DNA of 64,000 bases from a virus. Positions within the stretch are counted from its first letter, which is position 1; each line of letters begins with the position of its first letter. The stretch covers positions 91,896-155,895 of the IMG/VR virus record IMGVR_UViG_3300027917_000021. One strand, written 5' to 3'. This document shows, one piece after another, positions 1-64,000 of the stretch. A program made the translations under genes and the position numbers. Below the pieces are notes generated by a model. That model saw nothing but the letters and a program-made list of their open reading frames with translations, was not told the DNA's origin and did not search any database.

Positions 1-117
1 GAAATTAGTGGCGAAGTTGGAAGATATAAAATTATTTTAGGAAAAAAGAAAGTTCCAAGCAGAGTGAAAGTAAAAATTACTGAATCTGAAACTATAAAAG
101 GTAAGGTAACTAAATGA
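1..117 (+). CDS. 3' end of an upstream gene (partial)
   Basis: Frame 1 is open from the window start to TGA at 115-117, which overlaps the next ATG (ATGA). Confidence 0.5.
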   Translation, partial: EISGEVGRYKIILGKKKVPSRVKVKITESETIKGKVTK

Positions 118-881
118 ATTTAAGCATATACAAAGGCAATGATAAAACCTTTGAAATAGAAGTAACAGACCAGGACGATGAAATTATTAATTTGAGTGGT
201 GGACAATTATTTGTAAATGTTACCGATTGGCAGGAAAACTCAAAAATTACAAAATCTAGCACCGACCCGACTCAAATAGAAATAACAGATCCGGAAGCTG
301 GATTAGCACAAATACATTTTGTTCCTACTGACACGTCGTCTCTTGCTTCTGACATTTATGTTGTTTATATTAATTATATTAACTACGAGGGAAAGACTTA
401 TACTATTTCTCAAGGTGAGTTTCAAATCTTAGATTTGGGAACTATCTCTTATATAAGAAACAGAATAAGAAATTTCAATGGAGACAAAGAAGAATTAAAC
501 GTACTTATTAGAGCATTAGAAACAACAGATGAAGAAATGAATGATTACATACAAAAGGCGGTTGATTTGTTTAACAGCCTTGGGTATACAACCTCATATA
601 CTTTATCTGATTATCCTAATAAGGGAAATTTAATAGAGGGCACAGTAATCCAAATTTTGATGGGCAAAGGTATATTATCAGCAAGAAATATGCTTACTTA
701 TCGGGATGAAGGAGGTATAACTGTACAAGATTTTGACACATATGGTCGGTATATTAATTTGTTTAATGTTTATATTAATCGATATATGCAGCAAGCAATG
801 GATATTAAAAGAAGTCTTAATGTAGATGGTGCATATGGAAGCATTGAAAGCCCAATGAATTATGTAGATATCTGGTATTAA
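114..881 (+). CDS. Virion protein: BppU-like N-terminal domain plus probable head-tail adaptor domain
   Basis: N-terminal YKGNDKTFEIEV...GLAQIHFVPTDT pattern typical of BppU-like domains; helical C-terminal half; structural gene context. Confidence 0.55.
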   Translation: MNLSIYKGNDKTFEIEVTDQDDEIINLSGGQLFVNVTDWQENSKITKSSTDPTQIEITDPEAGLAQIHFVPTDTSSLASDIYVVYINYINYEGKTYTISQGEFQILDLGTISYIRNRIRNFNGDKEELNVLIRALETTDEEMNDYIQKAVDLFNSLGYTTSYTLSDYPNKGNLIEGTVIQILMGKGILSARNMLTYRDEGGITVQDFDTYGRYINLFNVYINRYMQQAMDIKRSLNVDGAYGSIESPMNYVDIWY

Positions 882-884
882 TAA

Positions 885-3374
885 ATGATTACATTAGAAA
901 ATGTTACAGTAGATACTTTAGGACTGGGCAACAGAAGAATACAATGGGAAGTAGTTCCGACACACGAAGATCTTAACCTATTTTTGTTGGATGTATATCG
1001 TGCGGAAGCTCCCGGGGCATTGTCAGAATTTGACCTGGTTGTATCAGGTTTATCTGTTCTCGATGGTACGTATATTGATAGTGGACTGCAAAGAATGGAT
1101 TATTCTACAAACCGACAGATATACTATTACCTAAATGTATTAGACACAGGTACCGCGGAAACATCACTCGAAGGTCCATATGTGATGGAATCTGAGCCGG
1201 ATTATGCTTCTAATGAAATACTTCGTCGCTATGGCATTTTCTTTGACAATCCACGCTATCAGGTTCGTACATTTTATGTATTAAAGAAACGTACCTGGGG
1301 AAATCAATGCTCATGCATCGATGATGTAACACAGGAACCTAGAAACGAAAATTGTACTATATGCTATGGTACAGGTATAGTAGGCGGTTATTTTAATCCA
1401 ATTGCTGTTCGAGGAATGCGTTCAGACAAGCCAAGTCGCCAAATGATAAACCTGTTTGGAGCATGGCAGGACACTAATGTATTTTTCAAACTGGAAAATA
1501 CCGTTAAGGTAATTCCCGGTGATTATATTGTCGACGAACATAATGAAAGATATCTGATCGAAGGGCCTGTAAATCACCTACAAAAGGGTATTTATACCTT
1601 GATGAGTAATGTTCGTGCCAAAACTGTGTCAAAATCAGATCCGATATATCGGTATGGTATGATTGAAGAACTTGGTGGAACCGAGGAAGAGATTATTATA
1701 AGCGGTAATGAAATAGCGGTATTTAATGGGACATCCTCCTATATGGAAATTATAGACAATGATTTATTGTCTTTTTTAAATGGGTCGTTTAGTATTACTG
1801 GATGGTTTGAATTAAATAATGCTCCTCCCGGACCATCAATTTCAGAAACAATAAGTCAAACGGTTTGCGATGATGAAGGTTTATATGAAGCAGAATCCAT
1901 TACTTTATCAAATGGCAATGTTTTTATGGCATATTCAGATTACACAAATATTTATGCTTCCTACAACATTATTACACAAAGTGGAACTGAAGTAACTGGT
2001 CCAATAGTATTGGAAAACACTATGGGCAGTGTATTTAGTGTTACCCAATTAACCAATAATAATATATTTATATGTTATGCATCAGGACCAGACAGTTCAA
2101 AACCTGCCAAGTATGCCTTAGTAGATGAATCTGGAACTTTGCTGGCTGGTCCCATAGCAGTCCCAGGAATTACATATTCCAATTATTTTGGTTGCACTAA
2201 AACAAATAATGGAAATATTTTTGTAGTATATTCAGACCCCGATGATGGAAATAAAGGGAAATTTATAATTTTAGATAATTCAATTAATTTAATTTTTGGC
2301 CCAACTACCTTCCATTCCAATGTAACATATTATCAGAGAGTATCTTTATTACAAAATGGTAATATATTTTTAAGTTATTCTAACCAATCGGATAATCGTG
2401 GAGAATTTGTAATTTATTCTCAAGCCGGAGCACTTATTAAATCTGCTACTATTTTTGAAACAAATCCTGTTTATGATTTATGGAGTTCAATATTAGTAGG
2501 AGGAAATATAATTATAGTATATGGAACTACATCAGATTCATCTGGTAAATTTACCATATATGATGAAAACGGAAATATAATAAAAACCCCAACTACCTTT
2601 GAATCAGGAGGAGCATCTTATTATAATTCTGTAGCGCCTACATTAGATGATCGAGCTGTTATAGTATATCAAAATCCTTCTAGTTATTATACATCATGTG
2701 TAATAGTTGATAGTGAAGGAACCATAACACAAAGTTCTTTTAATATTAATACTAATGAAACTTATGATTCACATATAACTCTGCTTGGAAATGGAAATGT
2801 AATGATACTTTATGATGTGTATGATGGAGTAGATACGGCAATTTTACAAGTTTATGATGTAATAGGACAATATCAACCACTATTAGTGAAAGACGATAAA
2901 TCATTGAATCATGAATGGATATTAGTATATGATAATTCAGGCAACATACATATTCGCATAATTGGTTCAAACAATAATTTTATAGGTAAATATTATAATT
3001 ATCCAATAAATGGAGAACTTCATCATTATGCAATTACATATAATGGTAATAATTCCTCAGACGGAATTAATTTATATATAGATAATAATTTAGTTCAGTC
3101 AATACCAAATAATTTAGGAATATATACACCACCAATTAATACAAGTTTAAATGTGTTTATTGGAAAATGGGCAAATTCTTTTTTTGCTGGAAAAGCACGA
3201 GATATTAAAATATTTAATAAGGCATTATCAAGTGCAGATATAAATCAAGAATATGCCCTGGGAAATTATAGAGTTGGAATAGTTGCAAATTACAAATTAC
3301 ACGAAGACACAAATGATTATGGAAGATATAGTTTACACGGTATAAACACAGATATAATATTTACACAGGAATAA
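885..3374 (+). CDS. Neck/head-closure-like protein fused to a LamG-like domain interrupted by beta-propeller-type repeats
   Basis: CxC...CxxCYGTGIVGGY motif in the N-terminal part; LamG motifs FNGTSSY..SITGW and HHYAITY..IFNKALS; seven LxNGN(I/V)F-like repeats between them. Confidence 0.6.
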   Translation: MITLENVTVDTLGLGNRRIQWEVVPTHEDLNLFLLDVYRAEAPGALSEFDLVVSGLSVLDGTYIDSGLQRMDYSTNRQIYYYLNVLDTGTAETSLEGPYVMESEPDYASNEILRRYGIFFDNPRYQVRTFYVLKKRTWGNQCSCIDDVTQEPRNENCTICYGTGIVGGYFNPIAVRGMRSDKPSRQMINLFGAWQDTNVFFKLENTVKVIPGDYIVDEHNERYLIEGPVNHLQKGIYTLMSNVRAKTVSKSDPIYRYGMIEELGGTEEEIIISGNEIAVFNGTSSYMEIIDNDLLSFLNGSFSITGWFELNNAPPGPSISETISQTVCDDEGLYEAESITLSNGNVFMAYSDYTNIYASYNIITQSGTEVTGPIVLENTMGSVFSVTQLTNNNIFICYASGPDSSKPAKYALVDESGTLLAGPIAVPGITYSNYFGCTKTNNGNIFVVYSDPDDGNKGKFIILDNSINLIFGPTTFHSNVTYYQRVSLLQNGNIFLSYSNQSDNRGEFVIYSQAGALIKSATIFETNPVYDLWSSILVGGNIIIVYGTTSDSSGKFTIYDENGNIIKTPTTFESGGASYYNSVAPTLDDRAVIVYQNPSSYYTSCVIVDSEGTITQSSFNINTNETYDSHITLLGNGNVMILYDVYDGVDTAILQVYDVIGQYQPLLVKDDKSLNHEWILVYDNSGNIHIRIIGSNNNFIGKYYNYPINGELHHYAITYNGNNSSDGINLYIDNNLVQSIPNNLGIYTPPINTSLNVFIGKWANSFFAGKARDIKIFNKALSSADINQEYALGNYRVGIVANYKLHEDTNDYGRYSLHGINTDIIFTQE

Positions 3375-3378
3375 ATCA

Positions 3379-3777
3379 ATGAAATATTTTGAAAAAAATG
3401 CAGATATACAATATGCCTTGAAAGGAATGGTCAAGGGATTTAAAGCTGGAACAATGGATTTAGCTACCGCAGCAGATAGAATTAAGAGGTTAGCTGAAAG
3501 AAAAAAGAATTTAATGCAATATATAGACTTAAATCCAAATGTATTTGATCAAAATCCTGCCATGGTAGATAAAGTACATCGTTATTCTAAAATGCTTGTT
3601 GGAAGTAATATGTTATATAATAAAAGGCAGGTTGACCTACTTAAGTTAGGTGCAGCACCAGTGCATCCTATGCAAGGCACACTGCTGAATGTGCAAACAA
3701 GAGAATCACAAACAAAATACAACTCTAAAGTTTTAGGTAAAAAAAGAGCTGACATTTTAGTACCACTATGGCGTTAA
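3379..3777 (+). CDS. Hypothetical protein
   Basis: 132-aa ORF tightly packed in the operon. Confidence 0.6.
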   Translation: MKYFEKNADIQYALKGMVKGFKAGTMDLATAADRIKRLAERKKNLMQYIDLNPNVFDQNPAMVDKVHRYSKMLVGSNMLYNKRQVDLLKLGAAPVHPMQGTLLNVQTRESQTKYNSKVLGKKRADILVPLWR

Positions 3778-5009
3778 AAGAATACATTCTGAATAATTTT
3801 CAATATCTTATAGAAAATAATCCGGATGGTATTGTAATACATTCAGATGGTATCATAAGATATGCAAATAAAAGTATTCTTACTATATTTGGTGCTTCAT
3901 CGGCTGATGAAATTATAGGTAGAAATATTTTTGATTTCATACAACCGGATTATCATGAAGCTGCAAAAATACGTATTGCCAAAGCACTAAACAATATGGA
4001 ACCCGCTCCACTAGCAGAATATGAAGCAATAAAATTAGATGGAGCAAAAATATATATAGAAATACTTTCAATACCTTTTATGAGAGGAGAAGCTAAGGCA
4101 TTACAAGTATTAGTTAAAGATATTTCTGAAAGAAAAAGACAATATAAAGCTTTACAATACTCTGAAGAAAAATTTCGTGCTTTATTTCAAACAGCGCCTG
4201 ACGCAATTTTATTGTCAAATAAAGAAACAAATATTATTTCTTTAAATTCTGCTTTGGAAGATATGTTTGGTTATACTTACGATGAATTAATTGGTAAATC
4301 ATGGATGTTGCTTGTTGCCAAAAGGTTGCGAAATGATCGAATGGAGCGTATAGAATATATAAGAGAAAAACTAAAAGCTGGTGAATTTCTTAAAGAAGAA
4401 GTATATGGAACAACTAAATTTGGCAAAGACATCCCTGTAGAAATAAAAGTTGGGCGATGGCAAATAAATGGTGAACCTTTTTATACTACCATTATAAGAG
4501 ACATATCGGAAAGAAGAGAGTTTGAAGCCAAATTAAAGCAATTAGCTGATATTGACCATCTAACTGGAATATATAATCGTCGTGCCGGTTTAATACTTAC
4601 AGAACAATTGTTAAAAACTTCTAGAAGAACTAACCAACCTATTACTTTATGTTATTTGGATCTCGATAATTTTAAATATGTAAACGATTCACATGGGCAT
4701 GTTGCAGGAGATAAAGTTTTAAATGCTGTAGCGAGTTTAATAAAAGATAATCTTCGTGAATCAGACATATTTTTTAGGCTTGGTGGTGATGAATTTATAA
4801 TTGTCTGGAACAATACATTTCTAGAACAGGGACATCAACAATGGTCCAGAATATTAAATAAATTTAATGAGTGGAATAAAGAAAATTATTCTACTCGATT
4901 GGGGATAAGTGCTGGATTTGTATGTCCAGATCTTAAGAAAGACATAAACATTGATCGTATTATAGATATTGCAGATAAGGAAATGTATAAATCCAAAGGA
5001 AACAAATAA
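3768..5009 (+). CDS. PAS-PAS-GGDEF diguanylate cyclase
   Basis: Two PAS/PAC repeats ending KDISERK and RDISERR; DHLTGIYNRR, DLDNFKYVNDSHGHVAGD, RxxD I-site (RESD) and intact RLGGDEF. Confidence 0.95.
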   Translation: MALKEYILNNFQYLIENNPDGIVIHSDGIIRYANKSILTIFGASSADEIIGRNIFDFIQPDYHEAAKIRIAKALNNMEPAPLAEYEAIKLDGAKIYIEILSIPFMRGEAKALQVLVKDISERKRQYKALQYSEEKFRALFQTAPDAILLSNKETNIISLNSALEDMFGYTYDELIGKSWMLLVAKRLRNDRMERIEYIREKLKAGEFLKEEVYGTTKFGKDIPVEIKVGRWQINGEPFYTTIIRDISERREFEAKLKQLADIDHLTGIYNRRAGLILTEQLLKTSRRTNQPITLCYLDLDNFKYVNDSHGHVAGDKVLNAVASLIKDNLRESDIFFRLGGDEFIIVWNNTFLEQGHQQWSRILNKFNEWNKENYSTRLGISAGFVCPDLKKDINIDRIIDIADKEMYKSKGNK

Positions 5010-6355
5010 TGGAGTATGCACCAGGAATACCTGATAAAAGCTCTAAATCAGTAATACCTTCTTCTCAAGACAAAATATGGTCATATGTAATTCAGTATCA
5101 TATGGCAGATGTTGCTGGGCCACACTATGATTTTAGAATATCTGATGGGGCAGTAGCATACTCTTGGGCAACGAGAGCAGGGTTGCCGAGCTTAGGAGAT
5201 AAGGTACTGTGGATACGACAGCCAGACCATACTCCAGAATATATGTCTTTTTCAGGAGAAATTGCCGATGGATATGGAAAAGGATCAGTTAAAGTCATTG
5301 ATTCAGGCCAGATCCATGTAATTAGTGCAACCCCGGAAAAAATATCATTTAATTTATATAAAGGTGCAGGAACGCAAAAATTTACTCTTGTTTATACAGG
5401 AGGAAATAATTGGTTATGCATGAACACAACGCCAACCAAAGAAACACGCCCAGAAATACCAGAGAAAAAAATACAAGCAAGATCTATTGATCCATCTAAA
5501 ATATCTTTTACAAATTCTAACCAAATTTTAACTGAAAAGATAGATGGGGCTGCCAGTTTATTTGTATTAAGAAAAGGACGACCAGTAGAAGTTTTTAGTT
5601 ATAGGAAAAGCAAGCGAGGTCCGGAACTTATAAATCGGACATATAAATATCCTGATTTATATAATACCATGGTGCCTGAAGAATTAGATAAAACTACTTT
5701 ATGGGGAGAGGCCTATGTTAGTGATGCTGAAGGACGAACACTTCCACACAGAGAAGGTACTGGCCTGCTCAATGCTAATGTGTGGAGAGCAAGAGATGAG
5801 GTAGCTAAAAGACACCTTAAATTCGACAATGTAATATTTAATATTGATAAATACAAAGGTGTGGATTACTCTAAAAAACCATATGGTGAAAAAATAGAGC
5901 TATTGAAAGAGATCCAAAGTAAGCTGCCTCAACTCAAGCTCCCTATTATGGCTGAAACTCCTTTAGAAAAAAGAAGATTATATGATGCTATAAAATCCGG
6001 GAAACACCCTCACACAACAGAAGGGTGGGTTATTTGGGATTTGAATTCAGACCGCCCAATTAAATCTAAATTAAAATTGGATACAGAATTATATGTACAG
6101 GGATATGAAGAAGGCAAAGGAAGATTAGAAGGAAAACTTGGAAAAATTTTGGCAACTCCCGATCCACAAGGAAAGGGCCCTATTACGAGAGTAGGTGGAG
6201 GATTTACAGATTTTGAGCGAGAACAAATCTGGAATAACCGGTTAACATATTTGGGAAAACCGATTACTATAGAATATCAAGAAAAATTACCGTCTGGTAA
6301 ATATAGAATGCCCATTTTTAAAGTATTTCGTACTGCAGAGTTTTGGCCTACCTAA
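5009..6355 (+). CDS. LigD-type 3'-phosphoesterase domain fused to ATP-dependent DNA ligase
   Basis: QYH..GPHYDFRI..SWA..DH..Y..F.GEI..GYGKG phosphoesterase motifs; ligase motif I EKIDG, EGWV and an OB-fold tail (GGGFTD..R, YRMP). Confidence 0.85.
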   Translation: MEYAPGIPDKSSKSVIPSSQDKIWSYVIQYHMADVAGPHYDFRISDGAVAYSWATRAGLPSLGDKVLWIRQPDHTPEYMSFSGEIADGYGKGSVKVIDSGQIHVISATPEKISFNLYKGAGTQKFTLVYTGGNNWLCMNTTPTKETRPEIPEKKIQARSIDPSKISFTNSNQILTEKIDGAASLFVLRKGRPVEVFSYRKSKRGPELINRTYKYPDLYNTMVPEELDKTTLWGEAYVSDAEGRTLPHREGTGLLNANVWRARDEVAKRHLKFDNVIFNIDKYKGVDYSKKPYGEKIELLKEIQSKLPQLKLPIMAETPLEKRRLYDAIKSGKHPHTTEGWVIWDLNSDRPIKSKLKLDTELYVQGYEEGKGRLEGKLGKILATPDPQGKGPITRVGGGFTDFEREQIWNNRLTYLGKPITIEYQEKLPSGKYRMPIFKVFRTAEFWPT

Positions 6356-6364
6356 TTAAGCAAC

Positions 6365-6393
6365 TTGCCTAAAGCCAATTTTTTGTGTATATT
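6365..6393 (+). promoter_or_regulatory. sigma70-type promoter TTGCCT-N17-TATATT
   Basis: Same spacing and -10 as four other copies in the window; ATG at 6401 follows. Confidence 0.6.
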
Positions 6394-6400
6394 TGTCTTG

Positions 6401-7264
6401 ATGAAAAAAATTTTAATAGTGCTAGGGCATAATCGCCTTACCGGAGTTAATACATGGGCATTTACTCTTGGTGATTTTTTAATAAGAAAAGGATATAGAG
6501 TTGACTTTGAGATAAAAAAAGATTTTGAATATGAACCTAAATTAGAGATAAGTATTCTAAATTCTTTAAATACTCTTAGAACAACTATATATGAAAAAAC
6601 TTTACCAGATTATAATTCATACGATCGTTGTATATTGAATTATAACGTACATCAAAAATTTATGTTACCAGAACAAATAATTTTTGTATCACATGGATCG
6701 ATGTTTGAACCATATACACCCTTTGGCAAGGTTTACGCGCATGTTGCTGTAAGTGAAAGGACAAAAAAAGCTACAAATGCTGATTTAGTTATACATAATG
6801 GTATTGATCTTAATAAATTTAGTATTAAAAGATTTCCAAGGACTCCTCCAACTAAGGCTTTAAACATTTTTCGTGGTATTCCTAATTATAGTATATATCG
6901 GGCGTGTACTAATTTGGGTATAGAATATAGACATGTTGGAGCAGCGTTAAATATTGAAACTGAAATAGTCCCTAATGACATAATTATTGGCTATGGAAGA
7001 TCTGCTTATGAGGGAATGGCTTCTGGTAAAGCAGTATTGGTACATGGCCCATTCGGAACTGATGGTTGGGTAAAACCTGAAAATTTTGAAAAGCTATTGT
7101 ATAGAAATTGTTCAGGTTGGACTGGAGCATACTTTCCAACTCTTCAAGAATTGATGGAACTTATCGATCAATATGATGCTGTAGACGGTAGACATAATAG
7201 GGCATTGGCAGAAAAATATTTATCTGCAGAAACAATGGCTAATAAGTTTGAAGAATTGTTTTGA
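6401..7264 (+). CDS. Glycosyltransferase (GT-B/GT4-like)
   Basis: GVNTW, HG, VAVSE, VIHNGIDLNKF, GRSAYEGMASGK motifs; start moved from TTG 6365 to ATG 6401 because the TTG lies in the promoter -35. Confidence 0.8.
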   Translation: MKKILIVLGHNRLTGVNTWAFTLGDFLIRKGYRVDFEIKKDFEYEPKLEISILNSLNTLRTTIYEKTLPDYNSYDRCILNYNVHQKFMLPEQIIFVSHGSMFEPYTPFGKVYAHVAVSERTKKATNADLVIHNGIDLNKFSIKRFPRTPPTKALNIFRGIPNYSIYRACTNLGIEYRHVGAALNIETEIVPNDIIIGYGRSAYEGMASGKAVLVHGPFGTDGWVKPENFEKLLYRNCSGWTGAYFPTLQELMELIDQYDAVDGRHNRALAEKYLSAETMANKFEELF

Positions 7265-7274
7265 TAATTAGTTG

Positions 7275-7303
7275 TTGACAATTTGAAGTAAAAGGTTTAT
7301 ATT
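7275..7303 (+). promoter_or_regulatory. sigma70-type promoter TTGACA-N17-TATATT
   Basis: Consensus -35, 17-nt spacer; ATG 7310 lies 7 nt after the -10. Confidence 0.75.
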
Positions 7304-7309
7304 TTCTAT

Positions 7310-7531
7310 ATGCTTAGGCCTGTAATATACCGCGCGACGGAAGGATCAAGTGGTGAAAAGATAGTAGAGATGATAGCACAGAAATTATCTAGACTATCAT
7401 ATAATCTACATTTTGATGCACAGGGAGATGTTGTAACAGTAATATCTATGCAAGCCCCAATGTCGATGTCTGACTATTTTACTAAACGGATGTCACAAAA
7501 GGAAATAAAAGAACTAATTAGGATGCTTTAA
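7310..7531 (+). CDS. Hypothetical protein
   Basis: 73-aa ORF after a promoter, coupled to the next gene. Confidence 0.55.
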   Translation: MLRPVIYRATEGSSGEKIVEMIAQKLSRLSYNLHFDAQGDVVTVISMQAPMSMSDYFTKRMSQKEIKELIRML

Positions 7532-8385
7532 TGGGATTTTCTATAGATGCGAAAAGAATATTTATTGGGTTTGCACAGAAATTATTTGCAGAGAATTATG
7601 CACTTACATGGACGTTAGATCCCAAAACTACTGGTATTTTAATAGGAGATAAGCATTTTATTGAAAGTCCTTTGATTGAAATGAAACCGGCTATAATTGT
7701 TAGCCGTGGCCCATTGAGATGGGGACAACATACAATAGACCAGAGAATGAGTTATAGTTTGGCAAACTTAGATAAAAAGTTTTCAGACATAATTTATGGG
7801 ACTATTGTATATAACGTTCTTTCACAGAATGAATTTATAACAGAGCGATTAGCAGATTATCTATTTACAAAATTAACTGGATATAGAGACCAATTTCGTA
7901 GAAATGGCATTAATAATATTATAAATATTGCCATGGGAGATACAGTACTTTTAAAAAACAATACAGAAGTAGAGTTTATAAACGTACCAATATCTGTTAA
8001 TTATGCGATGCAAAGAAATATTGACCTTGTGCATGATACTTTTTCTAGTATGTATATTACCTCAGAAGCACTAGACATAGAAAATGTTGATGGTGCTGAA
8101 CTGGGGGCCGGAATAACAGGAACATATGGAAAAGGTCTTTATATACAGGGTATCGATTATACAATAAGCGGTTCTGATATTCATTTTATAACTATTCCAA
8201 GTGGAGTAAAATTAACATTTGTATATACAGGAAGTACTACATTATCTACTTATTCTGAAGAAATTATTGTACCAACAAATAATCCACTACTCAGTTATGA
8301 TTTGATAGAACCGGTAGACTATATATATCCATTATACTCAGGAATCATTATCTATGACCAACTCTACTCAGGAATATCTAATTAG
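7531..8385 (+). CDS. Probable tail completion/terminator-like virion protein
   Basis: Position upstream of the sheath; PAIIVSRG motif; beta-rich C-terminal extension. Confidence 0.45.
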   Translation: MGFSIDAKRIFIGFAQKLFAENYALTWTLDPKTTGILIGDKHFIESPLIEMKPAIIVSRGPLRWGQHTIDQRMSYSLANLDKKFSDIIYGTIVYNVLSQNEFITERLADYLFTKLTGYRDQFRRNGINNIINIAMGDTVLLKNNTEVEFINVPISVNYAMQRNIDLVHDTFSSMYITSEALDIENVDGAELGAGITGTYGKGLYIQGIDYTISGSDIHFITIPSGVKLTFVYTGSTTLSTYSEEIIVPTNNPLLSYDLIEPVDYIYPLYSGIIIYDQLYSGISN

Positions 8386-9103
8386 AAGACAAGCTTTTAT
8401 AGACGAACTTGAAAAGTTAGGGGCTGTTGGCTTAATTGGTAGGTTGGTTACAGGACTAATGTCTCAAAGTCCTATAGCAAAAGAACTATTTGGAAAAGCA
8501 TCAAGATTTGCTACACAATATGCTACTAATCTTGGAAGAGAGGGATTTCGACAATCAGGAAAAGTTTTTCAAGAGGGGATGACAGCATTAAAAAGCACAA
8601 CTGGGAAATCAACAATTCGTCCCATGTTTGGAACCTCTAAACAGGTTATGGGCATTAGGGAGTCAAATAAAATTCCGTTTATGAAAGACCCTATCAGATC
8701 AATTGGTCAGTCGGTTCTGAGAGGCGCTGCTAATTTAGTTAATACAGGAAAAACTATTGCTAAGGAAGGCTTTGGAGCCTATTTGAAAAAAGATTTGGCT
8801 AGAACGCAGCTTTTTACTAAAACAATAACCGGTGAGGGTGGAAAAGCATTTGATGTGCTTGCTAAACGATCTGTAACCGGAAGACTGATAAATCCTGTAT
8901 TGGATACAGGAGTTGGTTTTGGAGGTTTAGCTTTAGCCACAAATAAATATGACGAAGCAGGACGTGCACGCAGTTTTGTATCTCGTATTGGTGGCGCAGC
9001 TAAAGAAAGTATTCTTTGGGGACCACTGAGACCATTGGCTATGGCTCATATGACGACCGTAGAATTACCAAAAATGACAAAAGATATAATTAAAGGCTTT
9101 TAA
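8354..9103 (+). CDS. Hypothetical basic, Gly-rich protein (possible internal virion protein)
   Basis: 249-aa ORF; AFIDELEKLG N-terminal motif. Confidence 0.5.
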   Translation: MTNSTQEYLIRRQAFIDELEKLGAVGLIGRLVTGLMSQSPIAKELFGKASRFATQYATNLGREGFRQSGKVFQEGMTALKSTTGKSTIRPMFGTSKQVMGIRESNKIPFMKDPIRSIGQSVLRGAANLVNTGKTIAKEGFGAYLKKDLARTQLFTKTITGEGGKAFDVLAKRSVTGRLINPVLDTGVGFGGLALATNKYDEAGRARSFVSRIGGAAKESILWGPLRPLAMAHMTTVELPKMTKDIIKGF

Positions 9104-9122
9104 CTATTAAGGAGTAATCTTT

Positions 9123-10733
9123 ATGGCTTACGTAAAACCAGGCGTCGAAGTTACTCAAACCCAAGTACGCGTTTCTCCAAGTTTGATATCTCCAGATTTA
9201 GGAACAGTTTTAGTTGGAAAGGCATTCTTTGTTGAAGAAGTAGGAGACTACTCTTATACTGATGTATATAGTGGTGTCCAAATTGATGTAGATTATGCCG
9301 GTCTTCCATCTGGAGCTGAAGTACATACAGCAAGTGTGTATGTTGATCTTATTGGTGGTACAGGAGCATCAGCTGGAACGAGAGTTCATTTAGAATCTGG
9401 AACAGATTTTACACCTGGAGCAACTTCTGTACAAATTAACGCAGGTTTGGGTTCAACATATCCGGAAGTTACTGGGCTAGAAAATGGCGCAGCAATTGAA
9501 ATTGGATATCGTGCACTTCGTACCGATTTAGATCCATTTTTAACCATGTCAACATTAACTGACATAGAAGAAAAAGTTGGATCCACAATATCTTATAATC
9601 CGCTGGGCGTGGCACTTCATAAAGCTATGTTAAATACTGCTGGATACGTCTTTGCGTCTCCTACACAGGAAGACACACCAGTGGAAACATCAAATGAATT
9701 TACATCTGCTGATGTAGCATTTGACACGTTGAAGACCAAAGAAATTTATGCAATGGTTCCTTTAACAACAACTGATGCCACAATAAGTGCATTTAAAACA
9801 CATGCAATAACATATTCTGAACCGGAAGAAAAAAGAGAAAGAATGGTTGTTGCAGCTCCAAGTATTCCTTGGAAAGACACTGGCGGCTCACCTACATCAG
9901 CTGACCTGGCAGATACAGCAGTGACTGCCGGTGCAATTAAAGAAGCTGCGTACAATCAACAAGAACGTAGACTTGTCTACGTATTTCCAGATACAATGTT
10001 TGTAACTGAAACACGACATGTGTCCACGTTGACGGATACTTATCGTGATGCAGTTCAGGGAGTAACCGGAATACCTTTTTATTTAGGGGAAAATAAAACT
10101 GTTACTGTTAGTGGCACAAAATATTCTTATAAAAAAGGCGATGTTTTGACATCGACAGTGTTATCAAATATAGCTACAGACAATACTTTTCTTATAGTGA
10201 ATTCTCCGGTTCCTGGATATATAGGTGCAGCTGCAATTGGTGGAATGATTTCTGGATATCCTCCTGAAACACCATTCACTAATTTAGCTATTACCGGTGT
10301 TAGTCGTTTGAAATATTCGATGGATAAATTTACTGAATCTGACCTTAACACAATGGCCGAAGGTGGTAATTATCTATTAATTCAAACATCTGAAACAGCA
10401 CCAATTTACTGTAGACATCAACTTACAACAGATATGACTTCTGTTGAAAGACGTGAATTAAGCATTCTAAAGACATTAGACTTTGTTGCAAAATTCATGC
10501 GTAACGGATTATCCGGATATATTGGACGTTATAATATTAGTCCACAGTTTATGAAGCTGCTTACCATGACTATACAAGCACAAATTCTGTATCTTGTTAA
10601 AAATGGCCATGTCAACGACATTAAAATTCTTAGTATTGCACAGGCCGAAGAAGCTGCTGATACAATAGAAGTAAGTCTAAATGTATTGGTCAAATATCCT
10701 GTCAATTACATTAAGATAGATCTACAGTTCTAA
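9123..10733 (+). CDS. Tail sheath protein
   Basis: MAYVKPGVEV start; C-terminal RHQLTT..RELSI..LDF and KYPVNYIKIDL sheath signatures; AGGAG RBS. Confidence 0.9.
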   Translation: MAYVKPGVEVTQTQVRVSPSLISPDLGTVLVGKAFFVEEVGDYSYTDVYSGVQIDVDYAGLPSGAEVHTASVYVDLIGGTGASAGTRVHLESGTDFTPGATSVQINAGLGSTYPEVTGLENGAAIEIGYRALRTDLDPFLTMSTLTDIEEKVGSTISYNPLGVALHKAMLNTAGYVFASPTQEDTPVETSNEFTSADVAFDTLKTKEIYAMVPLTTTDATISAFKTHAITYSEPEEKRERMVVAAPSIPWKDTGGSPTSADLADTAVTAGAIKEAAYNQQERRLVYVFPDTMFVTETRHVSTLTDTYRDAVQGVTGIPFYLGENKTVTVSGTKYSYKKGDVLTSTVLSNIATDNTFLIVNSPVPGYIGAAAIGGMISGYPPETPFTNLAITGVSRLKYSMDKFTESDLNTMAEGGNYLLIQTSETAPIYCRHQLTTDMTSVERRELSILKTLDFVAKFMRNGLSGYIGRYNISPQFMKLLTMTIQAQILYLVKNGHVNDIKILSIAQAEEAADTIEVSLNVLVKYPVNYIKIDLQF

Positions 10734-10744
10734 GGAGGAATTAG

Positions 10745-11374
10745 ATGGCCAAGACAACATACCAAGATTGGGAATTTAAAGAAGCACACGTAGAGCCAGA
10801 TGTATTAAATAATAATGAAAATTTTGTATCATCTGAATCCATAGTTATTTGTGCTGGTCCTTCCTACGTGGACGAAGGTACAGATTTAGCCGGTCAATTG
10901 TATCCTATAGGTATTCTTGAGAGTGCTGCAGTAGTGCAGAATAAACAAATTCAACAATTGTTTGAAATTGGTTCAAGAAAACCATACATGATTCCGGGAC
11001 GTACAAGAGTACAAGTAGGACTTAGTCGAGTAATATTTAATGGTGATTCACTATTAGCTGCTATGTACTATGGAAAGTATAGTGGAACCTTGCCAGAACA
11101 AGATGCAAGTGAAGATTCTCCTGGACATGCTAGCAATTATCCTGCGACAGGTGAAGGACACTTCTATTTAAATCTGGCTTCTAGTTTCTTTAATAAGCCA
11201 TTTGGATTAGCTCTAATAGTACACGATAGTGAGGATGAACAAACAGCAATGATATTACTTCAAAACTGCATGGTTCAATCTCATCAAATGAATGTTGGTG
11301 CAAATCAGACGATAGTAATGGAAAATGTTAATATTATCGCAGATAGTATCCAGCCAATTATTGTTAGTGCTTAA
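10745..11374 (+). CDS. Tail tube protein
   Basis: Directly after the sheath; QQLFEIGS..Y.IPGR motif; GGAGG RBS. Confidence 0.8.
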   Translation: MAKTTYQDWEFKEAHVEPDVLNNNENFVSSESIVICAGPSYVDEGTDLAGQLYPIGILESAAVVQNKQIQQLFEIGSRKPYMIPGRTRVQVGLSRVIFNGDSLLAAMYYGKYSGTLPEQDASEDSPGHASNYPATGEGHFYLNLASSFFNKPFGLALIVHDSEDEQTAMILLQNCMVQSHQMNVGANQTIVMENVNIIADSIQPIIVSA

Positions 11375-11393
11375 AAATTAATGTAAAAATATA

Positions 11394-11413
11394 GGGAGGA
11401 GCATTTCCTCCCT
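11394..11413. terminator. Hairpin between convergent genes (probable bidirectional terminator)
   Basis: GGGAGGA-gcatt-TCCTCCC with A/T-rich flanks. Confidence 0.7.
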
Positions 11414-11629
11414 TTATTTTGCATTTCCACTAATCGCTATTTCAGTCTCATCCAGGACTTTTTCTGTTTCTTGAAATATTTTTTCTATTTCTTCAAGACG
11501 CTTGTTAACCTTTTCTAGTCGTATTGTAAGAAGTTCCGAAATTGGATTTCCATCATCCTTTAAAGTTTTAATTCTTGATTCGAGATATTTTTTTTCCATT
11601 AGGCACATCTCTTTATTCGGACAAACCAT
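11414..11629 (-). CDS. Small coiled-coil hypothetical protein
   Basis: 71 aa with AGGAG RBS. Confidence 0.7.
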   Translation of the reverse strand: MVCPNKEMCLMEKKYLESRIKTLKDDGNPISELLTIRLEKVNKRLEEIEKIFQETEKVLDETEIAISGNAK

Positions 11630-11654
11630 AATTTTCTCCTTTTTTATTTATATT

Positions 11655-11666
11655 TTTCTTATACCA
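11655..11666 (-). promoter_or_regulatory. Repeated TGGTATAAGAAA promoter-like motif
   Basis: Identical 12-mer at 43741-43752; 11-mer at 27832-27842; each lies shortly upstream of a - strand gene. Confidence 0.55.
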
Positions 11667-11749
11667 GCTTAAGATAAAAAAAAGAGCTGTACTTTACATC
11701 CCCTTGTCTTCGGCAGTTAATTTTAATTTGAAGATGCTTATTTTTTCTA

Positions 11750-12392
11750 ATTTGTTAGTCGTTGCAACTAACGAAGTATTCTGTTTTATCTACAGCTCAC
11801 ATCGCAAGGCGGCACAGCTGGGAATATTTCCCAGCTGGTGCTTGCTATTTATCCGCCGGACTAGAGCGGTTACAAATAAACTCGGAGATTTATCTCCGAG
11901 TTTTTTGGAATGCGATTGCTCGGCGGATAAAATGAGATGTTCTGGCAAAACGAAACGTCATGCTCATCTCTTCTAGAAATATTTAACTAATACTCCTAGA
12001 AGAAACGAGCGGGGGACGCCACCCCGATGCATCTCATTTCTTCTGCTTCGACGACGATCGCGTCTCTCTCGGGCTCCAGCCGCCAGAAACCTGGATCCGG
12101 ATCCGAGCGTGCGCGCGACGGCCGCCTTGCATGGTCCCACTGGCCGGCGTACCCCAGGCGCCCTAGGCGCCCGCGGTCCTGAAGGGGGGTACCTTCACGT
12201 GGCAGCCCGTCGACTGGAATCAGGGCACAGTACTCTCGCGCATGCACTGCAGCAGGCCTTAGGCGCTGCAGCTGGCCGCACGTTGTCTCTGGTCGCCTGG
12301 TCGGGGACGGTTTTGTTGTAACGGAGACAGGGACGTCAGAGTTACAACAAATAGAGCCTTAAACGAAAGACGAGACGTCTCTCTAGGCTCAG
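11750..12392. other. Structured non-coding region: serial long inverted repeats followed by a GC-rich palindrome-dense island
   Basis: Stems CAGCTGGGAA/TTCCCAGCTG, AAACTCGGAGAT/ATCTCCGAGTTT, TTTATCCGCCG/CGGCGGATAAA, TTTGTTGTAAC/GTTACAACAAA; GC content about twice that of the flanks at 12005-12310. Confidence 0.65.
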
Positions 12393-12403
12393 GCAGGAGC
12401 AAG

Positions 12404-12598
12404 TTACTCCTTTGCGTCAATTGTTTCTTTCGAAACAGGCGTTTCTGCTTTTGCCGCCTGTCTTTTTAATTTACGTTGTTTGGCCTTTTCCATCTTCATT
12501 TCATAGCGAAATTTTTTTTGTTCTTTATTTTTTTCTCGACGATGTTCCAATTTGTATGCTTCGCACTTCTTTTTATTCCTGCCTTGTTTTTTGCCCAT
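12404..12598 (-). CDS. Small, highly basic protein
   Basis: 64 aa, K/R-rich; AGGAAAGG purine-rich RBS upstream. Confidence 0.7.
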   Translation of the reverse strand: MGKKQGRNKKKCEAYKLEHRREKNKEQKKFRYEMKMEKAKQRKLKRQAAKAETPVSKETIDAKE

Positions 12599-12620
12599 AA
12601 CACCTTTCCTAAAAATTAAA

Positions 12621-12844
12621 GAGGTCCGCTGAGGATTCTAACCTCTTGCACAAGATTAATTTTTCATCACTTATCCCCTGTACCGCGATGGATTTACACC
12701 AATGCACTCGGTGTAGGTGTCTGCGAGGCCTTGTTCGCTCCGAACGAAAAGGATGTGCTTTTTCAAGTAAGAGCTCTTATACCATCATTACGGAAGCTCC
12801 AAGGAAGTACTACGTCACGCGCCGGAAATACTTCCGCGGACCTC
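12621..12844 (-). ncRNA. Putative ~224-nt structured RNA with a tRNA-like T-arm/acceptor end
   Basis: 9-bp terminal stem GAGGUCCGC/GCGGACCUC; GAGG-UUAGAAU-CCUC arm next to the 3' strand; internal hairpins GGAAGUA/UACUUCC and UACACC/GGUGUA. Confidence 0.55.
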
Positions 12845-12873
12845 AAATTTTCTTAATTATGTTTGTTTGTCTT

Positions 12874-12998
12874 TAGAGGGACGAATAATAAATTCGCATC
12901 TCGCCGCTGCCGTATAACCTGCCTCTTTTTCACGGAAAAGGCTCCTAGCTTCAGGGCTTATGCCGACACGCGTTTTCAATTTGTTAAACTACCCTCCG
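12874..12998 (-). ncRNA. tRNA-like RNA with an elongated anticodon arm
   Basis: CGGAGGG-UA-GUUU..AAAC D arm; extended stem UGUCG/CGGCA, AUAA/UUAU, CCUG/CAGG; GCGAA-7nt-UUCGU arm; CCCUCUA acceptor strand. Confidence 0.5.
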
Positions 12999-13008
12999 CA
13001 GGTCAAGT

Positions 13009-13030
13009 ATACCGATAATTATATCGGTAT
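13009..13030. repeat. Inverted repeat right after the vWA gene stop
   Basis: ATACCGATA-atta-TATCGGTAT. Confidence 0.6.
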
Positions 13031-13696
13031 TTATTCTTCATCTTTTTTATTAATAATGATGTCTGGTGTATTCGGATCATAAAAATTATTAAGCTGTGTA
13101 ATTCCAGACCGCCTTGCGTCAAAATATTTTGCAAATCCTTCTGCAGTTGCCGCGTAGGCTTCAGCGCGTCCGGCATTAGAACTTGTATATGAAAATGTGT
13201 TATTTGTAACAAAGTTTAATTCTTGTTTATCTTCTAGTCCTTCAATTCCTTGAAATACAAATGTCCAATTTCCCTTTTCTTCCCTTTCCAAAATCATGTT
13301 ATTGATTTCGTCTCGAGAAAATATAGATGAGCTGTTTTCCCATCCGTCTGTAAATATATAAACTAATGCGGCATCATCATCTTTAATAACACCATCAATT
13401 AATTTTATTGCCTGACCAATGCCATCATACATAGGAATAGATCCAGATGGAACGTAGTTTTGATGATCGAGGTGTTTTGCTACCCTAGCATCCTCATTAA
13501 AATAAACTACTTCGCCCTCTCTATTACGAAATAATACTAGAGATACTTTTACTTTTCCAGCGAGTCTTGCCTTTTCAGCTCGCATTAAGTCAATTATTTC
13601 ATTTACTCCGGTGATTGTTGTTTCGATGTCGGCGCTCATGGAGCCACTTCCATCCAAAACTAAAGCGATATAAGTATCGCCTGCCACTTTTGCCAT
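13031..13696 (-). CDS. Stand-alone von Willebrand factor A (vWA) domain protein
   Basis: MIDAS motif LVLDGSGSM, PMYDGIG, IFTDGWEN; AGGAG RBS. Confidence 0.9.
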   Translation of the reverse strand: MAKVAGDTYIALVLDGSGSMSADIETTITGVNEIIDLMRAEKARLAGKVKVSLVLFRNREGEVVYFNEDARVAKHLDHQNYVPSGSIPMYDGIGQAIKLIDGVIKDDDAALVYIFTDGWENSSSIFSRDEINNMILEREEKGNWTFVFQGIEGLEDKQELNFVTNNTFSYTSSNAGRAEAYAATAEGFAKYFDARRSGITQLNNFYDPNTPDIIINKKDEE

Positions 13697-13712
13697 TAAA
13701 TTCTCCTTTTAT

Positions 13713-13751
13713 AAAAAAGCGCGACTGCCCTACCCTGGGTATGCCGCGCTT
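13713..13751 (-). terminator. Probable intrinsic terminator closing the 13.75-14.35 kb RNA region
   Basis: AAGCGCG...CGCGCUU stem followed by a U tract on the - strand. Confidence 0.6.
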
Positions 13752-13775
13752 ATAATGTATTCTTCAAAAATACAA

Positions 13776-14211
13776 TGTGTTAGATTGTTCTATCCAAAGA
13801 ATGACTGCTTATGCCCTATAATGTAATTTCATCAACTTATTTTTTTAATCTGAAACGTCCACGTCCTACCTCTGGACTACCGCGCCATATAAGGATTTGG
13901 ATGTCACTGTCCTTTACAAACTGTCAACTATGTTTGTCGCGCGAATCCTGGCTACGCGAGTTTTGTAATGAAACCAACATGAAGGTTTTCGCACAGAGCA
14001 AACCTACAAATACTGACTACTGTCTCGTCGTAGCCACCGTTATCATGTAAGAGTGATAACCTCCTCTCATTGCGTAGAGATCCCGGTTTTTGTTAAAGGT
14101 GGTATTCTCCATCTTGTGACTTGAGGCGCGGAAGGGAATCGAACCCCTGCTTTGGAGGAATATAAAATAAGCGATTACTTTCGGGCGTGTGGCAGTATAA
14201 ATCTGGACACA
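13776..14211 (-). ncRNA. Large RNA folded as a circularly permuted tRNA mimic (Y-RNA-like topology)
   Basis: T arm plus 3' acceptor strand (14148-14124) come before the 5' acceptor strand plus D arm (13886-13863); perfect 7-bp GGCGCGG/CCGCGCC; seven nested flank pairings; structured 237-nt insert. Confidence 0.75.
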
Positions 14212-14314
14212 ATAAGCTAAGTTTGAATCGAATTACACTCCGTTCTCCCAATAGAGGGCCATTGCTACAATTATGTAACAATGGCGATTAGGATACTGGT
14301 AAGATACGATGTAT

Positions 14315-14338
14315 GAGTCTAAGTCTTAGCGTGAGTCT
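14315..14338 (-). repeat. Hexamer-register AGACU(U/C) repeats
   Basis: + strand GAGTCT AAGTCT TAGCGT GAGTCT; the 11-mer AGTCTAAGTCT recurs at 15137-15147. Confidence 0.6.
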
Positions 14339-14346
14339 AGTGTCGT

Positions 14347-15114
14347 TTATACTGATAAACCACCATGTAAAATATTACCTGTTATTATTTTACCAAGTTT
14401 TTCGTCTTCAACGATCTTGGCATTATTGGCTCTTTGGCGAGCATCTTTAACCGCCAATTCCCATTTATCATGACGAGAAAGAATTTCTGATTTCATTTTA
14501 GGGGTAATGGCTCCAGATACTTTTGTCTCATTCCAAGTGCCGACTACCATATCTTCATGTACTAATTCGGTTTGTGCCGGGTGTTCTTTTGTTGCCTCAT
14601 ATTTTACTAGAACTTTCGGAACTTTTTTGGATTTGAATGTTTGGAGTGGATCGGTTTTGTAATAATTATTGTCCTTGTCCCATTTCCAATTAAACTTTGG
14701 GTCTAAGGTTGGAATTGACATCAACAATGATCTTAATTGTTTTAATTTGTTTTCCAAGCTTAGTAAAGACGTTGCATGTAAATTTTCTGCAATAGTATAT
14801 CCTTCATAAACCAAATTAGCAGTTGCCACTGCATTGGTTTCTTCTTTCACTATCGAATGATTGATAGCATCTGACAGAGCATCAAAATAATATGATATTT
14901 TTTCTTGCACAGTTGTTACCAAAGGCTCTGTCTCAGGAGGAAATTGTTCTCCACCCTCTTCTTTGGGCTGGTATACACGAAATCTGCCAGCGAAATGATG
15001 CTGTTTTTTGCCTAGCGTATTTTCTGCCTCTTTAGCCAAATTTCTTTCTTTTTCTTTAACATTTGGCTCTGCAGCAAGGTGCTGGTGTAGCTGAGTTTTA
15101 CTTTCTTCTGCCAT
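14347..15114 (-). CDS. Uncharacterised 255-aa protein (helical/coiled-coil with a beta-hairpin region)
   Basis: Long ORF with AAGGA RBS; function not assignable from motifs. Confidence 0.85.
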   Translation of the reverse strand: MAEESKTQLHQHLAAEPNVKEKERNLAKEAENTLGKKQHHFAGRFRVYQPKEEGGEQFPPETEPLVTTVQEKISYYFDALSDAINHSIVKEETNAVATANLVYEGYTIAENLHATSLLSLENKLKQLRSLLMSIPTLDPKFNWKWDKDNNYYKTDPLQTFKSKKVPKVLVKYEATKEHPAQTELVHEDMVVGTWNETKVSGAITPKMKSEILSRHDKWELAVKDARQRANNAKIVEDEKLGKIITGNILHGGLSV

Positions 15115-15253
15115 AGAAATATTCCTTTAGTTAATTAGTCTAAGTCTAAATATTAAAAAGAAAAATGACAGGGCTCTCCGACGGGCCCAACATTTTTCTT
15201 AATTTGTATTTTCTCCAGGATTACTGCGGTTTGGGTTCTTTTTCCCGGACTTG

Positions 15254-15407
15254 CCTGTGTGCCTAGGGGGCCGATGACCGAGTGCGTACTCAGCGAGCTG
15301 GCCGCAGCAAGGGGCCTACAGCAAGGAAGGTGCCCTTCTTTGCTGGAGGGACCGAAGACGCGGCTTGCGAGGAGGACGTGCCGGTCGAAGGCTATGTAGC
15401 ACACAGG
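15254..15407. ncRNA. Putative 154-nt GC-rich structured element
   Basis: Terminal stem CCTGTGTGC/GCACACAGG; internal CAGCAAGGAAGG/CCTTCTTTGCTG, GACCG/CGGTC and GAGT/ACTC hairpins. Confidence 0.55.
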
Positions 15408-15444
15408 AATATCAATAATGTTGCGAAACACAACAAATAGATAT

Positions 15445-15819
15445 TTATGAATTTTTTGCCTTTTTTCGTCTTTTACGTCGCTTACGCTTTGTCGGAGATT
15501 TTGAAGTAGAAGGCTTGGAATTCTTTTTTCTTATTCCAGGATTTTTTAAAAGCTTGCAATCCTTTGCTAATAAGGTTCTTAATCTTTGGTCATTGTCAAT
15601 ACATTCAACACAAAGTTGTTGTTTTTCATCAATATAAATATTTTTAATAGTTAATTTATAGCGACTTCCTTCATAACAATTAATAATTTTTTGTCCGATT
15701 AAGTTCTCATCTTTTTTTGTGATTAATTGTGATTTGGGCACCAACTTCATTTGAAATTGTGGTTTTCTAAGAATTATTGTCCATTCCTTTTCTGTAATAC
15801 TTTTTTTACGTTTGACCAT
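15445..15819 (-). CDS. Hypothetical protein with a very basic C-terminal tail
   Basis: 124 aa ending KRKRRKRRKKAKNS. Confidence 0.6.
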   Translation of the reverse strand: MVKRKKSITEKEWTIILRKPQFQMKLVPKSQLITKKDENLIGQKIINCYEGSRYKLTIKNIYIDEKQQLCVECIDNDQRLRTLLAKDCKLLKNPGIRKKNSKPSTSKSPTKRKRRKRRKKAKNS

Positions 15820-16376
15820 GAATGTGCTTCATAATCTGGTTTAGGGTCATAATCATAAATTTCCATAAGGCCAGCATGATTATACCAAATTGATGTTAAA
15901 TCAGGCCAATCTTGTTTTACTGAAGAAACATTTTTTGGTTTATCATCAATAAAAGCCACGGGATTTTCATACTCTCCAACTATCCTTGATTTATCCCTAT
16001 GTGATTTTGCAAACCTCAAATCGGCTTTTAAATCGTCAAGAATACCAAGATTATTTAGGTTTTTTACCCTTTTTTCTCTGTATGCTTCTGGCACTGTAGT
16101 ATTATATATTATTTTGAAGCGTTTGGATGACCATTCTAAAAATTGTTTGGCTCCTTTTATAAATGAAAGATTTTCAAATAAATCCGATTCCCAAGTTTTT
16201 ACTACAAGTTTATATACCTGTCTGCGACTATATCCTCTTGATTTTAAAAGATCCCATTGCTTAAAGTCATCTTCGTTTAGATCTATATTTTCGTTTTCTT
16301 TTAGTATGACGGCATAGGCTTTATCAAAAGAAAGAATACACCCGTCTACATCTAGAATGATAGGCCTTTTTTGCAT
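15774..16376 (-). CDS. HAD-family 5'(3')-deoxyribonucleotidase-like phosphatase
   Basis: LDVDG motif I; FIDDKPKN motif IV. Confidence 0.8.
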   Translation of the reverse strand: MQKRPIILDVDGCILSFDKAYAVILKENENIDLNEDDFKQWDLLKSRGYSRRQVYKLVVKTWESDLFENLSFIKGAKQFLEWSSKRFKIIYNTTVPEAYREKRVKNLNNLGILDDLKADLRFAKSHRDKSRIVGEYENPVAFIDDKPKNVSSVKQDWPDLTSIWYNHAGLMEIYDYDPKPDYEAHSWSNVKKVLQKRNGQ

Positions 16377-17029
16377 AGAAACTCCTTTATGTCATTTAAC
16401 ATTTCCTGAGGAGGTTGATTAGAGTCTACAATGCATTCAGTTGGGACCCGAATACTGTCTATTTCCTTCTCTGAAGGATGCTCTAAAACGGATTTATCAA
16501 ATTCTCCATATAACTTTTTTATTCGTGCTTCTTGGGTTTCTTTTGATATAAACAAAAATATAGATTGCCAATTATTTCTATCAAACCATTCAAATTCATT
16601 TTTAAATCTGCAATCATCTATTATCCATACTGTATTTGGATCCTTTTTAGATTTGGCATCTGCTATTTTTATCCATATTTGATCATCTATCCTTTTTCTA
16701 GCGCCATCTGTACCAAGAAACTGTAATCGTTTGCGAGGTTTAGGTTTTTCATGTGGAATAAAACGAGTTTCAAAAATAATTTTATGCCACGCAGTATAAA
16801 ATTCTTCAGGAATATCTAACCCTAATTTTGTTTGTATTTCGTCCCTGGGATCGTAATATGGAAGAATATATTTATTGATAAGGCTTTTCCAGTCTTCGTC
16901 AATATTGTTAACCAGGTCATAAACTGGTCCGGCCAATCTTAATATTTTACTATTAGGTATTTCCTTAACAAGTAGGTTAGCGGCCGTTGTTTTACCACTT
17001 GTCATTTTACCTACGATTAATATGTTCAC
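16352..17029 (-). CDS. Deoxynucleoside monophosphate kinase
   Basis: GKMTSGKTT P-loop, RKRLQFLGTD, IIDDCRFKNE, HPSE. Confidence 0.85.
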   Translation of the reverse strand: MNILIVGKMTSGKTTAANLLVKEIPNSKILRLAGPVYDLVNNIDEDWKSLINKYILPYYDPRDEIQTKLGLDIPEEFYTAWHKIIFETRFIPHEKPKPRKRLQFLGTDGARKRIDDQIWIKIADAKSKKDPNTVWIIDDCRFKNEFEWFDRNNWQSIFLFISKETQEARIKKLYGEFDKSVLEHPSEKEIDSIRVPTECIVDSNQPPQEMLNDIKEFLCKKGLSF

Positions 17030-17041
17030 AATGTTTTCTGG

Positions 17042-17551
17042 TTATTTTTTCCAATGGTCTGCTACGTAAGCATCTACTTTCACTGGCGTATGTTTTATCC
17101 ATAATTGTGCAGCATCAACCATAAGTTTACTTAACATATTTTTTGCATCTTCTGCAATATTTTCTCTGGCTTCCAATAAAATTTCATCATGGATAGTACT
17201 AATGATTTTACAGTCATTGTCCCAACCACGCGCGATAATTTCATATTTAACCAGAGTTAATGCTTTCTTTGTAATACTGGCATTGCCGCTTTGCAAAGAC
17301 ATATTCTTTGCAATATTTGCTGCGTGTGCTCGTTGTTTTGGAAGTCTAAGATTAAAACCTTTAAGCCACCTTAGTCGGTTATCCATATAACATCTTACAC
17401 ATTCACTTTCTAAAGCTTCTGCAGCTCTAGCATCGAGGAATTCCCTTACTTTTGGAAATGCATGCCAGAACTTGGACAATAGCCTTTGGGCTTCATCGTA
17501 TTCAACTTCTAATTGGTTTGCTAGCCTTGTAGGACCAAGGCCATAAGCTAC
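17042..17551 (-). CDS. polA: DNA polymerase family A, exon 2
   Basis: VAYG completes motif B after exon 1 KNINFG; N..LQS and motif C TIHDEI. Confidence 0.9.
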   Translation of the reverse strand, partial: VAYGLGPTRLANQLEVEYDEAQRLLSKFWHAFPKVREFLDARAAEALESECVRCYMDNRLRWLKGFNLRLPKQRAHAANIAKNMSLQSGNASITKKALTLVKYEIIARGWDNDCKIISTIHDEILLEARENIAEDAKNMLSKLMVDAAQLWIKHTPVKVDAYVADHWKK

Positions 17552-18085
17552 CAGGTACCCCAATGTTTCCAATGGGCCTGGACTATCCCTTTATGTATCT
17601 ACCCGTAATTGGGTTGCGTGTGCAATGATGCTTTTGGTGACAACTTTTACACAATATTTCTAGATTTGATAGATCATTATTTGTTCTGTCTTTGTCTATA
17701 TGATGTGTTAATAAGTTATTCACTGAATCACAACGATTGCATTTTTTATCGTAGTGATCAAAAGCTCGTTTACTAAAATTTCTAATTCCATTTTTATACA
17801 TATGGTTTGTGGTGCCAAATTGATTACCACCACTACCAACACCAGGCTTAGATATAAATCCATGTTTCACTCTCCAATTGTAAGAGTGAAATGCTGATGA
17901 GCATTTTGTAGAACAAAATTTTCGTTTTCTTTTTGGCAATTCATTGCCACAACGCATACATACCGCTCGTCTAGCCTCTACACTTTCTCTTGCCAAAGAG
18001 CTTAGCTCGGGATTGCCATCACCATTATGTGTTAAGGTTTCCCCGAATTTGGGCGGTTTTATTTCGGCATAATTAGTTTTCATCT
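17552..18085 (-). mobile_element. Group I self-splicing intron in polA (534 nt)
   Basis: Exon 1 ends in U pairing UUCGGU/GCCGAA (P1 U.G); P AAAUUCGGGGAAACC, Q AAUCCCGAGC, R GUAGAGGCUAGA, S AAGGGAUAGUCC; terminal G; splicing restores KNINFG-VAYG. Confidence 0.9.
17583..18083 (-). CDS. Intron-encoded HNH homing endonuclease
   Basis: CxxC...FCSxxC zinc finger; CNRC..HHIDKDRTNNDLSNLEILCKSCHQKHH. Confidence 0.85.
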   Translation of the reverse strand: MKTNYAEIKPPKFGETLTHNGDGNPELSSLARESVEARRAVCMRCGNELPKRKRKFCSTKCSSAFHSYNWRVKHGFISKPGVGSGGNQFGTTNHMYKNGIRNFSKRAFDHYDKKCNRCDSVNNLLTHHIDKDRTNNDLSNLEILCKSCHQKHHCTRNPITGRYIKG

Positions 18086-19411
18086 ACCGAAGTTAATATT
18101 TTTTCCGATTGGTCTTAGATCAGCATTGACATCTTCAGTTGCTACTTTAACAATTCCTTTATCTAAATACTTATCGCCTTTACGGATAACAAGTTTATCT
18201 TGAATCATTGTAGCAACGTGTCCATGTGCATCCAGTCCCAAATCAAATATCTTTTTGAATTCTGGGTCTTCTGAGAATTCCGCAAGTAATACTAATTCCA
18301 TGCCAGCGTAGTCGGCACCTACAATTTTCCATCCTTTTTCTGCAGTGAATGCCGCACGATAATTAGTATCACGTGGAATATTTTGTGCATTTGGCTCGCG
18401 ACTAGAGTAACGACCGGAGTCAGTGCCACCTACTTGTACAAATGTAGGATGTATTCTTCCGGTTTTTGGATGTACGTGTTCTTTATAAAAACCTGTGCCG
18501 TACGTTGTTACGCGTTTTTCATATTCCCGATATTTAAGTAATGCCCTTACAGCAGGATGTACAATACGTTCAAGGACCTCTTTGCCAGTCCCAGGAATAC
18601 TATGCCCAAGAATTTGTTCTAATAATGGTTTTAATTGTACATGAGAATTATAATTTACAATTGGATCTCCAAATAAATCCTTTTCACAATGTTGCAAAAA
18701 ATGTTTATCCAATTCCTGTTTTTTAAGCAAACTTTCTTTTTTGGCAGTTGCTTCTAATGCACTCCATTTTGCAAAATCAAGATGCAGGCCATTAAGTTCC
18801 ATATCACCGGTGACAGAAATTACCTCACATTCTAAATTATATACAGAGTCTAATTTCAAATCAACAATATCAAGGACAAGTACTTTGTGTAATTTATGTA
18901 AATAGGCCACATCATCGGCTGCATATTTTATTTGCTCGTCTGTAAAAGGGCCTTTGTGGTTTTCAAATGTTTGTCTAACTGATTTTGACAAATCAGCTAA
19001 ATTATAATCATGAGTTAAATCATCTAATCCGAAACCTTTCTTTTGTAGTCCGGCCCGAATTAATTGTGCAGCGATCATTGTATCTTTTAGATAAAGAAGT
19101 TCTATTCCAAGAGACTGCTTTATCATTTTATAATCAAATTTTGCATTATGCAGAATAAAAACTTGTTGTGGATGTTCCATAACAGTTTTAAATTCTGATA
19201 ATAATTCAGGAAATGTTCCTAATGTTTTTTGTACGTCTATAACCGCCTGGTTGCCTTGTTCAGTGCCAAGCTGTATTAATAATAATTTCGAAGTGAATGG
19301 GTCTAGTCCGGTAGTCTCTGTGTCAAGAGCTAGTGGGGCATTATCCAAACGTCTAATTGCTTCCAGCAAATCAGTGAAAGCATCCTTGGTGTCTATAAAT
19401 AAAACGCTCAT
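18086..19411 (-). CDS. polA: DNA polymerase family A, exon 1 (3'-5' exonuclease plus polymerase motif A)
   Basis: LDTETTGL, HNAKFD, YAADD; SGRYSSREPNAQNIPR; ADYAGMEL; R..GKNINFG. Confidence 0.92.
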
Positions 19412-19432
19412 TTATTTTTGGTTGGTTTGGTT

Positions 19433-19585
19433 ATGTTTGATTGTGGAGGATTAACAAAAGAAAATGTACAAATATTATGTAAATCTTGTAATAGTTTAAA
19501 AGGAATAAATTGTGAAGATTATAGAATATTATTCCATATTACAAATATTTGTCTAATAAATTACGAGCACGTGGATTACGTCTAA
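19433..19585 (+). pseudogene. HNH endonuclease C-terminal remnant (not in the ORF track)
   Basis: Translates MFDCGGLTKENVQILCKSCNSLKG..., the second half of an HNH motif without the upstream DH. Confidence 0.6.
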
Positions 19586-20321
19586 TTTTTTTGAGGGATT
19601 TTTTCTTTATTTGTCTGATCCTTTCTCGCGTTAAACCAAGAATGTTTCCTATCTCTTCCAAAGTAAAAGGTCTAAATTCATCCACACCGTGATAATATTT
19701 TAAAATTTCTATTTCCCTATCGTTTAAATTGTCTAATATTGTTTCTAAATCTATCCTTAAAGATTCTGCTTCGAACCTGTTGTCCGGCGGCAATGCATCT
19801 TTATTTGGAAATAATTCAATCATTGGCTGATCGGTCGAAGTTTCAGAATCAAGTCTTACTGGAAATGCTGAATACATTTCAAGAATTTCATGATCAACCT
19901 CGTACTCAGAGGGAGACAAGTCTCCCTTTTCTTGCATATCTTGTTCCATCAATTTTCGTGTTTTCTGTATCTCATTAATTTTATTAATTGGAATTCGCAC
20001 CACACGAGTATTTTCGGAAAGAGCTTGGAGAATACTTTGTCGTATCCACCATACGGCATATGTTATAAACTTCATGCCTTTTTCTGGATCAAATCTTTCT
20101 GCTGCTTTGCATATTCCATAATTGCCTTCAGCTATTAATTCTTCCAATGGCAGGCCTTGACCTTGATATCCTTTTGCCACATCTATTACATACCGAAGAT
20201 TTCTTATAATTAATTCATCCTTTGCACGTTTATTTCCACGTACTGCTTTTCGTGCTATTTTTCGCTCTTCTTCGGCTGTAAAAAGCTCTGTTTTTCCGAC
20301 GTCTTTTAAATATTTGTCCAC
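19539..20321 (-). CDS. RNA polymerase sigma70-family factor (RpoD/RpoS-like, no region 1.1)
   Basis: NLRYVIDVAK, DPEKGMKFITYAVWWIRQSI, TLEEIG..LTRERIRQIK. Confidence 0.95.
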   Translation of the reverse strand: MDKYLKDVGKTELFTAEEERKIARKAVRGNKRAKDELIIRNLRYVIDVAKGYQGQGLPLEELIAEGNYGICKAAERFDPEKGMKFITYAVWWIRQSILQALSENTRVVRIPINKINEIQKTRKLMEQDMQEKGDLSPSEYEVDHEILEMYSAFPVRLDSETSTDQPMIELFPNKDALPPDNRFEAESLRIDLETILDNLNDREIEILKYYHGVDEFRPFTLEEIGNILGLTRERIRQIKKKSLKKIRRNPRARNLLDKYL

Positions 20322-20578
20322 TAAGATTTACTTTCGTAATATTTATCTGCGCGCTCAAAGTATTCATGGTGCGTTCTTATAAGAGTATGTTTCAACATTC
20401 CCCACAAGAACCTTTGCCAGTGATTGTCAGGATTCCACCCCATGCTAATTATTACAGCATTTTTTATTTTCAAACTATTTTCAGTGTTTTCCATAAAGTC
20501 TGGTTCGCCAGAGTTTAAAGATAAAACGTTGTCAATTTCAATTTCAAATTCAGGAATAGCAGGTTTCTTTTTAGCCAT
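20321..20578 (-). CDS. Hypothetical protein
   Basis: ORF in operon. Confidence 0.6.
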   Translation of the reverse strand: MAKKKPAIPEFEIEIDNVLSLNSGEPDFMENTENSLKIKNAVIISMGWNPDNHWQRFLWGMLKHTLIRTHHEYFERADKYYESKS

Positions 20579-20583
20579 AATAA

Positions 20584-20868
20584 TTAACTGGATGGTAGAT
20601 ATAATTTTGCAAAATTTTGTAAATTAATCGTATGAGAAGTATTGGCGCCATCAGTGTATGTTATAGTGCCATTGGCATCGTAAGTAGTTATTGTACCTAC
20701 GCTGGAAGTACCGTCGGAAGTTCCAGACCAATTGATTTTAAATACATTGCTTGTGTCGGAAGCTACTGACCATTCTCCAATCTGATCAAGCACTTGCTGA
20801 TTAAAAATAAATTCGTAAGTAAGTACTTTTTCTTTTACGCCATTCGCTTCTATTATTCTTACTTTCAT
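20584..20868 (-). CDS. Hypothetical protein
   Basis: ORF in operon. Confidence 0.6.
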   Translation of the reverse strand: MKVRIIEANGVKEKVLTYEFIFNQQVLDQIGEWSVASDTSNVFKINWSGTSDGTSSVGTITTYDANGTITYTDGANTSHTINLQNFAKLYLPSS

Positions 20869-20916
20869 ATTTCTAAGTGGTTAACGATTTTAATTTAAGA
20901 AATAAAAATACAAAAG

Positions 20917-21300
20917 TCAATTTAATATAGTAATTCCTTTTGGAATATTTTTTGGATTTATTTCTATCGTACTTTTTAATGTATAAAAGGGTTGTCCTAT
21001 TCTTTTATCATCAACAAAAAAATCGAATTCGTACACATAAGTAAATGGATATTTAAACAGCATATTGAGTATTTTTGGAATTTGATATCTATCTGTTTTA
21101 TGTATCCATAAATGCATGGTTGCATTTTTTACGTCTATTTTTGTTATTTTTATTTCCTTTACATTTTTCTTTTTTACAAGAAATCCGTAGCGATGTTGCA
21201 TGTCTTTTTTCATCATGCGTATAACACCTGTCAGTGTTTTTGGATATTCCGGAGCAGGTTTTGCGGACTGGTTATCCATTAATTTCCATTCTCCCTTCAT
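20917..21300 (-). CDS. Hypothetical protein
   Basis: ORF in operon. Confidence 0.6.
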   Translation of the reverse strand: MKGEWKLMDNQSAKPAPEYPKTLTGVIRMMKKDMQHRYGFLVKKKNVKEIKITKIDVKNATMHLWIHKTDRYQIPKILNMLFKYPFTYVYEFDFFVDDKRIGQPFYTLKSTIEINPKNIPKGITILN

Positions 21301-21980
21301 TATATAATTAATCCTTTTGGAAGTTGTGTATATATTGTTCCATCCAAATATGGATTTCTTATTAGTTTTCCGCCAATTAAAGCTTGCCTATAATAAAATG
21401 GAATGTTTAAATAATCAGCATAATGATGAATACTTCTTACTATATCAGTACGCATATACTGTCGTTTATCACCAGACACTACTATCCATTCTATCATGTA
21501 TTTATTTGTATATCCGTCGCCCGGACATGTTTGGCAGGGATATGCAGGCTGCCACCCCTTTTCACCATAGTGTACTTTATTATCACATCTAAATAAAGGT
21601 GACAAGTCTATGTTTTTTGTTAGACCATCGAAGAATAACCATCTTTTAACAAATGGAAGATGTTCGATGGACCTTAATAAAACATTAAGGTTAGTATTAT
21701 TATCTATTTTTAATCCTATCCAGGTATTTGGCAAGATACATGTAAGATCTGGCTGAGAACTCGGAATCAAAAAGATGTGTTGTTTTTGTTTATTTATTAT
21801 TTCAACAGCATCTTTTCTCCACATATGAGGAACATCTGGGTCGAAAAAATCAGCCTCCGTACCTACAAATATTCTAATAGGATTTTTATATGTAAAAGGA
21901 CGAAAAAAGGTAGTATTAGACGTACGCCGTAATCTACCTTTTTCGTATATCCATGGATTCCAAGTTTTATGATACATCAT
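21300..21980 (-). CDS. DUF5131 (phage Gp37/Gp68)-like protein, degenerate
   Basis: TWNPW, IFV..DFFD..VP..WR, IEWIVVSG, IPFYYRQ. Confidence 0.65.
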   Translation of the reverse strand: MMYHKTWNPWIYEKGRLRRTSNTTFFRPFTYKNPIRIFVGTEADFFDPDVPHMWRKDAVEIINKQKQHIFLIPSSQPDLTCILPNTWIGLKIDNNTNLNVLLRSIEHLPFVKRWLFFDGLTKNIDLSPLFRCDNKVHYGEKGWQPAYPCQTCPGDGYTNKYMIEWIVVSGDKRQYMRTDIVRSIHHYADYLNIPFYYRQALIGGKLIRNPYLDGTIYTQLPKGLII

Positions 21981-23197
21981 GTATTAAAACCCATGCTTTC
22001 TGTTTGTACGTTGAATTTGTTATATTTTTCCAGTTCTACAACTATATAATCGGCTTCTTTGATTGAGATGGTTTGTCTTTCATAATGTGTTATACTTGAC
22101 ATAACAAAATCTTCTACAAAAGCCATACTAAATCCTTTTTTAACTAATTTCGGGACATATTCTTCTGTAGTTTTTTCATTTTTAATTTCGAACTGGCGCC
22201 TTTTGAAAAACCCAAGAATTCCGGAAATATCTGGTTTTTTAAATTCGTAAATGCGGTCGAATCTTCCAGGTCTTCCTAATATAGCACTTGACAACTGATC
22301 CGTATTATTTGTAGTACCAATTATGATTAATCCGTTCGCAAGACGAGAAACACCATCTATAGCTGTTAAAAAATCAGATAAAGTTATTTTTGCATAATCA
22401 TCATCGTTTCTTCCTATAACTTTATCCATATCTTCCAAGTAATATATGGATACTGGATTATCTGTTTCGTGTCCTATGGCAAATTTTTCAATGTCGAATG
22501 ATCTGTCATCAGCAAAAGGTTGGTCATAATATTCATGTGGCATTTTTATAGTGCCATCTTTTTCTATTCTGGTAATAATATCAACCATTTCTATCCCAAA
22601 TGCCAAACCTAACTTTCTCAAAAATAAAGTTTTACCATTTCCTGGAGGACCATGAAATATGTATCCTCTTTTCCAGATCATGCCAAACTTTTCGTATTTT
22701 TCTCGGCTTTTAAGAAATTTCTCGAAGTCAGATAATATAGCATTTTTTAGATTATATGGTAAAATTACATCTTCTAAAATTTGTTTTCCCTTAAGAAATT
22801 TTGTTTCTTGAAGTGATTTTTTATATTTTATGTATATTTTTGACAATTCTTTTATAATATTAAAAGCGTTTTCCTGTGTCATATTTTGCTTTAATATTGA
22901 TGCTTTCCATATATAATCTGCACCATCAAAAATTGTATAAAAAATCCCATAGAAACCAAACCCAAGATCAAAAACATATTCTATCGGAGGCTCGTCTGAT
23001 GAAAAGTGACCATTTATTTTTAACAAACCTTTATTGCAAGAAGCAATTAAAGGAAAAGTATCAGCAAACATTTGCAATATACCGTTGCCAGAAGAAATTC
23101 CAAATCCACTATATTTCTTATCTTTATCTGCAAAAAACTTTTCTTCTACAACATTCAGATTAATTATTTCATTGCCTAACTTAAAATAATCATTCAT
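21977..23197 (-). CDS. AAA+ ATPase
   Basis: WKRGYIFHGPPGNGKT, LEDMD, TTN, RPGRFD. Confidence 0.9.
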   Translation of the reverse strand: MNDYFKLGNEIINLNVVEEKFFADKDKKYSGFGISSGNGILQMFADTFPLIASCNKGLLKINGHFSSDEPPIEYVFDLGFGFYGIFYTIFDGADYIWKASILKQNMTQENAFNIIKELSKIYIKYKKSLQETKFLKGKQILEDVILPYNLKNAILSDFEKFLKSREKYEKFGMIWKRGYIFHGPPGNGKTLFLRKLGLAFGIEMVDIITRIEKDGTIKMPHEYYDQPFADDRSFDIEKFAIGHETDNPVSIYYLEDMDKVIGRNDDDYAKITLSDFLTAIDGVSRLANGLIIIGTTNNTDQLSSAILGRPGRFDRIYEFKKPDISGILGFFKRRQFEIKNEKTTEEYVPKLVKKGFSMAFVEDFVMSSITHYERQTISIKEADYIVVELEKYNKFNVQTESMGFNT

Positions 23198-23203
23198 ATT
23201 AAA

Positions 23204-23554
23204 TTATCCTATTGTTAATTTTAGTATTAGCATTCCAATTAAGCAACCGGACAAATTCCATACAAAAGCATCTTGTAACGAAAATTTATCTGAATAACAA
23301 AAGTTTTCTCTTAACCAATTTAACCAGTATGGCTTACTTTCATCATATTCAAATTCATAATACCATGGGTTAATGCCATCCCACATCTCCCATAAAATTC
23401 CAAGCATCCATACGGCTAATGCGGCATGCACTACGTTTTTCTCTGGCATTATAAAGTAAAATCCAATTGTTAGAATAAGGCTAGCACAGAAATGAAACCA
23501 GTTATGCCAGCTTTTATATTTTATATTATTTAAATCATTATTTACTTCAAACAT
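23204..23554 (-). CDS. Membrane protein
   Basis: Three hydrophobic segments; H..., WE..D, D..WN..G pattern. Confidence 0.7.
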   Translation of the reverse strand: MFEVNNDLNNIKYKSWHNWFHFCASLILTIGFYFIMPEKNVVHAALAVWMLGILWEMWDGINPWYYEFEYDESKPYWLNWLRENFCYSDKFSLQDAFVWNLSGCLIGMLILKLTIG

Positions 23555-23943
23555 TAATATCGACCTGTGCCTTCTATTTGCTCAATCATTCTAATCATTG
23601 TGTTTTCATTTAATGGCTCATCTTTTGCACGGTTTACCAAACGTATAGTATAATCATATGATTTGTGCGCCGCGCTAAATAAACCATTAATATTTATTGG
23701 TGGGATATTTTTTAATAATTCATTAAAATCTGATCCCATCATTGCATATCGGTGGCCTTGTAAATCTTCAAATATGGTTCTAAAACTTCCTCGTGTTGAA
23801 TGTACTTCTACCAATCTTAAATCTAATTCTACTTCAAAATTTGGAAGCCATTCTTTTGTATTCTTGTCTGAATGTGCCCAATAATAACTTGATAATTTAC
23901 CATTAGATTTAAGTATTGGTACTGGAAAATTTCTACTTCTCAT
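23554..23943 (-). CDS. Hypothetical protein
   Basis: ORF in operon. Confidence 0.65.
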   Translation of the reverse strand: MRSRNFPVPILKSNGKLSSYYWAHSDKNTKEWLPNFEVELDLRLVEVHSTRGSFRTIFEDLQGHRYAMMGSDFNELLKNIPPININGLFSAAHKSYDYTIRLVNRAKDEPLNENTMIRMIEQIEGTGRY

Positions 23944-23944
23944 A

Positions 23945-24556
23945 TTAAAATCTGGCTATAAATTTAGGTGAATTTTTTTCATTTCTTAAATAATTAATGA
24001 AAAGCTGAGAACCAATTGCAGCAATTATTTTATTTCCTTGCTGAATAATTCCTTTTTCTAGTTCATGTGCTAATTGGCAACTTGTGCCATCTTCTGGTGT
24101 TTCAGCTAATGTTTCTAACATTTTGTCCAGCGTATTTTTTTCGTGTTTAGTAAAAAATGCAACTGAACGCCCTTCCGATCTAAGATCGATCCAATGTTTT
24201 TCTGGATTTTTTTCTGCCCAATGATATAAAAGTTTCCTGAATTGACTATTATCTACTGCTGCTATAACTATATCATAAGCATCTAACTGAGATTCTTCAG
24301 TTAGTCTATCTACTTCATAGTCAAAATTATATTTCATTCCAAGTACTTCTGATTTTTTATCGCCTAAATCAAATTCTTGGAAATTTTGATATTTGAGATT
24401 TTTGGTATCTACCGTGTCATCATCCCACACAGTTACTTCTATTGAATATGCGCCATATTGTCCGTGTTGTTCAAAATTATATAGCTCTCTACAAAAATAA
24501 CTGCCTATGCCACCACCACCTACTACAGCGATCCTACGTCTTTCCACGATTCCCAA
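23945..24556 (-). CDS. ThiF/E1-like adenylating enzyme
   Basis: VVGGGGIGS, DDDTVDTKNLKYQNF..K, AVDN..FR, WIDLR and candidate catalytic Cys in GTSCQ. Confidence 0.9.
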   Translation of the reverse strand: MGIVERRRIAVVGGGGIGSYFCRELYNFEQHGQYGAYSIEVTVWDDDTVDTKNLKYQNFQEFDLGDKKSEVLGMKYNFDYEVDRLTEESQLDAYDIVIAAVDNSQFRKLLYHWAEKNPEKHWIDLRSEGRSVAFFTKHEKNTLDKMLETLAETPEDGTSCQLAHELEKGIIQQGNKIIAAIGSQLFINYLRNEKNSPKFIARF

Positions 24557-25035
24557 ATCCTTTCTTGTCCATCCGGATATACTGCATCCGGCGTAATATT
24601 TTCTTCATTTATAGATATTCTTTTAAAATATGTACCATCCCAATACCAGGCGGCCAGATCATCTGCCGCAACTCCATATATTAAATATACGGTATGCCAC
24701 GCCGCACCAGTTACATCATATTGGCTTGGAACTGGTCTTCCATTTGGATGTGTGTGAAAAGTAGCGGTTAAATGCAATGCAGATTCTTTGTTAAATAAAG
24801 TTGTTCTTTTTAATACTGATAAGTATTGATTAGGATCCATTATATAATCCCATTTAAATTGTGTTTTACTAACATTATTTATTGGATGAAAAAATACTGG
24901 CAATGCTCTGTATTCATTATCTATATGATTTATAATACCGGTTAATAATCCACAACATTCTTCTGGATAGTGTTCTTTGCTATATTGTTGTAATTCATCC
25001 AATAATTCTGGTCGTATATCAATTTTATGTATCAT
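24523..25035 (-). CDS. JAB/JAMM (MPN+) metalloprotease
   Basis: PEECCGLL and HTHPNGRPVPSQYD (E..HxH-x7-S-x2-D). Confidence 0.9.
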   Translation of the reverse strand: MIHKIDIRPELLDELQQYSKEHYPEECCGLLTGIINHIDNEYRALPVFFHPINNVSKTQFKWDYIMDPNQYLSVLKRTTLFNKESALHLTATFHTHPNGRPVPSQYDVTGAAWHTVYLIYGVAADDLAAWYWDGTYFKRISINEENITPDAVYPDGQERIWESWKDVGSL

Positions 25036-25045
25036 TTTTCCTTAA

Positions 25046-25077
25046 AAAATAAGGGGAGATTTCTCTCCCCTTATTTT
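25046..25077 (-). terminator. Intrinsic terminator-like hairpin after the Ubl gene
   Basis: 14-bp perfect stem AAAATAAGGGGAGA/TCTCCCCTTATTTT, GAAA loop, U tract. Confidence 0.8.
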
Positions 25078-25318
25078 AGTTTCCGCCTGCCAAGGCATTA
25101 GTTAAGATAATATCTTCGGCTAAATCAAGATCTCTTGTTGTAAGCATTTCTGGATTTTTAAAATCACCATCTATATATAGCCATTTTGCCTCATCTTTGA
25201 CCAGAGTACGAATATTATTTAATGCTGTTAGATGGTCAAGCTGATATTCGTCGTCACCATTTGGAGAGACTACTCTAAAATGGATGTTTTCTTTTTCGAA
25301 TTTTTCTGTTTTTTGCAT
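25076..25318 (-). CDS. Ubiquitin-like (beta-grasp) protein ending GG-N
   Basis: 80 aa, C-terminus IILTNALAGGN; adjacent to JAB and E1 genes. Confidence 0.75.
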   Translation of the reverse strand: MQKTEKFEKENIHFRVVSPNGDDEYQLDHLTALNNIRTLVKDEAKWLYIDGDFKNPEMLTTRDLDLAEDIILTNALAGGN

Positions 25319-25319
25319 T

Positions 25320-27374
25320 TTAATTTATGTTTGAATACAGTGTACTAATTTGTTTAGCCAATAATTGATCATTGACCAGGGCGTAAATTCTATTAACGAA
25401 TTTGTCAACGCCAACTTGTTGATTTGGTGTTTTATCAACTATGCAAACATACTGCATATCTGGGTATGTATATACACCACAATCACTAGTATGCTTGTTA
25501 TTTTCATAGGATACGAAGTATGTTTTTATTTTTCCTGGAACAATGTATCCAGATTTTCTTCCGCCTTTTAAATCTAGCGTGGTTTTTTCTAATTTAAATT
25601 TTTCTATCGTATTTTCCAGCAATTGCTTTGATTTTTCAATTGCATCGGTATACGCTTTACGTGCCAAAATTACTAATTCTTGTAGATCTTCTGGAGTAAT
25701 TCCTTCTATATTTTCAGGATTTAATAATACATCGATTATATCATCTAAATACTCTTTATTTGGTAGATTGACTATTCGTGGAGTATTTTTTATTAAAAAT
25801 GCTTTATTTCCAATCTTCAAATGCTGGCGTTTATTTTTTCTTACCAATTCCAATTTCATTAGAATTGATTCACCTTTTAATGGATTTTTTACTTGTATGT
25901 CAATTCCTGTATCAAGTAGTCCGTGGATCTTTAATGAGCATGTACTTACTTGCTTAAGAAAGGTATTGTATGTTGCTACGTTTTCAAAACAAGCAGTTCT
26001 TCGTAATATTGGTTCAAACTCATCTCGATTTACACGAATTTTATTTATATAATATACCGCGTAGGGTGCACCAGTTTTATTTGTTCCACGTTTTTGATGT
26101 AATACAATATTGATATCTCCGATTCTTGCGGATATGTCTTTATTATATTCATGCATGGTATTGCCTATTAATTCAGATATAAACATTTCAAAAGCACGAT
26201 CATAGTTTATGTCATCTAGATCATGATATCTGTGCATTTTTGTTAATAATTCTTTAATGTCTACATTTGGACTTTCTAGAACTTGTCCAGCATATTCTAT
26301 TTTATTTCCGCTAAATACTGTTTCATTTAACTTCAATGGATCTTTATCAATATTCTTTATACGGGTGTTGATTTTTATAGCCACCTGTTCTTTTTTTAAC
26401 TTGTTATCACGATCCATCGCCTGTTTTATCATGTATTTTTTGTTTGCTTTATCAATCATGTCTTGATTAAAAACAAACACTTGATCTTTTTTACGGCCTA
26501 TATAGTATTCAAGTGGATCAAAGCTTTTGGGAATAGATTTTACACTATTGTCAAATTGTATCTTTCCAGGAATATGGTCTTCAAATTGTGCAGCAAAAGT
26601 TCCTTCATCAACATAATTATAAGCAGGATTCTCATGAGGAATATCATAAGCACACCATTGTAAATCATCGTATGATCTGCCATAACCATAATGATATTGT
26701 CGCTTTGCCCCAAATTTAATTACTACCGCAAGACGTCTATTATTATCAATATCTTTTACACGAAAGAAATTATGTATTTGCCACGAGAAATCTTTAAATT
26801 TACTATTTAAAGCATCTATTTTTTTAGAAACAAAACCAGTTGTATCGATATCAGTATCATATAACCAATTTAGATGTTGTACGAATCCCTTTACTTTTTC
26901 AATATCAGTATAAATATGTGGATTTATTGTGCCATACCCTGTATTTGAGAGGGTATCGTGCGTACGAATATAATCAATAATGGCATATTTGTAATCATCC
27001 ATATTATCGAAAATACCTCTGGGCTTTGCCCATACTCGCATATTCAATTTTATATAGTTTATGGCTTTTATGTCTGTTATAGTTGGAACAAAACTAAACC
27101 TGGTTTCTGCAGTTTCAAACCAACGTCCGTTATCATCTTCTTTTCCGCATCGTTCTTGTAATCCAACCACTTTATCATCATTTCCATAAGGTGGTTTTGA
27201 TAAACGAGTTTTTAAAATATATTTTTGCTGAAAAATGCAGTATGCAAATTCATTTTCTAATTTATTAGTTTTGTGTTTTTTGTATACGTCTTCTGCTTCT
27301 TTAAATATTTCATCGGGTATATTTAAGTCTAGCAGTTTGTTAGAAATTTTTAAGTTACGAAAATTTGTTCTCAT
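25320..27374 (-). CDS. Large hypothetical protein linked to the Ubl module
   Basis: 684 aa, ends 1 nt before the Ubl start; C-terminal YVCIVD..D motif. Confidence 0.8.
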   Translation of the reverse strand: MRTNFRNLKISNKLLDLNIPDEIFKEAEDVYKKHKTNKLENEFAYCIFQQKYILKTRLSKPPYGNDDKVVGLQERCGKEDDNGRWFETAETRFSFVPTITDIKAINYIKLNMRVWAKPRGIFDNMDDYKYAIIDYIRTHDTLSNTGYGTINPHIYTDIEKVKGFVQHLNWLYDTDIDTTGFVSKKIDALNSKFKDFSWQIHNFFRVKDIDNNRRLAVVIKFGAKRQYHYGYGRSYDDLQWCAYDIPHENPAYNYVDEGTFAAQFEDHIPGKIQFDNSVKSIPKSFDPLEYYIGRKKDQVFVFNQDMIDKANKKYMIKQAMDRDNKLKKEQVAIKINTRIKNIDKDPLKLNETVFSGNKIEYAGQVLESPNVDIKELLTKMHRYHDLDDINYDRAFEMFISELIGNTMHEYNKDISARIGDINIVLHQKRGTNKTGAPYAVYYINKIRVNRDEFEPILRRTACFENVATYNTFLKQVSTCSLKIHGLLDTGIDIQVKNPLKGESILMKLELVRKNKRQHLKIGNKAFLIKNTPRIVNLPNKEYLDDIIDVLLNPENIEGITPEDLQELVILARKAYTDAIEKSKQLLENTIEKFKLEKTTLDLKGGRKSGYIVPGKIKTYFVSYENNKHTSDCGVYTYPDMQYVCIVDKTPNQQVGVDKFVNRIYALVNDQLLAKQISTLYSNIN

Positions 27375-27432
27375 ATATTATTCTAATTTATCTGTTATTG
27401 TCCAAAATGAAAAAACCTGACATAAATCAGGT

Positions 27433-27804
27433 TTAATCTGCACTACCAACTAGCAAGTCTTTTTCTCCAACGAAGAGATCAATTTCAAGTCCTACTAAAT
27501 CCTGTATAGTGGTTTTTCCGTATTTTCTCATAAATTTTCCGAGTGTAGAAAAGTAGTTCACTGATCCGGAAGCATCAGTAGATACCCACAATCCTCGTTG
27601 TTTCTTTGTCCCTTTATAATCTTGTACAAATACTTCATTAACTCGAATAATTTTTCCATCTTCCCGTTTGATCATTAAGCAAATCTTATCTCTTTGTTTA
27701 GGCGGCTCATTCTCTTCCATGGGAATATTAACTGTTTCTATTTGAATTTCTTCAACAGTGCCCTTTTTTGAATAGGTTCCTAAGGGCGTTGATAAGTCTA
27801 TCAT
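27433..27804 (-). CDS. Hypothetical protein
   Basis: 123-aa beta-rich ORF. Confidence 0.65.
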   Translation of the reverse strand: MIDLSTPLGTYSKKGTVEEIQIETVNIPMEENEPPKQRDKICLMIKREDGKIIRVNEVFVQDYKGTKKQRGLWVSTDASGSVNYFSTLGKFMRKYGKTTIQDLVGLEIDLFVGEKDLLVGSAD

Positions 27805-27831
27805 TTTTTAGTTAGATGGTTAAATTCTAGT

Positions 27832-27842
27832 TTTCTTATACC
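27832..27842 (-). promoter_or_regulatory. GGTATAAGAAA promoter-like motif
   Basis: Copy of the motif at 11655 and 43741. Confidence 0.5.
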
Positions 27843-28087
27843 TATTTTTTATCCGATACTTTTTGATATCCTCTTTGCTCTCTTCTTTTGATTAATCTTT
27901 GCATCTCTTTAAAACAGGTATTCCAGTCTCCTGCCGCTTTTATTTCGGCACGTGGACGGGGGGTATCAATTTTTCCCCATTTAGCACGTACTGCAAATGT
28001 TTCTCTTCCTTGAGAATCGTCTGGTCCTGGAATTAAATCAATTTCATAAAACTTATTGTGTCCGTTTTTGCGATTTTCATACCGCAT
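27842..28087 (-). CDS. WGR domain protein
   Basis: NKFYEI...WGKI...K..RGY. Confidence 0.8.
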   Translation of the reverse strand: MRYENRKNGHNKFYEIDLIPGPDDSQGRETFAVRAKWGKIDTPRPRAEIKAAGDWNTCFKEMQRLIKRREQRGYQKVSDKK

Positions 28088-28091
28088 AATT

Positions 28092-30077
28092 TTACTCCTT
28101 GTCAGGTATTTTCATTTCGCAACTGTCGTTTGAGCAATATTTTTCGTCATAATCATGTACAGTTCCGTTGCCATTTAGTTTATCATAATTTAAAGGTTTT
28201 AATTTTTTAATTATTTCTTTATATCGTTCTTTTGTTATTTCTTCATATGGTGGTTGTTCATATCCGTGCTCTGTCAAAGGCAAAAAACTTATTGATTTTA
28301 GTGAGTCTTCATATGTTTCTAGTACCGTTTTTATGTCTTGTTTTTCATTTTCTTTGACAGTCACAGTTATACTAACCTGATTGTCAGACCAATAATACTG
28401 TAAATCTGCAGCATTTTTTACCTGTTCCCAAATAGTAACATCGTTTTTTCCTTTACTAAAATATATTTCTTCTATAGGAAAAGAAATAACCGTGGTGCTG
28501 GGAGAATATTTGTCTGGCTCTATAGGAAAATTAGCCTTTTTTAATATGGGAACTAAAGGACTATTATCCATCATTCTAATTCGTCTTATATAATATTTTG
28601 AATGAGGATAATGAATACCAGGACTAACTCCAGCTAATAAAGATACTGTGCCCGAAGGTTTAACGGTTGTCATCTTTATAGAGCGAGGAATACATAGCCA
28701 ATCAGAATACATTTTATCTAATTCTTTTATGTACTGATATCCTTTATCCATTGCTATTAATGTATTTCTTTTTCCAAATTTATTAAATGTATCAATTATT
28801 CCAGAAATAGATAGCCCGATTCTTCTGTTACGACCCATTACTGCATTAGTTCTTTCGTCGTGAGTTAATAATAATGTAACGGATTTAGCGTACAAGTACG
28901 CAAATTTTAATGTTTTTATCCAATCTTCCAAAGTTTCATGATTACTAGGATATGTTTCTACTAGGTTACATAATTCAAAACTTTCCAATGTTTGTTCTGA
29001 ACAAGGATTAGTTCCTAATGCTCGTCGATCTTTCCAATTGGGTTTATCTATAAGACGTCCATATTTTTGGGAGTTTTCCAACCAAAAATATCCTGGCTCC
29101 CCATTTATTGCTGTATCTTCTGCATATTTTGAATAATTCATTCCTATATGTGCAATGATAGAATTATTACTAGCCCACCTATGACTCATAAGTTTTTCTT
29201 TATCTTGTTTTAATTTGCGAAAAACTTCATCATCTGGTGCACCTAGCATTAATTCTGCAGATCTTCTAACATTGCCTGCAACGACACAACGGCCTATTAA
29301 ATTGAAAATGTCAACAATTTGATCAGATCTTATTTTATAATCTTCTCCACCATTATTTTTTGGATGCAATATTTTTATTATATCTTCTAGAGCATCTACT
29401 AATGGCCCGGGACCAGAAGCAACACCGCCAAAACCCCTTATTGGTGCTCCAGAGGGTCTTACTTGTGATACATCCAAGGTCTGTAATTTTCCTTTTCCAA
29501 TGAAAGAATTAAGCACCATTTCAAGCGCGGCTACCCAACCTTCTCGAGTATCTGCTACAATAAATTTATCGTCGTCTTCCGCCTGTTTGGGTGTACTTAT
29601 TTTTAAAGTATCTGCCCCCTTTGTATCTCCTGATACACCGACTCCAAGCATAAGCATATCCATCATAAAACAAAAGGGTGCTGAAAAGTTTGTGCTGATT
29701 TCATTAGTACTTACAAAGGCACAATTATTAAGTGCGGCTGATCCACGTTCATACATAAAGTCTGTTCCCATAATCCAAAATCCACGACCTGCAGGAGTAA
29801 ACTTAAATTCCCACATAAGTTCAAACATTCTTTGTGCTGAGCGTTGTGCTTTTTGATCATTCCATGGAAGCTTTAAAGTTTTGGCATGTATTTTTTGCAA
29901 AGAATATACACCGTTTATTACGCGTTCTAAAGTTTCCCAATATTCTTCTGTTCTTTTTTCTTCTTTTATAGATCTAGAATATGTACGTTTGTATGTTATA
30001 TACCCAAGTGGTCCCCAATTAGGCTGTTTACCAATGTATTGTTCTAGAAATGTTTTTGATAATTTAAACCTTTCCAT
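28092..30077 (-). CDS. nrdJ: Class II (adenosylcobalamin-dependent) ribonucleotide reductase, monomeric type
   Basis: TPAGRG, NNCAF, VVAGNVRRSA, TNPCSEQ, CNL, TVKPSGTVS and C-terminal CSNDSC. Confidence 0.93.
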   Translation of the reverse strand: MERFKLSKTFLEQYIGKQPNWGPLGYITYKRTYSRSIKEEKRTEEYWETLERVINGVYSLQKIHAKTLKLPWNDQKAQRSAQRMFELMWEFKFTPAGRGFWIMGTDFMYERGSAALNNCAFVSTNEISTNFSAPFCFMMDMLMLGVGVSGDTKGADTLKISTPKQAEDDDKFIVADTREGWVAALEMVLNSFIGKGKLQTLDVSQVRPSGAPIRGFGGVASGPGPLVDALEDIIKILHPKNNGGEDYKIRSDQIVDIFNLIGRCVVAGNVRRSAELMLGAPDDEVFRKLKQDKEKLMSHRWASNNSIIAHIGMNYSKYAEDTAINGEPGYFWLENSQKYGRLIDKPNWKDRRALGTNPCSEQTLESFELCNLVETYPSNHETLEDWIKTLKFAYLYAKSVTLLLTHDERTNAVMGRNRRIGLSISGIIDTFNKFGKRNTLIAMDKGYQYIKELDKMYSDWLCIPRSIKMTTVKPSGTVSLLAGVSPGIHYPHSKYYIRRIRMMDNSPLVPILKKANFPIEPDKYSPSTTVISFPIEEIYFSKGKNDVTIWEQVKNAADLQYYWSDNQVSITVTVKENEKQDIKTVLETYEDSLKSISFLPLTEHGYEQPPYEEITKERYKEIIKKLKPLNYDKLNGNGTVHDYDEKYCSNDSCEMKIPDKE

Positions 30078-30091
30078 TCACGTTGTTCTCC

Positions 30092-30400
30092 TTATTCTGT
30101 TTCAGTATTACAATTACAATGTGATGGAAAAGAAACTAATGTTCCTATATGATCTCCGGTCTCAAGATCAACCGGATAAGGAGTTAAATTTATAATTGTT
30201 ATGATTGTAACGCCTGATGTAATAATATCAGGATATAACATTATTTTGTTTTGTTTACCAAAATCTGATGTAGTTATCAGGGCTTTTGGATATTCTTTTG
30301 GCCTGGAAATTTTTACTTCGAATTGATGTATTCCATGACCATTAATTCTTAGTCTGTTCTTTGCCGGTAATCCGGTATCAAATAATATTTTATTAGTCAT
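30092..30400 (-). CDS. Hypothetical protein, possibly a degenerate dUTPase fold
   Basis: IINLTPYPVDLETGDHIGTLV resembles the dUTPase motif 4 region; other motifs absent. Confidence 0.4.
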   Translation of the reverse strand: MTNKILFDTGLPAKNRLRINGHGIHQFEVKISRPKEYPKALITTSDFGKQNKIMLYPDIITSGVTIITIINLTPYPVDLETGDHIGTLVSFPSHCNCNTETE

Positions 30401-30402
30401 TA

Positions 30403-30651
30403 TTATTCTATTGGATTTTTTGGGGAGTCTGTTACATCTATTATGGCTCCAATTAAAGATGATTTAATGGTATGTGGATAACGAATTATCTGTATTTGTA
30501 ATCCTACATTTTTTTCTATTATATCCAACTCTTCCTGTGATGGCATTGGGTCTATTGGTAAAAGTTCAATTTCTAACTTCTCTAATGAAGGTATTTCTTG
30601 AACCATACCAAACATTGGGCTAGTCCCTACCATTGCTATTATTCTTTTCAT
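30403..30651 (-). CDS. Hypothetical protein
   Basis: ORF in operon. Confidence 0.55.
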   Translation of the reverse strand: MKRIIAMVGTSPMFGMVQEIPSLEKLEIELLPIDPMPSQEELDIIEKNVGLQIQIIRYPHTIKSSLIGAIIDVTDSPKNPIE

Positions 30652-31105
30652 ATAGATTTAAATAGTCTTCTGTTTTTCTCATCCAGGTTTTTTGAAAATC
30701 TGACAGAGGCACAGATTTGCGACCTTTTTTTCTATTATCCCAATATTTTAATATTAAGGAAATAGGAGTCATATAAAATTTTTCAAAACCTTGGACATTA
30801 TAAAATTGTATAAATACGTAGGCTTCACCACCTACCTTATCCCAATATCTTAGAAATTCTATTTGATGCTGTTTCATATTAGACAGGGGGAAACTAGTTG
30901 TCTCCCCCGTCTGTTTTGCGTCAAATGCAATCCCTTTTCCATTGGGACCATATACACCAGTAAAATCCACAGTGGATTGTTTTAGGATATTTCCCTTCAC
31001 CGGTATTTCATGATACTCGATTACCGCCAACTTATCTTTACGATATTTGTAATTTACTTTCTTGATCGAGTTCTCGAAGTTTTTCCACTCTTTTGGTTGT
31101 CCCAT
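30620..31105 (-). CDS. recU: RecU-like Holliday junction resolvase
   Basis: STVDFTGV, AFDAKQT, FPLSNMKQHQIEFL. Confidence 0.85.
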   Translation of the reverse strand: MGQPKEWKNFENSIKKVNYKYRKDKLAVIEYHEIPVKGNILKQSTVDFTGVYGPNGKGIAFDAKQTGETTSFPLSNMKQHQIEFLRYWDKVGGEAYVFIQFYNVQGFEKFYMTPISLILKYWDNRKKGRKSVPLSDFQKTWMRKTEDYLNLYEKNNSNGRD

Positions 31106-31580
31106 CTGGCTTTATAAAATGGATTTCATCAAAACTTTCTTCAAAAGAAGGTTTTGTTAATGTTCGTAATGCTTCTGGAATAAATTCTTCTAACTTTTCA
31201 CGCTGATCTAATGTTTTATCTGTTCTACTTTCATTTCGTAAAACAGCCTCTTTTAAATCAGGTTCAAAATATAAAGCAACAACATACAAGTCTCTTTTTA
31301 TATTTTTTGCCTTATTAATGAATCTTTTCCTAGATTTTGGAGTAAGATTAACTCTATCAATATAAATACTAAATCCAGCTTGAAGGGCAGATTCTAAAAT
31401 TACATTTTCAGAGTCTTTGATAACATTATTTATGTTTTGTGTGTATACTGGCCCAGATAACATTGTATTTATATCATCTCTAGAAATCCTCAATACTTGC
31501 TCTTTGTCAAAATGTTCAGCCCAGTAAGTAGTTTTTCCAGAAGCCGGTATTCCAACCGGAATATAAAGTTTTTGCGTCAT
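31038..31580 (-). CDS. P-loop kinase (AAA_33 / polynucleotide kinase-like)
   Basis: GIPASGKTT, ISRDD, IDRVNL...R, RN..R. Confidence 0.8.
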   Translation of the reverse strand: MTQKLYIPVGIPASGKTTYWAEHFDKEQVLRISRDDINTMLSGPVYTQNINNVIKDSENVILESALQAGFSIYIDRVNLTPKSRKRFINKAKNIKRDLYVVALYFEPDLKEAVLRNESRTDKTLDQREKLEEFIPEALRTLTKPSFEESFDEIHFIKPDGTTKRVEKLRELDQESKLQIS

Positions 31581-31597
31581 ACCATAATTCCTGGGAA

Positions 31598-32272
31598 TTA
31601 TATACCTTTAATAATTTGGATTATTTCCTTAGGAGTTTTTGGAGTAGTTGGGGCTAATCCACGAATAGGACGTAGTTGGGAAATTATTGCTTCTTGCCAT
31701 TGTGCTAATATTGACACTGCTCCAGGAACACCTAGCTGTTCAGCAACTGCAGTCGGTGATGCTGGCCTAGAAGGGGCCATACCAGGAGTATGTTTTCGAT
31801 AAAAACCTTGAATGGTATGTTGCCATCCTTTTAGAATATCTTCTGCAGTATTATCACCTACAATTTTAAGAGGCCTTAACTGATCTTCTGAAGGTCGGCC
31901 GTTTGCAACTGGCGCAGCAATTTCTGGAGGTTTTTCGTCTTTAATTTCGTCTTTATTTTCATCTTCAGATGTAGTTTCACTCTGTATGTCTTCCTCATAT
32001 GTATTATTTACTTCTACTCCCACAGGAATATCTTCTTCAGGGATTGAGGTTTTTGCTACGGCATCCGCAACATCTTCTATAGAAATAGTTAAATCTCCAT
32101 TTTTCAAGACTGGGGCCGCGTCAACCATTTCTTTAAAAGAAGGTTTATGTGTAAAAATTCTTTCTACAAGCTCATTATTTGTACCAGATGCATCAAGATT
32201 TAAGTTTTCGGCGATTTCGATAAGCTGTTTTTTCTTTTTAGATTTCAATTCATTCATTGTGTAACTAGGCAT
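31598..32272 (-). CDS. Protein with an N-terminal SAP/Rho-N-like nucleic-acid-binding motif and acidic linker
   Basis: LKSKKKKQLIEIAENLNLDASGTNNELVERI; AGGAG RBS. Confidence 0.65.
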   Translation of the reverse strand: MPSYTMNELKSKKKKQLIEIAENLNLDASGTNNELVERIFTHKPSFKEMVDAAPVLKNGDLTISIEDVADAVAKTSIPEEDIPVGVEVNNTYEEDIQSETTSEDENKDEIKDEKPPEIAAPVANGRPSEDQLRPLKIVGDNTAEDILKGWQHTIQGFYRKHTPGMAPSRPASPTAVAEQLGVPGAVSILAQWQEAIISQLRPIRGLAPTTPKTPKEIIQIIKGI

Positions 32273-32293
32273 TTATTGTTCTCCTTTTAAAAT

Positions 32294-32337
32294 AAAAAAG
32301 AGTTCGGTTAGGCAAAAATCTGGCCATAACCGAACTC
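32294..32337 (-). terminator. Intrinsic terminator after the SSB gene
   Basis: GAGTTCGGTTA/TAACCGAACTC stem plus U tract. Confidence 0.75.
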
Positions 32338-32345
32338 AAAACATA

Positions 32346-32798
32346 CTATTTAAATAAATTACTCTTTGGTTGTCCGATAGGTGTTTCTGTCGGAGCATTA
32401 TCTGTATCTCCGTCAGTTACCTCTTTCCAATTAGTAATTTTATTTCTTGGGTCACCAGAAGGAGTGGTGTCTGGCTCTAGAAATGCTTTACATATTAATC
32501 CTGGCATAGAGGCCACGATTGCGTCTTCGTCAACATCTCCGCGATTAACCAAATCAGATTTTGCTTTTTCCAGAAAAGTTTTTAACGCCCAAAGTGAGTT
32601 GGAACCGAGATTAAAGTTATTCCAAACTTTGCGTTTATCATATTTTGCTGGAGAAAGAATATTAAATTCTGTATTAATTAAAGTTCTGGGGCCATTTTTT
32701 GAATCTTGCAATTCAGCCTTAACAACTTTTACCACATACCAGCCTTCGGGTAAAGCAGTTTTTACGTTTCCTGTTTCAACGTTAGTAAAATTTATCAT
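32346..32798 (-). CDS. DUF669-like single-stranded DNA-binding protein
   Basis: LPEGWY.V.V..AE...SKNG, RKVWNNF, RNKI; acidic tail ending in F-K; follows Sak4. Confidence 0.75.
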   Translation of the reverse strand: MINFTNVETGNVKTALPEGWYVVKVVKAELQDSKNGPRTLINTEFNILSPAKYDKRKVWNNFNLGSNSLWALKTFLEKAKSDLVNRGDVDEDAIVASMPGLICKAFLEPDTTPSGDPRNKITNWKEVTDGDTDNAPTETPIGQPKSNLFK

Positions 32799-33730
32799 TA
32801 GTTCTCAGTGGTTATTTCTTGTAATGATGAGATAAACATTGCAGCTTCATCTTCTCTTAAGTCAAGAGCACTTGTAACTGCATATTCGTCCAGAAGTTTG
32901 TGGTTTACTACTTCTTCATCAAGAGTAGAGACTATTGTTTGTAGTTCTTCTAATTGAGCTGCAGTAATTCCTGCAGTTAATACCGTGGTTCCCTGGAATA
33001 CCACTTCATTATTGCGTCCAGCGGCTTGATTAAAACTTGACTGTTGTTCAAATTGAACAGCTTCTCTTTCTAACCCATCCACACCTAAATACTTAACAAA
33101 AGAAGGATAACTGAATTCAAAAGTTTCAGGCATGCGATTACTTCTATCTTTTTCTACTATTGCCAGCCTTTTTCCATCTTCGTCTTTTTCTAGCCTTAAG
33201 ACAACGTCAACCAAGTATGGCAAGTCCTTTGGACCATCTGGTTGTACGCCAATAATTTTCATAAATTCGCCCTCGTCTTCAGAATATTGGTTCTTGGTAG
33301 GGGCGGTTAAAATAATATTCATATCCAAAGATAATATTTTTCTGAAAAGAATATTTCTTTCTTCTTTTATTACTTTGTAATCAAGCGGTTGCAGCGAATA
33401 ATTGGGGTTCGCTTTTTTAACTCGCATTCTTTTTAGTTGTTTTAATACGATACTATCATCAATTCTGCGGATAGGATCTATTACAAATGTTTTAAAATCT
33501 TTTGGATCTGCAAGTAATTCGTCAACTGCTTTATCAACTACTTCATGATCCTGTGTTTGCAGGCGATAAAAATTAAATTTATCACCATAGAAATTAGTTC
33601 CTTTTTCTGTATCAATTACAGCTGGATTCGGGAAATGGAGAGAAGTTACTGTTTTTCCGGATCCAGAGGGACCATAAACATACATCTTTAAGCGATTTGC
33701 TTTTGGTTCTGCTTTTTCAAATAAACTCAT
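32798..33730 (-). CDS. Sak4-like (AAA_24) ssDNA-annealing ATPase
   Basis: YGPSGSGKT, IDTEKG, VIDP, KDR. Confidence 0.8.
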   Translation of the reverse strand: MSLFEKAEPKANRLKMYVYGPSGSGKTVTSLHFPNPAVIDTEKGTNFYGDKFNFYRLQTQDHEVVDKAVDELLADPKDFKTFVIDPIRRIDDSIVLKQLKRMRVKKANPNYSLQPLDYKVIKEERNILFRKILSLDMNIILTAPTKNQYSEDEGEFMKIIGVQPDGPKDLPYLVDVVLRLEKDEDGKRLAIVEKDRSNRMPETFEFSYPSFVKYLGVDGLEREAVQFEQQSSFNQAAGRNNEVVFQGTTVLTAGITAAQLEELQTIVSTLDEEVVNHKLLDEYAVTSALDLREDEAAMFISSLQEITTEN

Positions 33731-33734
33731 TTAG

Positions 33735-34076
33735 TTAACTGGTTTCTGTGAGGGTGCGTTGTTCATCCAACTTTTTCCCCACATCCTCTATAATTTTTAG
33801 CATCTCTTTCTTAGCAGATGCTAATGTTTGTTTCAATTTTATTGGATCTATCGGCGCTTTTTTATATTTGATCATATCATCAACTAGATGATTATAAACA
33901 TTTTCTAATGATGTCAAATAAAAGGGCCCGGAATTTCCAAAGTGGTAAATCCACTGCCGAGAATCCCAATCTAGCTTAAGAACGGTTTTTCCAATCTTTG
34001 TTCTTATTCCAGTTTCCGTTTTGATGTTTGAGATAGTTTTTTGTGATTTTGTAGATTTCATAAGTTGCTTCAACAT
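33735..34076 (-). CDS. Hypothetical protein (true start may be downstream of the overlap)
   Basis: ORF in operon overlapping the previous gene by ~100 nt. Confidence 0.5.
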   Translation of the reverse strand: MLKQLMKSTKSQKTISNIKTETGIRTKIGKTVLKLDWDSRQWIYHFGNSGPFYLTSLENVYNHLVDDMIKYKKAPIDPIKLKQTLASAKKEMLKIIEDVGKKLDEQRTLTETS

Positions 34077-34707
34077 CTCTCATGGCATATTCTGCTATTT
34101 CTTTTATTTTTCCTTGTTGGAAAGCAGCCGCTACCGTATCTGCCTTCACATCACCTTCTTTTGGTGTAGGGATACCAAAGAATTCACATGCAAGTTCCAA
34201 TGATGGCCTTAAATTCATTGTCCAGTTGGCTAAATGCTGCATAACATCATAATGTGGATAATTTTGATATAATCGTAAATCTAGAAAATCATTATTTGTT
34301 ACTTCTACACGATGCTTCATTGAACGTACCTGTATAAACCAGGTATCAAATCTAAGACTATTGAATCCTACAAACGTACCAGTAAATCCTTTGACATAAT
34401 CCCAAAAATCTTCGAGCAAAATTTTTTCTTCTGGCTCTACTAATCCATTTTTCATTTGTTTGGGAGCTGCTACCAGGGTTGACCGATTACCAGATGGAAA
34501 TCTATCTGAAATTTCATACATTGAAATACAGATGATTTGGCCAAAAAACGGATTGGTGGCTGCTACTAATCGTTCAGCCTCACCAGGATCCATATCACTT
34601 TTTTCTACGTAATAATCTATTCTGTTAGCCATTTTTTCTTTCTGCAATTCACTAAATAGTGAAACCTGCGGGACAGTTTCGATGTCCCATACTATAATAT
34701 TTTCCAT
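33976..34707 (-). CDS. PolB-exo-like 3'-5' exonuclease (DnaQ superfamily)
   Basis: WDIET, GFNSLRFD, HYD, YAMRDV. Confidence 0.85.
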   Translation of the reverse strand: MENIIVWDIETVPQVSLFSELQKEKMANRIDYYVEKSDMDPGEAERLVAATNPFFGQIICISMYEISDRFPSGNRSTLVAAPKQMKNGLVEPEEKILLEDFWDYVKGFTGTFVGFNSLRFDTWFIQVRSMKHRVEVTNNDFLDLRLYQNYPHYDVMQHLANWTMNLRPSLELACEFFGIPTPKEGDVKADTVAAAFQQGKIKEIAEYAMRDVEATYEIYKITKNYLKHQNGNWNKNKDWKNRS

Positions 34708-34742
34708 AATATTTTGGTTTTTGCGTTGTAAATATACTTAAA

Positions 34743-35078
34743 TTATTCTATCTTTTCAAGCATTTTATTGATTACTTGGGTATGATGATCCCAAATTTTT
34801 AAGTGTTTCATTACTTCGCATTTTATGAGATTTAACTTGTTTATTTCTAATTTTACTGCTAATCCTATTATATTAGGAATGGTTTTTTCTGCATCAACTT
34901 TATAGCCAACATAGAGTTCCATCATTTTTTCTGTCTCGGAATACACAACACCAACATAATCACTTTCAATATTGTATGATGCCATATTGCGTTTTCCAAA
35001 CTTTTTTGATGGTTCAGCCAGGACAGCTTCCAAATGATTTACTTTCCAAACTCTTTTATGGTATGTAGTTACTCTCAT
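34743..35078 (-). CDS. Hypothetical protein
   Basis: ORF in operon. Confidence 0.55.
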   Translation of the reverse strand: MRVTTYHKRVWKVNHLEAVLAEPSKKFGKRNMASYNIESDYVGVVYSETEKMMELYVGYKVDAEKTIPNIIGLAVKLEINKLNLIKCEVMKHLKIWDHHTQVINKMLEKIE

Positions 35079-35824
35079 TTTAATTCTATAGGGTCCAACG
35101 TGGGAGCAATAAGAAATGTTCCAGAATAATTAGGAAATTTACTTCTTGCCGCTTTTAAAACTTTGTCTGATCTGTTGGTTCGATCTGACAAATGGGCAAA
35201 TATTACAAAAGATGTTTTGTCTATCCCTATTTTTTCAAGGCCATCTAATGCATCGTCGGTACTTAAATGTCCATATGCACTTGCTATACGTTCTTTTAAA
35301 TAATCAGAATAATATTCATAATCTTTTAGCATTTGAACATCGTAATCTGTTTCAATAAAATACGCATCAGCGTGTGTCATATATTGTACCATTAGCGGGG
35401 TAATAATTCCCGTGTCTGTAACATAACATAATGTTTTATTATAAGTTGTATCTTTTATTAAAAATCCAAAAGTATACTTTGCATCATGCTTTGTACTAAA
35501 CGTTTTAATCTCTATATCACCAAATGTTAAAATATCTGATGGTTTTAGATTTACCATTGTAACATCTTCAAACAGATGTTTTTTTGCATTATAACTCCAC
35601 TCATGCATATATACAGGACATTTAAACTTTCTACCAGCAGGGCCGGCGGAGTTAATATGGTCCGAATGTTCATGTGAAATTATAATAGCATCGAACTTAT
35701 CTCTTCCAGTATTTTGTGTTATTTTTTTGACAGAGACACCCACATCTATTAAAATGTGAGCATCCTCTGTCCAAATATAAGTACAGTTTCCGGATGATGA
35801 GCTCGCTATAGGTAATATTTTCAT
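35075..35824 (-). CDS. Metallo-beta-lactamase-fold hydrolase (YycJ/WalJ-like nuclease)
   Basis: SSSSGN, HEHSDH, HDA, TDTG, GHLS, AHLS. Confidence 0.9.
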   Translation of the reverse strand: MKILPIASSSSGNCTYIWTEDAHILIDVGVSVKKITQNTGRDKFDAIIISHEHSDHINSAGPAGRKFKCPVYMHEWSYNAKKHLFEDVTMVNLKPSDILTFGDIEIKTFSTKHDAKYTFGFLIKDTTYNKTLCYVTDTGIITPLMVQYMTHADAYFIETDYDVQMLKDYEYYSDYLKERIASAYGHLSTDDALDGLEKIGIDKTSFVIFAHLSDRTNRSDKVLKAARSKFPNYSGTFLIAPTLDPIELK

Positions 35825-35828
35825 TAAA

Positions 35829-36206
35829 TTATTTTGTGACTATAGTGACTGCGTGGCCATGTCCTCTTCTCGTTATCCACGCTTTGAGTGCTCTGGCCTG
35901 TCGCCAGTCAATCTGGTGAAAATTCTTTACAATACTTGAAGCATCGAAATTAGCATAAGCACTTACCCATGCGCGGATTCCAGTAGCATTTATTAGGCGT
36001 GGAATACGCACTTTGTCTTCCAACGTAAAGTTAGTTACATCTTGTACGTTATTTGTTTTACCTGATGCTAGGGCTGTTTTAATATGGTTCGTATGCTTAT
36101 ATGTAACGTTTACAGTGGATTTCTCTAACTTATAATGTATGGATAAATTTTTTATTTCGGTTCTCTGCTTTCTAAATTTTTTAGTCTTGCTTTTCATTAT
36201 TATCAC
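35829..36206 (-). CDS. Basic hypothetical protein
   Basis: ORF in operon. Confidence 0.6.
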   Translation of the reverse strand: MIIMKSKTKKFRKQRTEIKNLSIHYKLEKSTVNVTYKHTNHIKTALASGKTNNVQDVTNFTLEDKVRIPRLINATGIRAWVSAYANFDASSIVKNFHQIDWRQARALKAWITRRGHGHAVTIVTK

Positions 36207-36212
36207 TTTTGT

Positions 36213-36515
36213 CTATTGTACTGGTTCTGTTTCTATCGTTTCTATTATAGTGCACGATTTTAAATATGCATCTATAGATTCAGAAGACCCCCACATATTT
36301 TTTAAGTATATGTAGAAGTCTTCATCTTCGAGATCTTCTGCCTGGAGAGTTCTGACTATACAAAATTTTCTACCAGTTGCATCCATCTTTGGAAATCCGT
36401 GGCTGTGCATCAAATATGTAGTACTAGGTAAACGAACATTATTTAATTCTTTTTCTGTAAGAGTTTCATTTGTTATCAGTATTATTGGCTTTCCAATATA
36501 TGGTGTAAAATCCAT
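36213..36515 (-). CDS. Hypothetical protein
   Basis: ORF in operon. Confidence 0.6.
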   Translation of the reverse strand: MDFTPYIGKPIILITNETLTEKELNNVRLPSTTYLMHSHGFPKMDATGRKFCIVRTLQAEDLEDEDFYIYLKNMWGSSESIDAYLKSCTIIETIETEPVQ

Positions 36516-36982
36516 TAGAGGTCCTCTGCTTCTGGGCTTGTATCTACTTCATCTCCAAGAAATGTTTCCATATTTGCTGCAACCTTTATTAGTCTTTTTT
36601 CGTATTCTGGAAACCAGTCTGGTGCATCTTTGATAGATGGTTTAAGAATATTTACCACCATGTTATCCAATTTATTAAGAATGCCAACTAAAGTTGAAAG
36701 ACTTAAGTCAGTGAAATCTTTTCCAAATAAAACAACAACTTCGTCTAAAACAAAATAAAGAATTTCTGTTGGTTTTGGAAAAAATATATTAAAATCGCTA
36801 ACTTTCATGTCAGCATTTTTTTCTTCAATCAATGTACCATCAATTTTATAAATTTTTATATCAATGGTGTTTTTCTTGGCCACAAAAATATACTCATTTC
36901 TGGCCCAGATCTCTTCGGGGGTGATAAATTCTATTTCTTTTGAAGTAGAATTTTCTTGCTCTTGTGTTTTATTCTTACTCAT
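36515..36982 (-). CDS. Hypothetical protein
   Basis: ORF in operon. Confidence 0.65.
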   Translation of the reverse strand: MSKNKTQEQENSTSKEIEFITPEEIWARNEYIFVAKKNTIDIKIYKIDGTLIEEKNADMKVSDFNIFFPKPTEILYFVLDEVVVLFGKDFTDLSLSTLVGILNKLDNMVVNILKPSIKDAPDWFPEYEKRLIKVAANMETFLGDEVDTSPEAEDL

Positions 36983-37580
36983 TACTCCTCAAAATTTCGT
37001 AAATATACTTTTCCAATTTAGAAATTGACTTATTATATTCTGACACCCATTGGGTGTTTTTATAGTTTTTATCACGAGTATATTTCTGTACTATGATGTT
37101 TGGTGAATCTATCTTTAAAAGTATAGACGCTAATGCATCTAACTTTCTTGTTCCAAATTTTTTACCACAAACAACAAATACAGTCCATAATTGATTAGTA
37201 CAATAACACACTTCTTCATCCTCAATAATATGTATCTCAATATCATTAGAGGTTATTTCTGGCCGTCTCATTACTGGAGTTCTTCCCAATATAGTATACA
37301 TTTTACTGCCTGTAGGAGCAATAAATACCGGAGAATGGTAATTGTTTATTCTTGTTGTAGTAGATAATATTTCCGGATAAGAGGGCTGAGCAATAATGGA
37401 ATTCTTCAAGTTTTCCAACTCGGCCATATCCGATAAATTTATTTTTTGCACTTGCTTTATAAAAGCGTTTGATGCAGAAATTTTAGAAGGCATCCTTCCA
37501 TGTTCTACATGCTCTAAGCTTTTTATAATGTCGTCTAATGCAAAAATTTCTTGATTTTCTTGTTCTTCTTGACTTGGCAT
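36975..37580 (-). CDS. Hypothetical protein
   Basis: ORF in operon. Confidence 0.65.
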   Translation of the reverse strand: MPSQEEQENQEIFALDDIIKSLEHVEHGRMPSKISASNAFIKQVQKINLSDMAELENLKNSIIAQPSYPEILSTTTRINNYHSPVFIAPTGSKMYTILGRTPVMRRPEITSNDIEIHIIEDEEVCYCTNQLWTVFVVCGKKFGTRKLDALASILLKIDSPNIIVQKYTRDKNYKNTQWVSEYNKSISKLEKYIYEILRSNE

Positions 37581-40271
37581 TTATTTTAATAGTTTGTCTT
37601 TGTCAACAGGATACACAAACATATTTTGATTATTAAATACTTTCTTTACAGGCGATGGACTCTTAATATATTTTGCCTTATGTAGATCCTCAATAATAGT
37701 TATTTTTGAGAATTCAAGGCTTTCACCTGCGCCTCTCAGGTATTTTTCTACTTCTCTTAATGCTGTATCCATTATTAGATAATCTTCTCCACCGCTTCCA
37801 TGGTATCCAATTATTGGAATCATTTTAATGGTTTTGTCCAGATCAACATCTTTACTGGTTTGTAAACGTAACTTGCCGATGGCAAGTAAATCACGCATAG
37901 TAAACCAGAATTTTTCGGCGGGGCGTTGTATAGCAGTAAGTCTTATTAGATTATCTACCTGATCAATTAAATATTGTTTAAATTTATCCTGGTTAGTTTT
38001 TGCCTCTGCTGACGGCCAAAACCATTCAGCAAAGAAATAATAAGAAGTATACAATAAAGACATATTACGAGCAATACGAATATCATTATGCTTGCCTATT
38101 GTATATTTGTAAAATTCTTCATGTGCTTTTCTTTGAAAATCATGATATACAGTTTCCTTATTAGGATATTGCAATACATGATGAATATATTTAGCAGTAA
38201 TGGCGCTGTAATATTTCCTATTATCCAGCACTCTTAATCCTGCCGCGATGTTTTTCTGTGGTTGGCTATAATCCAAAGTAATGGTTCTTGCCATAACTGA
38301 ACTTTGTCCCTCAGCTAAATCTTCGCCGGTGATCAATAATGTGCCGCGCATAGGTTTAGCTTGTTTAAGTTCTGCTTCTTTCGTTAATCTTGTACGAGCA
38401 CTACGATCGGCATAACTTTGAAGAATACCCAAAGCTCCTCTATGGTCCTTAATATTACCTCTTTTCCAGTCATCAATTAAAAATATAGTATCTTTGTAAT
38501 TGAATCCCGCAGTTTCCAAACTATTAGTTGTTGCTGCCCATGATTCATATCTTCCAAAATGCGGGCCATAAAAATGCTGCATAGTTTGTGCTATAAAAGA
38601 TTTACCTTCTCCAGAACTACCACGAATAAATAATATATATCGTGTGCGGTCATTTTGATATAACCAGGGCTCTATAATAGGAGAAAATGTATGTCCTAAT
38701 AAAGCATGTGTAATTCCAAAATCTGTAAGATTTAATAAATCATCATTGATATGTTTTATCAAATCTTTTTCTGCCTGAGCGTCCAGCATGGTTAAATCTA
38801 GCCACTGGGCAGATCCACGATTGCTTAAATCAACGATAATTTCAGAATTGTTTCTAACGCTTTTTGCATCAATTACTACAGATGGACTTATATATCTACG
38901 ATGCGGATCGTGTTCCGGACCATCATATCCAAATGATTCTTTAATCAAGGTAGTGTTAGCTTTCGTAAATTTGTTGATGGCGTTAATAAAATGATTATAG
39001 TTTTCAACAAAAATACCTTCATTTCCAGCTACATTATAAATCTCTGATCTTAGCTTATCTGGATTTCCGAGGTCTTTACTGCTAATCTCAAATGGATAGC
39101 TTTCATCACCTTTAACTAATTGTCCTTTAGAGGTGGTTTTTACTGTTTCACCATCATCATGAATTATTGTGTCTGTAATATCAATAATAAAGCTTGACAG
39201 TAATCGATATTGGTCTTTACCATCTGGCTTATATAAAAATTCCGTTCCCTGTTTTTCATAAATCTCAATTCGTGATTTATAGTCCAAAACAGTATTAAGA
39301 CTAGCACCAGTAGTCATGCCGCCAGCGTGTCTGTGAAAAAATACCGTAGGATTTTTACCACCACGAATATTTGCACACGGCCCCGGGCACATATTATTCA
39401 TGGAAGGCGTTTGTAAAGTTCTACAATTAATAGCTTTATAATGCCTTTGCTTTAATTTTCCAATATAGTAATTGGTTTTACCTTCATCATAATCATCCTG
39501 AAGTTTCATTAATTTTCTTAATTCGTCTTCTCCACCAGGTACATTTAATAATATATATCCAAGAGTGAGCCGTTGTGCATGATTAAGATGGCCTAATGGT
39601 GCCTGTTTTTTGATATCGGCCATTACAGCACAATTGAGAAATATAGCATCTATAGGACTTACGACTTTTCTTATTTTTTCAGAGTCAACATACTCAACAC
39701 CTTTTAGTACATCGTCTAAAAAATAAGAAAAAGTTTTTGATAATTGATGCATACCACAAGGCAATTTTATTAAATTACCATAACCACCATCTCCCAGAGT
39801 GTCCTGTTTTGGAAAAAACTCTAAATGCAAATTAGGGTCAACAACGCCGACGCTACTTAACATTACAGAATTAATATCTCTGGCTGTTCCGGCAGGTATT
39901 GGTTCTTTAAAAAAATACCAAACGTGTGCACCCTTCATTCCAGAAATTTCTGCATATCCGGTTATTCCATATTTGGCAAGTTTATTTTTGATTATACTTA
40001 TCTGTTTATAAATCAGATCTTTCCAATCATCAAACTTATAATCTTTTTTACTCCAAACATCTTTATTTATATCTATGTCTATACAGGAAAAAGTTACTGT
40101 GTCTTGTTTATCTAAATGATAAATACCTAAGGTTTGTTTACCTTTTAAATGTGCATCTAAAGCTACATCACTAATTGGACTATTGCTGGGTAAATATCTA
40201 CCGTCTGGCTTTTGTATAGCGTATATATCTTTACGGTGTACAAACAGTTTCTTTAGAGTTTCTACGTCCAT
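37581..40271 (-). CDS. AEP (TOTE-type) primase with Cys-rich accessory domain, fused to a P-loop helicase
   Basis: CIDID, SGMKGAHVW, FPKQD..GNLIKLP; Cys-rich region; GSSGEGKS and LIDD; start at ATG 40271 after GGAGG. Confidence 0.85.
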   Translation of the reverse strand: MDVETLKKLFVHRKDIYAIQKPDGRYLPSNSPISDVALDAHLKGKQTLGIYHLDKQDTVTFSCIDIDINKDVWSKKDYKFDDWKDLIYKQISIIKNKLAKYGITGYAEISGMKGAHVWYFFKEPIPAGTARDINSVMLSSVGVVDPNLHLEFFPKQDTLGDGGYGNLIKLPCGMHQLSKTFSYFLDDVLKGVEYVDSEKIRKVVSPIDAIFLNCAVMADIKKQAPLGHLNHAQRLTLGYILLNVPGGEDELRKLMKLQDDYDEGKTNYYIGKLKQRHYKAINCRTLQTPSMNNMCPGPCANIRGGKNPTVFFHRHAGGMTTGASLNTVLDYKSRIEIYEKQGTEFLYKPDGKDQYRLLSSFIIDITDTIIHDDGETVKTTSKGQLVKGDESYPFEISSKDLGNPDKLRSEIYNVAGNEGIFVENYNHFINAINKFTKANTTLIKESFGYDGPEHDPHRRYISPSVVIDAKSVRNNSEIIVDLSNRGSAQWLDLTMLDAQAEKDLIKHINDDLLNLTDFGITHALLGHTFSPIIEPWLYQNDRTRYILFIRGSSGEGKSFIAQTMQHFYGPHFGRYESWAATTNSLETAGFNYKDTIFLIDDWKRGNIKDHRGALGILQSYADRSARTRLTKEAELKQAKPMRGTLLITGEDLAEGQSSVMARTITLDYSQPQKNIAAGLRVLDNRKYYSAITAKYIHHVLQYPNKETVYHDFQRKAHEEFYKYTIGKHNDIRIARNMSLLYTSYYFFAEWFWPSAEAKTNQDKFKQYLIDQVDNLIRLTAIQRPAEKFWFTMRDLLAIGKLRLQTSKDVDLDKTIKMIPIIGYHGSGGEDYLIMDTALREVEKYLRGAGESLEFSKITIIEDLHKAKYIKSPSPVKKVFNNQNMFVYPVDKDKLLK

Positions 40272-40300
40272 GGATCCTCCGTGGTTTCTGTGGGGACCCA

Positions 40301-40329
40301 AATATACAAAATTTCGTTTATCATGTCAA
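40301..40329 (-). promoter_or_regulatory. sigma70-type promoter TTGACA-N17-TATATT for the primase-helicase
   Basis: Consensus -35 and 17-nt spacer on the - strand. Confidence 0.75.
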
Positions 40330-40332
40330 ATT

Positions 40333-40731
40333 TTATTTTATTCGGAATTCTTCCCAGAATATTTTCTTTTGTTTTACTTGTTCTTTTATCTTTTTTTGCC
40401 TTTGTGTTAATCGTGAATTTGCTGACTTAATTTCAAGTAGTGTAATTCCTCTTTCTTCAAAGACAATATAGTCTATGGGGTTCCCTAAAAATTGTATTGA
40501 TTGCGGATTATGTTTAAAATCTTTCAAGAAAGGAGCAAGCTTTTCCGCCACCTGTCCTGTCACAATCTCAGACTGTTTCTTTTGAAATATCAACTTACTG
40601 CGGGATTCCTCCCCCTGTCTTACTTGTTCTTCTAATTCTTTTACCCTACTTTTTGTTTTAAGGTAATAATTAATATAAAAAAAGGCAGTTATACCAAGTA
40701 TAACTGCCAATATAATTGTTAGTGAGTCCAT
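40333..40731 (-). CDS. Holliday-resolvase-like PD-(D/E)xK endonuclease with an N-terminal TM helix
   Basis: GQVAEKLAPFL..F...FLGNPIDYIVF..EIKS..L..RQ. Confidence 0.8.
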   Translation of the reverse strand: MDSLTIILAVILGITAFFYINYYLKTKSRVKELEEQVRQGEESRSKLIFQKKQSEIVTGQVAEKLAPFLKDFKHNPQSIQFLGNPIDYIVFEERGITLLEIKSANSRLTQRQKKIKEQVKQKKIFWEEFRIK

Positions 40732-41156
40732 TACATAAATTGTTTTACATTTATAAAAATACCGGCAATCTGCTCATTATTCATAATCGCGGACTTGAGT
40801 TTACATACACGAGGAGAAATACATGATCCACATAATTCCTGTGGATATTGATGCTTCTTTTCCATTTTACTTATTTCTGTATTTAACAGGACATACCCGT
40901 CCTGCCTTTTATCATGTATGCAAAGCCCGGCATGTAAACGGGATAAATATTGTCCAACCAGGTCTAAAAGCATATCTTGAGCAGGTTCTTCCTGTTGTCT
41001 TCCAAGTTCGGCTTTAGCAATATTTGCTAATGTCATTGACAACTTTCGAATGATATACTGCCTGGTTTTAAAATTTCGGATTTTACAAAACTTTCTTATA
41101 TGGTCTTCAACCAGTTTGACAACTGGATTTTTTACAAATTTATGTTGTCCCATCAA
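40731..41156 (-). CDS. Hypothetical protein
   Basis: ORF in operon; CxxC-x4-C. Confidence 0.6.
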   Translation of the reverse strand: MMGQHKFVKNPVVKLVEDHIRKFCKIRNFKTRQYIIRKLSMTLANIAKAELGRQQEEPAQDMLLDLVGQYLSRLHAGLCIHDKRQDGYVLLNTEISKMEKKHQYPQELCGSCISPRVCKLKSAIMNNEQIAGIFINVKQFM

Positions 41157-41169
41157 CTCTCCTTATGTT

Positions 41170-41433
41170 TTATAAATCCTCTATGTATGTAGCACCGCAC
41201 CAATCCATAACTCCGTCTAGTGATTTACGAGACTTAAACTTATGATTATCACATACGCATGTAATATGGGTAGGTGGTAAGGACTTGTAAAGGTCCTTGG
41301 AATAGAATGCCTTCGGTTTTCTTTTTCCATACCAACATACTCCACGGCGCTGTTTTCCACGATAATAACTGAAATAAGAACAATTGCCACAGCATTTTAC
41401 TTGCCGATGCATTGGTCTTTTTTCTTCTATCAT
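41170..41433 (-). CDS. Small Cys-rich hypothetical protein
   Basis: CCGNC..C..CVCDNH. Confidence 0.6.
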   Translation of the reverse strand: MIEEKRPMHRQVKCCGNCSYFSYYRGKQRRGVCWYGKRKPKAFYSKDLYKSLPPTHITCVCDNHKFKSRKSLDGVMDWCGATYIEDL

Positions 41434-41897
41434 ATCAATTTACCCTGCAAATGGTCGTATTCATGTTGTATGATTCGAGCATCATACCCAAAATATTTCT
41501 CGGTCTTGTCGATTTGATCCACCGGATCAAAGTATGTTATTATAACGTTTTTATCTCGTTTTTTCATCTTTGGTTTTTTGCCTTGTAACGACATACAATT
41601 TTCCGGCCAGAGCATCTTTTTACCAGTACCTTTAATAGTTGGATTTACAAAAATTTTCCAAAGTTCATTTCCACCAAAATGTACTCTAGCGATGAACATC
41701 GCGGGAGGAGGTTCTTCCGTATCTTTCCAAAGTTGATTGGAAGCAATTCCGACACATTTGCTTTCATTTGCTTTGGCAGTGCTTGTTAAATCCTCCATTA
41801 ACATAATAAATTCTGTCAAATCATTTACAGGTTCAGCTGGTGTGGTCAAAATTTTTCTTTCTTCAGGATTCGATGCCTGATTAAATTCTAAAATCAT
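41430..41897 (-). CDS. def: Peptide deformylase
   Basis: VGIASNQ, ENCMS, QHEYDHLQG. Confidence 0.9.
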   Translation of the reverse strand: MILEFNQASNPEERKILTTPAEPVNDLTEFIMLMEDLTSTAKANESKCVGIASNQLWKDTEEPPPAMFIARVHFGGNELWKIFVNPTIKGTGKKMLWPENCMSLQGKKPKMKKRDKNVIITYFDPVDQIDKTEKYFGYDARIIQHEYDHLQGKLI

Positions 41898-41912
41898 ATA
41901 TTCTCTAATTTC

Positions 41913-43310
41913 TTATTCCACATTATCAAGATATTTATATATCTTGTTTCTACGATAAGCCTGATATTTTAATAGATCAACTTGCATATCTCGAAAGTCT
42001 ACAATCTCTGGTTTCTTTTTTACAGATGCTTTTCGCATTATCCGGCCAATGGATTGTTTCAACTTTATTTCTGATCTTGTTGGGCCGGCCAAAAACAATA
42101 CCTCCAGGCCTTTTATATCTATACCGGTAGAAAATAAACTGAATGTAGATACCACTATTTGAGTTTTTCCACTGTTCAGATTATCAATTACTGCTGCACG
42201 CTGCTTTTTTGGCATCGCTTTGAATTTCTTGCGGTGAGTTGGATGTGGAAGGCGTGATACCAGGTAGTCTGCTTTGTGACCCAGCTTATTTAACTGTTCA
42301 GCTAAAAACATAGCATGTCGCACGCGTGTGGTTAGTATAACCATCTGTTTACCTTTATATTCATCGACTGTATCCAAAATAAGCTTGTTTCTGGGGCCAT
42401 CATCGATCAGATCATCTACCATGGCTGCATATTCATCGCTATTCCACAATGGAAAATAGTAATCTGTTTTAATATGGCGTACAGTTGGAATAACTATCTT
42501 ATCTTTGACATCCGTCAAAGTAAGTTCACTTATTTTAGGCCCTGTGGCCCAATGTATTACAGGTGTTAAACCATCGTCTCTTTCTGGTGTAGCACTAAAC
42601 CCGAATTTGTATTTTGCATTTAAGTTTTTTATTACACCATAAAAAGTCTGTGCCGGAATTATATGTGTTTCATCCACGATCACCTGGCCAAAACTATTAT
42701 TTAGAAACCTATATTGCGTTTTACCGAGGCGTACCATAGTTTGTAGTATAGTCACTGTAACACCACGTACACGCCATTCCCCGCTACCAATAAATCCAAC
42801 CTCGTCTTCATTCTTATTAGTGAATTTAACAAAGTTAGCAATCATCTGATTAGCAAGTTCAATAGTATTTACCATTATCAGCGTTGGTTGCTTGCGTCGC
42901 ATTACATAATCGACTATCATAACGGTCTTTCCGGATCCGGTAGGTGCCTGTATAACACCGATGGTTTTATCCATCATGTCATTGACTACCTTTTCCTGGT
43001 ATGGAAACAGCTTGCCGTTGAACCTCCAGTTGTGTATAGGCGGTGCTTCAAAGCGCGCATCAATCAGGTCTTCCGGAGCAACCTTAATAAAACCAAGTAG
43101 GGTTGGTACAAAACCTACCGGCACTTCTATGCTGTCAGGATGTTCTGTGTAAAAATGCAATTCCTTATCAATGCCAAAAGCAGACTTTCCTAGTTGTACA
43201 ACCTGATTATATTTAGGATTAGCAATAGTTAATTTTTCTTTGATAATTGTTTGTTGTATGTCGTTTATTCCGGCAATTGTTGCTTGATTTTTAATTACTA
43301 CTAATGGCAT
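41913..43310 (-). CDS. Superfamily 2 DNA/RNA helicase
   Basis: APTGSGKT, DETH, SATPER, TGID, QSIGRIMR. Confidence 0.92.
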   Translation of the reverse strand: MPLVVIKNQATIAGINDIQQTIIKEKLTIANPKYNQVVQLGKSAFGIDKELHFYTEHPDSIEVPVGFVPTLLGFIKVAPEDLIDARFEAPPIHNWRFNGKLFPYQEKVVNDMMDKTIGVIQAPTGSGKTVMIVDYVMRRKQPTLIMVNTIELANQMIANFVKFTNKNEDEVGFIGSGEWRVRGVTVTILQTMVRLGKTQYRFLNNSFGQVIVDETHIIPAQTFYGVIKNLNAKYKFGFSATPERDDGLTPVIHWATGPKISELTLTDVKDKIVIPTVRHIKTDYYFPLWNSDEYAAMVDDLIDDGPRNKLILDTVDEYKGKQMVILTTRVRHAMFLAEQLNKLGHKADYLVSRLPHPTHRKKFKAMPKKQRAAVIDNLNSGKTQIVVSTFSLFSTGIDIKGLEVLFLAGPTRSEIKLKQSIGRIMRKASVKKKPEIVDFRDMQVDLLKYQAYRRNKIYKYLDNVE

Positions 43311-43694
43311 TTAATGTCCCAATATTCTTTTCATTTTCTTGTTGTCAGTCCAGGCAACTTCTACATGTTTGCCGTCGTTGATAGACTCTATCAATCCTTT
43401 TGCCTCTTCATACAAAGGTTGCAATTTTTCATTTTTGCATTTCCAGGTATCTCCTAATTGTTTAGTGATTAATTGGGAATCCGTATACAAAACAAAGTCT
43501 TTTTCATTTCTTTTATTTTTTATATAACGTAGTGCTTTAATTAGAGTTAAGTACTCAGCCTCATTATTTGTTTTGTTTCCATACCTAAATTTATGTTTTA
43601 TTTGCTCGCCTTCTACCATAAAAGAGCCGTATGCGTCCCTTTTATCTCCGTGCTGGTTGTTAAAGGAACCACCGTCTGAATAAATTATAACCAT
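43311..43694 (-). CDS. rnhA: Ribonuclease HI
   Basis: YSDGGS, TNNEAEY, TDSQL. Confidence 0.85.
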   Translation of the reverse strand: MVIIYSDGGSFNNQHGDKRDAYGSFMVEGEQIKHKFRYGNKTNNEAEYLTLIKALRYIKNKRNEKDFVLYTDSQLITKQLGDTWKCKNEKLQPLYEEAKGLIESINDGKHVEVAWTDNKKMKRILGH

Positions 43695-43740
43695 ATTTTT
43701 CTATTCCTTAGTAAAATTTAGAGTATTCTATACTATTGTG

Positions 43741-43752
43741 TTTCTTATACCA
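43741..43752 (-). promoter_or_regulatory. TGGTATAAGAAA motif at the head of the - strand block
   Basis: Identical to 11655-11666. Confidence 0.55.
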
Positions 43753-43756
43753 TATC

Positions 43757-43785
43757 TTGACATGAGTTTTATATCATTGTATATT
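43757..43785 (+). promoter_or_regulatory. sigma70-type promoter TTGACA-N17-TATATT for the tail genes
   Basis: Consensus -35 and 17-nt spacer in the divergent intergenic region. Confidence 0.75.
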
Positions 43786-43816
43786 AAGTCATAAACATTA
43801 ACCAATTATAAATATT

Positions 43817-44212
43817 ATGGAAATATTAGAACAATTAATACTAAATGGATTTGCTACTAAAGATTTTGATTTATTAGACGGCAAAATCAAATTCTCTTTA
43901 AAGACTCTTGCGGGCAAAGAGCAAATGGCAATAGAAAAGTGGATGGAAAATATCAATGGAACTCCGATGTATGTAGTACATAATTTTTCACTTCGCATGT
44001 TAGCTTATGGATTGCTTTCCTATCAAGATAACAAATTTGAAAAGAAAAGTCCAGAGGAAAAATTAGAGTTTATAGAAAATCTTGATACCACTATCCTAGA
44101 TTTAATGGTAAACACTCAAAAGAAATTTTATGAAGAAGCAAAAAATACCATTAATCCAGATGAGTTAGAAAATTTATCGGAGACCCCGTCAGCCGACTCC
44201 GCCTCGAATTAA
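43817..44212 (+). CDS. Tail assembly chaperone (G-like)
   Basis: Two genes upstream of the tape measure; slippery heptamer near the 3' end. Confidence 0.75.
   Translation: MEILEQLILNGFATKDFDLLDGKIKFSLKTLAGKEQMAIEKWMENINGTPMYVVHNFSLRMLAYGLLSYQDNKFEKKSPEEKLEFIENLDTTILDLMVNTQKKFYEEAKNTINPDELENLSETPSADSASN
44170..44176 (+). other. Programmed -1 frameshift site A AAT TTA
   Basis: X XXY YYZ in the chaperone frame; -1 frame open from 44164 into the 44212 ORF; CGGAG/CTCCG stem follows. Confidence 0.75.
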
Positions 44213-44598
44213 TGCTAGACGGGGTCTATCCCGAGGAGCCAGGGAGTCCAAAGGAAATGGCCCTTATTTTCATGAAACACCGCCAAAATCGAATAAAATC
44301 TATGGAAACATATTTAATTTCCAAGGCTTTATTTATTTCCGGGACTGAGAATTTAGAAGACAAAAACAAACAGGTAAACGAATACAACAAACTTTTAAAT
44401 GAATATCAAGATTTAATTAATCCTTCTAAAATTGCAGATAGAAAGAAATTCGAACGTACATTCAAAGAAAAAGCAAAAGATCTTGGAGGAAAAACTCTTA
44501 CAGATTTATTGGGTGATAAGAAATTAAGTTTAGGAAAAAAACCAAAAGAAGATTTTTCTAAAACCATTACAACAAAAAACTGGAGTAAAGTTAAATAA
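44212..44598 (+). CDS. Tail assembly chaperone T-like segment (GT fusion C-terminus)
   Basis: In the -1 frame of the upstream ORF, directly before the tape measure. Confidence 0.7.
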   Translation: MLDGVYPEEPGSPKEMALIFMKHRQNRIKSMETYLISKALFISGTENLEDKNKQVNEYNKLLNEYQDLINPSKIADRKKFERTFKEKAKDLGGKTLTDLLGDKKLSLGKKPKEDFSKTITTKNWSKVK

Positions 44599-47500
44599 TG
44601 GCAACAGAGCCTCTAGAATATAAAGTAACATTCGATACCTCTGAGGTTGCACAAAAACTGTCAGAAGTTAAAAATGCAATGGATGTTGCTTTTGGTGCCC
44701 AGGCTTTTAATGCTGCTGGACCAGATTTATATCCTTTTCAACAATTATTCTCTAGCACTGCCTTAACTAGTTTAAATAGTATGGCGCCTGTAAGTTTTGG
44801 TGTGCCCGAAGGTGTAAGCAATGCCATGGTTGCGGCACAGCAAGGCGTACAAATGGCGCGCTCTACATTTTCGGATGTGCAAAATGTATTTAATACAGTT
44901 GCAGAATCCGCACGATTAGGATATAGTAAATTTACCCGTGATCTGGAAATGACAGGACTTATGGCTGGACGCATGGCTGGCCCACAACCAACACTATCAT
45001 ATCCGGAACAATTACAACAAATAAGTAATAATGACTATTGGGGTAATGTAGGTGGAGCACTTGGTTTTGGATATAAACCAACTATGACCATGTCAGCAGC
45101 AGAATATGCTCGTAGAAATGCCGAAGAAACCGCCGATAAATTTATGGAACCTACCTGGGGCGAGGCGATTGGTCTTGGAGTAGGGGCCGTTGCTGCTATG
45201 GGAGGCGGACCGGTAGGTTGGGGACTTCTTGGATTGACAGCAGTGCCTTTTGCAGCAAAAGCTGCATTATATCCTTTTACTTCTGAACTTAGACATCAAA
45301 GAGCCTTGGAAAGTTATGTAAGTGGCACCAGCTGGAGATTCTTAAGTGGCCAATTTAATAGACAAGAAACAGAACAGATGGGGCAATTCCTAAGAGGAAT
45401 TCCTGATCGTGATAATATCGCAGCTCGAGGATATGGAAGATTAGAAGTTGATGAAACTGTAGCTGCTTTTACTGAAGCCGGCGGATTTGATTATGTAAGA
45501 AACGCAAGAGAATACCGACAAAAAGTAGAACGTCTATTTGAAGGTCATAGAGAATTAATGCATACTCTTCATATTACTTCTAAAGAGGCTTCTACATTAA
45601 TGGGTCGGCTATCTCGTGATCTTGGTGTAGAAAATTTTGGAGCTTTTTCAGCAAATGTAGGTGTCCTAGCCGATCGTGCAGGATTAACTCGCAACGAAGC
45701 GGCCACATTCATAATGCAATCCGCAGAGCTAGTACGCGGCACAGGGTATGGGATGGAAAACTTTGCTCTTGGTGCCGGACGCATGTTGGAAAATGTTCGC
45801 AATATGGCCAGAGCAGGAATACTTAGTCCAGAAGACCTACGACAGTTTGGTGGAGAACAAAATATAGCTTTAAATATGGCTCGCTCTGCAATGAATTTTG
45901 CAGGAAGCCCCATGGGATTTGTTACTCAAGCAGCATTTATGTCCGCACAGCTTGGTGGGGGAAATCTTGGGCAAGTGGCAGGAATGGGCATAAACGCACA
46001 ATTAAATGCTGCTGCTGGCCTATTTAGAAGTCCTATGGATTTTGCGAGGTTCTTTGGTCAACAACAAAACCTTGTAGATCAAATGGGACCAGAAGTTGCA
46101 ATGCAACAAAAAACAATGCTAGGAATTGAACAAGCTCAAATGTTATTTAATAGGCGTCAATTTTCTAGCAATGATTTATATGGTGCATTTCGGGCCATGG
46201 GATATAGTCATCAAGAATCCAGAGAAATGGTCTCTACTAGAGATCTTGCCGCTTCTGATGCACCTACCCGCCGTGAACAAGATTATAGTAGAGCATTGGA
46301 ACGATTAAGACAAATGGAAGAAGAAGGAGAAAGTCCATTTGGTCGAGCATGGCGTGGTTTAGGAAGAGAGCTAGAAGGTGCGATTTGGAGACCAATCACA
46401 GGTGCTGCAGAAGATGCATATATTGCAATAGAAAAAGGATATAAAACTGCAGAAAGGGCACTTGGAAGAACCTTTACTGCATTAACTGGAGGAATTTTTG
46501 AAGTACAATCTTCCAAACCTACTGGTTTAATGGCAGCTCTTACATTAGGAAAAGACTTTACTAAACAATATAAAAATTTAATGAATCTTGGCGATGCAGA
46601 TATAGCAGAGTTAGAAAAATCTATTATAAGCAATATGGGCGATTCTCGGCTTATGGTAGATGCAGTTCATAGATCTCTTGTTTCAATTCCAGGAGTTCCA
46701 GGAATTATTCCTATGTCAATTGACGCCGGAACTGTTGGCGTTGGTACCCTTAGTGCTACTGATGCTGCCAGAGAGGTACAAGGAATAATAGAAAACATTG
46801 GAAAAGAAGATAGAAAAAAATATACTGGCAGAGGGCGTGCCAGCTGGGGAGCATCTTTAGTAAACTGGATAACAGGGGCTACATACACATCAAAAGAAAT
46901 GGAAACAATATCTGGACTTGCTGAGGCACTAGGTCCAGATTTTACAGAAGAATCAGTACAATCTACATTAGCACAAGCATTTTATGCTGCTGATGTAGAA
47001 TATGCACAAGCCCAAAAAGCCGGTAAATTAAAAAAAGGCATGACCAGAGAAGAGTTTATAAGAGGAAGAGTCACAACATATTTAGAACCAATAAGAGAAA
47101 AACTCGGTGGCGATAATCTGGAAAACTTAAATAGATTTGTACAAACTGCATCTTCAGAATTAATATCTGCATTATCTGGACAAGGCATGGCAGAAAATAG
47201 AGAAGAACGAGATAAATTTCAAATGACTTTGAAAACTGCAGCAGAAGATCGTATTATGGCAGAAAAAGGAATAACAAGAGATAAAATAACTGAAGACATG
47301 CTAAGAGAAGAGCTTAAAACGACAACTTTTGATGATGCAATTGCTGCTTTAATAGGAGAAAAAACTGGTACAATGCAGGGCAGACAAGATGCAGCCGCAG
47401 TATTCAGACAAAGGTTGGGAGCAACTGCTATTGCTGGACAAGCATTATTTACAATAAAAGATGATCAAGGAACTCCAATATTTGACCAAAATACGGCACA

Positions 47501-47609
47501 AATGATTCAAGCAACAAATAGTCAATTAATAGCTAACGGCATAACTAGAATGACATCAGGACAGCTGTCTGATGCAGAAGCAATACCTGTAAAAATGATA
47601 AAAAATTAA
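44598..47609 (+). CDS. Tape measure protein
   Basis: 1003 aa, Ala/Gly/Met-rich and helical, one hydrophobic stretch, follows the chaperone pair. Confidence 0.8.
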   Translation: MATEPLEYKVTFDTSEVAQKLSEVKNAMDVAFGAQAFNAAGPDLYPFQQLFSSTALTSLNSMAPVSFGVPEGVSNAMVAAQQGVQMARSTFSDVQNVFNTVAESARLGYSKFTRDLEMTGLMAGRMAGPQPTLSYPEQLQQISNNDYWGNVGGALGFGYKPTMTMSAAEYARRNAEETADKFMEPTWGEAIGLGVGAVAAMGGGPVGWGLLGLTAVPFAAKAALYPFTSELRHQRALESYVSGTSWRFLSGQFNRQETEQMGQFLRGIPDRDNIAARGYGRLEVDETVAAFTEAGGFDYVRNAREYRQKVERLFEGHRELMHTLHITSKEASTLMGRLSRDLGVENFGAFSANVGVLADRAGLTRNEAATFIMQSAELVRGTGYGMENFALGAGRMLENVRNMARAGILSPEDLRQFGGEQNIALNMARSAMNFAGSPMGFVTQAAFMSAQLGGGNLGQVAGMGINAQLNAAAGLFRSPMDFARFFGQQQNLVDQMGPEVAMQQKTMLGIEQAQMLFNRRQFSSNDLYGAFRAMGYSHQESREMVSTRDLAASDAPTRREQDYSRALERLRQMEEEGESPFGRAWRGLGRELEGAIWRPITGAAEDAYIAIEKGYKTAERALGRTFTALTGGIFEVQSSKPTGLMAALTLGKDFTKQYKNLMNLGDADIAELEKSIISNMGDSRLMVDAVHRSLVSIPGVPGIIPMSIDAGTVGVGTLSATDAAREVQGIIENIGKEDRKKYTGRGRASWGASLVNWITGATYTSKEMETISGLAEALGPDFTEESVQSTLAQAFYAADVEYAQAQKAGKLKKGMTREEFIRGRVTTYLEPIREKLGGDNLENLNRFVQTASSELISALSGQGMAENREERDKFQMTLKTAAEDRIMAEKGITRDKITEDMLREELKTTTFDDAIAALIGEKTGTMQGRQDAAAVFRQRLGATAIAGQALFTIKDDQGTPIFDQNTAQMIQATNSQLIANGITRMTSGQLSDAEAIPVKMIKN

Positions 47610-49613
47610 ATGAAAACACAATCAGTAGAATTAAAGTTATATTTAGAAGGCGTACCTATTAATTTTATCTCAATTAATATTCAGGAAAGACTTGGTTCTG
47701 CTCCTATTGCGGTTATTAATTTTCCGCCTAAACCTGAAATAAGTCGACTGTTGCCAAAAACACTGGCACACGTTTTTTATAAAATGAAACCTCCGCAAGT
47801 TGAAGAAGAAAACTATTATTTAATTTTTGAAGGAGAACTAACAACTATAGGATTTAGTCGTGCTCAAACAGGTGCTGGGTGCCAATTAACATTTGTAGGC
47901 TTAACCAATAATTGGAAAAATACTTATAAAGGTATTACCGATTTTTCTCTTGACACTTTTATGAAAGGACAATTTTTACTTATTGGGGCAGACGCTAGTG
48001 CATCTCAGCCAGATAAATATAAAGTACATGATACCAAACCAGACGAAGAAAAACAGGCTAATTTTCTAATATCAAAATTTCCAGGAACCAACATTACAGC
48101 AAGATTACAACAAGCAGTAAGACTATTTACAAATGATAATGATAGCGAAGACGCTATAGACCAATCATTTAAGGAGCTTGTATTTAATTTGGCCGATTCT
48201 AATCCTTATTATGGTATGATTCATAACATTTTAAAAATACGTGATAGAATGTACGCCCTTAATAATTCAAAAGCATTAACAACATTGCAAAATGAATCTG
48301 TAGCAGAAGTAATTCTCAGAAGTATAGACCAGTTAAATAATGTAGTAGATGGATCTCAAATAATTGCTACCCTTTTAAATAAAATCGAATATGAGTATAT
48401 GGAACCCGCAGCACCTACTAAAGATGAAAATGGTAATCCTCGTTCTATAATATTTGCTCCTCAAACCATGTTTTTTCTTCCTTTAAGGTGTAATACAATA
48501 TTTCCTGATCAAATTATGCAGGCAGGATACGCCCATGATTATAGTAATGAAATTACGCGTTTAGTTACTTCTACTCCACCAGTTGCTTTAAGTCATGTAC
48601 CTTCGGCTACTCCTTTTACAATGCAACCAAAGCATATTGCTCCACATGCTGGTTTTTATGAATCAACATTTAATGAGCAAAAGCTTCCCGCTATAAGCAT
48701 GACTGATGAAGAAAAACTAAGAGGTATAAATCCTTATCTCCATACATATAATGACGCACAACTTGCATATTCCAGTTTTTGGGGAACATACAATAAAAAA
48801 GATGATAAAGGAAATGAAGAAAATCCAGATAAAGCTTACAATACATTTTTTGAAAAATATAGAACATCCCAATTAGGAAATTATATTTTATCTATTAACA
48901 TGTGGCAATATTTAAAAAGGAAATACATGGTAAGAAGCTTTTCAGTTCATACCACATACACTCCACATAGATTGGTAGGGTTTCCGGGAATGGTGTTAGA
49001 TAAAGAATTGCCAACAATTATTGGTAAAATAGTTACTATTAATTCTACATTAGACGCGAATGGTGTAGGAACATCTACTATAGAATTTCAGGCACCAAGA
49101 GCATACAAAGAGTATGATTTTTCTAATAATGCAAATCCATGGACAGACGGAACATTTGATGAGAATATAGATGAGTGGCCAGGAACCCCATTTTGGATGG
49201 ACGAAACATTTAATGCTGATGTAATTGGGGAAACTTTAAAACCACTAGTTAATCCAGAATCTGCTGATAAAGTTACAATCGATTTTCACGGCGGAGATTT
49301 TACATTTGATGAATCCAATATTTCCAAATCAAATATAAATATTATTGCCAAATCAATATCAAACTTAAAAAAGAAATATAATATTTATCAAGAAAAACAC
49401 CCATTTATAGAAAAAGAAACCCGCAGGAATTTAATGACAGAAACAGATTTTTGGTCTTTCTTACTAGGCAAATCAACCCCAAATTATTTTGTTGATGATG
49501 ATTATAAATCCTATAAAACTGATTTAAGCTATGAACCACGTTCTAGACAATTAACTTATACAACACAACCATTCGTTAAAGAAAGACGAGATAAAGTAAT
49601 AGAGGCAAAATAA
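47610..49613 (+). CDS. Probable baseplate hub/tail protein
   Basis: LKLYLEGV start, PLRCNTIFPD, PHRLVGFPGMV; position after the tape measure. Confidence 0.6.
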   Translation: MKTQSVELKLYLEGVPINFISINIQERLGSAPIAVINFPPKPEISRLLPKTLAHVFYKMKPPQVEEENYYLIFEGELTTIGFSRAQTGAGCQLTFVGLTNNWKNTYKGITDFSLDTFMKGQFLLIGADASASQPDKYKVHDTKPDEEKQANFLISKFPGTNITARLQQAVRLFTNDNDSEDAIDQSFKELVFNLADSNPYYGMIHNILKIRDRMYALNNSKALTTLQNESVAEVILRSIDQLNNVVDGSQIIATLLNKIEYEYMEPAAPTKDENGNPRSIIFAPQTMFFLPLRCNTIFPDQIMQAGYAHDYSNEITRLVTSTPPVALSHVPSATPFTMQPKHIAPHAGFYESTFNEQKLPAISMTDEEKLRGINPYLHTYNDAQLAYSSFWGTYNKKDDKGNEENPDKAYNTFFEKYRTSQLGNYILSINMWQYLKRKYMVRSFSVHTTYTPHRLVGFPGMVLDKELPTIIGKIVTINSTLDANGVGTSTIEFQAPRAYKEYDFSNNANPWTDGTFDENIDEWPGTPFWMDETFNADVIGETLKPLVNPESADKVTIDFHGGDFTFDESNISKSNINIIAKSISNLKKKYNIYQEKHPFIEKETRRNLMTETDFWSFLLGKSTPNYFVDDDYKSYKTDLSYEPRSRQLTYTTQPFVKERRDKVIEAK

Positions 49614-50548
49614 TGGCAACTAATGAAATAGCATTTGGCACACTTAATCCATCGTATTTGAGTGAGCAGCATGATTCTAATAATCCTTTAATTAGCCAAG
49701 ATTTGACGTCATATAAATCACACTCATCTAAAATACAAGACTATTTAGGATTGCTTTCTATTAATAAATTGCAAAGAAACAGGGTCCATAGTTTTGATTT
49801 TGAAGGAGAAATACCGGCCACTATTTTCATATTGCCTAATATATCAGAAGGTAGCACGGGACAGCCATTGCCACAATCTTTCAGTAATTTTATTTTAACT
49901 AGTGTTAGTGAAGATCGTAGAGAAAAATTTCAAATTTTCGAAACATTCGGCGATCCAGCACTATTCTTTTTTAACAAAAAAACTCCTATATATAGTTTTA
50001 ATGGTTTTTTGATAGACGCAGATCATCTAGATGAAACTCGTCCCGGTGGCATTACCGATTATAAAAGTAGTTGGGCAAACGAATTTAGAAACTTGTGGGA
50101 AAAAGAAATACGCGGAACCAAACTAATTGAAAATAATAAGATTGCTGCTATATCATATAGAAAAACTGTTATATATGGCTATCCAATAAACTTATCGATT
50201 CAAACAGACTCCAGACAGCCTTTTACTGCCGCATTTTCATTCAACATGGTTGTAAAAAAACATAAATTAGAAGAAGTTGGCAATACATTTCTTGATGTTA
50301 GACTATTTATGACTCCTGCACAGCGTGATGCATTTGACATAGGAATGAAAAAGCTTTATGATATGGAAGCATCATTAAAAGATTTGCAAGAACAATATGA
50401 AATGGGAGTGTCTTCCGGGTTAAGCCGTGATGAATTGGCAAATCTAGAATCGCAAATAAGTAAAAAATACACAGATACAGAAACGATATATTTGAACGTT
50501 TTAACATTAATTCAATCTGCTATATCGTTTCCATTTACTGCAAGATAG
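49613..50548 (+). CDS. Probable tail tube initiator/baseplate protein
   Basis: EKFQIFETFG..FF motif reminiscent of tube-fold proteins; context. Confidence 0.45.
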   Translation: MATNEIAFGTLNPSYLSEQHDSNNPLISQDLTSYKSHSSKIQDYLGLLSINKLQRNRVHSFDFEGEIPATIFILPNISEGSTGQPLPQSFSNFILTSVSEDRREKFQIFETFGDPALFFFNKKTPIYSFNGFLIDADHLDETRPGGITDYKSSWANEFRNLWEKEIRGTKLIENNKIAAISYRKTVIYGYPINLSIQTDSRQPFTAAFSFNMVVKKHKLEEVGNTFLDVRLFMTPAQRDAFDIGMKKLYDMEASLKDLQEQYEMGVSSGLSRDELANLESQISKKYTDTETIYLNVLTLIQSAISFPFTAR

Positions 50549-50577
50549 TTGATATAATTATTAATTTTGGTTATATT
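50549..50577 (+). promoter_or_regulatory. sigma70-type promoter TTGATA-N17-TATATT
   Basis: Same architecture as the other four copies; ATG 50586 follows closely. Confidence 0.65.
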
Positions 50578-50585
50578 TAAAAACA

Positions 50586-51305
50586 ATGAAATCCTATACA
50601 AAACAAGAAGAATTAGATCTTTGGAAATCATGGAGCCGCGGTAGTTCTGCAGCACAGAACAAACTTATTAAAAGTTTAGATCCTTTGCTTCAAAGCCAGA
50701 TAAACAAATATCAGCATCCTAATATTCCAAGATCTACTTTAGAAGCGGAATCACGACGTTTAGCTATTGAAGCTTTTAAAACTTATGATCCTTCTAAAGC
50801 ACAGCTAGGTACACATGTGACCAACCACCAAAAACATTTACAAAGGTATGTTCTAAATTATGTAAATGTTGGAAAAATACCAGAAAATAGGGCTTTGGCA
50901 GTAGGAAAATTTCAAAAAATAAAGCAAAATTTAATTGAAGACTTAGGAAGAGAGCCTAATACTGTAGAATTAGCAGATTCTTTACAATGGCCACCCAAAG
51001 AAGTGGAAAGAATGGAAAGTGAACTACGAAGAGATTTATCAATTCCACAAGGGGGCGAAGAAGACTTTTTTGAAAATATTCTTTATACAACTGATATAGA
51101 AAAAGAACTGCTTGAATTTATTTATTATGAAGCAGATCCAGAAGAAAAACTTATTTTAGAATATACGGCAGGCTGGGGTGGAAAGCCAAAATTAGAAGTA
51201 CGAGACATAGCTCTTAGAATAGGCAGACCAGAAGCATACGTTAGAAGAAAAAGAGAAATAATAGCTAAAAAATACCACGAAGCACAAAGAAAAGGATTAC
51301 TATAA
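50586..51305 (+). CDS. Divergent phage sigma70-like factor
   Basis: AFKTYDPSKAQLGTHV (region 2), LGREPNTVELADSL (region 3), C-terminal HTH IALRIG. Confidence 0.75.
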   Translation: MKSYTKQEELDLWKSWSRGSSAAQNKLIKSLDPLLQSQINKYQHPNIPRSTLEAESRRLAIEAFKTYDPSKAQLGTHVTNHQKHLQRYVLNYVNVGKIPENRALAVGKFQKIKQNLIEDLGREPNTVELADSLQWPPKEVERMESELRRDLSIPQGGEEDFFENILYTTDIEKELLEFIYYEADPEEKLILEYTAGWGGKPKLEVRDIALRIGRPEAYVRRKREIIAKKYHEAQRKGLL

Positions 51306-53060
51306 GTGTCTTCATATCTACCTGAAATAAACGTACAAGTTCCTTGTGATCCTTCTGATCTAATATCTAAATTAGAAGAAGATCTAGAAAGAGAATTGGG
51401 AGAATTTAGCAACACTCTCAAAAATAGTAGAATTTGGGGAAATCCATTAATTACCGCTGGAATCTCACAAGTTCTTGGGACAGCCGCTAGTTTTTTTAGT
51501 ACTAACCTGGTAGAAAATTTATTAGAATCAGACGTTGTATCCGAAATAATAGAACGCGCACAAGATTATGTGTCCGTATTTTTGACCAGCGAACCACAAA
51601 TGAAGCTTGCCGCAAATTATTTGTTGATTCAAAACCTTAAATCAGATCTAAAGGCTCGTGTAGAAGTATTAGATTTGTTAGAGAAAAAACTTACAGCAAT
51701 GGATCGCTTTATAAGAGCCTGGGATTATTATGAAATTGCCAATTTTGAATTACGAAAACTAAGACAGGCAGAAGCTTATATGCGCGGGGCAAAATCTAAA
51801 ATGAAAAGATCAAGTGAGTTATTTAAAACTTTTCAGAGATTTGCATCAAATCCATATAGATCTGCAGTACAGGATGTAAAATCTGCAGGCGATTCTTTAG
51901 AAATTAGATATGTAGATCCTAATCGTCCAGATCTATTTGTATATTGGAAAAAATGGTGGGATAAAGTACAAGATGATCTTAAAGAATTTGCAGAAAATTC
52001 ATTAGATGTACTAAGTTTATTGCCGGCTGATAAAAAAATATTAGACGATGTATTTCCTGAGTGGGTGTCTATTTATGGATTACTATCAATTAGATTTGTG
52101 CAGGAAGCTACCAATTCTGGAAAAAGCTCTACCTGGTTACAAGATTTTGCTAAACGAGAAATTAATAGAATATTTAAAGGTAAAGAATTAATACCTTTAA
52201 ATAAAACTATAAGAAAAACTTTATTAGAAATTAGTAATCTTGATTCTACTTGGGAGGGAATGAATCAATTTGCAGGAAATCTTTCAACTCAGCTAGAAGA
52301 AAATTTAAATAATATCACAACATTGCAAGAACAAATGGAGAGAGATGCCTATTTAAATATTCCTTCTGAAGTGAAACTTGCTGCAAAAAATGCCATGTAT
52401 TTAACCCAACTTAGAGCTTTATATACACAACTACTAATAAACAAAGAAATTGTTACAGAATATGATGATTTATTAAGTGACTTTGTTGCTTTAGAAACTC
52501 TAATTACAGAAGCAAGACGATATCCAGAAGAAGGTACACACCCAGCAGAAACTGTGGCTGATTTAGTATTAGAAAGTTATGAAGCAATTATTTTTGGATT
52601 TTTTTCAGAAGGTGGATCTCGACAAGCATTGATAAAAATAGGAAATGTTAAAAGACGAATAAATATAGCATTACAAAATGATCAATATTTAGTAGGACTT
52701 TGTAATGCATTTGATGCTTTAGATAATGCACTTGTTTCTGAAATTCTACGAATTTATAATAAAAATATTGGTTATATAGAAAATCTATTTGAACAAATAG
52801 GAAATACAGCGGCACTCAATGCTGTAATCGAATTAGATTTTTCAGGATTAAAAGACAAATTATGGCCAAAACGTTCTGATGATCGATGTGTAGGAAAACA
52901 AGTTTTGGGTGATTTAGCTGAAAGTAGAGCAGAGATGGATTTAAGACAAAACCAGAGAAAATTAAATTGGACCAAGGCATTAATAGAAAAAATGGATTGG
53001 ATACAAGATCCACTGGCTGCTATAAAAAGTAATTTTGGACTATCGATGTTAGGTGAATAA
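51306..53060 (+). CDS. Large helical hypothetical protein
   Basis: 584-aa ORF, GTG start. Confidence 0.7.
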   Translation: MSSYLPEINVQVPCDPSDLISKLEEDLERELGEFSNTLKNSRIWGNPLITAGISQVLGTAASFFSTNLVENLLESDVVSEIIERAQDYVSVFLTSEPQMKLAANYLLIQNLKSDLKARVEVLDLLEKKLTAMDRFIRAWDYYEIANFELRKLRQAEAYMRGAKSKMKRSSELFKTFQRFASNPYRSAVQDVKSAGDSLEIRYVDPNRPDLFVYWKKWWDKVQDDLKEFAENSLDVLSLLPADKKILDDVFPEWVSIYGLLSIRFVQEATNSGKSSTWLQDFAKREINRIFKGKELIPLNKTIRKTLLEISNLDSTWEGMNQFAGNLSTQLEENLNNITTLQEQMERDAYLNIPSEVKLAAKNAMYLTQLRALYTQLLINKEIVTEYDDLLSDFVALETLITEARRYPEEGTHPAETVADLVLESYEAIIFGFFSEGGSRQALIKIGNVKRRINIALQNDQYLVGLCNAFDALDNALVSEILRIYNKNIGYIENLFEQIGNTAALNAVIELDFSGLKDKLWPKRSDDRCVGKQVLGDLAESRAEMDLRQNQRKLNWTKALIEKMDWIQDPLAAIKSNFGLSMLGE

Positions 53061-53476
53061 TGAAAAAAGACATCAAACTATTATACATAAATGACCTCGA
53101 CGATAGGACTTATCGTGGCTTTGGATCTAAAAGTTCGGGGGTTGTCCGTGGTATTGATGCATTATTACAAAAAATTACTAAAATTTTATTTACTATTGTA
53201 GGAAGCGATCTTTATAATCCAAACTATGGAAGCAACTTACAAGTATTTCTAAGCTATGGTCCAAAGTCTGAACAAGAAATGTCTTCATATGTTAGTATGG
53301 CAATAAGCCAAGCAGAAGATTTGATCATAACTGATCAATTAGATAAAGATCTTGAAGACCAAGAAAGATTAATAGATTTATCTTTAAAGTCTGTAACACA
53401 ATTAAATAATAATGATTGGGAAATTGAATTGTATGTGCAGACAGCAAAAAATGAGACATACTTATTAAGAGTATAA
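53060..53476 (+). CDS. gp25-like baseplate wedge/sheath initiator
   Basis: GIDALLQ...LFT..GSD...PNYGSNL; ERL..L. Confidence 0.75.
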   Translation: MKKDIKLLYINDLDDRTYRGFGSKSSGVVRGIDALLQKITKILFTIVGSDLYNPNYGSNLQVFLSYGPKSEQEMSSYVSMAISQAEDLIITDQLDKDLEDQERLIDLSLKSVTQLNNNDWEIELYVQTAKNETYLLRV

Positions 53477-53477
53477 A

Positions 53478-54650
53478 ATGGATACAAAACAATTAATAAA
53501 AAATATAATAGCTGAGCATGATCCAGATATAGATACTTCAGAAGGCTCCGGAGTAACTGATATTCTAATTAACCCATTAGCAAATGTATTAAACTATTAT
53601 CAAACTGTATTACAAGAATTAGAAAATTTTTTATCGGTAATAGATTTAACATCATTATCAAATGCTGATTTAGATGCTATTACTTCTACTTTTCTACTAA
53701 CACGTAAAACAGGATCAAAGGCAACTGGTTATGTTAAAATAGGTTTTGCGGCCCCAGTTAATTTAACTTTGCAAAAAGGACAACAATTCAAAACAAGCGC
53801 CGGAAAATATTATCAAACCACAAGACAGTATTCTATAACAGCTGGACAAATGAGCCTTAATACACAAAATAATTATTTCTTGACCGGAGCCATTCCCGTA
53901 GAGGCTACGGCAGCAGGCGATGATTATACTATTGGACCAAATGAAATTAATGAGGTTGTAAATCCATCTTTTACTTATTTAAAAGTTTTTAATACTACCA
54001 GTTTTTCGAGGGGTGTAGATGATGAAACAAATGAAGCATTGTATGACAGACTTCTAGCTTCAGTAACTTCAGATACATCTTTATCAAAACTTAGCTTCCA
54101 AAAAATTATTTCTGATCATTATGACATCAAGGATTTGGATGTAAAAGGTTTTGGCGATATAGAAATGGTACGAGATGTAAATTATGAAGGCGTAGATTTT
54201 AATGCTTATACAAAATTAGATTATTTTGGAAAAACACAGGGACAAGATACGCTTCCACATAACCAAAATATTGCTGGGGCTTTTATTCTTAGTGGGCAAC
54301 AGCCTCCAGACTTCCAAAATTTATCTCTTAATGAGTTTGATGACGTACAATATGAAAATATTTATAGACTGGATGACGCATTGTACGCGAATACTGTGTC
54401 TACAAATTTACTTAACGAAACTTTTAGCGAATCAACCTTAAGTAGTAATTGGCTAACTTCTGACGGAGAACTAGGTTTGGAAAGATTGAAAGTTCCAGAA
54501 GAAATAACCATTGTTGATAGCACAGTAAGGCTAGGTATTGCACCAGATACTGAGCCTGACATAGAAGTTGTTTTGGATCAAAAGAAATTGAATGCAATAA
54601 TTGCTCAATTAACTAAAGTTATTACATCTGCAGGACAGAGGATATCATAA
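53478..54650 (+). CDS. Baseplate J-like protein (N-terminal part)
   Basis: RKTGSKATG, VEATAAG..Y.I, GVDDETNEAL..R. Confidence 0.8.
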   Translation: MDTKQLIKNIIAEHDPDIDTSEGSGVTDILINPLANVLNYYQTVLQELENFLSVIDLTSLSNADLDAITSTFLLTRKTGSKATGYVKIGFAAPVNLTLQKGQQFKTSAGKYYQTTRQYSITAGQMSLNTQNNYFLTGAIPVEATAAGDDYTIGPNEINEVVNPSFTYLKVFNTTSFSRGVDDETNEALYDRLLASVTSDTSLSKLSFQKIISDHYDIKDLDVKGFGDIEMVRDVNYEGVDFNAYTKLDYFGKTQGQDTLPHNQNIAGAFILSGQQPPDFQNLSLNEFDDVQYENIYRLDDALYANTVSTNLLNETFSESTLSSNWLTSDGELGLERLKVPEEITIVDSTVRLGIAPDTEPDIEVVLDQKKLNAIIAQLTKVITSAGQRIS

Positions 54651-56365
54651 TGGCAAGATCTTATAAAGGTGATTTTACCTATGACGAATGGTACAATCTA
54701 AAAAATAAATTATTAAATGATATAAGAACTATATTTCAAAATTTAATAAGTACCACTACAGCTTATAATTTTTCACCTATATTACACAGATATATGGGAT
54801 TACATACTGGTATTAAACTTTCAGGAAAGTTTAAAACAAGTGATCCCAGCGAAAATGGAAATATGTGTTATACTACTTTTTGGAGGAGTGAAAATGTAGC
54901 TATACCACATGATGGTGTAGGAATGGCATGGGTAAAAGGAAGTGGTGGAACTTATAATGTTTATATTGTAGACAATGATGTACTGAGCAACGATGTATTT
55001 ATAGGAAATGGCATTGTTCGAGAAGATCTTGGCATTAATAAATTTATTGCAGCAGGAAAAAAAGAAATATTAATAGATACCTGGTATGAATTTTCTCTCA
55101 AAATAAAAAATGATAATTCTATAATTGCTAAAGTATGGAATAATGGCAGCGGAGAGCCGGGAGATGATGATGCTCCTGGTGCTAATTATATTATTGTAAA
55201 AAGTGGCGCATCAGGAACGGCCTTTAGAGAAGGTACAGCAGAAGATTATCAATTTGGAATAGGTATTCATAATACTAACGGGGGTGAATGGTTCTTTGAT
55301 GACTTGCAAATCTTAGCAATTGATTCTGCGTATCCATATTCATTATTCAAATTTAAAACGGCCCCCGCTACCTTTACTGGTCCAGCTACATTTAAATATT
55401 ATGGATATGCTTATGATGAAGCTACAACATATGGATTAACTGCCTATTTATTATCTTCTGGAGAAGCGTGGGTTGAGATAGGCGATAATTCTTCTACAGG
55501 GGCCTCACAAGTAGAAGACACTGAAATATCTTATGAAATAGATGATATTTCAGATTGGAGAAATGCAGATGGATATTTATACGCTGCGGTTAGACCAGAC
55601 GGTACAGTTGGAGAAAAAAACTTAAATACTTATTATACATCATTAGAAAATGTAATGCTTTCTGGAATTCATACTGGAAATATGATAGACGTTTGGATAG
55701 AAGCACCTGAAAAAATAGTTGAAGAAGAAATATCCATTAATTCAGTAAATGGCATTATAGATATAACGGACACAGATTTTAATGTACCTATACAGGAAAT
55801 AGTAGAATTAATAGACTCAGGGGACAGCACTTTAGACTATGCTGATTGGACAATGACAACAAATATTGGTTCAGCATTTTCTACAGAACCAATACAATAT
55901 ATAACCCTTGGTGGTTCATATACTGGAGTAAGTGAAACATTCACAGTAGTGTCTAGATATTATTCAGATGGTCCAGGAGTACAAACTTTATTAAACTCAG
56001 ATGATTATAGAACACCGGGTGCAAAGAATATAGTTAAAATAAAACCACCACATGCAATACAAATAGATAATTTAGAATTTCGCGGATTATTAACACGTGA
56101 TCAAGCTGTTGAACATATAAAAGATTTTGTTTATAGTATTGATGATTCAGTATTTGAGGTATCTGATATGTTATCATACCTATATAATCATGGGGTAACC
56201 TACGTTAATTTGAATACGTTGAGTATTAAAATAAGATCTTACAATTATAAAAATATAAGAACTAGTGGAGACGGCATACCTGTAACAAATGCTTATTCAT
56301 TTTCTGGAATTGGAAGTTTTTATACTCATACAAATGATTTACTTGGAGTAACTAAGATTGTTTAA
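54650..56365 (+). CDS. Baseplate-associated protein
   Basis: Beta-rich; coupled to the J-like gene. Confidence 0.6.
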   Translation: MARSYKGDFTYDEWYNLKNKLLNDIRTIFQNLISTTTAYNFSPILHRYMGLHTGIKLSGKFKTSDPSENGNMCYTTFWRSENVAIPHDGVGMAWVKGSGGTYNVYIVDNDVLSNDVFIGNGIVREDLGINKFIAAGKKEILIDTWYEFSLKIKNDNSIIAKVWNNGSGEPGDDDAPGANYIIVKSGASGTAFREGTAEDYQFGIGIHNTNGGEWFFDDLQILAIDSAYPYSLFKFKTAPATFTGPATFKYYGYAYDEATTYGLTAYLLSSGEAWVEIGDNSSTGASQVEDTEISYEIDDISDWRNADGYLYAAVRPDGTVGEKNLNTYYTSLENVMLSGIHTGNMIDVWIEAPEKIVEEEISINSVNGIIDITDTDFNVPIQEIVELIDSGDSTLDYADWTMTTNIGSAFSTEPIQYITLGGSYTGVSETFTVVSRYYSDGPGVQTLLNSDDYRTPGAKNIVKIKPPHAIQIDNLEFRGLLTRDQAVEHIKDFVYSIDDSVFEVSDMLSYLYNHGVTYVNLNTLSIKIRSYNYKNIRTSGDGIPVTNAYSFSGIGSFYTHTNDLLGVTKIV

Positions 56366-57371
56366 TACCGCACAAGATTTTTGGAAAGGTCTTGGAAGCT
56401 TTTGGCTTCACTTTGAAAACAGGGCTGATTTAGAAGCTTTTTGGGACGGTATGTTTGAAGCTTTAAAAGAAGCCCACCGAAATCTATATAAGGTAAGTAC
56501 GGGAAAATTTCCAGCATATAGCCCGGATGTATGGAATCATAAATATATTTCAATACCATTGGTATGGTCTGGGGTAGAAGATAATCGTATAAATGAAACA
56601 AATTATTTTAGTTTACCAGACGAATATGTCGGTACATTTTCTATACCAGAACTGTCAGGAATAAACACAGGACAAATCTTAGAGCAGGGAACAGATTATT
56701 CAATAGTTGATTGTAATAAAATATACATCACAAATTTAAGTGGTCTAGAGCACGACACATCATATATAGAAAGTCTACAGGTAGATTTATACGCTGAAAA
56801 TTTATATCGTATAGATCCAATGATTTTTAATTTAGTTAGAAAAATGGCAGATACTGAAAATTTAATTACAGATCAAACACCATATTATCCCTTTACATAT
56901 GATGGTAGTGATTCTGATACATTATTACTTGAGAAGGCTAAGTTGATAAAATATATGACATGGGCAATGTTTTATTTAAGATTACAAAAACCAAGCATTA
57001 CCAATTTAAAAAAGATATACAATATTATTTATAATTTACCTTTTGCATATGAGGATGGAACGGCATCTATATCGGGCACATCCTGCACGATAGGAAATTA
57101 TACTTATTATATTTCTGGAGGCGAGAGCTGGGGTATTGGGGATGGAGCGTCTGTTAACAGATTTGATCCATTAACCAGCGGAATAGAATTAAAAGATAGA
57201 ATATCTGATCCAGCAGAAATAATATCTGAATTTGGAAATCTAGGCGATGCCTATAGTTTTATTTTAGAAGTAACTCCATTAACGGCCAGTGTCTATGATA
57301 CAGATTTTATAAGTAAATATGAAGAAGATTTCTTAGATGCAGCTTTTAATATAAAAACAACGTTGATTTAA
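56358..57371 (+). CDS. Probable baseplate wedge protein
   Basis: FW..F..R..LE..W N-terminus; PS..N......NLPF; context. Confidence 0.55.
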   Translation: MFNTAQDFWKGLGSFWLHFENRADLEAFWDGMFEALKEAHRNLYKVSTGKFPAYSPDVWNHKYISIPLVWSGVEDNRINETNYFSLPDEYVGTFSIPELSGINTGQILEQGTDYSIVDCNKIYITNLSGLEHDTSYIESLQVDLYAENLYRIDPMIFNLVRKMADTENLITDQTPYYPFTYDGSDSDTLLLEKAKLIKYMTWAMFYLRLQKPSITNLKKIYNIIYNLPFAYEDGTASISGTSCTIGNYTYYISGGESWGIGDGASVNRFDPLTSGIELKDRISDPAEIISEFGNLGDAYSFILEVTPLTASVYDTDFISKYEEDFLDAAFNIKTTLI

Positions 57372-57415
57372 GGTAAAAAAATAATTAAATTTATTAAACA
57401 TTTGAAAGAGAAATT

Positions 57416-59737
57416 ATGGAAAAGGTAATTAGCCCTCGTGGATCAAAAGTTGATCTAAGTGAATTAGTTGATAGTATACAAAATACTGGTGCAAATAATA
57501 TGAAGGACTTAATGGACACCCTATTTAAATCATATGGTGTTCTTTGTTCTGGCATCACAGATACTAGTTTAAAATTATCACAATATTCTACGGACAGTGT
57601 CGAAGTATCACCTGGCATGGCTATAGTACCGGCCGGCCACCCAATATCTGTTACTGGAAATGATCCAGTTGAAGATCGTAGATTAACTATAGACGATGGA
57701 TATAGTGGTTCTGTTTGGATTTCTTACGTACCATTTACTACAGATCCGGTACAAATATTAGATGGATTTGCGTGGTTACCATCCGGAACACAGTTCTCCG
57801 ATTCTATACAATACCCATATTACGCTTTAGTAGCTGACGATCCGGGTATTTCCGGAGTAGAGTTGGCCATAGTGCACCGTGTTGGCTCAACTGTATATAT
57901 AACCGATCAACGAACAGATAATAAATTACAGCTCTATGATCAACTATCACATTTCCAAAATACTGACTGGTATACAACTGCTACAGACTTTAAGGTGGGT
58001 GTTGGTAATCCGGATTTTGGTGATGGCCTTGGATTGTCTGTAAAATTGGTACCAGAAACTCCATTAGATCCTATAAGAATTAGAATATCAGATATATCTC
58101 CTATTAGTTTATATGATTATATTGATGCTACTGCACTAAATTTTATTCCATATCAACTTCGTTCGGCCATAATGTTGCCAACTGCTGGAGTAACAATACA
58201 ATGGGGACTTGATTATATAACTGGTACTGGTGGGAGTAGTACATTTAGAATGGAGGGGTATGAATCAACAATGCATACTGAAACCATTCAATTTAGTGAA
58301 GATGAATTAGTAGGATATTATTTTACGGTAGACAGCACTGACTATCTTATCAGCTCTAATGATGCTACAGATGGAAGTGATTATACACAACTTTATTTAA
58401 CGTTACCAAATGGTGGAGGGGCAGGAACTGTTCCTAGTGCTAATTCTTCTAATCCAGCAAAACTACATCATAATGCAGATAGATATAAAATAAAAGCACA
58501 GGCCTTATTACCAGTTTCGTTGCGCCCACTGCCAATTGGATCTATACAAACAGAGATTGGACTTGGGACAACACCCCCAGAACAAAGCATTAATTTACAA
58601 TTAATGCTTGGATTTGTATATGAAATTAGGGTACAGGCATGTAATGACGAAGAAAAATCCTCCATTGTTACAATGGCGTCTGGAAAATACATGGATAGGG
58701 GAATAACTGAAACTTCTTATGCTTCTCCTTTTATTGTAAAAATACCTGCAATTGATATGACTGGGGCCGCTGTTACTGCCGTTGCAGACGACGCTGGATT
58801 TAAAATAACCATTATTGGAATGGACGATGCCACAGATTTTGAAATTGTTTATACAACGGATAATTCCGGAGCAGACTTCACAAATCCTAATCATCAAAGA
58901 ATAGTAACCAGTGACCGAGTAGTAAACGTTTCTGCTATAGGTATACGAGAATACAATATTAAAGTACGTCCTCTGCGTGGCGGTTTTGTAGCATCTACAA
59001 TAGGTGTTCCTTATGTAGAAACGAGTATTGTAGGTGGCGCTGGAGGTGCTTTGCCAAATGAAAAATTAGTACCTTATGTTAATGTAGATATATATGGGGA
59101 AGCTATAACTGGTGCGAGTTTATTAGATGCAACTAGCAGTTATGCTTTCGTAGAATATCCATACTCTGGGTTACAATTTCCTTTAAGACTTCAAGGAAAA
59201 AATATATTAGATTCTGATACTCCTGACCGTAACAAATATAAAATTGCCGAAATTAAAACATACGAAGATTTGGCAGTTTTTACTAGATTATCAACTGTAT
59301 GGAGTCCAACTAATATCGATGTAACTGGTACATTATATTTAGGAAATGTTGCACCTAATGTATCCGGTATTACTGCACTTTCTGCAATGTCAGATTATTT
59401 AAAACGTCAAAGGTTTATCTATCAACACAATTTTGACCAAGATGTTATTATTACAAGAATAGATTTTGATTGTGATACTACTGATGGAATAGATGTAGAA
59501 CCTGCTATTTTAAGGTTCTATCAATATCAAAATGAATCGCTTGGCAAAGAAGTAGAAATAACTGCGTCGGATTATTTTTTTGGAGACCAGATAATTAATC
59601 TTTCAATACTTAGTTCACGCGGTGTTAGACGGTTAGTAGTTGATGCATGGGATCCGGCTGGCATTGGAAACTTTAAACACGTTAGTGGTATATTGACAAT
59701 TCATTATCGTGATATATACTACCCGCCATCTAGTTAA
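57416..59737 (+). CDS. Tail fibre/baseplate-attached structural protein
   Basis: 773 aa, beta-rich, VEVSPGMA N-terminal motif, Fn3-like segments. Confidence 0.6.
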   Translation: MEKVISPRGSKVDLSELVDSIQNTGANNMKDLMDTLFKSYGVLCSGITDTSLKLSQYSTDSVEVSPGMAIVPAGHPISVTGNDPVEDRRLTIDDGYSGSVWISYVPFTTDPVQILDGFAWLPSGTQFSDSIQYPYYALVADDPGISGVELAIVHRVGSTVYITDQRTDNKLQLYDQLSHFQNTDWYTTATDFKVGVGNPDFGDGLGLSVKLVPETPLDPIRIRISDISPISLYDYIDATALNFIPYQLRSAIMLPTAGVTIQWGLDYITGTGGSSTFRMEGYESTMHTETIQFSEDELVGYYFTVDSTDYLISSNDATDGSDYTQLYLTLPNGGGAGTVPSANSSNPAKLHHNADRYKIKAQALLPVSLRPLPIGSIQTEIGLGTTPPEQSINLQLMLGFVYEIRVQACNDEEKSSIVTMASGKYMDRGITETSYASPFIVKIPAIDMTGAAVTAVADDAGFKITIIGMDDATDFEIVYTTDNSGADFTNPNHQRIVTSDRVVNVSAIGIREYNIKVRPLRGGFVASTIGVPYVETSIVGGAGGALPNEKLVPYVNVDIYGEAITGASLLDATSSYAFVEYPYSGLQFPLRLQGKNILDSDTPDRNKYKIAEIKTYEDLAVFTRLSTVWSPTNIDVTGTLYLGNVAPNVSGITALSAMSDYLKRQRFIYQHNFDQDVIITRIDFDCDTTDGIDVEPAILRFYQYQNESLGKEVEITASDYFFGDQIINLSILSSRGVRRLVVDAWDPAGIGNFKHVSGILTIHYRDIYYPPSS

Positions 59738-59746
59738 TGAAGACAT

Positions 59747-60889
59747 ATGGCAGTTTATCCTTACGCATATAATGATAATAGGTTGTACGGCACTGTAACC
59801 AATTCCAAAGGAATTCCCATAGCTAGCATGGGAGTAGTACTATGGAAAGTACAAGAAAATGGGGACTTGATTGCACAGGTAGATTATGATACTACCGAAA
59901 GAACGGGTCTTTGGCAATTTGGCATTACGGAAACTGGTTGGTATACCGTAAAGTTTTATGGTGGTGGAGCAATTCCAAGCAATAATATTAATAGAGTTTA
60001 TTTGGAATATTCTCCTACTGGAACTGATTATCAAGAACTTACTTATACTATTCAACCTACTTTTAACATAATTGAATTAACCAGTAAAGTAGATGTAAAT
60101 AAGGCTGAAAAAGCTATAATACAAATAGCGTTCTCTAATTTAACTCCAGACACGGGCGATTTAAGATCTATAGAAGTTTATTCTCGTAGAACAGAAGATG
60201 CTGTGGATTATTCTCCATTTAAAACTATACCAATTGCAGAGGATGAAATATCCGCATTAAATGTCAGGGCTGAAATAATTTTGGAAGCAAAACCAGATTA
60301 TTTTGATTTTATGGCAATATTTTTTGATGGCCTTGGAATACCATATAAATCTGGTGGAACTGTATATCAAACTTATGATACTAATGTAAAATTAGATGGC
60401 GTTCCTGATGTTTACGAATACGTTGAAGGTGTGGATCTAGAGGCGACCAATACACCTGATCCAGAAAGTGGTACAATTACAGGAAATATTATAAAATTAA
60501 AATGGACGGATTTAAAAAATTTGGCAAGAACTGCATTTCCAATAGAAAGTAAAGATGCTTTTGGCAGAGCAGTAACTATCTCATATGAGATGGCACAGCG
60601 CCTAATAGAGTATATTGTTTTTATGTATGTATCGGACACCGAAACACAGCCCATAAAACCATATCCAGGAATTGCTGCTTTGTATGGTGCAGTTCCATTT
60701 GGTACAACCCAATGGGCTTTTAAAGATTTACAAACACAAACAGCAGGCAAAAAATGGGTATACATGGGGGACTTTGCCACCTCTAGTGCAGAGTTCACTT
60801 TGCCTAGGAATGTTTGGGTTGCATTCTGGGTTGGGTTCAAAACGTACCGTACTAACAGTCAAATAGAAACCGAAAGATATGTTTACTAA
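59747..60889 (+). CDS. Structural protein; C-terminal domain paralogous to 62937..63866
   Basis: Shared L.ATN, I.L.W.D.K, Y.VFMY, AFWVG motifs. Confidence 0.65.
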   Translation: MAVYPYAYNDNRLYGTVTNSKGIPIASMGVVLWKVQENGDLIAQVDYDTTERTGLWQFGITETGWYTVKFYGGGAIPSNNINRVYLEYSPTGTDYQELTYTIQPTFNIIELTSKVDVNKAEKAIIQIAFSNLTPDTGDLRSIEVYSRRTEDAVDYSPFKTIPIAEDEISALNVRAEIILEAKPDYFDFMAIFFDGLGIPYKSGGTVYQTYDTNVKLDGVPDVYEYVEGVDLEATNTPDPESGTITGNIIKLKWTDLKNLARTAFPIESKDAFGRAVTISYEMAQRLIEYIVFMYVSDTETQPIKPYPGIAALYGAVPFGTTQWAFKDLQTQTAGKKWVYMGDFATSSAEFTLPRNVWVAFWVGFKTYRTNSQIETERYVY

Positions 60890-61521
60890 TGAAATCTTAT
60901 TTTTGTATTATTGTTGGACTTCCCAACATAGACTTTGAAAATGAAAAAATAGAAATTGATCGAGCTGAAACTTTACAAGAGGCAAAAAAATTAATAAAAA
61001 CAAGAATATATGATGCCGCAATAGTAAATGTTGAACTATCGGACGCAGAAGGATATGATATTACTAAATTTTACCCCCATTACCGCACAATAATTGTGGT
61101 AGATGGAAATATAAATTTAATGGATGGAAAAAATGGAGTTCATAAAATCATCGAATGTTGCTTCACAGAACAAATAATTGAGAGTATATTTGATATAATT
61201 TCCAGCTACTCAAATAAAAATGAGGATAGTTTGATGGTCCTATTATCTATTCAAGATTCTATAGAAGAACTTAAAACTTCCTCAGGATTTATGAAAAGCA
61301 GCCTTAATGAAGTTCACAACCGCCTGGATAAATTAGAACAAAACCAAGACACACTAAAAAATACATTCGGAAAATTTTCCGAACAGAGAATAAAAGCAGA
61401 ACAATTCTTCATTGATACGGTCACAGTATTAAGAGGAGATCTAAACGAATTATCGGAACAAGTAGATGGATCGGAAAGAAATAGAGAGGCAATTCGACGC
61501 AATTTGGAAGAAGCTGGATGA
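60889..61521 (+). CDS. Degenerate receiver (REC)-like domain plus coiled coil
   Basis: AETLQEAKKLI..YDAAIVNVELSDAEGYDI matches the REC beta3 region with Asn at the phospho-Asp position. Confidence 0.55.
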   Translation: MKSYFCIIVGLPNIDFENEKIEIDRAETLQEAKKLIKTRIYDAAIVNVELSDAEGYDITKFYPHYRTIIVVDGNINLMDGKNGVHKIIECCFTEQIIESIFDIISSYSNKNEDSLMVLLSIQDSIEELKTSSGFMKSSLNEVHNRLDKLEQNQDTLKNTFGKFSEQRIKAEQFFIDTVTVLRGDLNELSEQVDGSERNREAIRRNLEEAG

Positions 61522-61789
61522 AACACATAAATTAGCAAGCCAAGCTTCTTCTTTAGCACAACATGCAGACAAAGGCTTTATTGAACTTAACAGTGAAATG
61601 AAAACAGTTCGACAAACCATAGAGCAACAAAATAAAGATATTAATGGACTTGGAAGCAAGTTTGAAGAGTTTACCGAAAAAATAAGAGATAAACTTACAA
61701 AGAATTTGGCATGGACAATAGGAATTATTTTTGCATTGTTGACTCTATATTCAGGATTAATAATTTTAGTAATAACCAATAAAAACTAA
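61466..61789 (+). CDS. Coiled-coil protein with a C-terminal TM helix (holin/XhlA-like)
   Basis: Heptad region followed by WTIGIIFALLTLYSGLIILVI. Confidence 0.55.
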   Translation: MDRKEIERQFDAIWKKLDETHKLASQASSLAQHADKGFIELNSEMKTVRQTIEQQNKDINGLGSKFEEFTEKIRDKLTKNLAWTIGIIFALLTLYSGLIILVITNKN

Positions 61790-62007
61790 TGAAGAAATTT
61801 AAAGTAGTATTTGAAGTAGAAATAGACATCACTCCAGCAGAAGTCGATGCCATAAGAAAAGACAATCGTGCTTTTCTTACTCATGGATTTTTTGCTAAAG
61901 ACGAAAATGTCGCAAAAATAGCTGCTTATAACAAAGCAGTAGATAGAATTACTAAGGGGCAAGAAGTGAATTATGAAATATTGCCCTGGGAAAAAACAAA
62001 ACTATAA
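61789..62007 (+). CDS. Hypothetical protein
   Basis: 72-aa coupled ORF. Confidence 0.6.
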   Translation: MKKFKVVFEVEIDITPAEVDAIRKDNRAFLTHGFFAKDENVAKIAAYNKAVDRITKGQEVNYEILPWEKTKL

Positions 62008-62018
62008 GGTAAACATAA

Positions 62019-62915
62019 ATGGCTGTCATAGATTTTATAAATTCCACAGATTTTCAGGATTACTATGTTGCTAAAAATAACTGGTATACAACTTTAGCCA
62101 GCGATGTAACTTCCGGAGCACAGATTATTCCTTTGTCTTCTATTACCGGGCTATCTACAAAAGGTTGGGTATCGGTTGACACAGAACATATTTATTATGA
62201 TTATATAGACTCCGGAAGCCAATCATTAGGCAGTGTTACTTATCCGGTAGTACGTGGTACAGATGATAGTGTTGCTGCCGCACATGATGCTGGCGCTTCT
62301 GTAGAACAACGTATCAATGCTGGAGCTTTTAATGCTCTTATGACCGCCGTTAAAAAAAGAAAAGAATATACATTTGAATGTGACCAAGTTGCCGCTGTAA
62401 CCAGTGGATATCAGGACTTAACAGGCTTTGCATCACGTGCATTGATACATGACTTGCGTATTATGTCTACAGGAGGCAGTACGTCTTTTAAAGTAGAATT
62501 TTATCAGACAGATGCATTTAAAGGAATTGAAAAAATATTTGAAAGCAATGTATTAAATTCTATATCAACTACAATTGATGCTACATCTAGTTCTGGTCAA
62601 AAAAATATTTATGTAACTTCTACTACTGGTTTTTTAGTAGGAGAAATGGTTTACATAGTAAATTCTGGCGTTTCAAATGAATTTGCAATGGTAAACAATG
62701 TAGTTGTAGGTGATAGATTAGAGGCTTACGACGATTTAGAAAATACTTATACTTCTTCTGATACAGTTGCTTTTGTTAATAGACAATTAAATAGTTTTTA
62801 TTATGAAGATCTAGATTGGACAGGAGAATTACATGTAAAAATTATAAATACTGATGGATCAAATCCAGTAACTGTTACGTTATTTATTGTAGCAGAAATA
62901 TCAGATGAGCTCTAA
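62019..62915 (+). CDS. Virion structural protein with two similar beta domains
   Basis: TTLASDVTSG..I.LSSITGL and TTIDATSSSG..IYVTSTTGF; RG...AAAH.AG..V. Confidence 0.65.
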   Translation: MAVIDFINSTDFQDYYVAKNNWYTTLASDVTSGAQIIPLSSITGLSTKGWVSVDTEHIYYDYIDSGSQSLGSVTYPVVRGTDDSVAAAHDAGASVEQRINAGAFNALMTAVKKRKEYTFECDQVAAVTSGYQDLTGFASRALIHDLRIMSTGGSTSFKVEFYQTDAFKGIEKIFESNVLNSISTTIDATSSSGQKNIYVTSTTGFLVGEMVYIVNSGVSNEFAMVNNVVVGDRLEAYDDLENTYTSSDTVAFVNRQLNSFYYEDLDWTGELHVKIINTDGSNPVTVTLFIVAEISDEL

Positions 62916-62936
62916 AATTATAGGAAAAATTTAATT

Positions 62937-63866
62937 ATGACTGATGGCTATATAGGAATGTTTAGAGTCCCGGAAGCGGGAGCTTTAATTCCTTATACAA
63001 ATGACGTGACTGGTATGACAATGCAAATTACTGAAGATGCCGTAGAAATGGGCACAGCGACTATTTCTAATGCCATAGTTGATATTAGCAATGTTGATAT
63101 TTTAACAAGCGGTGCACAAATTACTGAAATAATTTTACAACATAAATTAACTGTTTCTGGGATTTGGGAATATGCAAATTCATACAATGTTAATTGGGTT
63201 GGAGCAGATAACGAGGGAAAATTTGTATATGGACCCGTTTCATGGAGCCTTAGTGGAATAGAACATGATTTTCGTGTTTATTTTCAAAACGCGGACGGGC
63301 AGTTGGCTATTCAAGACTCGGATGGACAGGTAGTTGGTGTAGATGTATGGCTAGACGATACGGATGTTACATTTAATGGATTTGATGATTTATCGGAATA
63401 TCCTGAAGTTTTAAATTTAAAAGCAACAAATGCTACAAATGAAGAGGGCGGAACATACGCCACTCCGGCAGTAATACCTGGAAATGGTATTATCAGGTTA
63501 GCCTGGAAAGATATGAAAACTCAAGCTGTAGATTTAACAAACCATCCATTTGCAGATGGAAGTACAGGAACAGTGGCAGTAAAACAGTGGAAAAATACTA
63601 TTGGATATAAAGTTTTTATGTATATTGCTGTTCTTGTAACAGGTTCCGAGCCACAAAATGGTTACTATCCAAATCCAGCTGAACCTTCTGCAAATGGTAC
63701 ATGGTATTTAGTTGGTGAAACACAAAATAATTATTTAGAAGTTGATTGCCCAAAAGCAGAAAAAATAGCTTTTTGGGTTGGAGCCAATATACGATTAAGT
63801 GGTAGTTCAGCTACAGACCCAGTGCCACCATTAACTTATGACGAATACAGATATAGTACTAGCTAA
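62937..63866 (+). CDS. Structural protein, paralogous to its neighbours
   Basis: N-terminus MTDGYIGMF shared with the next gene; C-terminal domain shared with 59747. Confidence 0.65.
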   Translation: MTDGYIGMFRVPEAGALIPYTNDVTGMTMQITEDAVEMGTATISNAIVDISNVDILTSGAQITEIILQHKLTVSGIWEYANSYNVNWVGADNEGKFVYGPVSWSLSGIEHDFRVYFQNADGQLAIQDSDGQVVGVDVWLDDTDVTFNGFDDLSEYPEVLNLKATNATNEEGGTYATPAVIPGNGIIRLAWKDMKTQAVDLTNHPFADGSTGTVAVKQWKNTIGYKVFMYIAVLVTGSEPQNGYYPNPAEPSANGTWYLVGETQNNYLEVDCPKAEKIAFWVGANIRLSGSSATDPVPPLTYDEYRYSTS

Positions 63867-63875
63867 GGATAAAGT

Positions 63876-64000
63876 ATGACTGATGGCTATGTGGGCATGT
63901 TTCAAAGACCATTGTATCCCGATCCGGTTACTGGCGTTACTTTCAATGAAGTTGGAGATGGTCTTGAAATAACTTGGCCAATAGTAATTTCTGGAGTATC
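63876..64000 (+). CDS. 5' part of a structural protein (partial)
   Basis: MTDGYVGMFQRPLYPDPVTG..., open to the window end. Confidence 0.7.
   Translation, partial: MTDGYVGMFQRPLYPDPVTGVTFNEVGDGLEITWPIVISGV

Follow-up and report, generated by a model that had tools for sequence, protein, structure and literature searches.

The locus described here lies in the genome of an uncultured phage, apparently from marine sediment, for which the source record has 155,895 bp and 35.5% GC. The window, the stretch of 64,000 nucleotides that we analysed, is the final 64 kb of this genome. Here the tail sheath (9123-10733) and tube (10745-11374) genes are followed by a gap of ~1.6 kb, on the other side of which a vWA protein and a DUF7873 protein are encoded on the minus strand. 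Within this gap there is a non-coding, GC-rich stretch of ~260 bases packed with palindromes, which we call the island and which sits at the junction of convergent structural and replication modules (Table 1). The gene for a 71-aa protein on one side of it is also one end of an accessory block of ~5 kb that extends to a 200-aa gene and is found in this phage lineage only. The block is located between the tail-tube gene and the dNMP-kinase/DNA-polymerase genes, and where the tube identity of a relative is 35-43%, its tube gene lies immediately next to the dNMP kinase and DNA polymerase genes. Comparison of the cassette proteins with PADLOC, NCBIfam, and PDB sequences gave nothing informative, and searches of the genome for C5 and N6/N4 methyltransferases, reverse transcriptase, and ThyA/ThyX found none.

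We noted several other things in the neighborhood of the cassette. The family A DNA polymerase (17042-19411, minus strand) is encoded in the window by ORFs of 443 aa and 176 aa, which are split by an ORF of 166 aa (17583-18083) with no family match, while in L053, L054, L056, and L063 among the relatives the polymerase is a single 612-aa product. The sequence of the split gene suggests a mobile insertion, such as a free-standing homing-endonuclease-like gene. Overlapping the start of the dNMP kinase gene there is a minus-strand ORF (15774-17029) with a weak likeness to 5'-deoxynucleotidases (NT5C, E 0.005). The pairing of a 5'-deoxynucleotidase with a dNMP kinase occurs in phages that alter nucleotide pools; a search of the genome for a thymidylate-synthase-like hydroxymethylase was negative. 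At the 3' end of the vWA gene, 50 nt that include a terminator-like hairpin (13001-13050, with the hairpin at 13009-13030) are 94% identical to unannotated DNA in the Klebsiella jumbo phages Muenster, KP13-7, and RCIP0023, which are otherwise unrelated to this phage, and this was the sole match when positions 5000-20000 were searched by blastn.

Table 1. Features of the island, its flanks, and the two adjoining small genes, in window coordinates
Feature	Position	Strand	Remarks
71-aa predicted coiled-coil protein gene	11414..11629	-	downstream of the element; ends the accessory cassette
Terminator-like hairpin (inverted repeat I6)	11875..11906	.	T-run on plus strand, T-rich tail on minus strand
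Third small left-flank hairpin	11944..11962	-	conserved; alignment-column pairs 94-112
Long hairpin, ~21 bp	11963..12009	-	conserved; G·U pairs invariant only as minus strand
Hairpin, 5-bp stem, loop GACGYCA (plus-strand spelling)	12010..12026	-	conserved; adjoins core
GC-rich hypervariable core with palindrome array	12048..12310	.	69% GC; 21 perfect hexamers, 18 types
Hairpin, stem TTTGTTGTAAC/GTTACAACAAA, loop GGGAYGTCA	12311..12351	-	conserved; right border of core
Hairpin with GAGACGTCTC inside	12354..12390	-	conserved
Hairpin over stop codon of 64-aa basic protein gene	12392..12414	-	conserved; 9-bp stem covaries among relatives
64-aa lysine/arginine-rich protein gene	12404..12598	-	directly upstream (RNA sense); no family match; relatives keep it

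From the alignment of related loci it is well supported that the island forms the variable central part of a structured non-coding RNA, which is conserved and predicted to be read from the minus strand from ~12414 to ~11875. In the sense of this RNA, the order is the 64-aa gene (12598-12404), three hairpins (~12414-12311), the core (12310-12048), three more hairpins (12026-11944), the terminator-like hairpin (11906-11875), and the 71-aa gene, with the terminator-like hairpin likely forming the 3' limit of the transcript. When ten sequences of the left flank are aligned, the consensus structure has 34 pairs, 15 of which show compensatory double changes, and the stem of the hairpin next to the core is found as CGGGG/CCCCG, CAGAG/CTCTG, and TAGGG/CCCTA. 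G·U pairs at two positions are invariant, in 9-10 of the 10 sequences, only when the left flank is read as the minus strand, and the alifold energy is -31.6 kcal/mol for the minus strand vs -13.0 for the plus strand. Covariation together with strand-specific G·U pairs, the general mark of a structured non-coding RNA, is found in the flanks only. Full-length elements fold on the minus strand with z of -4.5 to -8.4, while the cores alone are no more stable than shuffled sequences in three of four lineages (z of +1.3 to -2). Rfam covariance models run with cmscan gave no matches over the window at gathering thresholds and only chance-level matches at E<=10 over 11600-13100, and ARAGORN found no tRNA in the window. 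A sigma-70-like site on the plus strand (11905-11933) was considered and discarded, as it is not conserved in L002.

Two further observations concern these hairpins and words. The loop of the right-flank hairpin (12313-12352 in the window, 7563-7604 in L002) reads ACAGGGAYGT on the plus strand and resembles the SELEX consensus for CsrA binding, RUACARGGAUGU; given that covariation favors the minus strand as the RNA, the resemblance is probably a coincidence. A second GC island (15160-15441, 58% GC), found after a gene stop on the minus strand, has the words ACAACAAATAGA and AGCTGGCCGCA in common with the first, and ACAACAAATAGA also closes it, at 15430-15441. It has 2 palindromes (z of -0.8) and is probably another structured RNA of the cassette.

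A scripted recount of positions 12027-12274 gave 22 six-base palindromes, 19 of them different, in exact agreement with a preliminary description of this DNA that had been made from the letters alone, and the other sites reported there, namely GACGTC at 12332 and within GAGACGTCTC (12372-12381) and a CCTNAGG site (CCTTAGG), were found as well. Dinucleotide-preserving shuffles of the same positions contain 5.5±2.3 sites, so the rough estimate of ~6 by chance was right, and the excess survives this control, since the highest count in 5000 shuffles was 16 and none attained 22. The number of distinct types is likewise far above the shuffles (19 vs 5.0±2.0). In sliding counts over the whole 155.9-kb genome, as proposed in the same description, these positions rank first in palindromes (22, with 15 for the runner-up) and first in GC content (0.70, with 0.58 for the runner-up and 0.355 for the genome). 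Each of the 19 words has 4-68 copies genome-wide, counting the copy in the island, which is about the expected frequency, and outside the island their genome frequencies have z between -1.4 and +2.6, i.e., there is no avoidance. The preliminary description had added that phages usually avoid such sites, which does not apply here: six-base palindromes are not generally avoided by this genome.

Relatives were found by searches with the tube and vWA proteins, and the syntenic loci come from many independent assemblies (JGI, ENA, NCBI, and Logan) of samples that are apparently marine sediment. Ten distinct cores were available for comparison: those of the window, L017, L002, L019, L053, L055, L057, L058, and L064, and a short one in L061. 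The flanks of the ten versions align at ~80%, while the cores are largely unalignable, and perfect hexamer palindromes are in excess in every one of the ten (z of 2.6 to 8.3). The cores together contain 135 palindromes vs 42.4 expected (z of 14); against Markov nulls fitted to the cores themselves, the expectation is 46 for order 2 (z of 12) and 74 for order 3 (z of 6). Across the ten islands 36 different hexamer types are in use. Palindrome density is thus preserved at this position even as the sequence and the identity of the sites vary, the outcome that the preliminary description had asked to be looked for in related phages, and because the relatives keep their palindromes as the sequence changes, we conclude that selection maintains the property. 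Two controls from the same material, the second GC island (15160-15405) and a LamG fragment, showed no enrichment.

The hypervariable core contains short tandem duplications and indels. In L017, the flanks and the right half of the island are nearly base-for-base identical to the window, while ~90 nt of the left half of the core have diverged, and L054 differs from L055 by a deletion of ~37 aligned columns adjoining the core. We also looked at a 'relocation' of the lost words GGTACC and GCATGC between the window and L017, which is suggestive but statistically inseparable from shared ancestry, and made no use of it. L065, the most distant relative that bears the vWA gene, has a basic protein and is without the island.

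The list of sites looks like a laboratory multiple cloning site, and an artefact could take the form of a vector polylinker, a chimeric assembly, or an unrecognised protein-coding gene. By blastn the island has no match among 72,556 plasmids and 50,697 phage records, so it is not a known vector, one of the ways in which the preliminary description said its reading could fail. It is single-copy, with one match in the whole genome, and viral contigs scanned with the flank motifs yielded the known relative only, besides chance matches. A cloning site or a misassembly is also at odds with ten distinct natural versions in independent metagenome assemblies from four sources, with flanks and synteny kept, and with the near-exact right half of the island in L017, which is from a different sample. 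A conserved coding frame, another way in which that description could have failed, is ruled out: the core of L017, whose tube protein is 99% identical, has indels of 1, 7, and 9 nt that break every reading frame, the other cores are largely unalignable, and the two longest ORFs of the island (51 aa and 83 aa) have no PHROG or Pfam match. What can be said for an artefact, apart from the look of the list, is that one relative contig, L018, is probably a chimera, in which a GC-rich fragment of a LamG-like gene takes over inside the island. Altogether, the artefactual reading is effectively refuted, and we give it almost no weight.

The L018 contig itself deserves a comment. The switch to the high-GC LamG/laminin-G-like fragment (L018 3191-3659) falls inside the island, and comparison with L063 and L064 also places the junction there. 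We considered the GC-rich tail of the contig as a longer version of the island and rejected this, since the tail is the LamG-like gene fragment, attached where the two have a short stretch in common; L018 is most likely a chimeric metagenome contig joined at a short GC-rich overlap.

The signal in the cores is narrowly defined. Only uninterrupted 3+3 palindromes are in excess, and inverted trimers with spacers of 1, 3, or 5 nt are at chance. In the pooled ten cores there are 110 palindromes with a maximal arm of 2 (120.6 expected), 101 with a maximal arm of 3 (31.8 expected), and 22 with a maximal arm of 4 (8.0 expected); hexamers extend to octamers with a probability of 0.25, just as expected by chance, which makes the hexamer the selected unit. 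Hexamers that miss a palindrome by one change show no enrichment on either strand (pooled counts of 77 vs 69 for the G·T type, 54 vs 46 for the A·C type, and 203 vs 244 for transversions), which leaves neither a pool of decaying sites nor any tolerance of G·U on either strand. A plus-strand G·U signal that was apparent in four islands was gone with ten and was dropped. Enrichment peaks for words with four G/C (4.5x) and is lower for all-GC words (2.2x). Words are rarely repeated within an island, with 8 duplicates vs 29±4 expected from composition-weighted draws, and the sites are placed at random along the core, with no helical periodicity. Where pairs of cores can be aligned, palindromic hexamers are retained in place in 32% of cases vs 18% for other core hexamers (odds ratio 2.1). 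These observations speak for selection that acts on each perfect hexamer and on how diverse the hexamers are, and against a mutational by-product. We regard it as confirmed that the island is a real feature, native and non-coding, which is inherited as a property and is under selection. As for mechanism, a DNA-level target array is the best-supported reading, and self-pairing of the RNA is its main rival.

Several explanations other than a target array on DNA have to be weighed against this signal. The palindromes could be a neutral by-product of local mutation or repair in a dispensable hypervariable spacer, arising through template switching at quasi-palindromes or through repeated break and rejoin, and in favor of this are the hypervariability of the core, its short tandem duplications and indels, and its position where transcription converges. 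Such a process, however, predicts palindromes of varied lengths and spacers, decaying one-offs, and repeated words, whereas we see an excess of hexamers only, with spacer forms at chance, one-offs not enriched, duplicates depleted, and sites conserved above background, all of which makes a by-product improbable. Equally improbable in our estimation is a binding array for a dimeric nucleic-acid-binding protein of the phage, such as the 64-aa basic or the 71-aa coiled-coil protein, a protein that would favor GC-rich DNA with dyad symmetry and be only loosely specific for sequence. The two small genes lie on either side of the element and are kept along with it in all close relatives, and the motif GGGAYGYCA is common to hairpin loops on both sides, but the islands use 36 hexamer types, and we know of no single protein that reads such a diversity. 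The lack of periodicity in site spacing, and L065, which has a basic protein and lacks the island, also speak against such an array.

The other alternative operates on the RNA, where unique self-complementary hexamers would serve as homotypic contacts through which copies of the RNA dimerise, multimerise, or condense. Multimerisation of an RNA had been one of three options in the preliminary description, and part of it stands: the element is a minus-strand RNA by its strong covariation. A unique palindrome would pair between copies and not within its own molecule, which fits the non-redundancy of the words, and there is precedent in large ornate RNAs of phages and bacteria. ROOL, GOLLD, and OLE have symmetric intermolecular kissing loops, the kissing loops of OLE and GOLLD switch between different palindromes, and the ROOL linker is poorly conserved (Kretsch et al. 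2025, PMC12286853). Because of this precedent we keep RNA self-pairing as the main rival. The tests that bear on the rest of the option were unsupportive. Neither strand shows an enrichment of self-complementary hexamers with G·U pairs, there is no preference for longer or all-GC words, which would be the better pairers, and there is no Rfam match. Closing stems, which display in loops would require, are no commoner around palindromes than around other hexamers, the palindromes are no more unpaired than the rest of the core by partition function, and the homodimer gain from cofolding is the same as for shuffled cores, though these three results are predictions on GC-rich RNA, and in-silico folding of RNA with 69% GC is unreliable. 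Taken together, we think it unlikely that RNA self-pairing accounts for the array.

We tentatively favor, as a possible reading, a bait or target pad, where selection maintains an array of type IIP-like words that are recognised in duplex DNA. The words would be read on the duplex by two-fold-symmetric sequence-specific proteins, rather than as RNA structure. The signal fits such a reader in that the dyads are perfect Watson-Crick palindromes of exactly six bases, extension is neutral, and diversity is maximised; in form the sites are what a type IIP target array would contain, namely uninterrupted perfect dyad hexamers with an arm of 3 and a spacer of 0 only, and no wobble. We also count for DNA that the core folds like its shuffles and that its palindromes are neither more unpaired, nor framed by stems, nor favorable to dimers. 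To our knowledge, the type IIP restriction and modification enzymes are the sole broad class of readers of dyad-symmetric hexamers. We infer the type IIP-like identity of the readers and the effects of cutting or binding, and likewise every step past the reading of duplex hexamers. A pad with many specificities would guarantee at least one hexamer target for whichever type IIP-like enzyme the host has, and it would be placed where it does no harm, in a dispensable transcribed spacer where two convergent gene modules meet. Cleavage, enzyme binding, or methylation there might truncate or change the transcript, or might open an entry point for recombination and repair. Cutting and repair at the pad would account for the patchy hypervariability, and the mosaicism that we see, in the ~90-nt patch between the window and L017 and the deletion between L054 and L055, fits a recombination-prone spot.

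Several results count against the DNA reading. As the island words are at ordinary frequency elsewhere, a cognate nuclease would cut the genome elsewhere too. Many type II sites are interrupted palindromes, and type II-like interrupted palindromes of 5 and 7 bp are not enriched in the cores. The genome encodes no C5 or N6/N4 methyltransferase of its own, and the flanks are clearly RNA structure, which raises the prior for a role at the RNA level. For a bait in particular, no convincing fitness benefit can be stated. One option of the preliminary description, a deliberate cut or sensor site, stays a candidate, though not as a unique cut site, since no island word is unique to the island.

The same description had put forward a decoy or sponge for host restriction enzymes, and on this the behavior of one word family is informative. 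WGCGCW (AGCGCT, TGCGCA, AGCGCA, and TGCGCT), the sole family for which avoidance by the phage is clear, has 0 copies in the 155.9 kb, while its sister words have 6-20 copies, e.g., 20 for GGCGCT and 12 for AGCGCC. The palindromic members AGCGCT and TGCGCA, which were the only two counted there, also have 0 copies in 83 kb of relatives. From the sequence, this absence looks like classic avoidance of one host restriction specificity. None of the ten cores contains WGCGCW; depletion inside the cores was considered as a separate signal and set aside, since 0 vs 1.8 expected is too few to count. Given that WGCGCW is avoided and is missing from the island, it appears that at least one restriction activity has access to the phage DNA, and the pattern suggests that none of the island words does harm in the present host. 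A protective sponge that shields the genome is unlikely, because the island words are at normal frequency elsewhere (not avoided, each with its 4-68 copies), the avoided WGCGCW is not in the island, and the array is single-copy, all of which weakens the decoy option.

Beyond the target array as such, it is possible, if doubtful, that the island represents a new class of phage DNA element, a selected natural 'polylinker' in the form of a non-coding catalogue of unique type IIP words. Such an element, at a fixed genomic junction, would engage the hexamer-specific enzyme of the host as a bait, a sensor, or a recombination entry. The textbook rule for phages is that short palindromes are avoided, being read by restriction enzymes. 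This phage lineage does the opposite at one spot, where dense, diverse, and non-redundant palindromes are kept through sequence turnover. This points to a reader or a use of dyad words, which may be host restriction-modification enzymes that are exploited, a new protein, or a new kind of RNA self-association. The signature, consisting of hexamer-only excess, perfect pairing, word uniqueness, and conservation above background, can be searched for across viral metagenomes.

Our literature search found no report of a locally maintained, diverse, non-redundant array of hexamer palindromes, and P1 pac, REP/BIME elements, and mitochondrial GC clusters have one trait each in common with the island and fail on others. 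The pac site of phage P1 has clustered TGATCA hexamers, one word seven times, and Dam methylation controls its cleavage. Like the island, it is a non-coding phage site of clustered palindromic hexamers, and those of P1 are read as duplex in a methylation-sensitive manner. However, P1 pac repeats one word and depends on Dam, whereas the island words are nearly all different and GATC is not special among them, and the island adjoins tail genes, not terminase. REP/BIME elements and mitochondrial GC clusters are multi-copy, dispersed hairpin units with loops. They resemble the island as GC-rich palindromic non-coding DNA in spacers of convergent genes, in an AT-rich genome, and variable between strains. 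In contrast to them, the island is a single locus of spacer-free hexamers, with hairpin-type repeats at chance, and its one match in the genome is not what a REP/BIME family or a mobile GC cluster would give.

With ROOL, GOLLD, and OLE, the element has in common that it is a large, structured non-coding RNA encoded by a phage, with a poorly conserved internal stretch. Those RNAs have few, conserved loop palindromes of 4-6 nt, whereas the present core, which cannot be aligned, has 8-25 words spread throughout it that are not presented in loops and bring no predicted dimer gain, and covariance models place the element in none of these families or any other of Rfam. A further comparison is with type IIP restriction-modification sites, which belong to the same class of words as those of the island, uninterrupted perfect 6-bp palindromes, and of which one family, WGCGCW with its 0 copies, also shows classic avoidance in this genome. 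The published pattern in phages is that type II sites are depleted (Rusinov et al. 2018, PMC6286503). While the literature on type IIP sites is thus one of depletion, the array described here, known from sequence alone, is local, positively maintained, diverse, and non-redundant.
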